Of a stretch of DNA of 64,000 nucleotides, positions 1-64,000 are shown piece by piece. The position numbers and the translations under genes were made by a program. This stretch comes from Pirellulaceae bacterium (lineage in GTDB: Bacteria > Planctomycetota > Planctomycetia > Pirellulales > Pirellulaceae), in assembly GCA_963697195.1 (NCBI GenBank), contig CAVOND010000009.1, positions 263,821-327,820 of the forward strand, written 5' to 3'. The notes beneath the pieces were generated by a model. That model was not told the DNA's origin, made no database searches, and saw only the letters and a program-made list of their open reading frames with translations. Numbering within the stretch: the stretch's first letter is position 1; each line of letters begins with the position of its first letter.

Positions 1-201
1 CGATCGGCCAGCGAGCAGTCGCGATACTTCTCGAACGCGGCACGTGCAGCGGTCACGGCCGAATCGGCATCGTAGAAGACACCGTGACGGCCACCGCTGG
101 GAGCCGCTGCTGGCAGCGTTGCGACGGCCCTGGGGCATCGGCCCCACTTCGGCGAGTACTTGGGCCACAACGCTGCGAATGATGTTTTCGTCAAATTGCA
201 T
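1..201 (-). CDS. BMC-associated aldehyde dehydrogenase (PduP/EutE-like), 5' part only, runs off window
   Basis: Manual translation from ATG at 201: MQFDENIIRSVVAQVLAEV (encapsulation-peptide-like), then after an indel GRHGVFYDADSAVTAARAAF; position fits the PVM locus. Confidence 0.75.
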   Translation of the reverse strand, partial: MQFDENIIRSVVAQVLAEVGPMPQGRRNAASSGSQRWPSRCLLRCRFGRDRCTCRVREVSRLLAGRS

Positions 202-271
202 GATTCAGTTTTCCGTAGGCGATCTGCCGCTGTTGCGTTCGTGGGCATGGACCGTGGAGATTCAGGATTCG

Positions 272-577
272 TTACGTGAGTAGACGTCGTTGCTTTCCGA
301 TATGCACCGTGTCGACGATGCCGATGATGACCGCGTCGATCGGCAATTCTTTGGTCTCTGGAGTCAACCGAGCACTGCTGCCCTGAGTGATCAGCACGAA
401 ATCGCCCTCGCCGGCACCGAGTGTGTCCACCGCAATGAACGTACGACCGGTGGTGACGAGCGACTTGCGTTGCTTTTCCTCCAGCCGATAGGGTTCGACG
501 ACCAGCAGCTTGTGACCGGTCATCGACGCAACTTTCTGCGTGCTGACGACCGAACCTGTGACTCGAGCTACGAACAT
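272..577 (-). CDS. BMC vertex (pentamer) protein, EutN/CcmL family
   Basis: MFVARVTGSVVSTQK...AVDTLGAGEGDFVLITQGSSAR...IDAVIIGIVD. Confidence 0.92.
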   Translation of the reverse strand: MFVARVTGSVVSTQKVASMTGHKLLVVEPYRLEEKQRKSLVTTGRTFIAVDTLGAGEGDFVLITQGSSARLTPETKELPIDAVIIGIVDTVHIGKQRRLLT

Positions 578-600
578 GGACGGAAATGCCTTTTTGCCAG

Positions 601-1790
601 TTACCGCTTCAATAAATCGACGCACTGCCGCGCGACGATGATTTCTTCGTTGGTGGGAATCACCCACAACGCCGTGCGACTGTCCGACGCATGGAACGTC
701 GATTCGCCTTTGACCGCATCGTTTGCGACCGGGATCGATGACGATTCCGAGTTATTCCAGACCTTCACAAACGGCGGCGCGGATCCGGTTTCCCTTTTCG
801 CCGATGCCGCCGGTAAAGACGATCGCGTCGGCACCGCCAAGCGCGACCAGCATCCCGCCCAGGTGTCGACGGATCTCTTGCACAAACACGTCCAGAGCGA
901 GCCGTGATCCTGCGTCTCCCGCGTCAGCCGCTTGTTCCAAGTCGCGAATGTCGCCGCTGGATCCGCTCAAGCCGAGCAGACCGCCCTGGCTGGCCAGGCG
1001 CGACAGCACTTCGTCGAGGCGTCATCCCGGTTCGCTCGATGATCAACGGCAGGGCAAACGGATCAAAGTCGCCGACACGATTGTTCTGCGGCAATCCTGT
1101 CTGTGGAGTCATGCCCATCGTGGTCATCACACTCTTGCCGGAGTCGATCGCCGTCAGGCTGCTGCTGCCGCCAAGGTGACACGAGATGACTCGAGCATCG
1201 TCGCGGCCAAGCAGCTCCGCCGATCGGGTTGCGATGTAGCGATGGCTCGCGCCGTGGAACCCATACTTGCGGATGTGAAACGTGTCGGCCCAATCGCGTG
1301 GAATCGCATACTCACGACGACTGGCGGGAATCGTTCGATGAAAATCGGTTTCGAACGCGGCCACCAGCGGCATGCCGGGCAGTCGCTCACGCAGCGATTT
1401 CATCGCGGCGATGTAGGGCGGGTTGTGCGCGGGGGCGGCGGCGTTCATTTCCGCCATCGCAGCGAGCACGTCGTCGTTGACCTCGAAGATTCCGGAGAGA
1501 CGACCACCGTGGACCGCTTTGAAGCCGATCGCCGAGACCTGCGAGGCATCCTGCAAGCACGCCATGCTGGGGATCGGTCAGTTGCTCCATGCAGGCAGCT
1601 ACCGCGACACCGTGATCCGGGCACAGCTCATCGTGCGCTCGTCGCTCCAGTCGCCGATTTCGACCACGCACTTGCTCTCGCTTGCCCCGATGCGTTCCAC
1701 CGCACCGCGCACCAGGCATCGTTCATCGGTCATGTCAAACAACCGATACTTGAAGCTGGTCGATCCTAGATTGGCAACAAGGACGAGCAC
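601..1790 (-). CDS. ackA: Acetate/propionate kinase (split by indels)
   Basis: [55 protein letters not shown] motifs spread over four consecutive ORF fragments. Confidence 0.9.
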
Positions 1791-1906
1791 GGGGGAGTCG
1801 CGATAGGAGGTCGTCGGGTCAAGAGACGAAAGGACAGGATTTGCCGAGCCGGCTGGCTGGGCGAACTGTGGAATCAGGTCAGCGCCTGAAGGGGAACAGT
1901 TCGCCT

Positions 1907-2176
1907 CTAGCCCAAAAAAGCCTTGGACAAACCTTCGGCAGGTCGCGGGATGATGTGGCTGCTGACCAATTCGCCGACCTGCGATGCGGCTGCGGCGCCC
2001 GCTTCGACGGCGGCCCGTACACTGCCAACATCACCGCTGACGACGGTGGTCACGTAGGCGCCACCGATGTCAATACGCTTTACGATTTCGACGTTGGCTG
2101 CCTTGGCCATCGCGTCGGTCGCTTCGATCAGAGCAAGCAGACCTTTGGTTTCGATCAAACCGATTGCATCATTCAT
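1907..2176 (-). CDS. BMC hexamer shell protein (BMC-H)
   Basis: AIGLIETKGLLALIEATDAMAKAANVE...GDVGSVRAAVEAG...HIIPRP. Confidence 0.95.
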   Translation of the reverse strand: MNDAIGLIETKGLLALIEATDAMAKAANVEIVKRIDIGGAYVTTVVSGDVGSVRAAVEAGAAAASQVGELVSSHIIPRPAEGLSKAFLG

Positions 2177-2242
2177 GGGAGGAATCTTCTATCTGAGAGT
2201 GGATTGGTTTTGGGTGGAGGACAAAGCTGCCGTTGAATCGGC

Positions 2243-2539
2243 TTACTTCTTGACCGGTGGCGGGGTCTTGAGAATCTTGGCAAGGTCGTCGTGGGGTCGT
2301 GGGATGACTTGGACGCTGACCACTTCGCCAATGCGACCGGCTGCGGCCGCTCCGGCATCGGTGGCCGCCTTGACCGCCGCCACGTCGCCGGTGACGAAGG
2401 CGCTGACCAGACCGCTGCCGACTTTGTCCCAGCCTAAGAACTCAACGTTCGCCGCTTTCATCATTGCGTCGGACGCTTCGACCAGGGCGACGAACCCTTT
2501 GGTCTCAATCATCCCGAGCGCTTCGCTAATCTTTGCCAT
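2243..2539 (-). CDS. BMC hexamer shell protein (BMC-H)
   Basis: [27 protein letters not shown]...[13 protein letters not shown]...VIPRPH. Confidence 0.95.
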
Positions 2540-2614
2540 TTGAAAATCTGCCTTGGGAAAGGAAGGGATTGACCGGACCTCGAAGGCACGGCCGTGGGGA
2601 AAGGAGTGTGGGAA

Positions 2615-3350
2615 CTACTTGCGACAGGCGCAACTCGATTTCTGCAAGATCACTTCGGTGGCCGCATCCAGGTTGCAAGCGTTGCCTTCGTCGGTGTCGA
2701 TGTGCACCTCGAGCTTCGCCGCCTTGTCGGCTCGCACAAGCACATCGTCAAACGTCATGCTGCAGCCAGGGCTGACGATCTTCAGCTGCATCATGTCGCC
2801 GTTGGATACCGAGTAATGCTCAGCGTCCGCGAAATTCATGTGAACGTGTCGCGCGGCACGGATCACGCCGCGCGTCAGTTGGACGGTTCCGGCAGGGCCG
2901 ACCAAGACGCAGCCCGGTGTGTCTTCGATCTGACCGCTGTGACGGACCGGGGCGTCGATGCCGAGCGAGATCGAATCGGTCAACGCCAACTCGACCTGGC
3001 TCGTCGGCTCGAGTCGGACCCAAGACCCGCACGCTCGGCAGCATGCGGCGTCGCGGCCCCACCACCATCACCGTTTGTTTGGCGGCGTAGAAGCCGTCTT
3101 GGTAGAGATCCTTGTCCGGCTCCAGCACCGCGCCTGGCCCGAACAGGATTTCCACGTGTTCGTCGGTCAAGTGGCAGTGACGCGCGGAAATGCTGACGCG
3201 CAGATTCGGTTTGCCGTCGACCCAGCCGGGTGGCGAAGCGGTCGCAGGGGCGGCCCCGGCACGCGGTGTGCCCGCCGAACCGGCGAGCGAGGCACGCACG
3301 GCGGAGCGAACCAGTTGTTCAAGGTGACTTCGGTCGATCGTCGCATTCAT
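2615..3350 (-). CDS. pduL: Phosphate acyltransferase PduL (one indel)
   Basis: [41 protein letters not shown]; N-terminal amphipathic helix [18 protein letters not shown]. Confidence 0.9.
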
Positions 3351-3352
3351 CG

Positions 3353-4174
3353 TTACGAACTCGCACTTTCCTCGTTGCTGTGGATCGATACGCCTGGTGA
3401 TGGCGGCGCGCATCGCGACGTTGTTGCCAACAGTAATTCGACTCCCGCTAGATCGAGATGCTCTTTCCAACGTGATTCCAGGTTCGAATCGGTGACGACG
3501 GTGTGTACTTCGTGCAATCCGCACAACCGACTGAGACTGACTTTTCCAAACTTGCTGCTGTCGGCCACCACGATCGCCTGGTCGGCCGAGTCCAGCATCG
3601 CTTTTTCGCTTTCGACCAGCATCATGTTGCTGTTGAAGTAGCCCCGGTCGGTGATGCCGGCGACCGACAAGAAAGCCTTGCCAACGTTGATGCTGTGCAA
3701 CATGGCGTCCGCCATCGGACCAATCGCCACGGCGGTGCGACCGCGGACACAGCCACCAATCATGACCAAGTCAATCGATTCACTGGTCGACAGCAGGTGG
3801 GCCACCGGCAGGCTGTTGGTCACGACTTGAAGCGGGCGCCCGACCAGATGCCGCGCCAATTCGTAGGTGGTGCTTCCCCCATCGAGCAGGATCGTGTCGT
3901 GGTCTTCGATCAAGTCGGCGGCGGCCAGCCCGATCGCCGCTTTGGCGGCCCAGTGATCGTCGCGCCGAGTCTGAAAGACCTGCAGCGTGTCGGGTTCGCC
4001 GGTCCAGAACGCGCCGCCATGCGTCCGGCGAACCAGCCCATCACGCTCGAGCTGTTCCAGATCGCGGCGGATCGTCGATTCGCTGACTTCCAGCGATTCG
4101 GCCAATTCGCCGAGCGCCGCGAAACCACGAGACTGAACCAGGTCGCGAAGTCGCTCCCGCCTTGTTTCGCTCAT
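3353..4174 (-). CDS. DeoR/GlpR-family transcriptional regulator of the BMC locus
   Basis: VSESTIRRDLEQLE...RTHGGA HTH; ILLDGGSTT; VVTNSL; ADSSKFG. Confidence 0.93.
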   Translation of the reverse strand: MSETRRERLRDLVQSRGFAALGELAESLEVSESTIRRDLEQLERDGLVRRTHGGAFWTGEPDTLQVFQTRRDDHWAAKAAIGLAAADLIEDHDTILLDGGSTTYELARHLVGRPLQVVTNSLPVAHLLSTSESIDLVMIGGCVRGRTAVAIGPMADAMLHSINVGKAFLSVAGITDRGYFNSNMMLVESEKAMLDSADQAIVVADSSKFGKVSLSRLCGLHEVHTVVTDSNLESRWKEHLDLAGVELLLATTSRCAPPSPGVSIHSNEESASS

Positions 4175-4304
4175 CCGAACTAGACCGCCTAAATTCACCA
4201 GAATGAATCAATCTCCAGTTGATAGTTTTCTGTCAGGCGTGAAAGAAATCAATCACCTATTTGGAAAATTGAGAGAAATTCATCAGGAAGCGGCAGTTTC
4301 TTCT

Positions 4305-4441
4305 CAGGTGGGCAGGTGGGCAGGTTGGGCAGGTGGGCAGTTGGGCAGTTGGGCAGTTGGGCAGTTGCGGCAGGAGGGCAGATGGGCAGTAGGCAGTTGG
4401 GCAGTCGGGCAGGGACGGGTAAAGGTGGGCGCAGGGACGGG
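4305..4441 (+). repeat. G-rich ~8-bp tandem repeat (GGGCAGTT/GGGCAGGT)
   Basis: Directly visible imperfect tandem array in an intergenic region. Confidence 0.9.
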
Positions 4442-4518
4442 AGAGGCGCGGAGACGTAGGGAGGAGAATCTCCATTGGACTAATTCCCAGTGGCGGTTGC
4501 CCAATGCCATCTGCTTTC

Positions 4519-4593
4519 TAGCGGTACGGCGCGAGCCGTCCGGTCTCGAGGACAAGATCACACCGAAGAACCGGACGGCTCGCGCCTCTGCTA
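4519..4593. repeat. Palindromic intergenic repeat, family D (GGCGCGAGCCGTCCGG...CCGGACGGCTCGCGCC)
   Basis: Inverted repeat; a related copy lies at ~19116-19185. Confidence 0.75.
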
Positions 4594-4806
4594 ACAAAAG
4601 TCACCCAATGGTCGCAAAGTCGATGGCATTGGGAGGTTGCCTCTCAGGGTCTCCCATCTCTGCGTTCGGCTTCTTCTTCTGGTTCTTGCTTCCGGCGTCG
4701 CTGCTGGGAAAAAATACGTCGCGGACGACGGCTGCCGAATCGACCGATGGCCGCTCACGCGGTAGGCTGATCGCCAATATTCAAGGACCCACTATTGAGC
4801 AGCGAC

Positions 4807-5595
4807 ATGACAGATTTGAAGGGAAAGCGGGCGATCGTTTCGGGATCGTCGATGGGAATCGGGCGGGGAATCGCCATCGAATTGGCCAAGGCCGGGGCGG
4901 AGGTCGTCATCAATTATCGCAGCCATGCGGGGGAGGCGGAATCGGCAGTGGCCGAGTGCGAGCAGGCTGGCGGTAAGGCTCACATGATTCAGGCTGACTT
5001 TGCCAGCGAGTCGGAGATCAACGCATTGGTTGCCCAGTCGATTGAGTTGATGGGAGGCGTCGACATTGCCGTCAGCAACGCCGTTTACAGCGATCGCCAC
5101 CTGTTTCTTGAATCGGAGCTGAGCGAGTTTCGCAAGACGATCGATGTCAGCATGTGGGGAGCCTTTCATTTTGTGCGGGCGACGGCCAAGCAGATGGTCT
5201 CGCAGGGCAAAGGCGGGAACGTCGTGGTGATCAGCAGTCCCCATGCGCACATGGCGATCCCGGGCGCGATGGCCTACAACATGGCCAAGGCGGCCAACGA
5301 CCAAATGGCGCGAACGGCCGCCTGTGAGTTGGCCCAGCATCGCATTCGGGTCAACATCATTCACCCCGGTTGGACCGATACGCCGGGCGAGCGAAAGTTC
5401 TTTTCGGAAGAGACACTGCGAGCCGAAGGAGCGAAGCTGCCCTGGGGCCGACTCGGCAAGCCCGAAGAGATCGGGCGCGGTGTCGTCTTTTTGTGCGATC
5501 CCGGCAGCGAATACATCACCGGCAGCACCCTGACCATCGACGGCGGGATTCAGTTGCCGTGGCGAGAAATGTACCGGATCAATGAGAAGCCGTGA
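4807..5595 (+). CDS. SDR-family NAD(P)-dependent oxidoreductase
   Basis: SGSSMGIGRG Rossmann motif, YNMAK catalytic motif, VNIIHPGWTDT, ITGSTLTIDGG. Confidence 0.92.
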   Translation: MTDLKGKRAIVSGSSMGIGRGIAIELAKAGAEVVINYRSHAGEAESAVAECEQAGGKAHMIQADFASESEINALVAQSIELMGGVDIAVSNAVYSDRHLFLESELSEFRKTIDVSMWGAFHFVRATAKQMVSQGKGGNVVVISSPHAHMAIPGAMAYNMAKAANDQMARTAACELAQHRIRVNIIHPGWTDTPGERKFFSEETLRAEGAKLPWGRLGKPEEIGRGVVFLCDPGSEYITGSTLTIDGGIQLPWREMYRINEKP

Positions 5596-5699
5596 GGGGC
5601 AGGTGGGTAAGAGGGGCAGTTGGGCAGTAGGGCAGTAGGGCAGTAGGGTAAGAGGGTAAGAGGGTAAGAGGGTAAGAGGGTAAGAGGGTAAGGCAGGGG
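5596..5699 (+). repeat. G-rich octamer tandem repeat (GGGCAGTA)n-(GGGTAAGA)n
   Basis: Five perfect GGGTAAGA units plus GGGCAGTA units directly after the SDR stop codon. Confidence 0.92.
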
Positions 5700-5718
5700 T
5701 CGGTTCGTTCGCTGGATT

Positions 5719-5797
5719 TGAACCTCAGGCGCTAGCCGTGGGCTCCAAGAATACCGCTTGCGTTCCACCCTGGGCCCACGGCTAGCGCTGAGGTTCA
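5719..5797. repeat. REP-like doublet, family C (TGAACCTCAGGCGCTAGCCGTGGGC...GCCCACGGCTAGCGCTGAGGTTCA)
   Basis: Inverted arms; homologous arms at 13443-13518, 17479-17559 and 23157-23212. Confidence 0.88.
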
Positions 5798-5899
5798 CGA
5801 AGAGAACCAAGGTAAATCGCATTTTGCTAACGCTCGGCGGCTGAGGGAAACCAATGCCCCGTCATTCGGCGCAGCGAGTTTCCTTGTGACACGATTGGT

Positions 5900-7237
5900 T
5901 CAGCTCAAGCCAGTCAGTGGACCGTCGCCGCAGTAGTCGGGATTGCCAAAGGTCTTCACGGGATGACCCATCGCTTCGCTGATGCTCAGCAATAGGCGAT
6001 TGTGAGGCACGTGATCGTACTTCAAGGCGCGACCGGTCTTGAATCCAAGTCCACCGCCCACCATCACAAACGGAATATCGTTTCGCGTGTGGGAATTGCC
6101 TTTGCCAAGTTCGTTGGTCCAGACCACCGTGGTGTGATCGAGCATGGAGCCGTCGCCGCCCGGTTCCGGAGTCTCGGCAAGACGCTTCGCAAGATAAGGC
6201 GATCTGCTCGCAGTACCAGGTGTTGATTTGAATCAACTGTTCGTAGGCCTTCTCGTTCGTAGTCCGGTTCATGCGAGATGGAGTGATGACCTTCGTCGAT
6301 CTCCAGCCATCGCATCCGCGGGTTGCCGACGCTGTTGGTGATCTGGAGAGTGGCAACACGAGTGAAATCGCTGGCGAGGCTGCTGACCAACAGTTCCGTT
6401 TGCATGCGACTGAGTTGCGGCATGTTGTCGTTGTCTTCGTCGACATTCGGCGCAAGTTTGGGAATCGCATGGCCTGCCTGCTCGGAAGCTTCCGAATGTT
6501 GGAGCTCGGATTGCAGTTCGACCTCGAGTGATCGAACCATGTCGACATGTTGTTCGAGCATCTGTCGATCTTCGGGGCTGACCAACGCTTCGATTTTCTT
6601 GAAGTCGTCTTGCAGGTCATCGAGCACACTGGCAAGCATCGCGCGATTTTGCGTTTGCCCGTACAGCTTGTTGAACATCTGATAAGGATCGCTGATGGGA
6701 GCAACCGGTTGATTGGGACCGGCGTAGGACCAACGCGTCCAGGTGTCAGCGCGATCAGGAACCATCACGCCAAACTCGAGTGAACCAAAGCGGGTCTGCG
6801 TACTCGGATCGGCTTGCAAGCTTGTTCTTGAGATGCTGGTCGATCGAAATCCCCATCGACCAACCGGCTGGCGTGTCGGATCCGCCTTGCACGTCACCAG
6901 GAAATAGCTCGACACCAGTGAGCAGACAGCCGATGCCCCGCATGTGTCCGTCGCCGTCGCCCTTGATGCGATTGTCGACGCCTTGCAGCGTCAGCAACTG
7001 GTTCTTGAACGGTTCAAGCGGAGCGAGAATGCGTTTGAGCGATTCGTGTTCTCCTTCCTTGTCCGGCCAGAAATGATCCGGGATCACGCCGTTGGGGCTG
7101 AACACGAAAACGACGCGTTGCTTTCTCGAACCTGACGCGGCCCAACCAAGGCTGGGGAGTGCCAGCAGGAAGTTAGCCGCCGCGGCACTAACACCAAGGT
7201 CGCGAATGAATTGTCGTCGAGAGGTCTTGTTCGTCAT
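5900..7237 (-). CDS. DUF1552-like protein with Tat signal (split by indels)
   Basis: [10 protein letters not shown] twin-arginine; FVFSPNGV; SIDQ; HHSISH; [18 protein letters not shown]; lies downstream of a DUF1592-like gene. Confidence 0.8.
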
Positions 7238-7281
7238 GGTGAATCCGGAATCGATTGCTTTGCGGTCATCTTAGATTTCGT

Positions 7282-7305
7282 ACGTCAGGCTGGAAAGCCT
7301 AACGT
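7282..7305. repeat. Short palindromic repeat, family F (GTCAGGCTGGAAAGCCTAACGT)
   Basis: Related units at ~29245-29288 and ~60437-60496. Confidence 0.6.
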
Positions 7306-7314
7306 CGGTTTGTG

Positions 7315-9678
7315 TTAGCCCTCCGGGGCCGGTGTACTTGGTGGTTTGGCTGCGATTTGAACGATCGAAACAATCAGTTGTTGAATGTGGAAGCCGCTGT
7401 CCTGGAACGACTTGGTCAGCCGATCGGAAACGTCAGGACCGAATGCGGCGATCGGCTGTTTGACCAAGTGCTCGAATGCCGATTCGACAAACGCTCGATG
7501 ACAGTCCTCGCTCGAGGCCAGGAAGTCACCCAGTTGTCGAGCCCCGTCGAACTCGACGGTCTCGCCGACTCGTGTGACGTAACTGCCCGAGGTGTTGATC
7601 GGCAGCTCGTTCTCCATTTCACGAAATCGGCCGGCTGCATCGAAACCCTCCAGCGCAAAGCCGAGCGAATTGATTTTCTGGTGGCAAACCTGGCAGTTGA
7701 CCTCGCCTGTCTGCAGCTCCACGCGCTGTCGAGTTGTCAGGTTAGGGTGAAGTTCGGGATTGAGTGGCGTGAAAGCGGCGTTGGGGGGACGCAGCACACG
7801 ACCGAGCGTGTGGCGGGTCAGGAACACGCCGCGATGGATCGGAGAACTGGTTCGGTGATAGGCCAAGTGGCTCAGCAGCAGGGGGTGGGTCAGAACGCCA
7901 ACGTGAACTTGCGGATCGCTGACCGATCGACGCAGCGTCGACACACGCTGGTCGTCTTCCTGTTCCGCTCCCTCTTCCTGCTCGGCTTCCTTCCAGGCCG
8001 GCCCGTAAAACTGTTCAAGCCGATCGTTGGTCATCACCCAATCAGCTTGCAGCAATTGTCGAAAGTCGCTCGCCTCGCTCCACACGACGGATTCGAGAAA
8101 CGCATCAAACGACGACTCGTAAGTCGCGAACCAACTCGGCGTCGAAACCCGGAAACATTTCTTGGTCCTTGGTCAACTCGTCAAGCTCGGCGAGGTCGAA
8201 CCAGGCATGCAGGAACGAGCGGATCTTGGCCCGGCTTCGGTAATCCGAAACCATCTTCCATGCCGCTTGTTTGATCTGTTCTTCGTTGCTGAGTTGGTCC
8301 TTTTCGATCTGTTTCAGCAACCAGGGGTCGGCCGGTAACGAGTCGAACAAGAACAGTGCTAACCGGTTGGCCACTTGCTGGCTCTCGCTGCGATCTCCAT
8401 CGAGCAGCGGGATAGAGAAAGCGTGGTGACTTCAGCGAAATCAACAGGGATCGCTTGATCGCTTCGCCATCGTCCTCGGCAAGTTCGAGTTGATCATCGA
8501 TGAAGCGTTTGCGTGTTTGCTCGTCGAGCGGACCGCGAAACGCCGTCTGAACCACTTCGCCGAGGAAGCCACGGAGTTTTGCCCGATTCTCATCAGGCTC
8601 GTCCCGGTGCTGGCGACGATAACGTGGGTACAAGCTCGCTTGCGGCAAATTCAGCAAACTCCACCGCTGCGTCGGTGGTGGACTGATCCCATTGCTGGTT
8701 GATGGCGGTTCCCCGTTCGTAGCCGTAACTGCGGTCGTCGGGCGGAAGCTTGGCTTGCAGTGCAAAGGTCGACGGCAGTTTCGCCGGAATCAGAAACCGA
8801 TTCGGGATGATCTCCTCGACGCCGCCTGGAGGGATCCAGGAGAGCGTGATCTTGGCTGGCGGCTGCTTCGTCTTTCGTTTTCGCTGAATGAACTCCAGGC
8901 TGAACGGGTAGGTGCGACCAGCCGTCAAATTCAGGGTGCGACGAAACTCTTCTTTCCCTTCCGACTGGACGTGGTTGTTGACCAGTTCGCGATCGCCGGC
9001 ACCAAACTTCAGCATGCAGGAAAGCGAGCTTCGCAGAATGATTTCGTAGCGGCCCGACTGGTCCACCTTCAGCGATCCGGACCAATTGATGTAGAACTCC
9101 TCTGCTTCGATTCCCTCACCCGGGCTTTCCTCACCAAAATCGAAGTCAATCACAGGATCGACGCGCTCGATCCGGAGCTTGTCTTTGTTCCAGCGGCTGC
9201 CGTCAAAGTAGTCGGCTTCGACGCCACGTCGGCTCTCGACCCAGGAATCGCCTTGAAAGTGTCCGTACAGGTCGGCCAGGCTCTGACGCAATTGTTCGCC
9301 CGTCAATCTCGCCAACGAAACACGCGGCGGGCGATTACGAACCCTCGCCGCTTCGCTGTAGAACGTGTGGTGGATGTACTGGGCGACCGCCTCCGCGTCG
9401 TCGCCGACGCACAGCTCAGGATCCTCTTCGGGCATCGTCTCGGTAATCAGTTCGCTGAGGCCACCGACGGTCAAATCGCCCACCAACGGGTCGGCGTAGT
9501 GGTCTTCGACTCCCCTGCCCTGATCCCCATGGCAGCTCTGGCAGGATTGGACGTAAATCTGCTCACCGCGATCCAAAATCAATTGATCGGCATCCGCGGC
9601 TAGAGCCGGGCTGCCGAAAACAACGAGGACTGCCAAGCTGCCAAGCCGGGAAGTCCAGGTAGAAGCGGATCGATTCAT
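7315..9678 (-). CDS. Cytochrome c/PA14/DUF1592-DUF1588-like planctomycete protein (split by indels)
   Basis: Signal peptide, CQSCH heme motif, PA14-like segment, AFRGPL/SPRFLY, TSSPIHRG, CQVCH...LGFALEGFDAAGRFR. Confidence 0.8.
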
Positions 9679-10115
9679 AAGGGCGGGGTAAATGGCGGGT
9701 ACCGAGACGGCCCAGTCAACATGTGTCCAGGACCGTGCGAAGGGATGCTTAACTCGAAGCAGATTCAGACTTTGGACGTCGAAATCGGCCGGTCGTTTTC
9801 GGAAGGACCGGGCTACGGGGATGGAGCCAGAATTAGCTCCAACGCAGACCAGTCCAAGTAAGGCGGGATATTGTTGTCAGGCGGGAAGCCCATTGTACCC
9901 GCAGTTGGCATCGGCGGAAAGCGATTCTCTTCCGTTGTCGCGTCGCGGGCGGCTCGCGTGAAGATGCCGGTTTTTGAACCCCGCTTTGGGCTTGCGGATC
10001 CAAGTTCTTACGCCATACTTACCCGCTTCGTCTGGGAAGCCTTGCGGCTGCCCCGGCTGATCAATTGGACAAGCAAAACAAGTCAAGAGCACTGTCTCGG
10101 TAGGGTGAATTTCTG

Positions 10116-10747
10116 ATGGCTGAAGTTCTAGATGTCGAAAATCGCACCAAGGTTGGAACTGCCGCCACGCGACGATTACGCCGGGCCGGAAAAGTGCCTG
10201 CGGTCCTCTATGGCCACGGTGAAGCCACCACCCACCTGTCGGTCCCCGAATCACAGGTCCATGTCACTGCTTCGCCACCACGGCAAGACGGTGACGTTGA
10301 CGGGCGATGTGAAGGATACGGCGTTGGTCCGCGAGGTCCAGTACGACCCCTTGGGAATCGAAGTCCTGCATTTGGACCTGATTCGCGTGAACCTGAAGGA
10401 ATTGGTCGAGGTGACCGTACCGATTCACAAGCACGGCGATCCCGTTGGTCTTCGCGAGGGTGGCGTGCTGTTGGAAAACACGCATTCGGTCGAGATTCGC
10501 TGTCCGGCTGGTCGATTCCGGAGCACGTGGGGTTGAACGTGACCGACTTGCACGTCGGCGGCAATCTGACCGCTGGCGATCTGGAGTTGCCGTCCGGAGT
10601 GGAGTTGGTCACGCCTCGCCGACACCGTGGTGGCGCACATTGAAGAGCCGAAGGAACAAGAAGAAGAAGTTGACGGAAATGGCCGGAGGCGCGGAGCCAG
10701 AGGTGATTTCCAAGGGTGGTGAGAAGTCAGAGGAGGATGAAGACTGA
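10116..10747 (+). CDS. rplY: 50S ribosomal protein L25/Ctc (split by indels)
   Basis: RRLRRAGKVPAVLYGHG; EVQYDPL...LHLDL; acidic C-terminus EPEVISKG. Confidence 0.9.
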
Positions 10748-10794
10748 GCGGCTCGCGCGACACGAGATCCACGCCGTGACCAGGCTCGAATGTC

Positions 10795-11469
10795 ATGAAA
10801 TTGATCGTTGGACTTGGGAATCCGGGTCGTCGCTACGAGCAAAGTCGTCACAACATCGGGTTCATGGTGGCTGCCAGGGTCGCGAAGCAGATCGGTGCCG
10901 ATTCCGTCAAGACTCGTTTTGAGGGTGAGGTCGCGGAGGGGGCGGTGGCTGAAAAGCTGGTCGTGTTGTGTCCTCAGACCTACATGAATGCCAGCGGAAA
11001 AAGCGTGCGGAAAGCATGCGATTTCTATAAACTGTCCCCCGAGGATGTCTTGGTCGTCTGTGACGATCTCGACTTGCCATCCGGGCGACTGCGTTTTCGA
11101 GCGTCGGGTTCGGCGGGCGGACAAAAAGGATTAGCGGACATCATTCGACACCTGGGGACCGACCAAGTCGCCAGGTTGCGGATCGGGATCGATCGGCCGC
11201 CGGCAGGCTGGGATCCCGCGGATTATGTCCTCGGGAAATTCGCTCCGGAGGAGCAGGAAAAAATTGAACCGGCGATCAGCTTGGCGGCCCAGGCCGCTAT
11301 CGACTGGTCGACGCAGGGAATCGGATTTGTAATGAATCGTTACAACGCCGATTCCTCGTCGGAGAAGAAGAAGAACAAGAAGAACGACAGGAGCAAGGCG
11401 GGAACGAAGGAAGCGACGAAGTCGGAACCAGCGCCGTCCGATGCCGAAGTGAGTTCCCGCGAGGATTGA
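10795..11469 (+). CDS. pth: Peptidyl-tRNA hydrolase
   Basis: MKLIVGLGNPG...RHNIGF, PQTYMNASG, DDLDLP, RLRIGI. Confidence 0.96.
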   Translation: MKLIVGLGNPGRRYEQSRHNIGFMVAARVAKQIGADSVKTRFEGEVAEGAVAEKLVVLCPQTYMNASGKSVRKACDFYKLSPEDVLVVCDDLDLPSGRLRFRASGSAGGQKGLADIIRHLGTDQVARLRIGIDRPPAGWDPADYVLGKFAPEEQEKIEPAISLAAQAAIDWSTQGIGFVMNRYNADSSSEKKKNKKNDRSKAGTKEATKSEPAPSDAEVSSRED

Positions 11470-11530
11470 ACCCCCCCACATACTGAATTCAGACACACTA
11501 CGAATTCGAAAACTGAGAGACCTACGAAAC

Positions 11531-11950
11531 GTGGCAAAGAACACTTACGAAACGCTTTTGATTCTGGACAGCAACCAGTACGCTCGCGACCCGGGTGGAT
11601 TGAGCAAGACGATCGGCGACCTGGTCGCTGCCGCTGGCGGTAACGTTTTGGTCAATCGCTTGTGGATGGAGCAGAAGTTGGCTTATCCAATCGATAAGCA
11701 TCAGAAAGGGACCTACTGGCTGACCTACTTCGAGCTCGATGGGCCCGACATGCCGAAGATCGACCGAGCCTTGGCCCTCTGCGAGCCGGTGCTCCGTCAC
11801 ATGACGATCAAGTTGGAGCCTCGTCTGATTGAGCCGATTTTGGCCAATGCTCGAGGCGAGTCGGTTCGTGTCTCCTCGCATGCCGACACCAGCGAAGCGG
11901 TGGACGACGAGGATGCGGACATCGATGAAGAAGTCGCGGTCGAGGCCTAA
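11531..11950 (+). CDS. rpsF: 30S ribosomal protein S6
   Basis: YETLLILD...KLAYPIDKHQKGTY...VLRHM. Confidence 0.93.
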   Translation: MAKNTYETLLILDSNQYARDPGGLSKTIGDLVAAAGGNVLVNRLWMEQKLAYPIDKHQKGTYWLTYFELDGPDMPKIDRALALCEPVLRHMTIKLEPRLIEPILANARGESVRVSSHADTSEAVDDEDADIDEEVAVEA

Positions 11951-12000
11951 CGGTCCGCCGCTCTAGTTTGCTTCAAGCGTAAAGAAAGCGGAGTGTTTTC

Positions 12001-12482
12001 ATGGCTAGTTTCAACCGCGTCATTCTGGTCGGGAATCTGACACGGGATATCGAGTTGAAATACACGCCCGGTGGAACCGCGGTCACCGATATCGGGATGG
12101 CGGTCAATGACCGTCGCAAGAACGCCAGTGGTGAATGGGTCGACGAAACGACGTTTGTGGATGTGACCCTGTGGGGGCGGACGGCAGAGGTCGCCAGTGA
12201 ATACCTGGGCAAAGGTTCACCGATTCTGGTCGAAGGCCGCTTGAAACTCGATAGCTGGGAAACCGACGGACAGAAGCGGAGCAAGTTGCGCGTGGTTTGC
12301 GAACGCATGCAGATGCTCGGCGGCGGCCCGGCCTCGGGAGGACCTGCAGGAGGTCGTCCGCGGCCTGCCAGCGTGGATCATTCGAACGACTACGAAAGCA
12401 TGCACGACGACAGTCCTGGGCAACGCGAGACGCAGCCCACCGGGGCGGTCCCGGATACGACGACCCTGATATCCCGTTCTGA
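12001..12482 (+). CDS. ssb: Single-stranded DNA-binding protein (indel near C-terminus)
   Basis: [19 protein letters not shown]...[11 protein letters not shown]; C-terminal DDPDIPF in an alternate frame. Confidence 0.95.
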
Positions 12483-12562
12483 GCGGCGTTCCGTCGTGAC
12501 GGGCCGAAACAACAACACACTTACCAGAACCTCACATTTTTGCATCCACACAGAGCGAATCG

Positions 12563-13108
12563 ATGACAGGGACAACCACGCGGCGCAAACAAAACCGATT
12601 GTTCAAGCGTCTTCCCAAGGGAAAGAACGGCGGCATTCAGCTGCTGCTGATCCACAACGTGGAACATCTCGGCAAGCAGGGCGACATCGTCGAGGTCAAA
12701 TCGGGATACGCGCTGAACTACCTCCTTCCCCAAGGTCTCGCGACCGTCGCGACCGACCACCACATGCGGATGGTCGATAAGCACCGCGAAAAGCTTCGCG
12801 CCATCGAACTGGAGAAGCTGAGCGAGTACCGAGTCCAGGCCGAAGAGTTGGGCAAGCAATCGATCACGATCGAAGCCAATGCCAACGATGAAGGTCACCT
12901 GTACGGCAGCGTCGGGGCTCACGAGATCGTCGACGGTCTGAAGGCCGCCGGTTTCTCACTGGCTCAGGACCAGATTCGTCTGGAGGGGCCGTTGAAGGAG
13001 CTCGGGCTGTACACCGTCAAGATCCACTTGCACAGCGAAGTGGATGCCAGCGTCAAGGTCTGGGTGGTGCCGACCGTGACGGGCGAGGAAGCGGGCGGCG
13101 GAGCTTAG
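12563..13108 (+). CDS. rplI: 50S ribosomal protein L9
   Basis: [25 protein letters not shown]; LYGSV; PLKELG. Confidence 0.96.
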
Positions 13109-13321
13109 CCGAACAGGGCCGCGCCGCGTCTTGATCGTCGAGGAGTCTCTCGAGTTTTGGTTCCCTGGGTAGCCACTGCGCAGCGCCACTGCGCGGGACA
13201 GGCTTCGGAGCCGGCATAATCGGACGATTTCCTGAATCATCGGCGTCGGAGAGACCCGCAGCCGATTGCAAACAGGGGGGGTGGGACGCCACTCCCTGCG
13301 TTGTCTCGATCATGGCAACGA

Positions 13322-13360
13322 GACAGGGGCCTCGATGCCCGTGAGGCCCCTGTCATTTTT
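13322..13360 (+). terminator. Intrinsic terminator after rplI
   Basis: GACAGGGGCCTC...GAGGCCCCTGTC stem followed by ATTTTTT. Confidence 0.7.
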
Positions 13361-13397
13361 CACTAGTGCAGCGTCAGCACTTCGTTTGAGGGTTGCT

Positions 13398-13602
13398 GGC
13401 GAAAAGGGGTCAGCACGAATGGCACGACTTAGGTTGTCTCAGTGAACCTCGGGCTAGCCGTGGGCCTTCGCCGCATCCTAACGACGTTTTCTTCGCCCAC
13501 GGCTAGCGCCGAGGTTCAAAGCCCGTGCCATTCGGGTCAGACACGAAGACCGGAACGGCCCGAAGGGTGCTTCGCTTTTTTTGCGTCTGACCCCTTTTCG
13601 CC
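13398..13602. repeat. Host palindromic repeat A (GGCGAAAAGGGGTCAGACAC...GTCTGACCCCTTTTCGCC) interrupted by a MITE-like element
   Basis: Arms match the uninterrupted copy at 58276-58354. Confidence 0.85.
13417..13533. mobile_element. MITE-like element B, copy 1 (GAATGGCAC...GTGCCATTC termini)
   Basis: 9-10 bp terminal inverted repeats, flanking duplication GGGTCAG(A)CAC, no ORF. Confidence 0.75.
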
Positions 13603-13765
13603 GATCGACGTCACCCCCAATTTTAGATTTGACGATGCACGAGTCGCCGGAGCCCGACTTCGGAAGCGACCGGATCGTTCGCCTTGAGCGGCTAATTCTC
13701 CATGTCCTCTAGGACTTCCGGGCAACTGGGGTACACTCTCGACACCGAATCCTCAGGGAGGAAGC

Positions 13766-13847
13766 GGGGCTGTGGCGGAACTGGCAGACGCGCTAGATTT
13801 AGGATCTAGTTCCTTCGGGAGTGCAGGTTCGATTCCTGTCAGCCCTA
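13766..13847 (+). tRNA. tRNA-Leu (anticodon TAG)
   Basis: GGGGCTG/CAGCCCT acceptor stem, D-loop GGCAGACG, anticodon arm CTAGA-TTTAGGA-TCTAG, long variable arm, GGTTCGATTCC T-arm; CCA not encoded. Confidence 0.96.
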
Positions 13848-14312
13848 CTTGCTTTTGGGGATCTCGGTTGGCGAGGCCACGATCAAGGGTGTGGGCTTGT
13901 CGTCATTGACCATCCGACGGCAGGCCAATACATTTAGCCCCCAAAAGACGTGTTTTTGGGCTGCATTTGTGATCGTTGGTCACATTGATTTGCTTCTCAT
14001 CGCGCAGTTTTGGATCCGACATCCCGAGTGGATGATGCGCGGGTGATCGAGAGCCCGAGTCTCACGCCTGCGGTCGACATCGACCTTGCGAATCTGCGGA
14101 AACAGGTTGCCACAGCCTGATTGCCGGTGCAGCAAGCGATCTCGGTGTCGTTAGCGATCCTGGTGCAGCGAACGAGTTTTTGATCGCTGACACTTGGCTT
14201 GTGGTGCACGACTGTGACCAAGCGACAACCATCCAACTCCAATCCAAACCATTCCCAACCACCCCTCCCGAACTGAACCCATTTAGGGCATTCCCAGAGA
14301 GAAACGAACGTC

Positions 14313-16958
14313 ATGGCAACAACAAAGATGGTGTACTACTTCGGTAAGAATAAGACCGAAGGCAAAGGCAAGAGCAAAGCATTGCTTGGAGGAAAAGGGG
14401 TCAATCTCGCGGAGATGACCAGCATTGGCTTGCCGGTGCCTCCAGGGTTCACCATCACCACCGAGGTCTGCGATGCCTATTACAAGGCTGGCAAGAAACT
14501 GCCCGCGGAGTTGATGGACCAGGTCAACAAGGTGGTCGCGACGCTTGAGAAGGAACTGGGCAAGAAGTTTGGTGACGACGCCAATCCGTTGCTGGTCAGC
14601 GTTCGCAGTGGTGCTGCGGTTTCGATGCCCGGGATGATGAACACCATTTTGAACTTGGGCTTGAATGACCAGGCGACCGAGGGCTTGGCCAAGGCGACCA
14701 AGAATGAGCGATTCGCCTACGACGCCTATCGCCGCTTGATCAACATGTTTGGCGACGTGGTGATGGGAATCGATCACCATTCCTTCGAAGAAGCCTTCGA
14801 CAAGGTCAAGAAGCAGTACAAGGTCAGCGAAGATACCGACGTGCCTGCCGAAGGTCTCAAGAAGCTTTGTGAGGACTACAAGGCCGTTTACAAGAAGCAT
14901 ACCGGCGAGGATTTCCCGCAAGACCCGATGCGGCAATTGCAGTTGTCGATCGAGGCCGTGTTCGGATCGTGGAATACCACGCGAGCCGTTCGTTATCGCG
15001 AGATCGAAGGCATTCGCGGATTGCTCGGTACCGCCGTCAACGTGCAGTCGATGGTCTACGGCAACATGGGCGATGACTCGGGTACGGGCGTTGCCTTCAC
15101 GCGAAATCCCAACACCGGCGAGAACAAGTTCTTTGGCGAGTTCCTGGTCAACGCTCAAGGCGAAGACGTGGTGGCGGGGATTCGTACTCCGCAGCCGGTT
15201 GCCGAAATGCCCAAGTGGAACAAGGACGTCTACAAGGAATTGTTGGCGATCAAGAAGACGCTGGAAGATCACTACAAGGAGATGCAGGACATCGAGTTCA
15301 CGATCGAACGTGGCACGCTGTTCATGCTGCAGACCCGAACGGGCAAGCGAACCGGCGTTGCCGCCGTCAAGATCGCCTGCGACATGGTCAAGGAAGGCTT
15401 GATCGATCAGAAGGAAGCCGTGCTTCGCGTTCCCGCGAACGACTTGACTCAGCTGCTGCTGCCCAGTTTCAAGCCGACCGCCCGCAATGCCGCGGACGTG
15501 CTGACCCGTGGCCTGCCCGCTTCACCGGGTGCCGCGGTCGGCAAGCTCTCCTTCACCGCCGAAGATGCCCGAGCGCGAAAGGAAGCCGGGGAAAGTGTGA
15601 TCCTGGTTCGCAAAGAAACCAGCCCCGAAGACGTCGACGGAATGAATGCGGCCGAAGGGATCCTCACCAGCACCGGTGGCATGACGAGCCACGCGGCGGT
15701 GGTGGCTCGCGGCTGGGGCAAGTGCTGCGTGGCCGGAGCCGGCGAGATTGAAATCGATGAGAAGACGCGAAAGATCAAAGTCGGCGGCCGAACGTTCACC
15801 GAAAAGGATGTGATCAGCCTGGACGGGACCACCGGCGAAGTGATGTCGGGCGAAGTCGAAACCCAAGAGCCAAAGCTCTCGGGCGACTTCGCGAAGCTGA
15901 TGAAGTGGGCCGACGAATACCGCACCTTGGCGGTTCGCACCAACGCCGATTCGCCAACCGACAGCAAGCGAGCACGCGAGTTCGGGGCGCAAGGCATCGG
16001 GCTGTGTCGAACCGAACACATGTTCTTCGAGCCGGACCGAATCATTCACATGCGTTCGATGATTCTTGGCTGACAACGAAGCGGATCGTCGAGCCGCTCT
16101 CAAGAAGCTCTTGCCGTTCCAACGCAAAGATTTCGAAGGCATCTTCAAGGCGATGGACGGGCTGCCCGTGACGATTCGTTTGCTTGACCCGCCGCTGCAC
16201 GAGTTTCTGCCGCACGATGCAGCGGCCCAGAAGGCGATGGCAGAGGAACTCGGCGTCAAGCCCGCCGACATCGTCAAGCGTGCCGCCGCGCTGCATGAGG
16301 CCAATCCAATGCTTGGTCATCGCGGTTGCCGCTTGAGTGTCACCTACCCTGAAATCCTGGAGATGCAGGTGCGGGCGATTGTCGAAGCCGCGATCAACTG
16401 CGCCGCGAAGAAGATCAAGGCTCAGCCCGAGATCATGATTCCGCTGGTCGGCACCGCGAGCGAATTGGCGTCGCTTCGCGACCAAGGTCGAGAACACGAT
16501 CGAGGAAACCAAGGCGGCCAAGAAGTTCACCGGCAAGCTTGATATCCTGATCGGCACCATGATCGAGATTCCCGCGTGCGGCTCTGACCGCCGACGCGAT
16601 CGCGGAGTATGCCGACTTCTTCAGCTTCGGTACCAATGACTTGACGCAGATGACGTTTGGCTACAGCCGCGACGACGTCAACACGTTCTTGCCTGATTAC
16701 CTTGCGCAGGACATTCTTCACGTGGACCCCTTCCAGTCGCTTGACCAAACCGGCGTGGGACAACTTGTCGAGATGGGTGTGAAGAAGGGTCGCAGCACCA
16801 AGCCGAAGTTGAAGGTTGGGATCTGCGGCGAACATGGCGGCGATCCTTCCTCGATCGACTTCTGTCATCGAGTCGGACTGGACTACGTCAGTTGCAGCCC
16901 TTTCCGTGTGCCGATCGCTCGCTTGGCTGCCGCTCAGGCGGCCCTGCGGAACGCCTAG
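14313..16958 (+). CDS. ppdK: Pyruvate, phosphate dikinase (split by indels)
   Basis: [32 protein letters not shown] phospho-His motif, [29 protein letters not shown]. Confidence 0.97.
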
Positions 16959-17070
16959 GCTTCGAACGCGCTCTACGATCCTGCGTGTCGGCCGAATCTC
17001 CCGGTTCGGCCGACATGCCGCTTCACGGTCCCCCGCTTCCTCCTGTTTCTTCTCCTCGAAGGTCTTTCCG

Positions 17071-17406
17071 ATGAGCGACTTGCACGCCCGTTACAACGAA
17101 GTCGAACGGTTGATCGACGAGGAGAAATTCGAGGAGGCCATTGAGGGTTTGAAGCAGATCGTGGAGGAGGACGATGCCTTCGTGCTCGCCCATCTGGCTC
17201 TGTCGCGGGTTTACACCAAGACCGGCCAGCATGATCTGGCGATCCAACACGGCGTGAAGGCTTGTGAACTGGAGCCCAGTGACTCGTTCAACTTCACCGC
17301 CTTGAGTGTGACCTACCAGCGTGCCTGGGCCGGCACTCAGGATCAGCAGTACATCGCCAAGGCCGAAGAGGCGATGGCCCGAGCTCAAATGCTGGCCCAG
17401 CAGTGA
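17071..17406 (+). CDS. Small TPR-like protein
   Basis: Helical repeats: LAHLALSRVYTKTGQHDLAIQHGVKACELEP. Confidence 0.75.
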   Translation: MSDLHARYNEVERLIDEEKFEEAIEGLKQIVEEDDAFVLAHLALSRVYTKTGQHDLAIQHGVKACELEPSDSFNFTALSVTYQRAWAGTQDQQYIAKAEEAMARAQMLAQQ

Positions 17407-17450
17407 ACGCCCCAGGTTCGGGAAAAGGTTCGGGCAAAGGGTCGGGAAAT

Positions 17451-17689
17451 AGGGGTCAGACACGAATAGCACGGGCTTTGAACCTCGGCGCTAGCCGTGG
17501 GCGAAGAAAGAAAACGTCGTTAGGATGCGGCGAAGGCCCACGGCTAGCGCCGAGGTTCAGCTGAGACAACCTAAGTTCGTGCCATTCGGGTCAGACACCA
17601 AAAGCCCAGACACCAAAAGCCGGAACGGCCCTTCGGGTGCTTTGCACTTTTGGTGTCTGGCACTTTTGGTGTCTGACCCCTTTTTCCCC
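17451..17689. repeat. Host repeat A, second interrupted copy with duplicated inner arms
   Basis: GGGGTCAGACAC...GGTGTCTGACCCCTTTT; CAGACACCAAAAGCC and GCACTTTTGGTGTCTG are each doubled. Confidence 0.85.
17464..17587. mobile_element. MITE-like element B, copy 2 (inverted relative to copy 1)
   Basis: GAATAGCAC...GTGCCATTC termini, perfect GGGTCAGACAC duplication on both sides. Confidence 0.78.
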
Positions 17690-17929
17690 GTGCCCACTGC
17701 CCCCTGCCCGACTGCCCAGCTGCCCAGCCGCTGCCCAGCTGATACCCCCACCTTATCCCTCCTAATTTCCCTCCTCAGCGAGCTTCGCCCGCCGTTTTTA
17801 CCGACTATTACAGCTCTGTTACATCGCGGACCCCAATTGGTGACAGAGCTGGGAGGCAGTTTCGATACACTTCTGGCGTTGATTGTCGGCAGGGGATGCT
17901 GACCAGCCCATTCGCTTCCAGGAACACTC

Positions 17930-18922
17930 ATGTCAACCGTAACTGCCCCTCCGAATACCCACCATCCACGCCCTCATGCCCGACCGTCCGATGCGCGATG
18001 CGGCAGAGAGCCGACCTCGCAAGAAAGATGTCGGTCCCACCGCCGAAGAGCGTCGCCGTCGCAACAACCTGAGCTATTGGGCGATCGGCTGGCTCGACGC
18101 TCGCCCACGTGGTCGTCTTGGCCGCTCCCTTTACCTTTACCTGGACCGGCTTGATCGTCGCTCTGGTGCTGCACTGGTTCACCGGAAGCCTGGGCATTTG
18201 CCTGGGATATCACCGGCTTTTGACCCATACCGGGATGAAGACCTACAACTGGGTTCGCTACCTGTTTGCCTCGATCGGCATGCTCGCCGGCGAGGGAACG
18301 CCCTTGGACTGGGTTGCCGATCACCGCAAGCATCACGCCTGCAGCGACCAGGAAGGCGATCCCCATTCACCGCATGACGGTGGCTGGTGGAGCCATATTT
18401 TCTGGTTGGCCTATCACACCCACAACGGCGACCGCACCGCCTACCTGCAAGCGTTGGGTGCCCGATCTGTACAAGGAGCCGGGAATGCGTCGCATGGATT
18501 GGATGTTCTTGCCGGCTCATATCCTGGTCGGCGTGATCCTGTTCGCCGTCGGTTATTGGTTTGGCGGCGTCGAACTCGGCACGTCGCTGGTGGTGTGGGG
18601 GATGTTTGTCCGCTTGGTGACCGTGCTCCACGCGACCTGGTTGGTCAACAGCGCTTCGCACATGTGGGGCTACAAGAACTACGAAACCACCGACGACAGC
18701 CGCAACAACTGGTTGGTGGCGATCGTTGCCTACGGCGAAGGCTGGCACAATAACCATCACGCCTATCCACGGATGGCCAAGCACGGACACAAGTGGTGGG
18801 AATTTGATATCACCTGGCAGGCCATCCGATTGTTGCGAGCCACGGGGTTGGCCTGGGATGTGGTCGACTACCGAACGGCTGCCGAAAAGAAGGCCGGGGA
18901 AGAAGCACGAGAAGCTGCCTAG
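17930..18922 (+). CDS. Delta-9-type fatty acid desaturase (split by indels)
   Basis: Three His boxes HRLLTH, HRKHH and GEGWHNNHH; WWEFD. Confidence 0.9.
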
Positions 18923-18964
18923 CTCTCTGGGAATAGCGGGATTCCGCGATGCGTCAATCGCCAT

Positions 18965-18995
18965 GGCCAGCCTCTTGAAGGCTGGCCTTTTTTTT
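18965..18995 (+). terminator. Intrinsic terminator after desaturase
   Basis: GGCCAGCC-TCTTGAA-GGCTGGCC followed by a T8 tract. Confidence 0.8.
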
Positions 18996-19038
18996 GCGCG
19001 GGGCTGTCAATCGACTATTTGGACAGCGCTACTTTGCT

Positions 19039-19185
19039 GTAGGGCGGTCTCTCCGAGACCGTCATTCCTCGCGGCTTTGCCGCGAAAACTCCGAGCCTGG
19101 GAGAGACTCGGCTACAGGGCGCGAGCCGTCCGGTCTCGACCGCAAAATCACAGGGAAGAACCGGATCGCTCGCCCCCTTCCGCTA
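19039..19185. repeat. GTAG-type REP doublet followed by a family D repeat
   Basis: GTAGGGCGGTCTCTCCGAGACCG...GAGAGACTCGGCTAC, then GCGAGCCGTCCGG...CCGGATCGCTCGC. Confidence 0.75.
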
Positions 19186-19606
19186 GAAACAGCCGCCCCG
19201 ATTGGTCGCAAAGGAGACGGATTGGACTCGCGCCTAGCGGTTCGACCATCGAACTGGACGCCGATAGCAATTGCAAAAACACGCTAGCAATTCGAACGGA
19301 AAAGAAAAAGTTTCTTCGACTCTGGGCTAGATCACTGTTGACACGCCCCTTCGAAACTGACTATTTCCCGAACGAACCAGATTCCTTGCCGCCCTTATCG
19401 ACACGATAGGTCCGTTTCAGCACCATGGAAGTGCGTCGACGCGGGTGGCAAGGAGAGATCAGGAAAACGAAGGCTGATACATCGGCCAAGCGTGGGAAGC
19501 CCGTTCCCGCCGCAGTCGCTCTCGCAAGAAAGACGAGAGCGCGAAAGCGGTTTGGATTGGTGACCGCGTTATTCAAGAAGTCTCACCGCGAAGAAGGAGA
19601 GTCGCG

Positions 19607-22600
19607 TTGAATCGCCTCGTACCCGCACACGGTTGCCGTGTCGTCTGTGTTGGCCTAGCCTGGATGCTGGCCGCATCGGACGTATCAGCCCAAAATTCCA
19701 GCCCATCGGTGCCTGCTACGCCGTCGTTCGCGACGACCGGCTTCGGCACCGGCAGCTGCCAAGCTCTGCATCCGGCGAGCAAGTCCTTGCTCAAGTCCGC
19801 GACGCGATTGCCAACAAGGACTACCACACGGCGGTACAGTCCTTCCGGGTGGCAGCTGAATTCGCCAAGACTTCGCCGCAGTACGCCGGCGCCGTCGAAA
19901 AGCTTCGGGCACAGTTGCAGGGAATCGGCATCGACGCCGCCCTGTTGGCGATGCCCTCCGCCTCGAGTCGACTGCCCGTGCAGCGGCTTGGCGAGGTGGA
20001 CGGAGCCCAGCCGATTTCCGCGGCCAACCTGGCAACCCCCGAGAGCTCGCAAGCGAGAAGCACTCCGCTTGGTTGCCATCGGACGAGCGGCCTTGGATCG
20101 AGGCGACATCACGCACCGCATTGACGATTGCGAGACAGGCCGAGTCGCTGAAGGTTCCTGAAAAGGACTTCGCGGCCGGCGAACCTCGCGTCTGGCAGTT
20201 GCTGCTCGATGCCGAATCGGCGGCACGTCGCAGTGGCATCGCCTTGACCTCGGGAATCGAGGGTGACTCGGGCCTGCGGGCGGCGTGCAGCCTGCGTATG
20301 GCGACCGCTTCGAACAACGAATCGGATACCGTCGCCCAGATGTTGTTCGCCGGAGACATGGACAGCTTCGGGACAGCCGCAGAGCCAGATTCAACAGGTC
20401 CAAGCGATCGCCGCTCTGCCCTACGACCGACCCGAACTACGCCGACCGAATGTATCGGGAAGGCATCGACGCGCTGGGCCAAGGCGATTCGGCGACGGCA
20501 CGTGAAAGATTCAAGGAAGCTTGGGCACATCAAGAGGATCTTGATCCGGCGACACGCAATCAGCTCAAGGACAAACTGACGCTGTTGCAGCCGAAGCGAT
20601 TGCCGGTCAATCCGAACGCAATCGCCGAGCAGCTGACGCCGATTCAAAAGGCGGAGCTCGAAGCTCAAGAAAAGACTCGTCGACTGTTCCGCGAAGTCAC
20701 TGCGGAGCTCGCCAAGACCGAACAGAGCCAAGACCACCGCTCCGTTGGACGTCCTGGACGAGCTCGAGCGACTCCGCCGACGCGTTGACGGAGCCGATGT
20801 CGATGACCAGGCCAAGCGATCGATCGCCTTGATGGTGGATCGTTCGATCACCGAGCAGAAGAAGTACATCGATGCCAACCGCGCCAAGATCGATCTCGAT
20901 CTCCAGAACGATGCGGTTCGTGCTGAGATGGCGACTGAACAGGCAAGAGACTGCACGCGTCGACGAAGAAATCTCAGCGTTGGTCAACACCTTCAATGGC
21001 CTGGTCCAGGAGCGTCGCTTTCAAGAAGCGGAGGTGATTGCCAAGCAGGTCCAAGAGCTCAAGCCCGACGATCCGATTGCTGTCAGCATGTTCCACACCA
21101 GCCGGATGGGAACACGTTTGCTGATGGATGAAGAGGTCCGGGACGCGAAGGAACTGATGTTCGTCGACAGCCTGATCGATGTCGATCGATCCGCGATCGG
21201 CATCAATCCGAACTTGCCGATGACGTTACCCGAAGCCCAGGACTGGGAAGCACTTTCGCGACGTCGACTGCGATCGCTCAACGATGGTGACTCGCGACTC
21301 AGCGCAGCAGAGCAACAGATTCAGCAGAAGCTGATGAGTGAAGTGAACGTCAAGTACACCAACCGCTCCTTGAGTGAAGTGCTCAATGAATTGTCGGCGG
21401 TGACAGGTGTTCCGGTCGTCATCGACGAACGGGCCCTCAGTGCGGTGCGAGTCACGCCGGAAACGCCCGTGACACTCGAATTGCCCGACAGCATCAAGCT
21501 CAAGAGTGCTTTGAACTTGATCCTGAACAAGATGGAACTGACGTACGTGATCGAGAACGACGTGCTTTCGATCACCAGTATGGAAGCGAAACGCAGCAAG
21601 GTTTATCCGAGGACCTATCGCGTGACCGACCTGGTCACTCCGATTCCGAACTTTACCAGCAGCTATGAAGATGGATTGGCCGGAGCTCTCCGTGCGGCCT
21701 ACCAGATCTCCAATCCTCAAGCCGACGTCCAGGTGGTGCCGGTATCGATGACGGATCTGGGGACCGGCATGGCCAAGAACTGCCATGCCTGGCGCGATGA
21801 ATCCCGACGTGCTTGGCCAGTACAACTCGATGGGAGCACAAGGTGGTTTCGGACTCAATAATCCTCCCTCCTCCGCTGGCGGCGGTGGCTCGTTCGCAGA
21901 CTTCCAGTCGCTGATCGACCTGATTCAAACCACGGTCGTTCCGGATACTTGGGAAGCACTCGGCGGTCCGAGCACGATGGCCCCTTATCCGCAGAACCTG
22001 AGCCTTGTGATCAGCACGACCAGTGACGTTCACGACCAGATCACTGATTTGCTCGAGTCGCTTCGCCGGTTGCAAAACCTTCAGATCACGATTGAGGTTC
22101 GCTTCATCACCCTGGCTGATAGTTTTGCCGAGCAAATCGGAGTCGACTTCCAGGTGAAGTTTGACGACAACGTCGCGAATCTGCCCTATGACGATGAAGG
22201 CCCGAGTGTTGTGGTCGGCTGGGACGGCATTGCCGCCCTGCCAACGGCCGACTTGGACATTCGCCTGCAAAACGGTAGCTTTGGTTTGACGCCACCGTTC
22301 GGTGCCGCAGGATTGGGAACGCCATCAACGATCGGCTTCGCCATCCTCAGCGACATCGAGGCGTTCTTCTTCCTGCAGGCCGCGCAGTCGGACAACCGAA
22401 GCAATGTCATGCAGGCTCCGAAGGTCACGCTGTTTGACGGTCAGTTCGCCACGATCAGTGACCAGACGCAGCGGCCGTTCGTGATCAGTATCACGCCGGT
22501 TGTCGGTGACTTCGCCGTCGCCCAACAGCCCGTGATCGTGGTCTTGAACGAAGGCACGCAGTTGAATGTGCAAGGGATTGTCAGCGATGACAAACGGTTC

Positions 22601-23050
22601 GTCCGTCTCACGCTTGTGCCGTTCTTCAGCCAGATCGGTGAAGTCGATACGTTCACCTACGAAGGCCGACGTTCGACTCGATCGAGCAGCCGCACGCAAC
22701 AGGACACCAATGGTGACGGTGTGGTGACGGAGGAAGACGAACAGGAAGATGAACAGTTCGCCGAAGGTACCACGGTTCAGTTGCCGACCTTCGCCTTCAC
22801 GTCGGTCAGCACCACGGTGAGTGTGCCGGACGGTGGAACGATCCTGCTCGGCGGTATCAAGCGACTGGCCGAAGGACGCGTTGAACGTGGGATTCCCATC
22901 CTCAGCAAGATCCCTTACGTCAGCCGTCTGTTCCGCAACGTCTCGGCCGGCCGCGATGCCAGCAGTTTGATGTTGATGGTGACTCCACGGATCATCATCC
23001 AAGAGGAAGAAGAGGAAGCTCAGACCGGGTTCAATCCCAATCGCAGCTAG
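19607..23050 (+). CDS. Large secretin (GspD/PilQ-like) with long helical N-terminal region (split by indels)
   Basis: LQITIEVRFI, NVMQAPKVTLFDGQ, TTVSVPDGGTILLGG, GIPILSKIPYVSRLF, LMLMVTPRII; start uncertain. Confidence 0.85.
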
Positions 23051-23081
23051 ACCTCGTCGACTTCTTCGATCGCCAATCATG

Positions 23082-23114
23082 GACGCCGGCAGGGAAACTT
23101 GCCGGCGTCTTTTT
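23082..23114 (+). terminator. Intrinsic terminator after secretin
   Basis: GACGCCGGCAG-GGAAA-CTTGCCGGCGTC followed by TTTTT. Confidence 0.75.
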
Positions 23115-23156
23115 CGTTTCCCACATGCACTCGCTTCGGCACGACGCTCACATCGG

Positions 23157-23212
23157 GGCCCACGGCTAGTGCCTGAGGTTCACATGTGAACCTCAGGCAC
23201 TAGCCGTGGGCC
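23157..23212. repeat. Perfect 56-bp palindrome made of two family C units
   Basis: GGCCCACGGCTAGTGCCTGAGGTTCACA|TGTGAACCTCAGGCACTAGCCGTGGGCC. Confidence 0.92.
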
Positions 23213-23277
23213 AAGTTGCTTGTCAGTGTGATTCGAAGAATCCGCATGAGGGAGGGTGATGATGGCGCAACATCAAA

Positions 23278-23339
23278 ACGCGCAAGCGAGTGAGTCCCGT
23301 CCGACCCTCCGACACACTCGCTCGCGCGTCGTGCTTGTA
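23278..23339. repeat. Palindromic repeat, family E (GCAAGCGAGTG...CACTCGCT.GCGCGTCGTGCTTGTA)
   Basis: Related copies at ~25659-25685 and ~39946-40008. Confidence 0.75.
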
Positions 23340-23382
23340 AAAGCTGAAGCTTCCTAACCGGCAGGTACTCTCGCCCTTCGCT

Positions 23383-23979
23383 CTAGCTTACGCAGGACGA
23401 TTTCGTCTTACAGAGTTGCTGGATCACGATCGCGATCGCGGCGCTGGCCATCGGCGTGCTCATGCTGGCCGGTCGGGCGGGATCTTTCGCCGCTTGCGCA
23501 GGCGCAAGTGGAATGTGCACAAACAGGCTCTGCGTATTGAGACCAAAGGAATTCGAGTAGTGCTGGCTCAAATAGAGGGCCGCGTTGCACAAGTAGGTGC
23601 CGGCATGGTGCGAGACATCGCTCGGAATCCCCGCCTCGAGCAGCGATTGATTGCAGGCAGGCAGCGGCAGGGAGGAGCGATAGGCTTCGGGCGCACTGGT
23701 GATCAGCGGGGAGCCATCACTGCGAACGTTCAACCCCACCGCTTCGAGGCGAATCGAGGTCGATCCAGGGGACTGGCCGAGATGGATGGAAAGGTCATAG
23801 TTCGACTGCAGGTCCTTCCGCAGCAGCTCACTCATCCGAGTCAGATCGACCGGGTAGCGGCGCGTGGTGACGTCATGGCTGCCCTCATACCAGCGCGTGA
23901 GGTCACACAGCGTCAACCAGCTGGAGTTTTCCGGCCAGCGATCGTATGGCTCAAACGCAGTCAGGAGAATTCGGGACAC
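23383..23979 (-). CDS. pcp: Pyroglutamyl-peptidase I (C15)
   Basis: ILLTAFEPY...NSS, IHLGQ, IRLE, SHHAGTYLCN, FVHIP. Confidence 0.88.
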   Translation of the reverse strand: MSRILLTAFEPYDRWPENSSWLTLCDLTRWYEGSHDVTTRRYPVDLTRMSELLRKDLQSNYDLSIHLGQSPGSTSIRLEAVGLNVRSDGSPLITSAPEAYRSSLPLPACNQSLLEAGIPSDVSHHAGTYLCNAALYLSQHYSNSFGLNTQSLFVHIPLAPAQAAKDPARPASMSTPMASAAIAIVIQQLCKTKSSCVS

Positions 23980-24060
23980 GGCGTAGCTTCCGGATGCGGA
24001 CAAAAACGTCGCTACATCATAGTTTCCCGTCGACCGTCGAAGTGCACGGCAGGCCCAAGG

Positions 24061-24561
24061 TCAGTCCTTTTTCTTCACGATCATCGCTGGAATCTCGTTA
24101 CCCTTCTTGATGAAACGCATCGAGATCGAGTTGACACAGTGACGAGTGTTTTTTGCCGTCATCTGCTCTCCCTCAAAGACGTGGCCGAGGTGGCCTCCGC
24201 AGTTGGAGCAGACGATCTCGACACGATAGCCATCCGGGTCGGGTCGACGAGTCACGGCACCTTCAATCTCATCGTCAAAACTGGGCCATCCGCAATGGCT
24301 TTCAAACTTGTCATCCGACTTGTAAAGAACGGCGTTGCATTGTCGGCAAATGTACGTTCCCGCATCCTTGGTCATCGTATAGCCGCCCGGTCCTGGCGGC
24401 TCCGTCCCCTGATCCAGGATCACATAGGCCTCTCGGACGCTAAGCCGGTTGTAATCGCCGACGATCGTTTTCTGGTCGAGCTTCCCTTCCTTTTCCATCG
24501 CTTTCCCCGTTCCGGATAGTTTTGTGGCTGGCGACTTGGGAGCATTCGAGTCTTCCTTCAT
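24061..24561 (-). CDS. msrB: Methionine-R-sulfoxide reductase MsrB domain (possibly fused to the upstream gene)
   Basis: GTE, CRQC, KFESHCGWPSF, EIVCSNCGGHLGHVF, RHCVNS. Confidence 0.9.
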   Translation of the reverse strand: MKEDSNAPKSPATKLSGTGKAMEKEGKLDQKTIVGDYNRLSVREAYVILDQGTEPPGPGGYTMTKDAGTYICRQCNAVLYKSDDKFESHCGWPSFDDEIEGAVTRRPDPDGYRVEIVCSNCGGHLGHVFEGEQMTAKNTRHCVNSISMRFIKKGNEIPAMIVKKKD

Positions 24562-24586
24562 CGCGGTTAGGCATTGATCCAAATAG

Positions 24587-25483
24587 TCACGTGAGCGATT
24601 GACCTGGGCCGTCACGGCGCGCCGGGGAATCCATGATGGGTGTCCCGCGCTGTCCCGGATGCATGAAGATCTCGGTCCATCCCTGGTAATCCATGTCACG
24701 CAAGGCCGCCAGAATCGGGGTGAAGTCGAGATCCCCTTGGCCGGGCAGCTGCTGAAGTTGCTGTTCCCCTGAGAGTGATTCCAACGCCCCCAGACCATGT
24801 TGCCAGGCGTAGAAAACGGCGATGGAATCCCCGCAATCGCGAATCAAATCCGCGATCAGCCGGGAGTCTTGGGGCAAATGGTAGGGAGCGATGGCGAGCG
24901 CCAGGTTTGGCGACGGACGCAACTCCGAGAACCATTTCACCGCATCGACCGACTCCATCAGATTGTTGGCATGATTCTCGATCGCGATCGTGACCCCGGT
25001 TTCCTCGGCAACTTCGACGTGCGGTTTCATCTGTTCCACGAATGCGGCCACGGCAGCCTTCAGTTCGCTCCCCTTGAGGTCTCGCGGCCCCTTTGCCCCG
25101 GTGACGATCGTTCGACAGCCCAATCGCTTAGCCAGTCGCATCTCGTCCTGGAGGGCGAACGGCCCCAAGTTGTACTGCGTGATGCAGCCGAGCTTCACGC
25201 CTGCTCGACGAAGCATCGACGCAAACCGCACTTCGCCAAGTTCGTCCACTTGTTCGCGCTGACTGCCGTGGACCTTCGGCCAGATGTCGATGGCCGAGGC
25301 CCCCGACTTGGAGGCTTCCGGCAAGATTTCGGCGATATCTGTGTGGCCGTAAAGGCTGGTCGCCAACAGATATTTCAGCTGGAAGTCCTGGCCGTCGCGG
25401 GCAAACAGTCGTTGGGCGGCGAGCGTTGCCGCGGTGGAAGCCAGAGCCCCGGAAACGAGAGCTTGTCGTCGAGATACCTGCAT
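24587..25483 (-). CDS. Tat-exported sugar phosphate isomerase/epimerase (xylose-isomerase-like TIM barrel)
   Basis: SRRQAL signal; IAIENH; PGQGDLDF; WTEIFMHP. Confidence 0.8.
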   Translation of the reverse strand: MQVSRRQALVSGALASTAATLAAQRLFARDGQDFQLKYLLATSLYGHTDIAEILPEASKSGASAIDIWPKVHGSQREQVDELGEVRFASMLRRAGVKLGCITQYNLGPFALQDEMRLAKRLGCRTIVTGAKGPRDLKGSELKAAVAAFVEQMKPHVEVAEETGVTIAIENHANNLMESVDAVKWFSELRPSPNLALAIAPYHLPQDSRLIADLIRDCGDSIAVFYAWQHGLGALESLSGEQQLQQLPGQGDLDFTPILAALRDMDYQGWTEIFMHPGQRGTPIMDSPARRDGPGQSLT

Positions 25484-25741
25484 GTGTGCCGTCCTTTTCG
25501 TCGTCGCGCCATCGAGGCGAAGTGTTGAAGTATAGGGCGCCGTCCATCCTGCTTCAGTCCCGCCAGCAAGCTCGTACGTCGTGCGCGGAACTGACGCCCC
25601 ATTCTACATGGAATACTCGAAACGATGAAACGTCCGCCAAACGGTTGAAAACCGGAAACACACTCGCTGGCGCGTCGTGCTTGTATTGACGGCTCGACCC
25701 TCGGGAGTGACGCTGTTCACCTAAAAACCAGGACGAGCTGG

Positions 25742-28700
25742 TTAGCGCGGGGTCAGGAAGTGCACCGTGTTGTGAATCACGCGGCGGAATTCGCGCCCAT
25801 CCGTCCCTTGCAGGCGGCAGACGATTTCCATCCCCCAGGTCGGTTCTAACTCCGCGATCTCCAGTTGGAGCGTGCGTTGATCATCAGCGAGTCGTGCCGA
25901 AGTGACGGAAAGCTGACGCTCGTTGTAATGCTTCGATCCATACTCCTCGGTTCGCTTCAGGTCCCAGACGGTCACGTGATAGCGATCCAGCTGGTCCACC
26001 GATTCGCGATCGAGGGGGTCGCTAAAGGTGATGTCCATTCCGTCTTCGAAGGCGTGAAGTTCCAGCGGCAAGTCGACTCGTCCGCCCCGGTACTGGACGC
26101 GAAACAGCCCGCCCTCCTGGTCCTGACGGCTGCCCGCCCAAGAAAACATGCCACCGAGATAGAGCTGACCGTCGAGAGGCGAAAAGCGTCCGCGAATCAT
26201 GCCAGTGGGAAGATCGGGAATGGGCAACTGACACATTCCCCCCTGTGGCTGCGGATAGACCGATGGGTTGTCGGGAGATTGATTCGCGACTGGCCCAAAC
26301 TCGTGAGGCACGACATAGATTCGCCCATAACCATAGGACAGATTTAGCAAATGCCCGCAGAGCGGACCCCAGCGATCGGTTTTGGCCCAAAGTAGTTCCG
26401 CCGGAGAACGATCGAAATCATTGGTAATCCAGCAGAGCGGTTGCTCCATCGCGCTGTCGCTGGCATCCGTCACGTCGTGGTAACCGAACATGTTGCCGTA
26501 GAAGCCACCGGGGTGAACCCAGTTGATACGGTTCTTTGGGTTCCAATGCCCCTCCTGGTCCGTGACGATGAAGGTCCCATCTTCGTTCAAGCAGACGCCG
26601 TTCGCAGCGCGGAATCCGTTGGCGACGATCTCCGTTCGGCTGCCGTCGCTGGAGACTCGCAACAGGGTCCCGTGATGGGGGACCACCGCGGTCAATGCGT
26701 GCCTTGCCGACTTGGCATAGTAGTAGCTTCCCTGGGCATCGCGCTGCAGGCCCATGGCAAATTCGTGAAAGTGTTCCGTGACCTGGTGGTCGCTGTTGAA
26801 GCATTCATAGTCGTCCATCTCTCCGTCATCGTTGCGGTCTCGCAGCGCCACCAGTTGATCGCGACAAGTCACCATCAAGCGGTCCTCCTCCCAGAGAATG
26901 CCCAACGGTTGAAACAGCCCTGATGCAATCCGGCGCCAGCGCAGCATGCCGTCCTCCTGGCCGATCGTTTCCAATCCGCTCACTCGCCAGACGTCGCCGT
27001 CCCAGGTACAAGCCGCGAGTGACTTGCCATCTGCTGAAAAATCGATCCCGGTGACGCGAGTTCGAGCCAGCCACGGATTCGCTTCGGGACGAACCAGTTC
27101 ATCGACCGCCCAGGCATCGGACTCGAACCATGGGCGCGGCGGGACTTCCACTTCAAGCGGGTACTGTGGTGGCCCTCCACGGGTCAGCGGTTGCAGGTCA
27201 TCGCCGAGCCTCGCAAGACTTCGATTCACCGAGGACGAGGCTTCGGCGTCCCAGTCCGCATCCGACAGCACCACGTTGCCGCGGATTGGCTGATCGCCTT
27301 CGCTCAGACGGAGCACGATCTGGTTGTCGCTCCGCAGCAAGCCGGCTTGCCCGCTGAACCCGTGAAGTGCGACCGTGACTTGGCTGCCGGGTTCGGTCAC
27401 GATCAATCTCTCTTCGCCACTTTTTGACGTGACATGCTCGACCGATGCTCTCTCGCCAAGTGTCATCACCACCATGTCCAGCGCTGCGGAGCGAGGCCCC
27501 ACATTCAGCGTTCGTACAAAGGCGATGTCCTCGCCGATCGGCAGCGATCCAGGTCGTTCCAGGATATCGGCGGAGCCAACGGTGTAGTGCAGAATGACTT
27601 GATTCTCGTAGCGAGACAGACCGCGGAACTTTCCCCAGGCCGCGGGCAAGGGACCATAGCGTCGTGCCGTCGCGACCGACGACGCGTTGATCGTCGGCCA
27701 TCGAACCAGTGGTGGGATCGGCCCAGCCGGGACCGGTCGGGTTCGCTGCCAGAATCTCGCCGCTGGCTCGCAGGTGCACCCCGTGTCGGCCATTGAACTG
27801 GATGCCGTTCCAGTCGACAAAGTCGCCGGTCCAAGCGGCTGCCATCCGCAGCGTGTCGTGTTCGAACACCATCCACGCGTTGCCTCTCGCAATTCCGCCC
27901 GGTCCCTCATCCACGCGAATCGCAATCGCCTTTTGCGCAATGTTGCCAGGTCCGTCGCCAAACTGAATCGTTGTGATCAACATCGGGCCATAGTCCATGG
28001 TGGTCCATGGTTCGATCACTTGAGGCTCGGGGCCTCGGGAGGATCCGCCCGGCAAACTGGCGAGATAGGTTTCGTCCACCGACGAGTACTGGTCCGGGTT
28101 GAGACTTCGCAGGAAGTGTTCCCGGATGTAATGAATGACATCGTACTTTTGCTGAGGGACCATCCAGGTTTGCGGGACCATCATGCCGCCGCCAAATGTC
28201 AGCGTCTGGTAGATCGCATGAGGATCATTGCCGAATTTGAACTTACCTTCTGCGAAACGAAGGGATGTCGGCAGCGAGCCGGGTTGTTCAATCGTGCCAT
28301 GGCAATTCTGGCACACCCGTTGATAGATCGCTTCGCCTCGTTCCAGAGAGGCATCATTCCAATCGGCGATCATGCCCCGATGATCCAGGTCGGATTCGTA
28401 AGCCGGCACGCTGAGACGGAGTGATTCCTCCGATGGCTGCAGTTTCTTCGCCGCTTCACGCCCCCCGTCACGTATCGCCACCAGGTAGGCGATCAGATCG
28501 AGGAAATCCTGACGTCGTCGTAACACATTGACCTGTCCGGCAGGCATCAATGAAATGTCGGAAAGTCGTTCGAGTTCGATGTCGTCCAACTCGATGGATA
28601 CCTGGTCCGCATCGCCGACCCCGGTGCGGAGTGTCAATGAGTTGTTGTTTCGTGCCACTTCCATCCCCGCGAACGAACGGCCATCGGAGGTGATGATCTG

Positions 28701-29097
28701 GCGACTTTGATACTGCGGTTCCATTTTGGCCGATGGCTGCAGGACCGATTCAATCAGATGGCGATCATCGACGGGACGCTTCCAGTTCGCCAAGTCAGGT
28801 CCGAGGGTTTTCGTCTCCTGATAAGTGGCGTGGCACTTTGCACATCCCAGGCCTGGCGAATGGAACAGGAAAGCGCCATCGAGCTGCATCACCAAGTTCA
28901 CTCGAGTCGGCCGCCAGATCGCGTGCGTTCTCGGCAAGCAATTGCTGCTCCAGGGGCATCGTCTGTGCCCAGGTCGTTTGGGTACAAGAGGTCCCAATCA
29001 GCGTTAGAGCAAGGGCAGCGGCGAACCGAAACGTCGCCGCGAGACGTGCAGGGGGGGCCGATTGTACGGCCTTGCTGGGATTTGCTTGATGGTTCAT
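25742..29097 (-). CDS. Large di-heme cytochrome c/beta-propeller protein (DUF6797-like; split by indels)
   Basis: Signal peptide; CAKCH and CQNCH motifs; SLMP; IASGLFQPLG; GFRAANG; DQEGHWNP. Confidence 0.75.
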
Positions 29098-29387
29098 GGC
29101 GAATCGAAGGTGACAGGGCGGAAAGTTGGCGCAGTATAGACCAACCGCTGCCAGGCGGCCCGCCCCGGCGCATTGGCCTTCGGTGAACGACTCCGCAGCC
29201 GCTAGCGTATTTTTTTGGTTTGGCGTCGGCTCGGGAAGAAAAATCAGGCTAGAAAGCCTAACGTACGTCGGCCTTTCCAGGCTGACACTTCTTACCGAGC
29301 TACTGGACGTCGTTGTTGAGAATGCTTTAGAACGCGACCCGCTACCAAGTTTCTTTCACATTGATTGCGATCTAGTAGATGTCTTCC

Positions 29388-30110
29388 ATGATCCGCTACC
29401 CGCTTGCGGCGGGCCTCGTTCTTCTCGCACTTCTCACTGCAGTTTCGGCGCAGTCACCGACGCAGCGCCGCGATCTTCGCCAGGTTCAGCAGGCCCAGCA
29501 GCGCATGCAGCAGCAGATGCGAACGGCAGCCGAGAATCAGCCTCAGCTTCCCAGCGATCCACAACTGCTAAGCCTTCACAAGGAGTTCGTTGCCAAAGCG
29601 GAAAAGTTGGCGATGGAATATGAACGCAAGAAGGAATTCGACAAGGCCCGCGAGGTCTACGAGTCACTGGTGCGTCTTATTCCAAAGTACAGCAGCGCGG
29701 AGGAAGGACTGAATCGAATCCTGGCCAATCAACGCATGCAGGACCGACGGTTGACGGACATTGAGGCCAATCAGCAGTGGCAAGATACCGGCGTGGTCTT
29801 ACGCGAAGAGATGCCGGTGCACATTGAGGTCAAAGGCAGTTGGAAGGTCGTCTACGAAACGGGGCCGAAAGGAATCGAGATACCCGAAGAATTTCGGCCG
29901 CGCGACAGCCGGATCAAACTGGGAACCCTGATTGGCGTGGTTGCCAACTCGCCAACGGAATTGGCCGAGGAGCGACCGTTCGTTGTTGAGCAAAGCATGG
30001 ACTTCACGGCGAAGAAAACAGGTCGACTGTACATGCGGATGTTCGACGTCGATCCATCGGATAACGAAGGCAAACTTTACGTGCTGATTCAAAGTACGTT
30101 TGCCCAGTGA
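29388..30110 (+). CDS. Secreted hypothetical protein (helical N-domain, beta-sandwich C-domain)
   Basis: Signal peptide; WQDTGV...GTLIG...TGRLY...DNEG pattern. Confidence 0.7.
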   Translation: MIRYPLAAGLVLLALLTAVSAQSPTQRRDLRQVQQAQQRMQQQMRTAAENQPQLPSDPQLLSLHKEFVAKAEKLAMEYERKKEFDKAREVYESLVRLIPKYSSAEEGLNRILANQRMQDRRLTDIEANQQWQDTGVVLREEMPVHIEVKGSWKVVYETGPKGIEIPEEFRPRDSRIKLGTLIGVVANSPTELAEERPFVVEQSMDFTAKKTGRLYMRMFDVDPSDNEGKLYVLIQSTFAQ

Positions 30111-30180
30111 TTCGTGCGTCCAGAGCATTTTCAAAACCGATGTTGGTGATCAGCTAACCAACCGAGGACTTGCTCAGGGC

Positions 30181-30984
30181 TCAAGAGCCAGTTGTTGCGT
30201 CATCACTGGTTGCGTTTCGGATTCCTGATCGGCAGGCTTGCTCTGTCCTCGCCACATCATCATGCAGGAAACCACCAGCAGTGCGATCGCGACCAGGTGT
30301 TTGAAACGGACGGCCGAGATGTCGCGACTTGCCATCGCACCGAGTTGCACGCCTAGCGATTGCCAAACACGCGGCGACGACGATTTGCCAGCCTACCGGG
30401 CCGTCGACATGACTGCGAAAGTACAAAAGGCCCGCTTTGTAGATCGACATCACCAGCAGGCACTGGGTCACGAACGCTTTGTACCTTGCCTGGGACCAGC
30501 CCTGTTTCAATGCGAACGCAGCGATCGGTGGTCCCGCTATGCTGACCGCACCGGCAAGAAATCCAGAGATCGCGCCCGCAGCGAAGCAAGCGACGCCCTT
30601 GGAGGCACTAGCAGGTGACGAGCCAGGACGTCGGAGGCTGAGCAGCACCATCACGAACACGCCAAGTCCCGTGCCCCGTACCAACAGGTCGAGCGATACC
30701 GTCTCGAACAACCACAGTCCAAGGGGCAGAAAGATCGCAGCGCCGAGCAACGCTTGGCTGAGTGACCGTTTTTCAACACCTTCGCGGTATGTCCACGCCG
30801 CCATCATCAGCATCGGGACGCTGCTGATGGAAACCACAATGTGGGCCGACCTGGCATCGATCACAAACGGAAGCAGCGAGATCGCGACAATCCCAAAGCC
30901 GAAGCCGATGGCACTGTGCATGAATCCGGCGAGGATGGCGATCGCACCGACCGCGACCAGGAGAGTCCAGACGTCGCCCGGCAT
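30181..30984 (-). CDS. Sulfite exporter TauE/SafE-family membrane protein
   Basis: AGFMHSAIGFGFG and AGAISGFLAGAVSIAGPP repeats; about 8 TM segments. Confidence 0.85.
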   Translation of the reverse strand: MPGDVWTLLVAVGAIAILAGFMHSAIGFGFGIVAISLLPFVIDARSAHIVVSISSVPMLMMAAWTYREGVEKRSLSQALLGAAIFLPLGLWLFETVSLDLLVRGTGLGVFVMVLLSLRRPGSSPASASKGVACFAAGAISGFLAGAVSIAGPPIAAFALKQGWSQARYKAFVTQCLLVMSIYKAGLLYFRSHVDGPVGWQIVVAACLAIARRATRCDGKSRHLGRPFQTPGRDRTAGGFLHDDVARTEQACRSGIRNATSDDATTGS

Positions 30985-30985
30985 T

Positions 30986-32413
30986 CTATTCGGGTAGCTC
31001 CGCTCCACGCGTTTCCCGACCGAACAGGACGATCACGGCACCGACGAGATAAAGAGGAGCGAGCCACAACGCTTGGGTCTCCGGCGCAATCTTGATCAGG
31101 AAACCAAAGCAGACAAACGCGATGCCGGTTCCCAATCGCCCGACGTTGAAACAAAACCCGGAACCGGTGCCCCGCAATCGGGTCGGATAGAGCTCCGGAA
31201 AATAGACGGCGTAGCCAGCATGCATCCCCAAGCGTGAAGAAGCCAAAGATCGGCAGGCAAACCGCGATCAACCGAGGCGATGCCTGGCTGGGAAGGAGGT
31301 ACTGAAACATCAGCAACACGGCAGCGAACGCGGCAAGATGATAAAAGACAAAGGCTCCCTTGCGACCGAGTCGATCCGAGATCCAGCCGAACAGCAACAG
31401 CCCCAGTCCACCACCAATCGTGTTGAGGATCATGCTCGTCATCTCGGCTCGCTTGATCTCGGGCGCATGCTTTTCCAGGGCTTCGCTTCGCGCGAGCTTG
31501 TTCGCCTTGCGGGCCGCTTCATCGGCATCGGCCGCCAGCACGCTCACGTTTTCCGCCAGTCAACGCGTCCGCCTGTGCGCGACGAAGCAAAGCGTTCTTG
31601 CCGTAGATGTGAATGCCCCAGAAAGTGACCAGACCGACGGTTGCCAGCGAAACGCCAACGACCGTCGCGCGAAGATTGTCGGCGGTGAATAGATCAGAGA
31701 GCCGACCGAGTTGCTTGGTGGGGTCCTTGCTCGGCTTGTTCCTTGACGCGTTTCCAGGAGTCCGGTTCGTGCAGCTTCCATCGAATCCAAAGGGTCAACA
31801 ACGCGGGGAAGACACCGATTGCAAATCCGATTCGCCATCCTTCCCAGCCACGCTCGGCAAGCCACGCGTTGACCGACTCGTTTCCGATCAGCAGTGCGAC
31901 GGTGGCAGCCGCCAGCAACGTCCCGAAAACACTCGAGGCATGAAAGATGGAACTCATCACCGGCCGCGATCGAGTCGGCATCACTTCGGCTACCATCGCC
32001 GCCGCCACCGCCCATTCGCCGCCGACGCCCATCGCCACCAGGAAGCGGAGCGCAACCATCTGCCAGGCGGTCTGGGCAAAGGCGCTCGCACACGTAAACA
32101 GTGAGTAGAACAAAATGGTCATGATCATCGTCTTGGATCGACCGATCCGATCACTGATCACGCCGAAGAGGACTCCTCCCACGGCGCCGCCGAACAGAAA
32201 GAATCCGAAAGCGATGTTGTTCCAGGAACTGACCGAAGCGTCATCGGCCTTGGCGTCGAGCAAGGCTGGCATCGCATCACGCATCGAAGCGACAAAAATC
32301 TGACCTTCGAAGACATCGAACACCCACCCCAGCGAAGCAATCAGCAGCACCGTCCACTGATACTTGCTGATGCCTTCGTACCATTTCATGGAAGATTGAT
32401 TGCTGTTGCTCAT
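30986..32413 (-). CDS. MFS transporter (split by indels)
   Basis: LGWVFDVFE, SDRIGR, RFLVAMGVGGEW, SDRLGRK, FPELYPTRLRGTG. Confidence 0.9.
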
Positions 32414-32492
32414 GCCGTTTCGCGAAATGGGGGCGGGACGCTAGGGATAGGAGCACGCTCTGGAAACGCTTTCGGCCTGCCGCCAAACTGCG

Positions 32493-33508
32493 TCACGATG
32501 CGACAGGCTCAAACACATTCGATTCCATTTGAGCCAGCGAGGCGACGACTTTTCGAGTGCCAACGAAGGGGCGACGGGCATGCATGGCGATCATGTTGTC
32601 GACCAGGACGACGTCGCCCACTTGCCAGGCCAGGTCGTAGGCGAGCTGCTCGGCCAATTCGACCGCCACGCCGACAGCCTCCGCATCCAGTGGTGTTCCG
32701 TCGCCATGGCAAATCGCTTTGGATGGATCATTGCGTTCGTCTTTCCAACCACGAAAGGCTGCGATCAACTGGTTGAAAAAAACTCGTCGCCCATCGTTCA
32801 TTGTTACGACCGCCGGCAGCGGCGGGGTCGTGGCTCGCAGGCAACCGTCGTCGAGCCATTCCCAGCTGTAACCGAGTTCGCGCAGACGATGTCTCGGCTG
32901 CCTCGACCGAATCGACACCGAGCGTGCTTCGCCAAGATCGACCCATGCCACTCTTGGCGTCGTTGTCGCTGGGCATCACGTTGGTGTAGCGAAGTCCCTT
33001 CTGTTCGCACGCCTTGACGAATTCCGGACGCTCGCTTGCCAGTCGCTCCAGCAGCACATCCGATCGGCAAATGGGGGTCGCGCCCCCCTGCTCCGCCGCG
33101 ATCTCACAGCTGAAAAAAATCCAGCGCGGGTAAGAGCGGCGTTTGTGCCATCTCATGATGAAAAAAAATCTGGACATCCGGCGGCGCTTCGTTGGCCGAG
33201 AAGACACGCGGCGTCCGGTTGACTCGTACCGCGTTGGAGAGAGATTTTTCGTACGGAAAGTTCGGCAAGCCGAGCGATTCGATCAACACGTCGAAGTCTT
33301 CGGCTCGTGTCACTGGAAAGCCTCGCAGCAACACGGCGCCGTGTTTGGTCGCCCACGCCAGCAGCTCTGATCGCTGCGACGTGACCCACTCGGCTGCCGA
33401 GGCGAGCGAGGCGTTTGGATCTTGGCAGAGCAAGACATACGGAAACAGGCTGTCGCCGTGATGTTGTTGACCCTCCACCGCAACGGATTCGACGTGCAAC
33501 TGACTCAT
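32493..33508 (-). CDS. TauD/TfdA-family Fe(II)/2-oxoglutarate dioxygenase (SyrP/clavaminate-synthase-like; split by indels)
   Basis: HGAVLLRGF; HHE metal motif; GGATP; WQVGDVVLVDNMIAMHARRPF. Confidence 0.88.
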
Positions 33509-33531
33509 AGGTGCGTCCCCTGCCCTCGCGT

Positions 33532-34509
33532 TCACTCGTAGATGGGAAAGAAGGTATTGAAAGCCGACTCACAGAAATCGCCTGGATCGTTGAATCGACG
33601 ATTGCGATTGAGAGCACTGATGGCCAGCATTTGATCGTCCGCCAACGCGAAGTCAAAGATCGCCAGGTTCTCCTTCAGCCGTTCGACGTTGGATGTTTTC
33701 GGCACGACCGCTGTGCCTCGCTGGACGCCCCAACGCAACAGCACCTGAGCCGGGGTGCGGCCATGCGAATCGGCGATCTGTTTCACCGTCGGATGTTCCA
33801 GCAGCGACTCGCTGGCGTCGGCCATGTTCAGTTGAAAATAGGACTGCGCCCCCAGCGGCGAAAAGGCGGTGACCCCGATTCCGGATTCATGACAGAAACG
33901 GGTCAGCTTTTCCTGGGTCAGGTAGGGATGCATTTCGACTTGCAACATGGCTGGCGGGATCTCCGCTTGACTCATCAGATCTCGTAGCAGTGAGGTGCCG
34001 AAATTGCAGACGCCGATCTCGCGAACCAGGCCATCGCGGACAAGCTGCTCCATCGCTCGCCAGGTTTCAATGATTGGGACCGGATCGGCCTCGACTTGCG
34101 GATTGGCGGCGTCGGGATCGAAAAACCAGCCTGGCGGATAACGCTTTTCGATCGGCACGTATTTGGACGAGATCGGAAAGTGGATCAAGTACAGATCGAG
34201 GTAGTCGACTCGCAAGTCGCTCAACGATTTTTCCAAGGCGGGTCGGACGTGCTCGGCGCGGTGATAGGTGTTCCAAAGTTTGGAGGTGATCCAAAGGTCT
34301 TCCCGGTTGACGTCTCCCGCCGCGATGGCGTCCGACAATCCTTGACCCGTTTGCAGCTCATTGCCGTAATCGGCGGCGCTGTCGAAGTGTCGATATCCGC
34401 TGTCGATAGCCGCACGAACGATTCGGGCGGTTTCCGCGGTGTCAATTTTCCAAAGACCAAGTCCAACCGAATCGACTTCTCGGCCACTGGACAATCGGAT
34501 GCTTTCCAT
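33532..34509 (-). CDS. Aldo/keto reductase, xylose-reductase-like
   Basis: GYRHFDSAADYGNE, ITSKLWN, DLYLIHFP, IGVCNF, QVEMHPYL, VPKT, RFNDP. Confidence 0.93.
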   Translation of the reverse strand: MESIRLSSGREVDSVGLGLWKIDTAETARIVRAAIDSGYRHFDSAADYGNELQTGQGLSDAIAAGDVNREDLWITSKLWNTYHRAEHVRPALEKSLSDLRVDYLDLYLIHFPISSKYVPIEKRYPPGWFFDPDAANPQVEADPVPIIETWRAMEQLVRDGLVREIGVCNFGTSLLRDLMSQAEIPPAMLQVEMHPYLTQEKLTRFCHESGIGVTAFSPLGAQSYFQLNMADASESLLEHPTVKQIADSHGRTPAQVLLRWGVQRGTAVVPKTSNVERLKENLAIFDFALADDQMLAISALNRNRRFNDPGDFCESAFNTFFPIYE

Positions 34510-34731
34510 ACGAACGATGTTTGATCACAGAGGGGTGCAGCTGAGTTTTGTTGAAGAGCGAATAATGTAGCCGATTTCTTGTCTCGAGTAGGTAGTCGGC
34601 TTGCGAGCGGCTGATGAATGGTCGAATCTAGCCACCCGAATTTGCCTGTTCGTGCTACGTTAGGCGAGTCTCTCCGAGACTCGCAAGAACAGCGAAGACG
34701 ACCCGCCTCTGACTTACGGAGCTCGATTTCC

Positions 34732-35869
34732 ATGAATGCAACGCCAGTGCGATTTGGTCTCGTCGGATTTGGTGCGTGGGGCCAGCATCATGCCAATGCT
34801 ATCCGCGTCACGGATGATGCCGAATTGGTTGCGGTGGCGGCGAGCAGCCAGGCATCGGCCGATCTGGCGAAGCACCACTACCCAGCAGCCGATGTCTATA
34901 CCGATTATCGAGCGCTTAGTCGCGCGCGACGATCTCGACATTGTCGACGTGGTCGTCCCAGCCATCTGCACCACGAAGTGGCCATGGCGGTTTTGAAGTC
35001 AGGCAAGCATCTGCTGCTGGAAAAGCCGATGGGGATTTCGCTGCCGCAGTGTGATGAGATGATCGACGGCCGCGCAGGAGCACGGCTGCTTGTTGGCGGT
35101 TGGCCACGAGCTTCGTCTGTCGTCGATGTGGGGAAAAGCCAAGTCGATGATCGACGACGGATTCATCGGCGATCCCCTGTATGCGCTCGTCGAGCTGTCA
35201 CGCAACCCGTATCGCCTCGGTGCTGACGGTTGGCGTTACGATATTTCTCGAGTTGGAAGCTGGGTGCTCGAAGAGCCGATTCACTTTTTCGATCTGGCAC
35301 GCTGGTATCTGGCGGCTTCGGGAAATCCCACGAAGATCTACGCGACGGCCAATTCTCGGCAACCAGACCATCCCGAGCTGCAGGACAACTTCAGTGCGAT
35401 CATGCACTTCGAACGTGGCGCCTACGCCGTTGTCTCGCAAACGCTCGCCGCTTTCGAGCATCATCAGACGATCAAGGTCACAGGAACCAAAGGAGCGCTC
35501 TGGGCTTCCTGGAGCGGAGCGATGGATCGGACACGCCATCCGACTTTTTCACTGCGAGCTTTCGATGGTCAAACGCTCAGTACGGTTCCGATCGAAAAGC
35601 CAACCGGAGAGTTGTTCGAACTAGAAGACCAGATTGCCCGCATGGTCGCAGCGATTCGACAAGGCGCACCGCTGCACTGCACCGGTCAAGACGGACGATG
35701 GTCGGTGGCCATGTGTTTAGCCGCCGAGGCGTCGATCCGATCCGGCCAACCCGTCAAGATCGAAGACGCTTACGCTAGCTGGTGGCCAACGGCAGCGGTC
35801 GCTCCTGGACCGGACCCTCCCAGGGGGCTCACTTCAGCCAGGCTCGTAGGGTTGCCAGGTCCTGCTTGA
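34732..35869 (+). CDS. Gfo/Idh/MocA-family oxidoreductase (split by indels; 3' end uncertain)
   Basis: GLVGFGAWG; HLLLEKPM; VGHELR; EPIHFFD. Confidence 0.88.
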
Positions 35870-36768
35870 TGGCGGCTAGATGCTGGGGGACTAGCTTCGG
35901 GTCTCTGTGATCGAGGTATTCTTCGTGCAAGCGAAATCGGTCCAGAGAATTCGCTTTGCCTTGAGCATTCGGAAAAACTTTTCGGCGACGCGTCCTTCGC
36001 CCAGCGGCACGTTGAGTGGTTGCGGCTGATCGCCCCATGCGAAGTCCTTGACATAGACCGTTTGCACCAAGGGGCGAATCATGTTGAAGGTCGCTGGCCA
36101 GCTCGAGCCTCCCTCGGCCGTCGCGTGGCGAATGTCATAGGCGACGCCGATGTCCTCGGGGGCGATCCCCTCCAATGCCAGCCGAAGATCCCACAAGGCC
36201 GCACCGCAGTAATCGGTACCCGCGTGATTCTGATACAGCCCTTGGATTCCGAAGTCGTGATTGATCGCTGCCAACTCACGTAGCTGTGGCTGCCATGATT
36301 GAATCTGATCGATCACGCTCTTGGCCAGATCGTATTTGAAGTACTTCATTCGATAACGCTCGATCCCGAGAGTCGCCGCGGTTCGCAGCACACGCCCGGT
36401 CAACGGATCGTCTGGGATCGTTGATGTCGGTGGTCATCACGGTGATTTCAAGCCCACGTTGCTTCAAAGCTTCGTGCAGGGCCGGAAGTCGATCTTCCAC
36501 CTGTTCCGGTTCGACGTGCCCACCGGCTCGGATCGGCGCTTCGATCCCGTCAAAGCCAAGTTCCGCAATCCGATCGGCCAACTCGTCAAACGAGAGCGAA
36601 TTGAACGGCTTGGTGAAGACACAGATCTTCGTCGAGTGATCCGCGTCCTCCGTTCTCCGCTGCGGTTGCAGCCGAGTCGCCGGGGCAAAGGCGGCAGCCG
36701 CCATCGAACTTGAGACGGTGGCGAGAAACTGACGACGATCATGTAACGGATTGCAGACGATCGGTCAT
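35829..36768 (-). CDS. Tat-exported sugar phosphate isomerase/epimerase (split by indels)
   Basis: RRQFL signal; GFDGIE; YQNH; YDIRH; VKDF; PLGEG; LHEEY. Confidence 0.8.
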
Positions 36769-39700
36769 TTACTGGTTCCCAAAGAAAGGTAAGCGAATAA
36801 GTCTCGAAGTTCCTGGTCTTTCAGATCGCGCAGCACATCGGTGGGCATCAGCGACGTCGGCAAGCGCACGTAGCGAATCGATGTCATCACGACTGATGAC
36901 CGTCAATTGGTTCTCGGCATTTCGCAGGGTGACCGTTGCGTCGTCTTGCGCGGCGATCATTCCGTTGAGCGAACGGCCGTCGAGCGTCAGGATCAAATAG
37001 GATTGGAATCCCTCGCGGATCTCCAGGTTGGGATCGACGATCGCATTGAGCCAAAAACTGAGATTTCCGCGCTCGTATCCATCGAGCGGTGGTCCCACCT
37101 TTTGAGTCCTTCGCCAAATAGCTGGTGGCAGGTGCCGCATTTCTTGGTGAAGTGTTCCCGTCCGCGATCGGCATCTCCCTGGCCACTGGTCAGCAGTTGG
37201 CGCAGCCGATTCAGCTCCGCAAGCTTTTCAGGCGCCGAGTCGATCGTCTTGCCGAGACGCCTGCTCGACGGCGGCGACGATCTCAGGGTCCTCGTACGTG
37301 CGCAGTTGTTGAACCACGTCGGGTGGGATCTGGTCGGGTCGAACTCGCCAGGCATTGAGTTCTTCCAGCAGCACCTTCGCCCATTCGGGCCGACTCGCCA
37401 ACGTACGGCTGGCTGTGGAACGAAGCCCATGCTCGCCCGAGATGCTACTTCCGAAAGCGGCGACCAAGGTGGTGGGGATCGATGCATTGTCATACTGACT
37501 GAGCGACTGCATCGCCACGCGTTGAAGTGCCGGCTCATCGGTCGCCCGACCGATTGCCAGATTCGTGAGTGTCGGCGACTGTCTGCGGTACGTTGACCTC
37601 GCCGAGAACTTTGGCGATCTCGATTTGCAGTCCGAGTTCGCTGGAGCGATTGGTCAGCAATTGAATCGCTTGCTGGATTGCCTCTGGTTTCGATTGTCGC
37701 AGTCCGAGGATGATTCCCGAGTCCCCTAGACTCGACTGGTACTCGTCGAGCGCCGCAGCGAGCGACGCTGGCAACGGAGGAAGGGATCGTCCCTGAAACG
37801 CCCGGTTCATACCGATCATCAGTTGGCGTCGGGCCTCCTCATTCGGTGCCGATTCCAACAGCCAGGCACAGTGTTCCAGTTCCTCGGGAGTGGCAGACGA
37901 CGCGTATCGCTGCATCAGCCGGCTGTTGATGTGGGTCCTGAACAGATGGCGGTATTCCAGAGGTCGGCGTCCGAAAGCATGTTCTCGACTTCGTCCCACT
38001 GATCGCAGTGCTTCTCCAACGCCCACCAGATCAGCAGCGGCAGCTGCGGGTCGTCGACATCCTCGTCATGATGCAAGAGCGACTGGATGATGGGCATCGC
38101 GTCGGATCGCGCCGAGACGTTTCGCGGTGGAAGCGAGTTGGCTGCGCACCTGGACGTTCGGCTCGGATGCCGCGAGCGCCGCCAGGCCCGGTCGACTCTC
38201 GTGTCGATCTCCCAGAAGTCGCACGACCCAGCGGCGGATGTCCGGATCGGGATGTCCGAGCCATCGGTCGGCTCGCGACTCGTTCAACTGCGTCCATCAA
38301 GTGGATGGCCCAAAGTGATTCCAGTGAACCGCGGTCGACTTCCTTTGTCCAGCAATTCGACGACGGTCGGATCACGTCGCCAGCCGAGTTCCAGAGTCGC
38401 GCGCTGACGGACCCATTTGTTGGGGTGCTGGAATTGATTGACCAGTTCCTCACTGCTCAGCTTGTGTAGATCGCCCTGTGCGTACTTTGGTGAGGAACCG
38501 GAGGGAACGATTCGGTAGATGCGACCGCTCTCTTTGTGCCAGTCGTCGACCGGACTGACGTGGCTCAAACGCGTGTCGTACCAATCGGCGAGGTAGGTCG
38601 CGCCATCGGGTCCAACGCCGCAGTACACAGGCCGAAACCAGCGGTCCGGACTTTCGACCAGGTTCGGCTCGTCCACCGTGCGGTAGGTCGAACCATCGTT
38701 GATTCGACGGCTATGCCAAACGAGGTTATGCAACGCGTTGGGAGCGATGATCGATCCATCAAACTCCGTCCGGGAACAGTCCGCCTTCGTAGATGCAGAA
38801 GGCCTGAGGAAAACGTCGACCGTCCCCTTCGAACTTCATCGGGGGAAAGAAACCGAACGCATAGGGATTGGTGAGCGGTCCATGTTTTCCCCAGTTCTTT
38901 TCCGAGTAGCTTCCCTGCGGATAGTACCAACCTCGCGTGTTGCCACCGTTGGTTCCGCTGAAGACGCGTCCTTTGGAATCGATGTCCAGGCTAAACGTGT
39001 TGCCTCCTCCCTCCGCATAGATTTCGAACTCCTTCGATCGCGGGTGGTATCGCCAGATGCACTGTCCCTGAAAGCGCACTCCCTTGGTAACGGCGGAGCT
39101 GACATCGCCCACGGTCGTGCTTCCGTTGGCGCCGTAGAGCCATCCATCGGGTCCCCACAACAGGCTGTTGGCGACCGAGTGGGTGTCCTGCAAGCCAAAG
39201 CCCGACAGATGCACTTCAGGATCGCCGTCGGGCACGTCGTCACCATCGGCGTCGGCGTATCGCAGCAGGTAGGGCGGGTTCAATACCCAAATCGATCCGT
39301 CGCCAACTTGAACGGATGTCGCAATGTTCAATCCCGTGATGACCTCTTTGTGTGAATCATAGAGGCCGTCTCCATCGGTGTCCTCGTGCACCGTGATCTT
39401 GTCCGCACCTCGTACACCGTTTGGTGGAGGATCGGGGACCTTGTCAAAAACAGCACGCAGGTGCTGGTCGTAGCGAATCACTTTCAGGCCGGCGGGATAC
39501 TGATACTGTCGGTACTGCACGACCCACATTCGGCCTCGAGAGTCCCATGACAGAAACAGTGGCTGTGTGACGGTTGGTTCAGCAGCCACGAGTTCCATCT
39601 TCGAATCCATCCTGCATGCGGAACTGGTTGACCGCCTCTTCCGCAGCTGTGGGAAGTGAGTCATCTGCCATCACACCGCGTCCCCCGAACGTTCGCATGA

Positions 39701-39848
39701 TCTCGGCGACCTTTTCGTTACCGGCACGCGAGAGGTCAGGCGGAGTTTGGGCAACGAGAGGGATGGTCAGCAAGACCGTGAGGGCAAATGCGAAACAGCG
39801 GAGCAAACACTCGCGCTGATTGCGGACGAACAGGCGCAATTGGATCAT
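36765..39848 (-). CDS. PVC-type heme-binding protein (beta-propeller dehydrogenase-like, HEAT repeats, cytochrome c; split by indels)
   Basis: WDSRGRMWV; DTDGDG; WGPDGWLY; RWFRPV; GRIYR; CGTCH; IVDPN. Confidence 0.82.
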
Positions 39849-40048
39849 CTCAATAAGGCCAGGAGGACGGGCGGGGAAAGCCACAGTTTACCCCATTCGA
39901 AGGGACCGAGGTTTTCACGTCGGTCGATCGTATCCAAGCAGCATTCGCAAGCGAGTGAGTCGGTCCCTTCCAGGCAAGAAACACACTCGCTTGCGCGTCG
40001 TGCTTGTAGGAAGGCGCTAGCTGTCAGAGTGGAGCTGATGCGAGCTGA

Positions 40049-40511
40049 CTAACCGTTGCCCAGAGCATTCGTTGGGGGATGTTGCGCCGTCGGGATCTCC
40101 CATGCTAACTTGGGATTTCCGTGCAGATGGCCGTCGGGCACATGTTGGAGGATCAAGTCGACCAGCTTTCGGGGGCTGAAGGGCTTGTGCATGATGGCAA
40201 CGAGGTTGTAGCGAGACAAAAGTCCCTGTCGATCGAGCTCCAAGCCCTTGGCGGTGCACAGAATGGTGGGCGGCGGCGGTAGCTGTTGGTTACCCGCTAA
40301 TCGCTCGAGAAGTTCAAGTACCGGAACAGATCGGCATCTGATGGTCGGTGATCAGGAAGTCGATGCCGCCTTGGCAGAGTCGCTCGTAGGCAGACAAACC
40401 GTCGCCGACCGACTCAACGGTCAACCCGGTCCTGGCAATCGAAAAGCTCATCACGCGACGGAAAACGGGGTCGTCTTCGGCGATCAGTACGGTGGTCGGT
40501 CGGTGTGTCAT
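40049..40511 (-). CDS. Single-domain response regulator (one indel)
   Basis: VLIAEDD; ITDHQMP; CTAK; KPFS. Confidence 0.85.
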
Positions 40512-40603
40512 GTAACAGGCATGCCAAATGGTTTGGAGTTTGCGCATCGAGCGGGACTCGATGCGACGGAGTTGGCTTTGGGAGCCAGACGGAGACGATG
40601 CCG

Positions 40604-41029
40604 TTACCAGTCGGCGCCAACTTCGTTTGCTTGGACGTTCAGCTTCAGCGAACCGTTTGCTGGTTTGTAGGCCCAGCCGCCGGTCTGTTTGGAATCGGGC
40701 ACGACCGGTGTGTCGACATTCCGATCGTAGTCGTAGAACACTCCGGAATCGCCTCGCACCGACCCAATCATTGGCGCGGGAAACGGCCCGCTGAGCATCG
40801 TCGCCATCGCGGTGGGCAATTGATTGGTCGGGGGATAGATGCCCGTTCGTGCCTGGTACAGCTCGATCGCATTGCGTAGGACGGCTAGTTGCTGACGCAT
40901 TGTTTCCTGTTGGGCTCGATGCTGCGGGTCCAACAAACGCGGCGCCGCGACCACGGCGATGATTCCGAGGATCATGATCACGATGACCATCTCAACGAGA
41001 GCGAAACCGGTTCGCAGTTGGCGATTCAT
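40604..41029 (-). CDS. Type II secretion/pilin-like protein with prepilin cleavage motif
   Basis: RTGFALVEMVIVIMILGIIAVVAAP...LRNAIELY. Confidence 0.88.
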   Translation of the reverse strand: MNRQLRTGFALVEMVIVIMILGIIAVVAAPRLLDPQHRAQQETMRQQLAVLRNAIELYQARTGIYPPTNQLPTAMATMLSGPFPAPMIGSVRGDSGVFYDYDRNVDTPVVPDSKQTGGWAYKPANGSLKLNVQANEVGADW

Positions 41030-41772
41030 CTTTTCAAGGCCTTCGATCCGCTCCATTGGTGATTTTGCCCTTAACACTACGCCGCATCGCCTGCAGGACA
41101 CGAAAACGGGCCTTTCTTCCATGTGCTTTTTACCTGGCTCCTTCGGCACGGTCGTCGTCGCAACCGACAGATTCGGCATACGTCCCTGGCCACCGCGAGC
41201 GTTCGACGTCGTTGATCCAACAAGTCACGCGTCGACTTTTCGCCACAACACGCGTTGACTCGGGACCACCATTCGGGGCATGCCAGGGCTCCGGAGTCAA
41301 TTGTGCGACGCACCGTCTGGCCGCCGGCGGCCATCGACTTCAGACCGACGGACCCCCTCGGTTCCGCCGATTTCTCCCGGTTTTGGCCATGGGCCGAGAC
41401 TGATTCGAGGGGGCTGACTAGCGGGGAACCTGCTGAACGGGTTTCGGGTTCGCGATGGATTTGGATTGCCGTTTGCATTGGCAAGACCTGCCCATGTCGG
41501 GCACTCCGCTTGGTTTCGCCCGATTTCTTACCGCCTGATTTCTTACCACCCAAGCTCAACCATTCGACCGCCACCAACCTGGGAATCAATGTGTTCATGG
41601 CTCCATCGCGAAAGACATCCTCTGTGCAAGCTGCTTCCCTCGACGATCGATCGCGACACCGGCTGCGTCCTTGGCTGACGGTTTTGTTCGCAATTACCTT
41701 GGCTTGGATCGCAACCATCTGTTAAGCGGCGACGTTTGGCTGTGTTGATTCCGCTCAGGCCCACAGTCTTGG

Positions 41773-41801
41773 TTGACACCCAAACGCCATGCCGATAAGG
41801 T
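41773..41801 (+). promoter_or_regulatory. Candidate sigma70 promoter for the nusA operon
   Basis: TTGACA-17 nt-TAAGGT. Confidence 0.55.
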
Positions 41802-41824
41802 CATAGTGATGTTGCTCCGACGAA

Positions 41825-41858
41825 TGCCCGGGCCCCCCAAGGTTCGGGCAGTTTTTTT
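41825..41858 (+). terminator. Terminator-like hairpin in the nusA leader
   Basis: TGCCCGGGCC-CCCCAA-GGTTCGGGCA followed by GTTTTTTT. Confidence 0.65.
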
Positions 41859-41899
41859 GTCCATTTTTGGGCGATCGGACCCCCTACGATACAGCGACT

Positions 41900-43444
41900 A
41901 TGAATCCCCAAGACATCCTTCGTTACGTTGATTCGCTTCACCGCGAGAAGAATATTGACAAGGAATTGGTATTCGTCGCTATCGAGTCGGCCTTTCAAAC
42001 TGCGGCCAAGCGTCAATTTGGTGAAGAGGCAGACGTCAAGGTCCAGCTCGACCGTGAGAACGGAAAGATCATTGCGGAGCTCGACGGCGAGCCACTAGCC
42101 GACTTGATCGGACGCATTGGGGCTCAGACGGCCAAACAGGTCATCATTCAAAAGGTCAAGGAAGCCGAACGTGACTCGTTGATGGCGGAGTATCGCGAGC
42201 AGGTCGGCGAGATTGTCAGTGGGATCATCGGTCGAGCGGATGGTGGCGTCGCGACCGTCAACCTGGGCAACGTCGAAGCCATTTTGCCACGAAGTGAACA
42301 AATCCCCGGCGAAACGCTGCATGCCGGCGAGCGGGTCCGAGCAGTGGTGTTTGAAGTTCGAGCGACCGGGAACCGCGTCCGCGTTGTGCTCAGTCGAACC
42401 CGACCGCAATTCGTACAGCGGCTGTTTGAGCAAGAGATTCCGGAGCTGGGCGAGGAGATCATTTCGATCAAGTCAATCAGCCGCGAACCGGGCTACCGCA
42501 GCAAGGTTGCCGTCAGCAGCGTTGATTCGCAAGTCGATCCCATTGCCGTTTGTGTCGGCTACCGGGGAAGCCGGATCAAAGCCGTTCGCGAAGAGCTGGC
42601 TGGCGAGCACATCGACGTGGTTCGCTACAGCGAGGATCCGGAGGTACTGATTCCCAATGCCCTCCAGCCGGCCGTCGTTGAGCAAGTGCTGCTTTGCGAT
42701 ATGATCGGCCGAGCCATCGTGTTGGTTCAGGAGGATCAGCTTTCGCTTGCCATTGGTCGGCGCGGTCAAAACGTTCGACTGGCGAGCAAGCTCTGCGGTT
42801 GGGATATCGAAATCATGACCGGCAAGGAGCTCGAGGAGCAAATCGAGCGCGCCGTCACCGGATTCAGTCAGATCGAGGGAATTAGCGAGGAAGTCGCTCA
42901 GGCGTTGGTCGAGCAAGGCTATCTCTCCTATGACGATCTGTCGGTGATCGAGCCGGATGTCTTCGTAGAAATGAGTGGTCTGTCGGAGGAGCAGGTCGAT
43001 CGCATCGTCGAGATGGCCGAATCGATGGCCGAGGAGGCTGAGCAGGCGGCCGCCGAGGAGCGACGGGCTCGGAAAGAACGAGAGCAGATTCAACGCGAGG
43101 CGGAAGAAGCGGGCATTGCCGAACCCCAAGCGGAAGCCGAGACTCAAGCGGAAGCCGAGCCGCAAGCGGAAGCCGAGACTCCAAGTCGGAAGCCGAACCC
43201 TCGGGTGACGGATCGGCAGAAGAAGACGCGGTCGTGGCTGAATCCGAAAGCTCGGCCGAAGAGACGGTCACAGCCGATTCAGCCCCACAGAATGAAGATG
43301 TCGTGGCCGAGGGAGGCTCGGAGGAGTCCGAAGCCGAATCGGCGGCATCGGAGAAGAGCTAATTCGATTTGCGGCGGCAATTCATTGGAGTGCCGCCGCC
43401 CAAGCTGGCCGGCGATTGCTCGTGGCTGGCAGGCCCCCGACTGA
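41900..43444 (+). CDS. nusA: Transcription termination factor NusA (acidic tail; 3' end affected by indel)
   Basis: GRIGAQTAKQVI; S1 and KH domains (REPGYRSK, LAIGRRGQNVRLA). Confidence 0.96.
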   Translation: MNPQDILRYVDSLHREKNIDKELVFVAIESAFQTAAKRQFGEEADVKVQLDRENGKIIAELDGEPLADLIGRIGAQTAKQVIIQKVKEAERDSLMAEYREQVGEIVSGIIGRADGGVATVNLGNVEAILPRSEQIPGETLHAGERVRAVVFEVRATGNRVRVVLSRTRPQFVQRLFEQEIPELGEEIISIKSISREPGYRSKVAVSSVDSQVDPIAVCVGYRGSRIKAVREELAGEHIDVVRYSEDPEVLIPNALQPAVVEQVLLCDMIGRAIVLVQEDQLSLAIGRRGQNVRLASKLCGWDIEIMTGKELEEQIERAVTGFSQIEGISEEVAQALVEQGYLSYDDLSVIEPDVFVEMSGLSEEQVDRIVEMAESMAEEAEQAAAEERRARKEREQIQREAEEAGIAEPQAEAETQAEAEPQAEAETPSRKPNPRVTDRQKKTRSWLNPKARPKRRSQPIQPHRMKMSWPREARRSPKPNRRHRRRANSICGGNSLECRRPSWPAIARGWQAPD

Positions 43445-43833
43445 GGTTCGATAGGGAGCGTCGAACCCGCTTCCGGCCCGATTACCGAAGGCTCCCCCTT
43501 GCCCAAATCGGCGATTGGCTGTCAGCTAGAGGGTGCAAAACCGGGGAAAATGAAAGCGCGAAACCTCGCGAAAGTTTTCCATCAGACCTCTTCGATGGCG
43601 AGCATTTTCGCTATCGTATGGGAAGCCAGGACCAGAGTTGACTCTGGCAGTCGTTGATCTGATCCCCGACGTGGGAAGCCATTGAGGCTCTCTGCGGCGA
43701 TGGAGGAACCTTTTTATGTGACCGAAACACGCCTTTGAACCCGCCCGCGAATCGGGCATTTCCCCGTACGAAGCTCAACGAATCACATCATTCGCTCGGC
43801 GGGTTCCAAATTGAATTGACAGGATTTTCGCCC

Positions 43834-46736
43834 GTGCCCGCACGCATTTACGCGCTCGCTAAAGAACTCAATATCGATAGTAAAGATCTGGTGGACCTGG
43901 TTAAGAAGGTCGGGATTACCGGAAAGGGATCAGCCTTGGCGAGCCTCACGGATGAGGAAGCCCAAAAAGTTCGTGAACATCTCTCGGCAGCGGAGAGGCC
44001 CGCGCAGCCCGTTGTCTCCGCGGTTGCTGCACAAGGTGCCGTTCGCGATGCCGTTCCGTTGGAACGCAAGCCGATCGCCATCAAAGTAGGCCGAAGCTCG
44101 GGGCAGCGGATGTCGCAGCGAGATTCTGCGCGGCCGAGTTCACCGGCTCCCAGCCAGCCCGCTTCGACATCGGAAGTGGGGGCGGACAAGGAAGTCGTCC
44201 AGCCCAGTGCTCAAGCATCAGCGGCGCCGCCATCAAGTACGCCAGCCGCTACGCCGCCATCAGGCGAACAGTCGTCCGCTGGCGAATCGGCCGCGGCCGG
44301 CGGTTCGATGGTCAGCCGCATCAAGAGCCGGATGGCGGATCGCAAGTCGCCAGCCTCCTCGTCGGATTCGATCGCCCCGCTTCGCCGTGATAACGCGATC
44401 GCCTCGGCGGGCAAAATGCGATCGCTCGACCGCCGACCGGTGGCGGTGGCGAAAAGAAACCGGGCGATGCTGGCAAGGGCAAACGCAGAGAACCACGCAT
44501 CAACGTCAAGATGGCGTCGCTGCCAGATGTGGTCGAGCCGACGCCCGAGCAAGCCGGCAGCCGGCGAACCGAAAGCACAGAAGCCGGACGTGAAATTGAG
44601 CCCGGATGTGATTGCCGGCCATCGCCAGGGAATGCGAGCACCGCTGGAACAACTGGTCAAAGAAGACACCGAAAAGAAACGAGCCGGCGCTGCTGCCAAG
44701 CGCGGCGGTTTGAGTGGCTTCACCGGTGAAAAGGCTCGCAAAGGCGAAAAAGAGTTCGAGGATGATCGTCCGCGCAAGAAATTGGCGGGGATGGCCAGTC
44801 CGCGTGCCGAGCGAACCCGCGGGAAGGGACGCGCCAAGATCAGCCTCGATCAGAGTGGTGGGCCGGGTGGCTCGATGCCTCGGATGCCTCGTGGATCGTC
44901 CAAGAAGCGCCGAGGGGTCAATACCGCAGCACCTCGCAAAGAGGCGGTGATGCTGGAATTGCCATGTACCGTACGGTCCTTCTCCGAAGCGGCCGGTGTC
45001 TCGGTAGGCAAGGTTCTCGGAACGCTGATGGCGATGGGCGTTCAATTCAATTTGAACATCAACTCCCAGCTGGACTTGGAAGCCGCGGAGATGATCGCGT
45101 CGCGAACTCGATCTGTCCATTCAGCTCAAGGCCGCTGAAACCCTGGAGGATGCGGTGATCACCGAGCTGGAAGAGCAGGAAGACGATCCCGATTCGCTGG
45201 TGCCTCGCGCCCCGATCGTGACGTTCCTCGGTCACGTCGACCACGGCAAGACGAGCTTGCTGGACTACCTGATTGGAATCGATGTGGTGAGCGGGGAAGC
45301 CGGCGGGATCACCCAGCACATTCGGGCTTACGAGGTTGAGAAAGACGGTCGCAGCGTGACGTTTGTCGATACGCCCGGTCATGAAGCGTTCACGGAAATG
45401 CGGGCTCGCGGTGCCAACGTGACCGATATCGCGGTCCTCGTGGTTGCTGCGGATGACGGCATCATGCCGCAGACCGAAGAGGCGATCAGCCATGCCAAGG
45501 CGGCCGAAGTTCCGATCGTCGTCGCCCTCAACAAGATCGACTTGGAAGGGGTGGATGTGAATCGCGTCATGACCCAATTGACCGAGCACCAGTTGACACC
45601 GAGTGAATGGGGTGGCGAGGTCGAAGTCGTTCCCACCAGTGCCATCAAGGGGACGGGAATGGACGCGCTGCTTGAGACGCTGCTGACCATCGCCGAGTTG
45701 AACGAGTACAAGGCCAATCCCAATCGACCCGCTCTCGGCGTCTGCTTGGAGTCGGAGCAGCAAGGCGATCGTGGTGTCGTTGCCAAGCTGATCGTTCAAA
45801 ACGGAACGCTCCATGTGGGTGACATTGTTGTCTGCGGTGCTGCTTACGGACGGGTTCGCGCGATGACCGACACGCTGACCGGTAAGCCGAGTCGAGTCGG
45901 CCGGACCGAGTACTCCAGTGAACGTGACGGGCTTTGACGAGCCGCCGGGCGCCGGCGAACGTTTCCACGTGCTCGACGACATCACCAAAGCCCGCGAGAT
46001 CGCCGAAGATCGAGCTCACGCCAGCAGTCAAGAAAATCTTTCAGGTGTCACCACGAAGATCTCGTTCGAGAGCTTCCAGGAGATGCTGCAGGAAGGCCGA
46101 CTGGGACGCCACGAAGACAAGGTCAAGTTGAACTTGATCGTTCGTGCCGATGTGAAGGGCTCGCTGGAAGCCATCGACAAAGAGCTGACCAAGCTGGATA
46201 ACCCGGAAGTCGAAGTCCGCGTGTTGCAGCGTAGCGTCGGTGGTGTAACCCTTGCTGACGTCACGCTGGCATCCGCATCCAATGCGGTGATCGCGGCCTT
46301 CAACGTCATCCCCGACGAACAGGCTCGTTCGCTCGCGGATGAACGCAACGTGGAGATTCGTCGCTATGACGTCATCTATAAGTTGACCGACGACATCAAG
46401 GCGATGATCGAAGGCCGGCTGAAACCGGAAGAGCGGGTCGTCGAACTGGGACGCGCGCTGGTCAAGCAGGTCTTTTCGATCAGCCGTGTGGGTACCATCG
46501 CCGGCTGTTACGTTGCTCAAGGTTCGATCCAACGTGGGTGCCGTATCCGTGTCAATCGCGATGGCCGAACGATCGGCGACTACGCACTCGATTCGCTCAA
46601 GCGAATCAAGGAAGACGTCAAGGAAGTTCCCCGAGGGATGGAGTGCGGGATTCGACTGCAGGGCTTCAACGATATCAAGCAAGACGATGTCCTGGAGGCA
46701 TACCGCATCGAAGAGGTTGCCCGAACCCTCGACTAG
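43834..46736 (+). CDS. infB: Translation initiation factor IF-2 (split by indels)
   Basis: RIYALAKEL; GHVDHGKT; DTPGH; NKID; ADVKGSLEA; ECGI. Confidence 0.96.
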
Positions 46737-46878
46737 TTTGATCGATCGGTTTGTAACACCGAAGCTCCGGGGAAAGGTCCACTCACGTCCTCGTTCCACG
46801 GAGGACCGCGTGTCGCAGGCTTGCCGAAAGAGCCCCTCCCCTGATTCTGATCCCTGACCGTGAAACCTTTGATCCACC

Positions 46879-47337
46879 GTGACTAGTCGACGTTTATTGA
46901 AAGCCGCCGAAGCGATTCGTGAAGTGGTCGCGGCATCGATCTTGACCGAAATCCGAGACCCTCGGGTCCAGGATGTCACGGTGGTGGGTGTGAAGGTCAG
47001 TCCCGACTTGCGCGAAGCCAAGGTTTCGGTCAGCATCATGGGTGACGAGAAACAGCAGCAACTATCGCTGCGGGGATTGCAGAACGCTGCAGGGTTCTTG
47101 CAGAGTAAAATCGCCAGCCGGATTGACGCCAGGCACACGCCACGACTGCAATTCGTGATCGACAAAGGGGTCCAGCATTCCTTGCTCGTCGGCGAGATTC
47201 TGGAAAAGATCAAGCGAGAAAAGCAGGACGCGGCATCACCCGTCGAATTGGACGCCGATGCCGACGCTGCTTCGCCAGATCCAAGCCCGCCCATGGAGGC
47301 GGTGCCGCAAGAGCCTACCGAGGATCCGACCTCTTGA
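46879..47337 (+). CDS. rbfA: Ribosome-binding factor A
   Basis: IRDPRV...VSPDLREAKV...RHTPRLQF; directly after infB. Confidence 0.94.
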   Translation: MTSRRLLKAAEAIREVVAASILTEIRDPRVQDVTVVGVKVSPDLREAKVSVSIMGDEKQQQLSLRGLQNAAGFLQSKIASRIDARHTPRLQFVIDKGVQHSLLVGEILEKIKREKQDAASPVELDADADAASPDPSPPMEAVPQEPTEDPTS

Positions 47338-47419
47338 CCTCGCGGCCAGCAACCGGTTCCCTCCGGGGCCGACGCCTCGAAACTTCCTTCCTCCACCCTA
47401 CTGATCGACCTAGCACAAG

Positions 47420-48479
47420 ATGTCTGCGAGCAACCGCGCCTCTCTGATTACCAAGCTTCATACGGCACTGAAGAAGCACTACAAGCCGCTTCCCGCGCAG
47501 CCGACTCGACCGCTGCTGGAGCATGTGCTCTACGCATCGCTCTTGGAAGACTCGCCGGCAGATCTGGCGGACGAAGGGATGGCCAAGTGCGAGCAGGAGT
47601 TTTTCGATTGGAATGAGGTACGGGTCACCACCGTTACCGAGTTGAGCCAGGTGTTGGCGAATCTGCCTGATCCTCAAAAGGCTGCTCGCAGGTTGAAGAG
47701 CAACCTGCAGGCGATCTTTGAAGAGTTCTATACCTTTGACCTCGATCACCTGAAGAAGGAAAATCTTGGCAAAGCGGTTGGCAAGTTCGAGAAGATGCCG
47801 GGGATGACTCCGTTTGTACTCAGTTACACGGTCCAGCATGGTCTGGGCGGACACGCGATTCCGGTCGACTACTCGGCCATGGTCATCATGTTGGCGACCG
47901 AAATTGCGTCGCAGTCGGAGGCCATGTCCGGCAAGGTGCCCGGATTAGAACGGGCAATCCCCAAGAGCAAGGGCATCGAATTTGTCGAGCCTCTTGCATC
48001 AGGCCGCCGTGGCACTCAATAAGAGCACCAAGGACAAGACCGCACGAGATTTGTTGGATGCTGTGAGCAAGGGCTCGAGCAAACGTTTGGACCAATGGTT
48101 GGCCAGCAAGAAGGCCGCCAAGAAACGCGTCGTCAAACGCAAGGCCGAGGAGCGAGCGGCCGCCGAAGCGGAGCAGGATGTCCCGGAGGTGCCGGCCGCA
48201 GGCAAGAAATCAAAATCGAAAGCCGCAAAGGAAGCCGCTCCAGCAAAAAAGGCGACCAAGAAGTCGGCTTCCAGTCAGGCGGCGGAAACGTCAGCTCAAG
48301 CTGCGGCAGCGAAAAAGCAGACCAAGAAAACGGCAGACGCCAGTAAAAAGGCTGAAGCAAAAAAGCCCAGCACCAAAAAGTCCGCCAAGCCGGCTACTGG
48401 CAAGGCGGCCAAGAAGTCTGTCAAAAAGACATCGAAAAAGTCGGCCAACCGCAAGTTGACAAAACGCAAACCGCGTTGA
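47420..48479 (+). CDS. HhH-GPD/endonuclease-III-like fold protein with Lys/Ala-rich C-terminal tail (one indel)
   Basis: FFDWNEVRV; KMPGMTPF...AIPVD; tail rich in KK/AK/SK. Confidence 0.65.
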
Positions 48480-48558
48480 TCTTGTTCTCTTTGATTCACC
48501 TCCGACGATCCCAACTCGATTCATTGGGACGCTTTCCCTTTTATCTGCAAGACATCCC

Positions 48559-49302
48559 ATGGCAGGACATTCAAAGTGGGCCAACATCCAGCATCGGAAA
48601 GGTCGCGTCGACGCCCAGCGTGGAAAACTGTGGAGCAAACTTAGCAAGGCGATCATCGTTGCGGCCAAATCTGGTGGCGGCGACCCGACGGCCAATCTTC
48701 GATTGCGCAAGGCCATCGATGATGCCAAAGCGGTCAGCATGCCCAAGGACAACATCCAGCGCGCGATCAAGAAAGGGACCGGCGAACTCGATGGCGGTGA
48801 TCTCGAGGAGATTGTCTACGAAGGTTACGGTCCCGGTGGCGTGGCGGTCATGTGTGTCGCCCTGACCGATAACCGAAACCGCACTGGGCCTGAAATGCGC
48901 TCGATCTTTTCCAAGGCTGGTGGCGAAATCGGCAAGACCGGTTGTGTTTCGTATTTGTTCGACCGCAAGGGCTTGTTTGTCTTCAGCCCCGATGCAGTCG
49001 ATGAAGAGCGTTTGATGGAAGTCGCGTTGGAGAATGGCGGCGACGATGTGGAAACGACCGATGACGGGAAGCTGCAGGTCACCTGCGCCCCGGAAACCTT
49101 CGAGACGCTGCGTGATGCATTTGATGCCGCCTCGATGGAAGCAGAGGTGAAGGAAATCACCCGACTTCCCCAGACGACGGTGGATGCGGATCCAGCGGTC
49201 GCCAAACAAGTGATCAAGCTGTTAGAAACGCTCGACGAACACGACGACATCGAAAACGTCAGTACCAACCTGAATATCACCGACGAACTGATGGACGAGT
49301 AG
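48559..49302 (+). CDS. yebC: YebC/PmpR-family protein
   Basis: MAGHSKWANIQHRK; YEGYGPGG; TDNRNRT. Confidence 0.96.
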   Translation: MAGHSKWANIQHRKGRVDAQRGKLWSKLSKAIIVAAKSGGGDPTANLRLRKAIDDAKAVSMPKDNIQRAIKKGTGELDGGDLEEIVYEGYGPGGVAVMCVALTDNRNRTGPEMRSIFSKAGGEIGKTGCVSYLFDRKGLFVFSPDAVDEERLMEVALENGGDDVETTDDGKLQVTCAPETFETLRDAFDAASMEAEVKEITRLPQTTVDADPAVAKQVIKLLETLDEHDDIENVSTNLNITDELMDE

Positions 49303-49318
49303 GTTTCGGAGCGTACCC

Positions 49319-49592
49319 GTAGCTCAGTCTCTCCGAGACTGTGAGTATTATAGTCGCCGATCGCTCCGCCGATCGCTCCGCCGATTGCTCCGCCGATCGT
49401 AGCGTCGAACTTGAGCAACGTACCGCGAAGCGAATTGCGACTTTCTTTGAGACATTCGCTTGGGACTACAGCCCATGCTGAAAAACTCACAGCCTCTCCG
49501 AGACTGACAGCGTAAGACGGATACCCGCAAGCAAACAACGCGTGATCGCGATTGTTTGCGTTTGATTGCGAGTCTCGGAGAGACTCGCCTAC
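49319..49592. repeat. Cluster of GTAG-type REP units plus a 12-bp tandem repeat
   Basis: GTAGCTCAGTCTCTCCGAGACTG; (CGCCGATCGCTC) x ~3.7; GCGAGTCTCGGAGAGACTCGCCTAC; between convergent genes. Confidence 0.8.
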
Positions 49593-49601
49593 GGTAAATC
49601 G

Positions 49602-52600
49602 CTATTCTTCCTGCTCGATCAGCGAGACCCCCAGAAATTCCAGTACTTTGACGTACTGCAGGTAGAAGACGGGGACCAGTAGCAGCACGAGGAAGGTTGC
49701 CAGCATCAGACCAAAGGCCAGGCTTGCGGCCATCGGAATCATGAGTTGTGCTTGGAACGATCTCTCGGTCATCAACGGAATCAGTCCGGCGATCGTGGTC
49801 AGACTCGTCAAAATGATGGGCCGAAATCGTCGTTCGCCCGATTCCATCAGAGCCTGTTTGATCGGGACTCCATCGCGCACGCGCGAGTTGATGAAGTCGA
49901 TCAACACGATCGAGTCATTGATCACGACGCCAGACAAGGCGACCAGTCCGAACATGCTGAACAGCGTAAGCGGAAGCCCCAGCACGGCGTGACCCCAGAC
50001 GGCCCCGATCATGCCGAAGGGCACGATCGCCAGGATCAAGATCGGTTGCATGTAACTGCGAAACTGCAACACCAACAGCACATACATCGCCAGGATGGCG
50101 ACGGCGAATCCGATCATCAGGCTGCCAACGGATTCATTGCTTTGTTCCCGCTGCCCTTCCCAACGGAGAGCGATGGCAGGGAATTGTTCTTTCAACTTGG
50201 GCACGAAGTTGTTCTGCAGTTCCGTGACGATCAGGTCGGCGTTGGCGGTCGTCTCATCGAGGTCCGCAGAAATCGTGATCGACCGCATTTGGTCGACACG
50301 ATTGATTTCAGAGAAACCTCGATTGAGATTGATTTCAGCAAGCTCTGTGATCGGGCGTTCTTGACCGTCGGCGGTTCGTACTCGGATTTCACGAAAATCA
50401 ACCAGGCTGCCCCGTTCTTCTTCGGGATAGCGGACCATCAACTTGACTTCATGGCGGCCGCGCTGCAGTCGCATCACTTCAGCGCCGAAGTAGGCGTTGC
50501 GAACGGTTTCGCCGAGATCGGTGGGGGTGACGCCTGTCGCCAAGGCACGGTCCTTGACCCGGAATTGGAATTCCCACTTGCCCGGCGTGTTGTCGTCGGC
50601 GATGTCGTAGACGCCCGCGAACTCCCCGAGTCGCTTCTTGATGGACTCGGTGGCGGCGAGCAACTCGTCAACGTGCTCGCTGGGGGCCAACAGCTTGAAC
50701 TCGATTGGTTTGCCGCCCGGTCCCACTCCGACCGAACCATAGGTGACCCGTTCGGCACCGGGGATGTCCCCCACCGCGGCTCTCCAGCGGGCCAGTAGCT
50801 TGTCACTGTGAATGTCGCGGACTTCGGTGTCGTAGAGTTCTGCGAAGACCTGTCCGACATGACTACCAGAGCCACCGCCGCCAGCCGGATTCTGCTAAGT
50901 TCGTGACGGTGCCGATGTCGCGGTAGGTGAGCCGAACCGGGTCCCTCAATACTGCGATCGGTACGAGGATAAATCTCCTCGACGGTGACCCCTTCCAGGG
51001 CCGCACGTTCTTCGGCCACTTCCTTGCTGACTTTGCGAAGGGCTTCTTCAATCCTGCGCGTCGCCCGGTCGGTTTCGAACGCAGTCGTTCCGTCAGGGAA
51101 CGCGACGGTCGCCTGGAGATTATTGTTGTCGGACTTGGGGAATAGGATCGATGGCACGATCCCGCCGCGGATCATGCCAGCGGTCACGATGAACAAGGCC
51201 AGCGCGATCGCCTTGGGGATCCGCGGATGATGCAACGAGAACCGCAACGCCGGCAGATACAGGCGATCGCGTACATTCAGCAGCAACTCCCCCGCTCGGT
51301 CGCTGGCCCATGCCAGGATCATGCCGAAGGGACGAAGCGGATACATCAAGACGGACAGAAAACGGAAGAATCCCGAATGCGAGTGCGAAAGGTGGCAAGG
51401 AAGCACGAACACGCTTTCCCACAGCGAAATCGTGAGCATGGCAATCACGGCAAAGGGAATCACGGCCATGAACTTGCCCATCACGCCGGAGACAAAGAAC
51501 ATCGGAGCAAAGGCGATGATCGTGGTCGTCACCGAGGCCGCTACGCTGGGAACCACTTCCACCGTGCCGTCGATGGCGGCCTGCACTCGCGACTTGCCCA
51601 GCTGCATGTGAGCGTAGATGTTCTCGCCGATCACGATCGCATCGTCGACCACGATTCCCAAAGCGACCAGGAACGAGAACAGGCTGAGCATGTTCAACGT
51701 TTGGCCACCCAGCGCCAACGCGGCGCCTGCGCCGAGAATCGAAATCGGAATGCCCAATGCGACCCAGAACGCGAGGCGAATTTCGAGAAACAGAGCCAGC
51801 ACAAGAAAGACCAGCAATAGCCCCTGGCGACCGTTGCGAAGCAGCAAGTCCAAGCGACCTCGAACTTCTTGACTGCTGTCGCCCCAGAGTACAAAACGAT
51901 AACCCTCGGGGAGCGTGGTGTTGGCCGCGTAGTGGCGAACCACGTCGACCATTGCCAGCAGGTCTTCTTGCTTGGTCCGTTCGACATTCACGACCATCGC
52001 CGGTTCACCATTGATTTCGCCCGCCGACGTGATGTCCTGGAACCCGTCGCGCACCGTACCGAGGTCATTGACGGTCAACACCACGCCACCGGTTTGGGTG
52101 ACCAACGGCAATTTGCCGATCTCGTCCCCGTAGCGGCCTTTGTTCTTGGCCCGCAGCAGGATCTCTTGTCCGTCCGCTTTGAGTTGTCCACCGGGCAGCT
52201 CGATATTGCGGTCGCGAATGATCGCAGCGACTCGGTCGAGCGACAGTCCGTAGCTGCGCAAGGTCGCTTCGGGGATCTCCACATCGATCTGGTAGGGCCG
52301 CGTGCCCATGATCGAAGCGGACGAAACGGCGGAAAGCGTGAGCACCTCATCGCGGACTCGCTCGGTGACTTCGCGCAAACGCAGTTCGCCTTCTGGGGTT
52401 CGATCGGGCGGACCGACGACGCCAATGCGAATGGCGGCTTCGCGAAAGGTGATCTGTTGAATCTGAGGGTCTTCGGCCAGTACGGGAAAGCTGGGGATGC
52501 GATCGATCTCACGATCGATTTCGGACATGACCTTCTGCACGTCGCGGACATCGCTTCGCAATTCCGCCAACACAACTCCGGATCCTTCCTGAGCGATCGC

Positions 52601-52846
52601 CGTTACTTTCTTGATTCCGTCGGTCGAACGAATCGCCTCTTCGATCTTCTGGCAAATCGCCTCTTCGCAATCCTGCGGCGTGGCGCCCGGATAGGGGACG
52701 CTGATCATCACGATCTCAAGTTCAAACGCCGGAAAGACTTCTCGACGCATCCGATACAAGGAGGCGGCGCCGATGATCATCAAGGCGATCACCAGGACAT
52801 TCATGCCCGGTGCATTGGTGATCGCCCAAGTAACGATTCGTCGCAT
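49602..52846 (-). CDS. RND efflux permease (AcrB/AcrD/AcrF family; one indel)
   Basis: LGIVVDDAIVIGEN; GVVINDSIVL; RFRPIILTSLTT. Confidence 0.93.
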
Positions 52847-54614
52847 CAGGCGTCCTCCCCTTGAGCGGCAATGTTGGCAGAAGGAGTGGGCTCGCGAGCG
52901 GCGGCAGCCTGACTGGCTCGTTCCTCCAAGCCGCTTCGCTCCGCACGCACGGGAAAGCTATCCTCTTCGATCGCGCCGACCGGCGAGACGACCACGAAGG
53001 AATCGTTGTTGAGGGCTGCGTCGCGTACTTCGCAAACCCAACGTTTCGTGCTGGCGACCAATCCCGGACTGGCGGGCTGTGATGGAGTCAACGCTTCCAC
53101 CGAGAGCGAGTCGACCGGATGCACCGATTTACGCACCACGACCTGCCCGGCTTGCCAATCCTCAGGATCGAAGTCGCTGTCGAGTTCCACGATTAGCGGT
53201 GCGGTTTCGGCATCCGCAACGGTTGGCTGGACACCATCTTGTTCCAGCCCGGTCGAGTCTGCGTCGAGGACCGATTCATCCGGGATGAACTGAAACACCC
53301 GATTGCCCGGTTGCAGTGCGGTCGCTGGAATCACGACCAACGGCGTTTGTGGCGTGATCAACAATCTTGACCCGGACAAACATGCCCCGCACCAAAGGCG
53401 TGCTGCCGTTGGTTTTCTTGGCATTCCCATCGGCATCAATGAAGGCGGTCGGGTCATCGACGACGACCCGCACCGGCACCGTTCGCGTGGCCGGATCGAG
53501 CCCAATCCCGTCATAGCTCAGCAATCGACCGTGCCATCGATAAACCGCGCCCTCGCGCCCGGTCAATTCATACTCAATGATCGCCGGGGTCTCCGGAAGA
53601 TCGTAGCTGCGTGACGATTCGTCGGCCTTCTCGCCATTTTGATCGAGAATCCAGTACAGCTGATCCATCCGCAGGCTTGTCGCAACCTCCACCTTGGAAG
53701 TGTCTTCGATGGTCAACAAACCACTTCCCCGGGAGACGAACGTGTTCATGTCGGCGTCTTCGCTGACAATGACCCCGTCGATCGGAGCACGGATCTCGGT
53801 ACGCTTCAAATTGATCTCCGCCACTTGCAACTGAGTGGCGGCAAGTCGTTCCGAAGCTTCCAGCCTAACTCGCCTTTTGCGTTGCAGTTCAAGCTGATTC
53901 TCGACTGTGACCAACTGCTGAGTCGCTGCGAGCAACGAGCGGTTGGACTGATCGATTTCGGCGCGGCTGGCGAACCCCTCGGGCAAGGAGGTTTGTCGCT
54001 GGACATCTCGTTGCTGCAGGGCAACATCCTGCTTGGCGACTTCGATCAATCGCTGGGCGTTGACCATCTCTTGATCGAGTTCTTGAATTGCCTGGTATTC
54101 CTGCTCGCGCAGACGGGTCAGACGCTGGACTTCCAGTTCATGATCGGTGGGGTCGATCCGCATCAACAATTGATCGCGTTGCACGTAGCTACCCGACTCG
54201 CAGGCATCCGATTTGTAGACGATGCGACCAGCGACCTCGGCGGCAACCTTGGCTTCGCGATAGGGGACGACCAATCCGTCCACAACCAGGTAAAGTGGCT
54301 GTCCCGTCGATTCGAGCGTTTGCAGTCGGGAGACACGCACGGGCGTCAGAGCGCGGAGACGACCATCGCGAGTCGTGTCGGCTGGCGGTCGCTGTGCCGT
54401 TTCCACGGTGCCGAACCAGGCAAAGATCAACCCCGCCCCAGCCAGCAGCAACAAGCGGAATTGCGACGTTGAACAGCAGTCCGTTCTGTCGCTCGGCGGG
54501 TTCCTCCGAGATGACCTTGGGAATTGGCGCAGAGTCACGAGTCGGCGACGAAAAGGGGCTGCTCAGCTCCGAAGAAGACGGGGGCTGGGAGGTTGCGAAT
54601 GTCGATTCGGTCAT
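52846..54614 (-). CDS. RND periplasmic adaptor subunit (split by indels)
   Basis: EVAGRIV; coiled coil; TEIRAPIDGVI; DPATRTVPV; LVRGMFV. Confidence 0.88.
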
Positions 54615-54666
54615 GATTCGGTGCGATGAGAGGAATAGGGGTGACGGGACAGCCGGCTCGATGGGC

Positions 54667-55432
54667 TCAGTGTTCCGACAGCCATTGATCGAGTTCGTCG
54701 TACTGCTGAATCGCCGTGCCACCTTGGGTCGCCGCCAGCGTCACCGACGTGATGTGTCGACTCAAGGAATCTATGTCAAAGTGTTCTTGTAACTCGCTTG
54801 GCGGGATCAAAACTTGGACGATGCCCCCACCAATTCGGTAGTAAAGACATTGACCAACCACGCTCAGTGCCAACTGCTCGAGCCGGTGCTTGGGGACGCT
54901 CGTGTCGGTCAATTCGCGAATGGTCTCCACGAGCCGATCGAATTGAGGTCGAAAGAACTCCCGCACCATGCTCTCGAACACCGGCGTCGGTCGATGCATT
55001 TCCCGCATCATCAATTGCGTCTCCCAGCCGGACTCGTCACAGGCGAGCATCCGCGAAAGCAGCGTTCGAACGATTCGGTACAGCGTCCGCCTCGGATCAC
55101 CCGTGTCATGATTAGGCGTCGGGAAGCGGCGCTCCCGGCTGTCGCGAATCGCCCCGGATGACCTCTCGGTACAGGCCGAGTTTGTCGCCAAAGTAGTAGC
55201 CAACCGAGGCCACGTTGACGTGCGCCGCCGAGCAGATCTCGCGCACCGTCGCCCCGTCAAAGCCGTGGGCGGCAAAGACCGGGCCGGCCGCTTCGAGCAG
55301 CCGAGTCCGCGTATCGATCTCGCTGTCGCCACGAGCCGACGAGGAGGATTTCGAGCGGGAAAGTGGTTTGGCCGAGACGCTCGATCGGGTGGCCCGGCCG
55401 CTTCGCTTCGATGCTTTGGTGGTTTCCGCCAT
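54667..55432 (-). CDS. TetR-family regulator (CecR-like; one indel)
   Basis: TRLLEAAGPVFAAHGFDGATVREICSAAHVNVASVGYYFGDKLGLY; MREMHRPT; SVVGQCLY. Confidence 0.9.
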
Positions 55433-55471
55433 GCTGGCTCGCTTGATCGAGGTTGGACCAGGGAACACTTG

Positions 55472-55502
55472 TTCAAACGATTGTTTAAAACGGCTGTTTA
55501 AA
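55472..55502. promoter_or_regulatory. Candidate tandem TetR operators
   Basis: Overlapping palindromes TTCAAACGATTGTTTAAA and TTAAAACGGCTGTTTAAA about 40 bp upstream of the TetR start. Confidence 0.6.
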
Positions 55503-55782
55503 GTCAAGGTGATTTGTTGACAGATTTCCGCAGATGGAGCGCAATCGTTGCGGTCGAGGTCGCCTCACCTGTTGGCTTGTCGGCTTTTCGCGGAGCGCGG
55601 GTGACGCTCCTTGACCCCGCATCTTCATTCGGGATTGACGGTCCTGTGCTGCCCCCATCATCCTTTGGTGAACCCGACGCTCTGTCGCTCCCTCCGTTGT
55701 TTCGCAGGGGTGCCGCCACCCGGGTGGACGCTCGCCGCTGGTATGCGAGGTCCCAACAACCGCGAAGAGGATGTGATTGACC

Positions 55783-58002
55783 ATGAGTACCGCGTCGGCT
55801 GAAAACGTTCAGATCCAACTTCCTGACGGCACGATCGTCGAGCAATCGGCGGCCAAGACGGCGATGGATGTTGCCTTAGGGATCAGCGACGGGTTGGCTC
55901 GAGCGGTGGTCGCCGCGGAAGTCGACGGACAGATCGTCGACGCCGATCGTCCTCTGGGTGAACTGGGCAGCGGGGATCAGCCCCTTTCGCTGCGGCTGCT
56001 GACGAGTCGTGACCAGGAGGCTTTGGGGGTGCTGCGTCATTCTGCGGCCCACGTGATGGCGCGGGCGGTGATGCGTCTCTACAAGGGCGTTTCGCTTGCG
56101 TTCGGGCCGACGACCGAGGGGGGCTTCTACTACGACTTCGATCTCCCCGAGAAGATCAGCGAAGAGGATTTTCCCAAGATCGAAGCCGAGATGCAGCGGA
56201 TCATCAAGGACAAGGAACCGTTCGAGCGTTTCGCGCTTGATCGTGAGGAGGCCCGCAAGCTTTGTGCGGATCTCGACCAGGATCTCAAGGTGGAGCACAT
56301 CGAAACGGGATTGGCCGATCAGGCGACGGTCAGCTTTTATCGGCAAGGGGAGTTCGTCGACCTGTGTCGCGGCCCCCACATTCCCGACGCGGGCAAGATC
56401 AAGGCGATCAAGCTGATGAGCGTTGCCGGATCACACTGGAAGGGCGACACGTCGGGCCGGCAGTTACAACGGCTCTACGGCACCGCGTTCTTTGACAAGA
56501 AGGAACTCGCGGCCTATCTGGAACAGATCGAGGAAGCCAAGCGTCGGGATCACCGCGTGTTGGGGAAGCAGCATGGTCTGTTCTCCATTCATCCCGAGGT
56601 CGGACAGGGGCTTTGTTTGTGGTTGCCCAAGGGGGCGCGGGTGCGGGTGGCGTTGGAGGACTTCCTGCGGAAGGAGTTGCTCTCGCGCGGATACGACCCG
56701 GTCTACAGCCCGCACATCGGGCGGGTCGAGATGTACGAGACCAGCGGCCATTTTCCCTATTACCGCGACAGTCAGTTCGCGCCATTGTTCGGCAGTGAGG
56801 TTGGTGGATTGCTCGATGCATGGAGTCGTCGACTCGAAGAGGGAACGATCGACGCCGAGGGAGAGGAAAAACTGATCGAAGCGGCGAAGGTCTTCGGTGT
56901 GGAGCTGCCCAAGTACAAGCTGTCCTCGTCGGTGGACTCGCGTCGGGCGGTGCTCCATGAGTGGCAGAAGTTGCATGAGCGATACCTGCTCAAGCCGATG
57001 AACTGCCCGCATCACTGTCACATCTTCAAGGCCCAGCCCCGTTCTTATCGCCAGTTGCCGCTGCGGCTCTTTGAATTCGGCACCGTCTATCGCCACGAGC
57101 AAACTGGTGAGCTCAACGGCATGCTTCGGGTGCGCGGATTGACCCAAGACGACGCGCACATTTTCTGCACGGCGGATCAGGTCGAGGAGGAGTTTCGCGC
57201 TACGATTGAGCTGACCAAGTTTGTGCTGCGCTCGGTTGGCTTGGACGATTACCGAGTCCAGTTGTCACTGCGCGATCCAGATAGCGACAAGTACGTCGGC
57301 AGCGAAGAGAACTGGAACCACGCCGAGAGCGCGCTGCGAAGCGTGCTCGAGCATTCGGGGCTCGAGTTCAATGAGGAAGCGGGTGAGGCTGCGTTCTATG
57401 GACCCAAGGCCGACTTCATGGTGCGCGATTGCATCGGACGATCTTGGCAATTGGGCACCGTGCAACTGGACTACAACTTGCCGGAACGGTTCAAGCTGGA
57501 ATACAACGGCAGCGACAACGCGGCCCATCGACCGGTGATGATTCATCGCGCACCGTTTGGATCGCTGGAACGGTTCACGGGGATGTTGATCGAGCACTTT
57601 GCCGGCGCGTTTCCGCTTTGGCTCTCGCCCGAGCAGGTTCGCGTGCTGCCGCTGAGCGACAAGTCCCTCGATTATGCGGTGCAGGTTGCCAGGGAATTGG
57701 ATGCCGCTGGGTTGAAGGTGACCGTCGACAGCAGTGGCGGCAAGGTCCAGGCAAAGATCCGCAACGCCCAGCTCGATCTGGTCAACTACATGGCGGTGGT
57801 CGGCCCCAAGGAGGCCGAGGCCGGGCAGTTGGCGCTGCGTGACCGCATCGATGGCGATCTCGGATCGATGCCGGTTGCCGAAGCCATCGCCAGGCTGAAC
57901 AAGGAGATCGCCGAGCGACAGGTTCGCCAGGCCGTCCAGAGCTCGGTATCCGGAGCGACGGTCGCCGCGGTCGATTCCGACGCGGTCGGCAACGAGTATT
58001 GA
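55783..58002 (+). CDS. thrS: Threonine--tRNA ligase
   Basis: TGS domain; HSAAHVMA; DLCRGPH; RDHR; KPMNCP; [11 protein letters not shown]; AFYGPK; MIHRA. Confidence 0.97.
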
Positions 58003-58275
58003 GCAGTGCTTGGCAGAATGACGCGGAGCAGAATCGATCGACTGCAGCCGCTGCCAGAAGTCGCTGATTCCAGCTGCCCTGGTTCCGGCCGCCCTGATTC
58101 TAGCCACTCTCATTCCGGCCAGTCCCGCAACGAGCAGCTGGCGGGGGCCCGCATGAATATTCGGATTGATCGAACCCAGGTCTGTTTGCTTGCCGCGGCT
58201 GTCCCGCTGAGAGGTGTTCGAGTGCGGGATCTGGGTACTTATACTGGATTCGGGGCGTTCTCTTCCGGTGCGGAT

Positions 58276-58354
58276 GGCGAAAAGGGGTCAGACACCAAAA
58301 ACCGGAACGGCCCGAAGGGTGCTTCGCATTTTTGGTGTCTGACCCCTTTTCGCC
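58276..58354. repeat. Host palindromic repeat A, uninterrupted (empty) copy
   Basis: GGCGAAAAGGGGTCAGACACCAAAAA...TTTTTGGTGTCTGACCCCTTTTCGCC. Confidence 0.9.
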
Positions 58355-58449
58355 GATCGCTTCGGGTGCGGAGCGAGGGACCATCCAACCGCTGCCTCCA
58401 GTTCAAGGCATGGGCTAGCGGTTCCGACTGATCGAGATTTGGATTTCAC

Positions 58450-60434
58450 ATGCGTTGGCTTGTCATCGTTTGCGGCATCCTGCTGCCCCACTTTGTGTTG
58501 GCGGCCGAGCTATCGGTCCAGGAGAGCCGCATGGTCGAGGCGATCAATGCGACCGTGCATGAAGGCGGGGACCAGTTATGCCAGCGGGGATTACCAGGCG
58601 GCTGGCAAACACGTCGCCGAGGCGATCAAGCAACTCGAGGCGGCGACCGGCAGCTGGCTCGCCCGAGTTGTACGACCGCTTGTTGCCAGCGATTCAGCGG
58701 ATCGAGAAGGCGCACACGCTGCTCGAGTTCGAGGGGATTTCGCTGCCGCCATTTCAGCGACCAAATCCTCCGCAGCCTATGAACGCTGCGGCGACCGTCA
58801 ATCGATCGGCGCCGGCTTCCCCTGTCCCCCGGCCATCCCCTGTCCCCCGCCCAACACCGCGCCGGCCCACACGCGGCACGCCGTCGGATCCCAAGCCCGA
58901 ACCCGACACCGCCTTCGGAGCAATCGATGATCAGCTTCACCGGTGCCGTGGCTCCGATCCTGGTCGAGTCGTTGTGGGCGATGTCACGTCAGCGACAGCA
59001 AGGGAGGCTTCAGCGCCGCGAGCTACAGCGCATTGATGAAGGGGCCGCCGGAAGGGGTGGTGATCTTCGCCGGCGATACGGTGGGCAGCCGATTGATCGA
59101 AACGATCGAAACGGGGGACATGCCTCGCGGCGGGGGCAAGCTGACACCGCAGGAGTTGCAGACGCTCAAAGCTTGGATCCTGGCCGGTGCCAAGTTCGAT
59201 GGAGCCGATCCGGAATCGCCGATTGCCGGCGGAACCGCTCCGGCGCCCGTGAACATGAACGTCGAAATCCGTCGGGCCACTGGCTCGGAGACCGTTAGTT
59301 TCGCTGCCGACGTGGCTCCCTTGCTCGTCGAGAATTGCAGCGGTTGCCACATCGATGCAGTGCAAACGCGAGGCGGATTGCGGATGGATACGTTTGCTCA
59401 GTTGGCACGAGGAGGCGACAGCGGCGCGATCGTGACGCCTGGAAAAGGATCCGAGAGTCTGCTGGTCCAAAAGCTTCGTGGGCTGATGGGAGATCGCATG
59501 CCGGCCGGAGGGCGTCCCGCGTTGTCCGAGCAGTCGATTCAACTGATCACGACCTGGATCGATGAAGGTGCCACGCTGGATGGCGCCAGTGAAACGCAGC
59601 CGCTTCGTGTGATGAGCCAGTTAGCCTGGGCTGCATCGGCCACGCCGCAGCAGTTGAGCGAGCGCCGCGGCGAGTTGGCAGCGGCCAACATGAAGCTCGT
59701 GACCGCCTCGTCGGCGAACGTCGCTTCGCATCAATCAGAACACTTCCTGGTGACGGGACCGGTTTCGTCCAACACCTTGGAAATGGTGGCTCGCCTGGCC
59801 GAAGGTCAGATGAAAACGGTCCGCAGCCGTGATCAAAGGAAACAGCGGTGAAGGCTTCTACCACGGCAGGGCAACGATCTTTGTGTTTCCCAAACGATAC
59901 GACTACAGCGAGTTCGCCAAGATGGTGGAGAGTCGATCGATTCCGACCGACTGGAGCAGCCACTGGAGCTTTGATGGAATCGACGCCTATGTTTCGCTTG
60001 TCTGCAGCGACGACGAGGAGGAAGAGGTGATCGAGTCACGATTGACGGCGCCGCTGGTAAGTCTTGCCGTGGCCACGCGGGGCCGCGACGTGCCGCGTTG
60101 GCTTGCCGAAGGAGCCGGGGCGGCAACGGCCTTTCGTTTGACAAGCTCGCGCGATCGTGATGCACGACGCAAGCAGGAGTCCGACATCTTTGCGGCGCTG
60201 GCATCGATGGAGAACGCCAAGCAGTTCCTCGACGGAAAACTTTCCCCGGAGCAGACCGATCGAATCGGAGCAGCGATCGTGGCAACGATGCTTGACCGGA
60301 GTTATCGCCGATCGTTTGATGCCCTGGTCCGAAACCTGGAAGAGGGCAAGTCGTTCGACGAGGCGTTCCAGGAATCCTTCCGAGGAACGCCCAACGAGTT
60401 CGTGACCGCCTGGCTCAGCGGGTTCCGCGGCTAG
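58450..60434 (+). CDS. Secreted protein with two planctomycete cytochrome c domains (split by indels)
   Basis: Signal peptide; CGRCH...MP...WILAGA and CSGCH...RMP...WIDEGA; C-terminal PRWLAEG. Confidence 0.78.
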
Positions 60435-60570
60435 CACGCCGGGCTTTCCAGCCTGACTTGCTGGGGACGAGTGTCAGCCTGGAAAGGCGAACGTACGCCG
60501 GGTTGGAGAAACTGCTTCGGCGGATGAGAATCGAAGCTTCAACCGTGAACCAAACTGATTTGGTGAGAAC

Positions 60571-61590
60571 ATGATTGTAGTGATGGAGCCGGGCGCGACC
60601 GACGAGCAGGTCGAGGCGACGGTCAAGCGAGTCGAAAGTCTGGGCCTCAAGGCCAATGTCATCGTGGGAACCGAGCGGACGGTGGTCGCGGCGATCGGTG
60701 ACAAACGCGAGCACTTCAAAGAGTCGCTGGAGAGTGGCGAAGGGGTCTCCGCGGTGCTGCCCATCGTGGCGCCCTACAAGATGGCCAGTCGTGAGGTTCG
60801 GGCCGAGCCGAGCCAGGTCCGCGTTCTGGACTTTGCCGCCGGAGCCGGCGAGGTCGGGTTCGTCGCCGGGCCTTGCAGCGTCGAAAGTGAAGCACAGATC
60901 TTGGAATCCGCTCGGGCCGTCAAGGCGGCGGGAGCGACCGGATTGCGTGGGGGTGCCTTCAAGCCTCGCACCAGTCCCTACAGCTTCCAAGGATTGAAAG
61001 AAGACGGGCTGAAGATGTTGGCGGCGGCCCGTGATGAAACGAACCTGGCAATCTTTACTGAGGTGATGGGCACGAGCGACGTCGACTTGGTCGCAAAGTA
61101 CGCCGACGTGCTTCAAATCGGTGCGCGAAACATGCAGAACTACCGTTTGCTCGAAGCGGTCGGGTCGGTGGGCAAGCCGGTCCTCTTGAAACGGGGGCCC
61201 TCGGCGACCATGGACGAGTTTCTGTTGGCGGCCGAGTACATTCTCAACGAGGGGAACGACCAGGTCATGCTCTGCGAGCGGGGGATCCGAACGTTTGAGG
61301 GTCACACGCGTTTCACACTGCCGCTGGCCAGCATCACCTACCTTCACCGCAAAACGCACTTGCCAGTCATTGTGGACCCGAGCCATGGAACGGGACATAC
61401 CTACATGGTGCCCGACATGGCGGTCGCGGCGTGTGCAGCCGGTGCGGATGGATTGATCATCGAAGTTCATCCCGATCCAAGCTCGGCCATGAGCGACGGC
61501 TATCAATCCCTGACGTTCGAAGGCTTTGAGCAAACGATGAGACGCTGCAAGGCAGTCATCGATGCGCTTCGCGCGCTGGATCACTCTTAA
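60571..61590 (+). CDS. aroF: DAHP synthase, type I-beta, with N-terminal regulatory domain
   Basis: AGPCSVES; RGGAFKPRTSPYSFQG; QIGARNMQN; LKRG; CERGIR; DPSH; EVHP. Confidence 0.95.
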   Translation: MIVVMEPGATDEQVEATVKRVESLGLKANVIVGTERTVVAAIGDKREHFKESLESGEGVSAVLPIVAPYKMASREVRAEPSQVRVLDFAAGAGEVGFVAGPCSVESEAQILESARAVKAAGATGLRGGAFKPRTSPYSFQGLKEDGLKMLAAARDETNLAIFTEVMGTSDVDLVAKYADVLQIGARNMQNYRLLEAVGSVGKPVLLKRGPSATMDEFLLAAEYILNEGNDQVMLCERGIRTFEGHTRFTLPLASITYLHRKTHLPVIVDPSHGTGHTYMVPDMAVAACAAGADGLIIEVHPDPSSAMSDGYQSLTFEGFEQTMRRCKAVIDALRALDHS

Positions 61591-61621
61591 CGGAATCCCT
61601 CAGGAACAGCAGGAGACCGGG

Positions 61622-62603
61622 ATGTCGGCTCAAGATCGGACGCTCGAGCAATATCATCAGCTGATGCAGATCAATGCGGCGTCCCATTTGATCCGCACGG
61701 CAAGGTCGCTGGGGATTCTCGGGGAGCTTCGTGAGGGGCATCGCACGCTCGAGCAGCTATGCGATTCGCTTGCCTTGCGAGTGAGTGGCGCCAAAGCACT
61801 CCTCGATGCCCTGGTCGCGATCGGGATCGTGGATCAATTCGGCGAGGACTACCTGCTTTCTCGAGCTGCCCACCTGCTCTGCCAGTACGACGATGATTTG
61901 GGTGATGCACGCTGGCAGCGATTGGCCGATCTGGTTCGAGGTCGCACGCAAGCGCCAAGAGCACGTGGACCAGCAGCACTTCGACCACCTCGCGGCGACC
62001 CAGTGGATTCACACGCCTGCCGCGATGGAGGCGGCGGAGATCATGAACATCGGTGGCGAGGGCGAGGTGGCCGGCCCCAGCATTCTGGACTTGGGGTGCG
62101 GCTCGGCAGTCTGGAGCTGTGCGATGGCCTATCGCGATCCCGACGCCACGATCACGGCGGTCGACAATCGGGCCGCCCTGGATGCGGCGGAGACCACGGC
62201 CAACTCGATCGGGCTTGGGGAGCGATTCAGCGCGGTCGAGGCCGATCCGCTCGAGGTCGAGCTTCCTGCCGATTCGTTCGACTGGGTGATCATCCCCCAG
62301 CGATTCAACTGTCTCAGCCCGCAGTTTGCCTCGACGCTTCTACGCCAGGCGGTCGATGCCGCCAAACCGGGCGGGCGGATCGCCGTGATCGACCTGTTTC
62401 GAAGCCCCGCCAAGGCCAATCTGTCGGAATGCGTCGAAGCACTCAACCTGCAGTTGGAAACGCGAGAGGGGGCGGTCCGCACGTTGGAGCAAGTCGAAGC
62501 CGAGTTTCGTGAGGTTGGACTGGCGGACGTCCAAATCGCCTTCATCAGCAAGAGCAGGGCCAATTTAGGGCTGGCAGTGGCCACCAAGCCCGGTGAATCC
62601 TGA
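61622..62603 (+). CDS. Class I SAM-dependent methyltransferase with N-terminal dimerisation domain (one indel)
   Basis: LLDALVAIGIV winged-helix region; ILDLGCGSA; KPGGRIAVID. Confidence 0.85.
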
Positions 62604-62947
62604 GAAAACCGCTCCTGGACGGTCGGCGGAAGGTTTGATCTGCGTGTCAGCGCCCGCCCTGCGGGCATCGCCGTCGCGGATCTTTTCGAGGTGCAGCATG
62701 GAAGCTGAACAGGCACGAAGTGCCGACACAAGAATTGCCGGCTGCGTCAGCACCCGGTTCGAAACCCCTTGCATCCCCGTCCAACACGTCGATTCGTCGG
62801 CGCAGCCGAAGAATCGACGTGGTGGACGCCTGTGTGGGAGGACCCGCACCCCGCGGGTTGACCCCCACGGCAATTCTTTTGACGCCACTTTGTGGCAAAA
62901 GGGAATCGCCGCAAAGCACCTTTTTCGAGAAACCGAGCTTGCGTGCG

Positions 62948-62977
62948 TTGACGAAAACGGCGTCCTTCTCCTACGAT
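62948..62977 (+). promoter_or_regulatory. Candidate sigma70 promoter for rpmF-fabD
   Basis: TTGACG-18 nt-TACGAT. Confidence 0.4.
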
Positions 62978-63023
62978 ACGCGGCTCAGTTGCAAACTCTC
63001 GAATCAATCCGGATGTCACAGCG

Positions 63024-63206
63024 ATGGCTGTCCCAAAACGAAAACACTCCAACGCCCGAACTGGCAGTCGACGCGCACACGATCACGTCAAGAAGCGTCA
63101 GATCAGTTATTGTCCGCAGTGCAGCACGGCTGTGCCGACGCATACGATTTGCCCCAAATGTGGCTACTATCAGGGGCGAACCGTCGTCGAGCACGAAGAG
63201 GACTAG
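63024..63206 (+). CDS. rpmF: 50S ribosomal protein L32 (zinc-ribbon form)
   Basis: MAVPKRKHSNARTGSRRAH; CPQC...CPKCGYY. Confidence 0.96.
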   Translation: MAVPKRKHSNARTGSRRAHDHVKKRQISYCPQCSTAVPTHTICPKCGYYQGRTVVEHEED

Positions 63207-63255
63207 TGGTACGTCACGATCCGGTGTCTGACACCATCCAGCGCATTCTTCGACG

Positions 63256-64000
63256 ATGAATTCAGTCAGTATTCTTTTCCCCGGACAGGGTGCGCAGACA
63301 GTCGGCATGGGTCGCTGGTTGTGCGAGACCTATCCGACGGCCAGGCGGTATTTCGATCAGGCGTCGGAGATTCTGGGCTACGATCTTGCGGAGCTCTGCT
63401 TCGAGGGGCCTGAAGAGCGGCTTCATGCGACCGAGTTCAGCCAGCCGGCACTGTTCGTCGTCGGCATCGCGGCGGCCGAGGTGCTCCGGGAGGTCCAGCC
63501 CGAGCGAATCGCTGCGATCAAGGCTGCGGCCGGTCTGAGTCTCGGCGAGTACACCGCGGTCTGTTTTGCGGGCGGCTTGCAGTTCCCCGATGCGCTGCGG
63601 CTGGTTCAGCGTCGAGGTCAGGCGATGCAGGCGGCGGCGGACGCGGTCGATAGCGGGATGGCCAGCGTGCTTGGGCTTGATTTGTCGGTGGTCTCGCAGC
63701 TCTGCGATCAGTGCCGTCACGAAGGAGAGGTCCTGCAGCCGGCCAATCTGCTCTGTCCCGGTAACATCGCGGTCTCGGGGCATCGTTCGGCCTTGGAGCG
63801 GTTGATGCCTGCCGCGATCGAAGCGGGAGCGATGAAGGTGATTCCGCTCAGCGTTGCCGGAGCCTTTCACACCTCGCTGATGCAGCCGGCTGTCGAGTCA
63901 CTCGTCGCGGCCCTGGACGAGATGCCGATGACCGACACGGCGATTCCGGTCTACAGCAACGTCGACGCCTCGCCGCACCAGTCGGCCGAGGAGATTCGCC
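63256..64000 (+). CDS. fabD: Malonyl-CoA-ACP transacylase (runs off window)
   Basis: Manual translation MNSVSILFPGQGAQTVGMG; SQPALF; GLSLGEY; LSVAGAFH. Confidence 0.94.
   Translation, partial: MNSVSILFPGQGAQTVGMGRWLCETYPTARRYFDQASEILGYDLAELCFEGPEERLHATEFSQPALFVVGIAAAEVLREVQPERIAAIKAAAGLSLGEYTAVCFAGGLQFPDALRLVQRRGQAMQAAADAVDSGMASVLGLDLSVVSQLCDQCRHEGEVLQPANLLCPGNIAVSGHRSALERLMPAAIEAGAMKVIPLSVAGAFHTSLMQPAVESLVAALDEMPMTDTAIPVYSNVDASPHQSAEEIR

Follow-up and report, generated by a model that had tools for sequence, protein, structure and literature searches.

A palindromic repeat that is broken twice at the same position by the same short insert, once in each orientation, raises the question which kind of element was inserted, how it found its target, and what it carries. 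This is the case in the 64,000-nt stretch of a Pirellulaceae genome analysed here (the window, to which plain coordinates refer), where an element called M1 interrupts a doublet of repeat A and itself holds a second doublet, that of family C. The spread of REP doublets is generally attributed to Y1 transposases of their own. We consider it very probable that M1 is an IS4-ended, REP-carrying MITE, which is moved in trans by a DDE transposase of the IS4 subgroup and which inserts in the arms of repeat A. The features are as follows.

13366..13640, + strand: outer MITE M4, 149 bp when empty, with ends GTGCA[G/T]CGTCA and repeat A as its core
13398..13602, + strand: repeat A doublet, copy 1, first arm interrupted
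13407..13416, + strand: left target duplication of copy 1, 10 bases, one A short of the full 11
13417..13533, + strand: M1 MITE copy 1, 117 bp, the 121-bp copy minus four bases with zero substitutions
13443..13518, + strand: family C REP-like doublet within M1 copy 1
13534..13544, + strand: right target duplication of copy 1, GGGTCAGACAC
17443..17689, + strand: variant of repeat A (copy 2) with small internal duplications, broken in the arm that is also broken in copy 1
17453..17463, + strand: left target duplication of copy 2, GGGTCAGACAC, perfect over 11 bp
17464..17587, - strand: M1 MITE copy 2, 124 bp, orientation opposite to copy 1
17479..17559, no strand assigned: family C doublet within M1 copy 2, 24-nt arms, 100% complementary
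17588..17598, + strand: right target duplication of copy 2, GGGTCAGACAC
58276..58354, + strand: empty repeat A doublet, a separate repeat copy and not an allele
5719..5797, no strand assigned: free doublet of family C, with a spacer of its own
23157..23212, no strand assigned: two family C arms abutting in reverse arrangement, without spacer

A sequence-only reading of the window had placed both inserts correctly, with lengths of 117 and 124 bp and opposite orientations, and had described a three-level nest around an empty site and two filled ones. The nesting holds, while the level count has to be raised to four at locus 1 (13366-13640), where the M4 layer, with TA as its left and GA as its right neighbour, had been missed; no M4 ends were seen around copy 2 of repeat A (17443..17689). 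Both orientations are present as described, whereas the supposed empty site at 58276, a doublet with a predicted single-stranded fold of -40 kcal/mol (z = -9.5), is another copy of the repeat. Each window copy of M1 begins right behind the same arm of repeat A and differs from the 121-bp form by small indels; since the 121-bp letters stand at both places in contigs of other samples, decay or errors of assembly may account for these indels.

M1 is a 121-bp non-coding MITE with GAATGGCAC ends. In the whole genome (G000), a BLAST search places 95 hits of 100 nt or more on 94 loci, far beyond chance, and 85 copies retain both ends; 58 of 81 copies are exactly 121 bp long, and the 85 copies deviate from the majority sequence by 3.2 substitutions on average, with 11 identical to it. 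The element is short and non-coding, with terminal inverted repeats, a target duplication and many copies, as MITEs are, and at 121 bp without a gene it lacks the 1.4-1.65 kb and the transposase gene of an autonomous IS, of which it is a derivative. Its end letters (GAATGGCACGAACTTA on the left, GAATGGCACGGGCTTT on the right) fit the signature -AATR--------WTW of the IS4 subgroup, whose members also have duplications of 10-13 bp and a marked insertion specificity (De Palmenaer et al., 2008, PMC2266710). The duplication of M1 lies in this range: it is perfect at 11 bp in 56 of the 95 hits and at 12 bp in one, and perfect duplications of 7-10, 13 or 14 bp were absent among the 95. A length of 9 bp, which had been offered beside 11 bp, is ruled out, because both sides have A or T as the outermost duplicated base in 5 of the 56 perfect cases, and the terminal base therefore belongs to the target and not to M1. 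Imperfect duplications flank 29 of the 85 copies, 13 of them with at least three mismatches. Ends, duplication range and specificity in target arms are shared with the subgroup, from whose elements M1 differs in being a non-coding 121-bp unit; the main text of that study treats only full-length elements and does not use the word MITE (PMC2266710). M1 probably owes its movement to a DDE transposase of the IS4 subgroup that acts in trans.

The choice of target is sharp. The pattern of the A arm matches 639 times in the genome and 16 times in the reversed genome. The genome-wide search that the sequence-only reading had proposed for termini, flanks, duplication length and orientation bore it out: among the 85 copies with both ends, 83 have a flank within three mismatches of an A arm. 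The junction lies 16 nt from the AAAAG start of the arm in 95 of 100 scorable junctions, the four arm-by-orientation classes hold 10, 12, 15 and 13 copies (50 classifiable, 35 unclassed), the overall split is 23 to 30 (p = 0.41), and the distal flanks are distinct in 85 of 85 copies. A single offset in either arm and either orientation means that the insertions are independent, the one of two explanations for the opposite orientations that stands, inversion being the other. Single palindromes are struck as well as doublets, so the enzyme likely reads the near-palindromic arm and not the whole doublet; the recognised arm is likely AAAAG-GGGTCAGACAC-C, which the transposase would cut at a fixed position with an 11-bp stagger. 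Only 13 of 84 M1 sites lie in long open frames, compared with 369 of 600 random positions, which speaks indirectly for the claim that the repeat is a safe target. A precedent is ISRm22 of the IS4 family, all copies of which interrupt a REP at a single fixed point (Tobes and Pareja, 2006, PMC1525189). As described there, it shares with M1 the combination of an IS4-type element and one fixed REP point, but it is autonomous, its repeats of 6 bp lie at the axis of the palindrome, and it has no second repeat as cargo.

The cargo of M1 belongs to family C, of which the genome has 625 arms and, the 85 M1 copies aside, 53 doublets. Like REPs and REPINs, this family consists of short palindromes arranged as an inverted doublet (hairpin z = -8.3), in hundreds of extragenic copies. 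Its arms begin with GTGA, with G at position -1 in 37 of 40, and show neither a GTAG nor a class 3 CnGA foot, so that the family is REP-like rather than a canonical GTAG REP. A Y1 gene at C11:621200 is flanked by 12 family C arms within 1.2 kb; its protein scores above the cut-off for PF01797 and below the cut-offs of the NCBIfam profiles, and its NHVH and YVLEGQ motifs come close to the signature of the class 3 TnpA-Y1 of Planctomycetes, as given in Quentin et al. (2018, PMC6006769). Inverted doublets, variable spacers and arms around a Y1 gene recall the REPIN/RAYT system in the account of Bertels and Rainey (2011, PMC3337134), from which family C differs by the missing GTAG foot and by having its commonest doublet inside IS4-type ends and not free. 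Of the 85 M1 copies, 83 have one common spacer in one orientation and the G-variant arm, while the 53 doublets outside have 52 different spacers. We infer that an early copy captured a single doublet and multiplied afterwards, with the result that M1 holds more C doublets (85) than lie free (53); the first capture could have been an insertion by a Y1 transposase or a template switch in gap repair, both being compatible with the data. A REP-less precursor was not present among three short end pairs, and five of six autonomous IS4 elements contain no REP doublet, the remaining one having a weak 75% pair.

The outer element M4 is found in 37 paired copies, every one with A arms, of which 24 have TA on both sides, eight hold M1 and four lie inside family C arms. 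Its target is mostly C-TA-G, and only a few variant copies separate a TA duplication from a CTAG duplication. IS630 elements duplicate TA at CTAG, and M4 is likely an IS630-type MITE. An autonomous IS630 with M4 ends (GTGCAGCGTCA) was not found near the IS630 hits of G000, and in 44 other genomes of the genus the end motif does not rise above background. M1 hits repeat A, the core of M4, and M4, in which repeat A partly travels, lands on the CTAG of family C arms, so that each of the two inserts into the cargo of the other and nests arise. The A arm also contains GGGGTCAG, which fits the GGGGWSAS motif, and repeat A forms dimers. A 225-aa Y1 gene at C28:603371 is flanked by A-like palindromes, the copies there being GGTGTC variants, and its protein reaches 55 bits on NF047646 (cut-off 80). 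Di Nocera et al. (2013, PMC3733652) describe GGGGWSAS as the consensus of repeats that flank TIRYT genes. Family A may be of this type, with its arm motif, its dimers and the A-like palindromes around a Y1 gene, but is in addition the target of an IS4-type MITE and the cargo of M4.

Relatives of the likely partner enzyme are present in the genus; the partner itself was not found. A full-length IS with the same termini had been proposed as a check: no intact transposase with M1 ends (GAATGGCACG) is present in the G000 assembly (86.6% complete), whereas IS4 homologues in the genus do have GAATG ends and mostly 11-bp duplications. The four elements L053, L054, L058 and L069 are located in A-like arms. 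In the clade closest to the ends of M1 the targets are mixed, those of L052, L062, L055 and L072 not being clearly A-like. L044 reaches 218 bits on NF033592 (cut-off 115) and has both D residues and the YREK motif. The only cognate-type IS4 in G000 is a frameshifted remnant without target duplication (C5:1025081-1026485), which lacks about 135 codons including both catalytic aspartates and whose closest relatives insert at GTTGG(T/A)CCAAC and not in A arms; it is ruled out as the active partner because its catalytic part is deleted and its clade has another target. The Nterm_IS4 profile search gave no match, a multi-copy IS4-family element (437 aa, NF033590) has ends unrelated to those of M1, and the 2,463-bp segment C5:1270242-1272704, which has apparent ends and a near-duplication, holds an ordinary M1 flanked by a duplication of its own and was not counted as an element. 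The transposase that moves M1 probably belongs to the clade with autonomous members in A-like arms, and would be absent from the incomplete assembly or lost.

Evidence for mobility comes from other samples. A contig of run X1 joins an M1 end to the flank of G000 C5:501,7xx, where G000 has a bare palindrome; this filled/empty polymorphism is one junction in one contig at a depth of 3.6. A second loose end, in run X5, has no match in G000. Empty alleles had also been sought for the window loci, and no bridging contig was found for either in the contigs of 6 of 13 listed runs, small shares in all; a joint 13413-13549 was rejected as an empty allele, as its short side has only 20 letters and likely derives from other A copies. 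M1 was absent by DNA from 40 relatives, one weak 38-nt match aside, and by end pattern from 300; in JGI metagenomes its end was not found, and an arm variant occurs at three loci, none of them M1. The central claim of the sequence-only reading, that a non-autonomous IS4-type element targets one repeat and carries another, is upheld by the ends, the 11 bp, the offset, the orientations, the relatives and the one polymorphism.

Could recombination or gene conversion among the repeat A copies have spread M1, or could the larger M4 have carried it as a passenger, after no more than one or a few true insertions? Eight of the 85 copies lie within paired M4, seven of them in the same arm; two (C5:651217 and C10:108060) have a left arm on one side and a right arm on the other, with no spacer remaining; and two copies with swapped or converted, hybrid ends indicate that recombination also acts, the process to which imperfect duplications of REP-inserting IS have been ascribed (PMC1525189). 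However, 21 different 11-mers are each perfectly duplicated on both sides, which calls for separate insertions; M1 uses the two arms and the two orientations about equally, inside M4 too (four same, three opposite, one unclassed), and 77 of the 85 copies lie outside paired M4. The locus-specific duplications largely refute this explanation, which we regard as quite unlikely.

Even less probable is that the Y1 (RAYT-type) transposase of family C moves the whole unit and that the IS4-like ends are leftovers. The C doublet makes up most of M1, and the Y1 gene among its 12 arms is at hand, but the boundaries of M1 lie 15 and 27 nt beyond the C arms, exactly at the IS4-type ends, and flanking duplications of 4-6 nt were found at none of 40 free C doublets. 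M3, which has M1-type ends around a different doublet, uses the same target in 14 of 16 cases, and staggered duplications are not known from HUH enzymes. We give hardly any chance to a site-specific inversion switch as the source of the two orientations, or to two loci that are one mis-assembled sequence. The indels of the window copies and the outer ends swapped in one genomic copy would suit these explanations; against them, end-specific bases and the core remain associated in almost every copy, hosts and neighbours differ between the two loci, and M1 pieces in contigs of independent runs have a summed depth, which is not a copy number, of 80-270 compared with about 3 for unique neighbours.

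The IS4-ended MITE that remains preferred has counterparts in Correia/NEMIS, RUP, ERIC and Nezha, which are likewise short and non-coding, with terminal inverted repeats, target duplications and many copies, and which, as is likely for M1, are moved in trans (Delihas, 2011, PMC3184786; Di Nocera, 2013). The passages cited on these elements keep MITE and REP as separate classes, whereas the body of M1 is one REP doublet and its target another. IS4 targeting of REPs is already published; REP-carrying IS4 MITEs were not found in the literature searched. In a sample across phyla, other REP doublets lie in 22 of 44 IS4-ended MITEs, and dimers of CGTC type in 14 of the 44. It is conceivable, though we advance it tentatively, that IS4-subgroup ends repeatedly capture REP doublets across phyla and form a real class, with a second, DDE-driven route for REPs and with pairs of the M1/M4 type that target each other's cargo.

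The findings call for no new enzyme or pathway. The ingredients are all of known kinds, and their combination likely gives REPs a second way to spread; with 85 C doublets in M1 and 53 outside, the number of repeats in genomes of this sort can be the work of another enzyme. Together, the mutual nesting and the sharp preference for an 11-bp site offer a compact system for studies of target choice. The movement of CGTC repeats was left open and other transposases were proposed for it (Di Nocera et al., 2013, PMC3733652), and the 14 of 44 MITEs provide a testable route. If the broader claim is true, CGTC-type doublets, for which no dedicated transposase was found, would gain DDE-driven replication, and mutual-target MITE pairs would seed each other's landing sites and thereby form a self-feeding non-autonomous network.

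The sequence at three window loci agrees with the sequence-only reading, which had described a 117/124-bp insert, here M1 (a 121-bp MITE with IS4-type ends that carries a REP-like doublet of family C), at one position in the host hairpin-repeat doublet repeat A. The elements concerned are the following (window positions unless a contig of the source genome is named):

13366-13640, M4, a 149-bp element around repeat A, which forms its core, with ends GTGCA(G/T)CGTCA.
13417-13533, M1 copy 1, behind the same repeat-A arm as copy 2.
17464-17587, M1 copy 2, in the opposite orientation to copy 1.
4502-4631, a copy of the MITE M2 with CAATGCCA ends, a 10-bp duplication with one mismatch and a different doublet.
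Contig C5, 1025081-1026485, an IS4-subgroup element with 18-bp perfect ends starting GAATGGCAC.

Copy 1 is neighbored by an L9-like gene on one side and tRNA-Leu (13766-13848) on the other, and copy 2 is preceded by the stop of a 196-aa gene. The pyruvate phosphate dikinase ORF at 14313-16073 ends at 586 aa against a model of 865 positions, which suggests a frameshift, perhaps an assembly indel. The window also holds 8-nt tandem repeats of the GGGCAGTT type immediately behind gene ends (4294-4418, 5589-5664, 17700-17740), an M2 fragment near 19116-19225, and at least three more REP-like families (7285, 29244, 60474; 23309, 25655, 39978; 34656, 49566), the top 16-mer of each being present in 170-330 copies genome-wide.

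The window is C9:263821-327820 of the source assembly (8.5 Mb, 86.6% complete), whose Y1 transposase type and repeat motifs make a planctomycete likely. In this assembly, blast with a 121-bp genomic copy returned 95 M1 matches of at least 100 nt at 94 loci; leaving out nine loci without one end, 85 copies were counted, a number that also excludes several longer copies in which arms have expanded or other DNA has inserted. Perfectly duplicated flanks of 11 bp were present at 56 of these 95 matches and of 12 bp at one, and perfect duplications of 7-10, 13 or 14 bp at none; in the 85 copies, the 11-mer has no mismatch in 56, one in 7, two in 9 and at least three in 13. A length of either 11 or 9 bp had been proposed, of which 11 bp stands and 9 bp is excluded, since in five perfect cases both flanks have A or T as the outermost base of the duplication, delimiting M1 as GAATGG...CCATTC. 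The copies differ from the majority sequence by 3.2 substitutions on average, and 11 are identical to it; the window copies deviate mainly by indels. In M1 copies at C31:68483-68927 and C11 near 761,100-761,480, the left C arm has grown by tandem repetition of a 36-bp unit, with the ends and the 11-bp duplication still kept.

M1 has an A-arm flank (up to 3 mismatches) at 83 of 85 copies and the same offset in the arm at 95 of 100 scorable junctions. The A-arm pattern has 639 matches in the genome versus 16 in the reversed genome, and an IS4-type end comes after 102 of the 639 (87 M1, 11 M3, 4 other), M3 being a MITE with M1-type ends and a different doublet that has 14 of its 16 matches in A arms. 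Because M1 occupies single palindromes (14) as well as doublets (64; 7 copies lie elsewhere), the arm is likely the target signal; no doublet is doubly filled among the 85 copies. M1 occurs in either arm and in either orientation (classes of 10, 12, 15 and 13 copies, 35 unclassed; overall 23 versus 30, p = 0.41), and all 85 distal flanks are distinct. Twenty-one different 11-mers, each exactly duplicated around M1, require separate insertions; of independent insertion and inversion, previously offered for the opposite orientations in the window, these locus-specific 11-mers together with the use of both arms and orientations support insertion. Rebuilt M1 sites fall in open frames of at least 300 codons in 13 of 84 cases compared to 369 of 600 random positions; long open frames stand here in place of gene calls and give an approximate measure of how far the sites are intergenic.

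The nest had been given three levels, and repeat A, M1 and family C are confirmed as such, but at locus 1 M4 lies outside them, giving M4[A[M1[C]]]. M4 has 79 left and 103 right ends in the genome, forming 37 pairs, all with A arms, 24 with TA on both sides, 8 with M1 inside and 4 located in C arms. Paired M4 encloses just 26 of the 207 empty A doublets (85 are near an M4 end), so repeat A is more than M4 cargo. At C5:1179064-1179336 an A arm, M1, a C arm, M4 and an A doublet form a five-level nest, A[M1[C[M4[A]]]]. M2, which like M3 shares this architecture, has CAATGCCAC ends, a 10-bp duplication and 7 of its 25 genome-wide matches in C arms. An M4-like element at CTAG of a family-C arm in a metagenome contig (L207:601-720) indicates that M4 enters family C outside the source genome as well.

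Family C has 625 arms in the genome, 148 of them within the 85 M1 copies. The 53 C doublets outside these copies have 52 different spacers, one spacer in one orientation is common to 83 of the 85 copies, and the few outside doublets with the M1 spacer are at loci identified as M1 copies or derivatives. The simplest reading would be a single capture of a C doublet by M1, followed by amplification. A REP-less precursor was not found among three short end pairs, and five of six IS4 elements, full-length ones or remnants, have no doublet inside. Twelve C arms surround a Y1 gene at C11:621200, whose motifs are close to those described for class 3 TnpA-Y1 of Planctomycetes (PMC6006769). A-like palindromes lie on both sides of another Y1 gene (C28:603371), and the A arm fits the GGGGWSAS motif described for TIRYT repeats (PMC3733652); the palindromes beside this gene are GGTGTC variants.

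The ends of M1 and its 11-bp duplication fit the end signature and the 10-13 bp range described for the IS4 subgroup (PMC2266710), and its partner is probably an enzyme of this subgroup. A search for a full-length element with M1 termini, as had been proposed, yielded relatives with resembling ends in the genus, but in the source genome only a catalytically deleted remnant, C5:1025081-1026485, which is frameshifted, lacks approximately residues 126-261 of the intact relative L044 and with them both aspartates, and is not flanked by a target duplication; tblastn with 14 intact homologues added only a short fragment. Among the 44 other genomes of the genus, 15 have homologues, with paired GAATG ends at 23 of 30 loci examined and 11-bp duplications in most. 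In a tree omitting seven loci without paired ends, the remnant clusters with elements whose insertion site is GTTGG(T/A)CCAAC, and elements with ends nearer M1 (GAATGGCACGGGCG, GAATGGCACTTAAT) form a separate group with moderate support (84/86), in which L053, L054, L056 and L069 lie in A-like arms and L052, L062, L055 and L072 do so less clearly; the partner is thus inferred and not found. At the conserved palindrome GTTGG(T/A)CCAAC, IS4-subgroup elements and one MITE were recorded (L043, L044, L048, L059, L061, L066, L070, L071, L078). The source genome also contains a multi-copy 1.7-kb IS4-family element (NF033590, 437 aa) at C9:354135-355827 and four more loci, four copies being approximately 99.5% alike, with ends CCCAGCCC and located among other repeats. 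A lone GAATGGCAC end lies at C5:1270242 immediately behind an A-like arm, with an IS200-type gene, itself adjoined by an M1-filled palindrome, 1.5 kb away, and a short N-terminal IS4 fragment (C10:86755-86930) lies approximately 20 bp from an M1 copy with both ends of left type.

Neither M1 nor M4 was found in the relatives searched. Five of the 44 other genomes in the genus contain matches to the M1-type end pattern: those in G046 and G021 are 122-123-bp elements with REP-like doublets of other kinds, the arms of which are present elsewhere in those genomes too, the element in G019 has a hairpin-like core, that in G058 no doublet, and the match in G014 no duplication. Scanning all genomes with the IS4-type end pattern gave at least 117 loci, a sample length-restricted by the pattern, with several loci per genome and no intergenic baseline. 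Among those listed, 44 have an 11-bp duplication (up to 2 mismatches; 30 perfect), with an internal inverted repeat that exceeds 100 shuffles in 22, a CGTC-type dimer in 14 and an A-like target in 16 (expectation for a single random 11-mer 0.23%); for the other 73 listed, some with 10- or 12-bp duplications, the numbers are 19, 8 and 9.

Empty alleles had been suggested as a check at both window loci, where no bridging contig was present among those of the other-sample runs examined. Run X1 has a contig of 498 nt (depth 3.6) whose alignment covers an A arm and 40 nt of M1, followed by a flank matching exactly C5:501731 and nowhere else in the source genome, which has the bare palindrome AAAAAG-GTGTCTGACAC-CTTTTTT there. 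Its four differing letters presumably represent three arm differences plus the single end variant seen in window copy 2. For X1 pieces on unique DNA, identity to the window is approximately 94-99%, as a close strain would give. Another loose end, from run X5, had no match in the source genome. M1 may be active at present.

Insertion of an IS4-family element into REPs has been published for ISRm22 (PMC1525189), MITEs (PMC3184786) and REPINs (PMC3337134) are known, and CGTC repeats, reported without a dedicated transposase (PMC3733652), were later tied to Ssn nucleases (PMC11893778). In the openly accessible literature searched, no listed title or abstract beginning describes IS4 MITEs with a REP doublet as their body, or mutual nesting. 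The structure, duplication, target, copy number and nesting of the M1 system are directly observed in the genome; the M1 observation is real, and its components are of known kinds.
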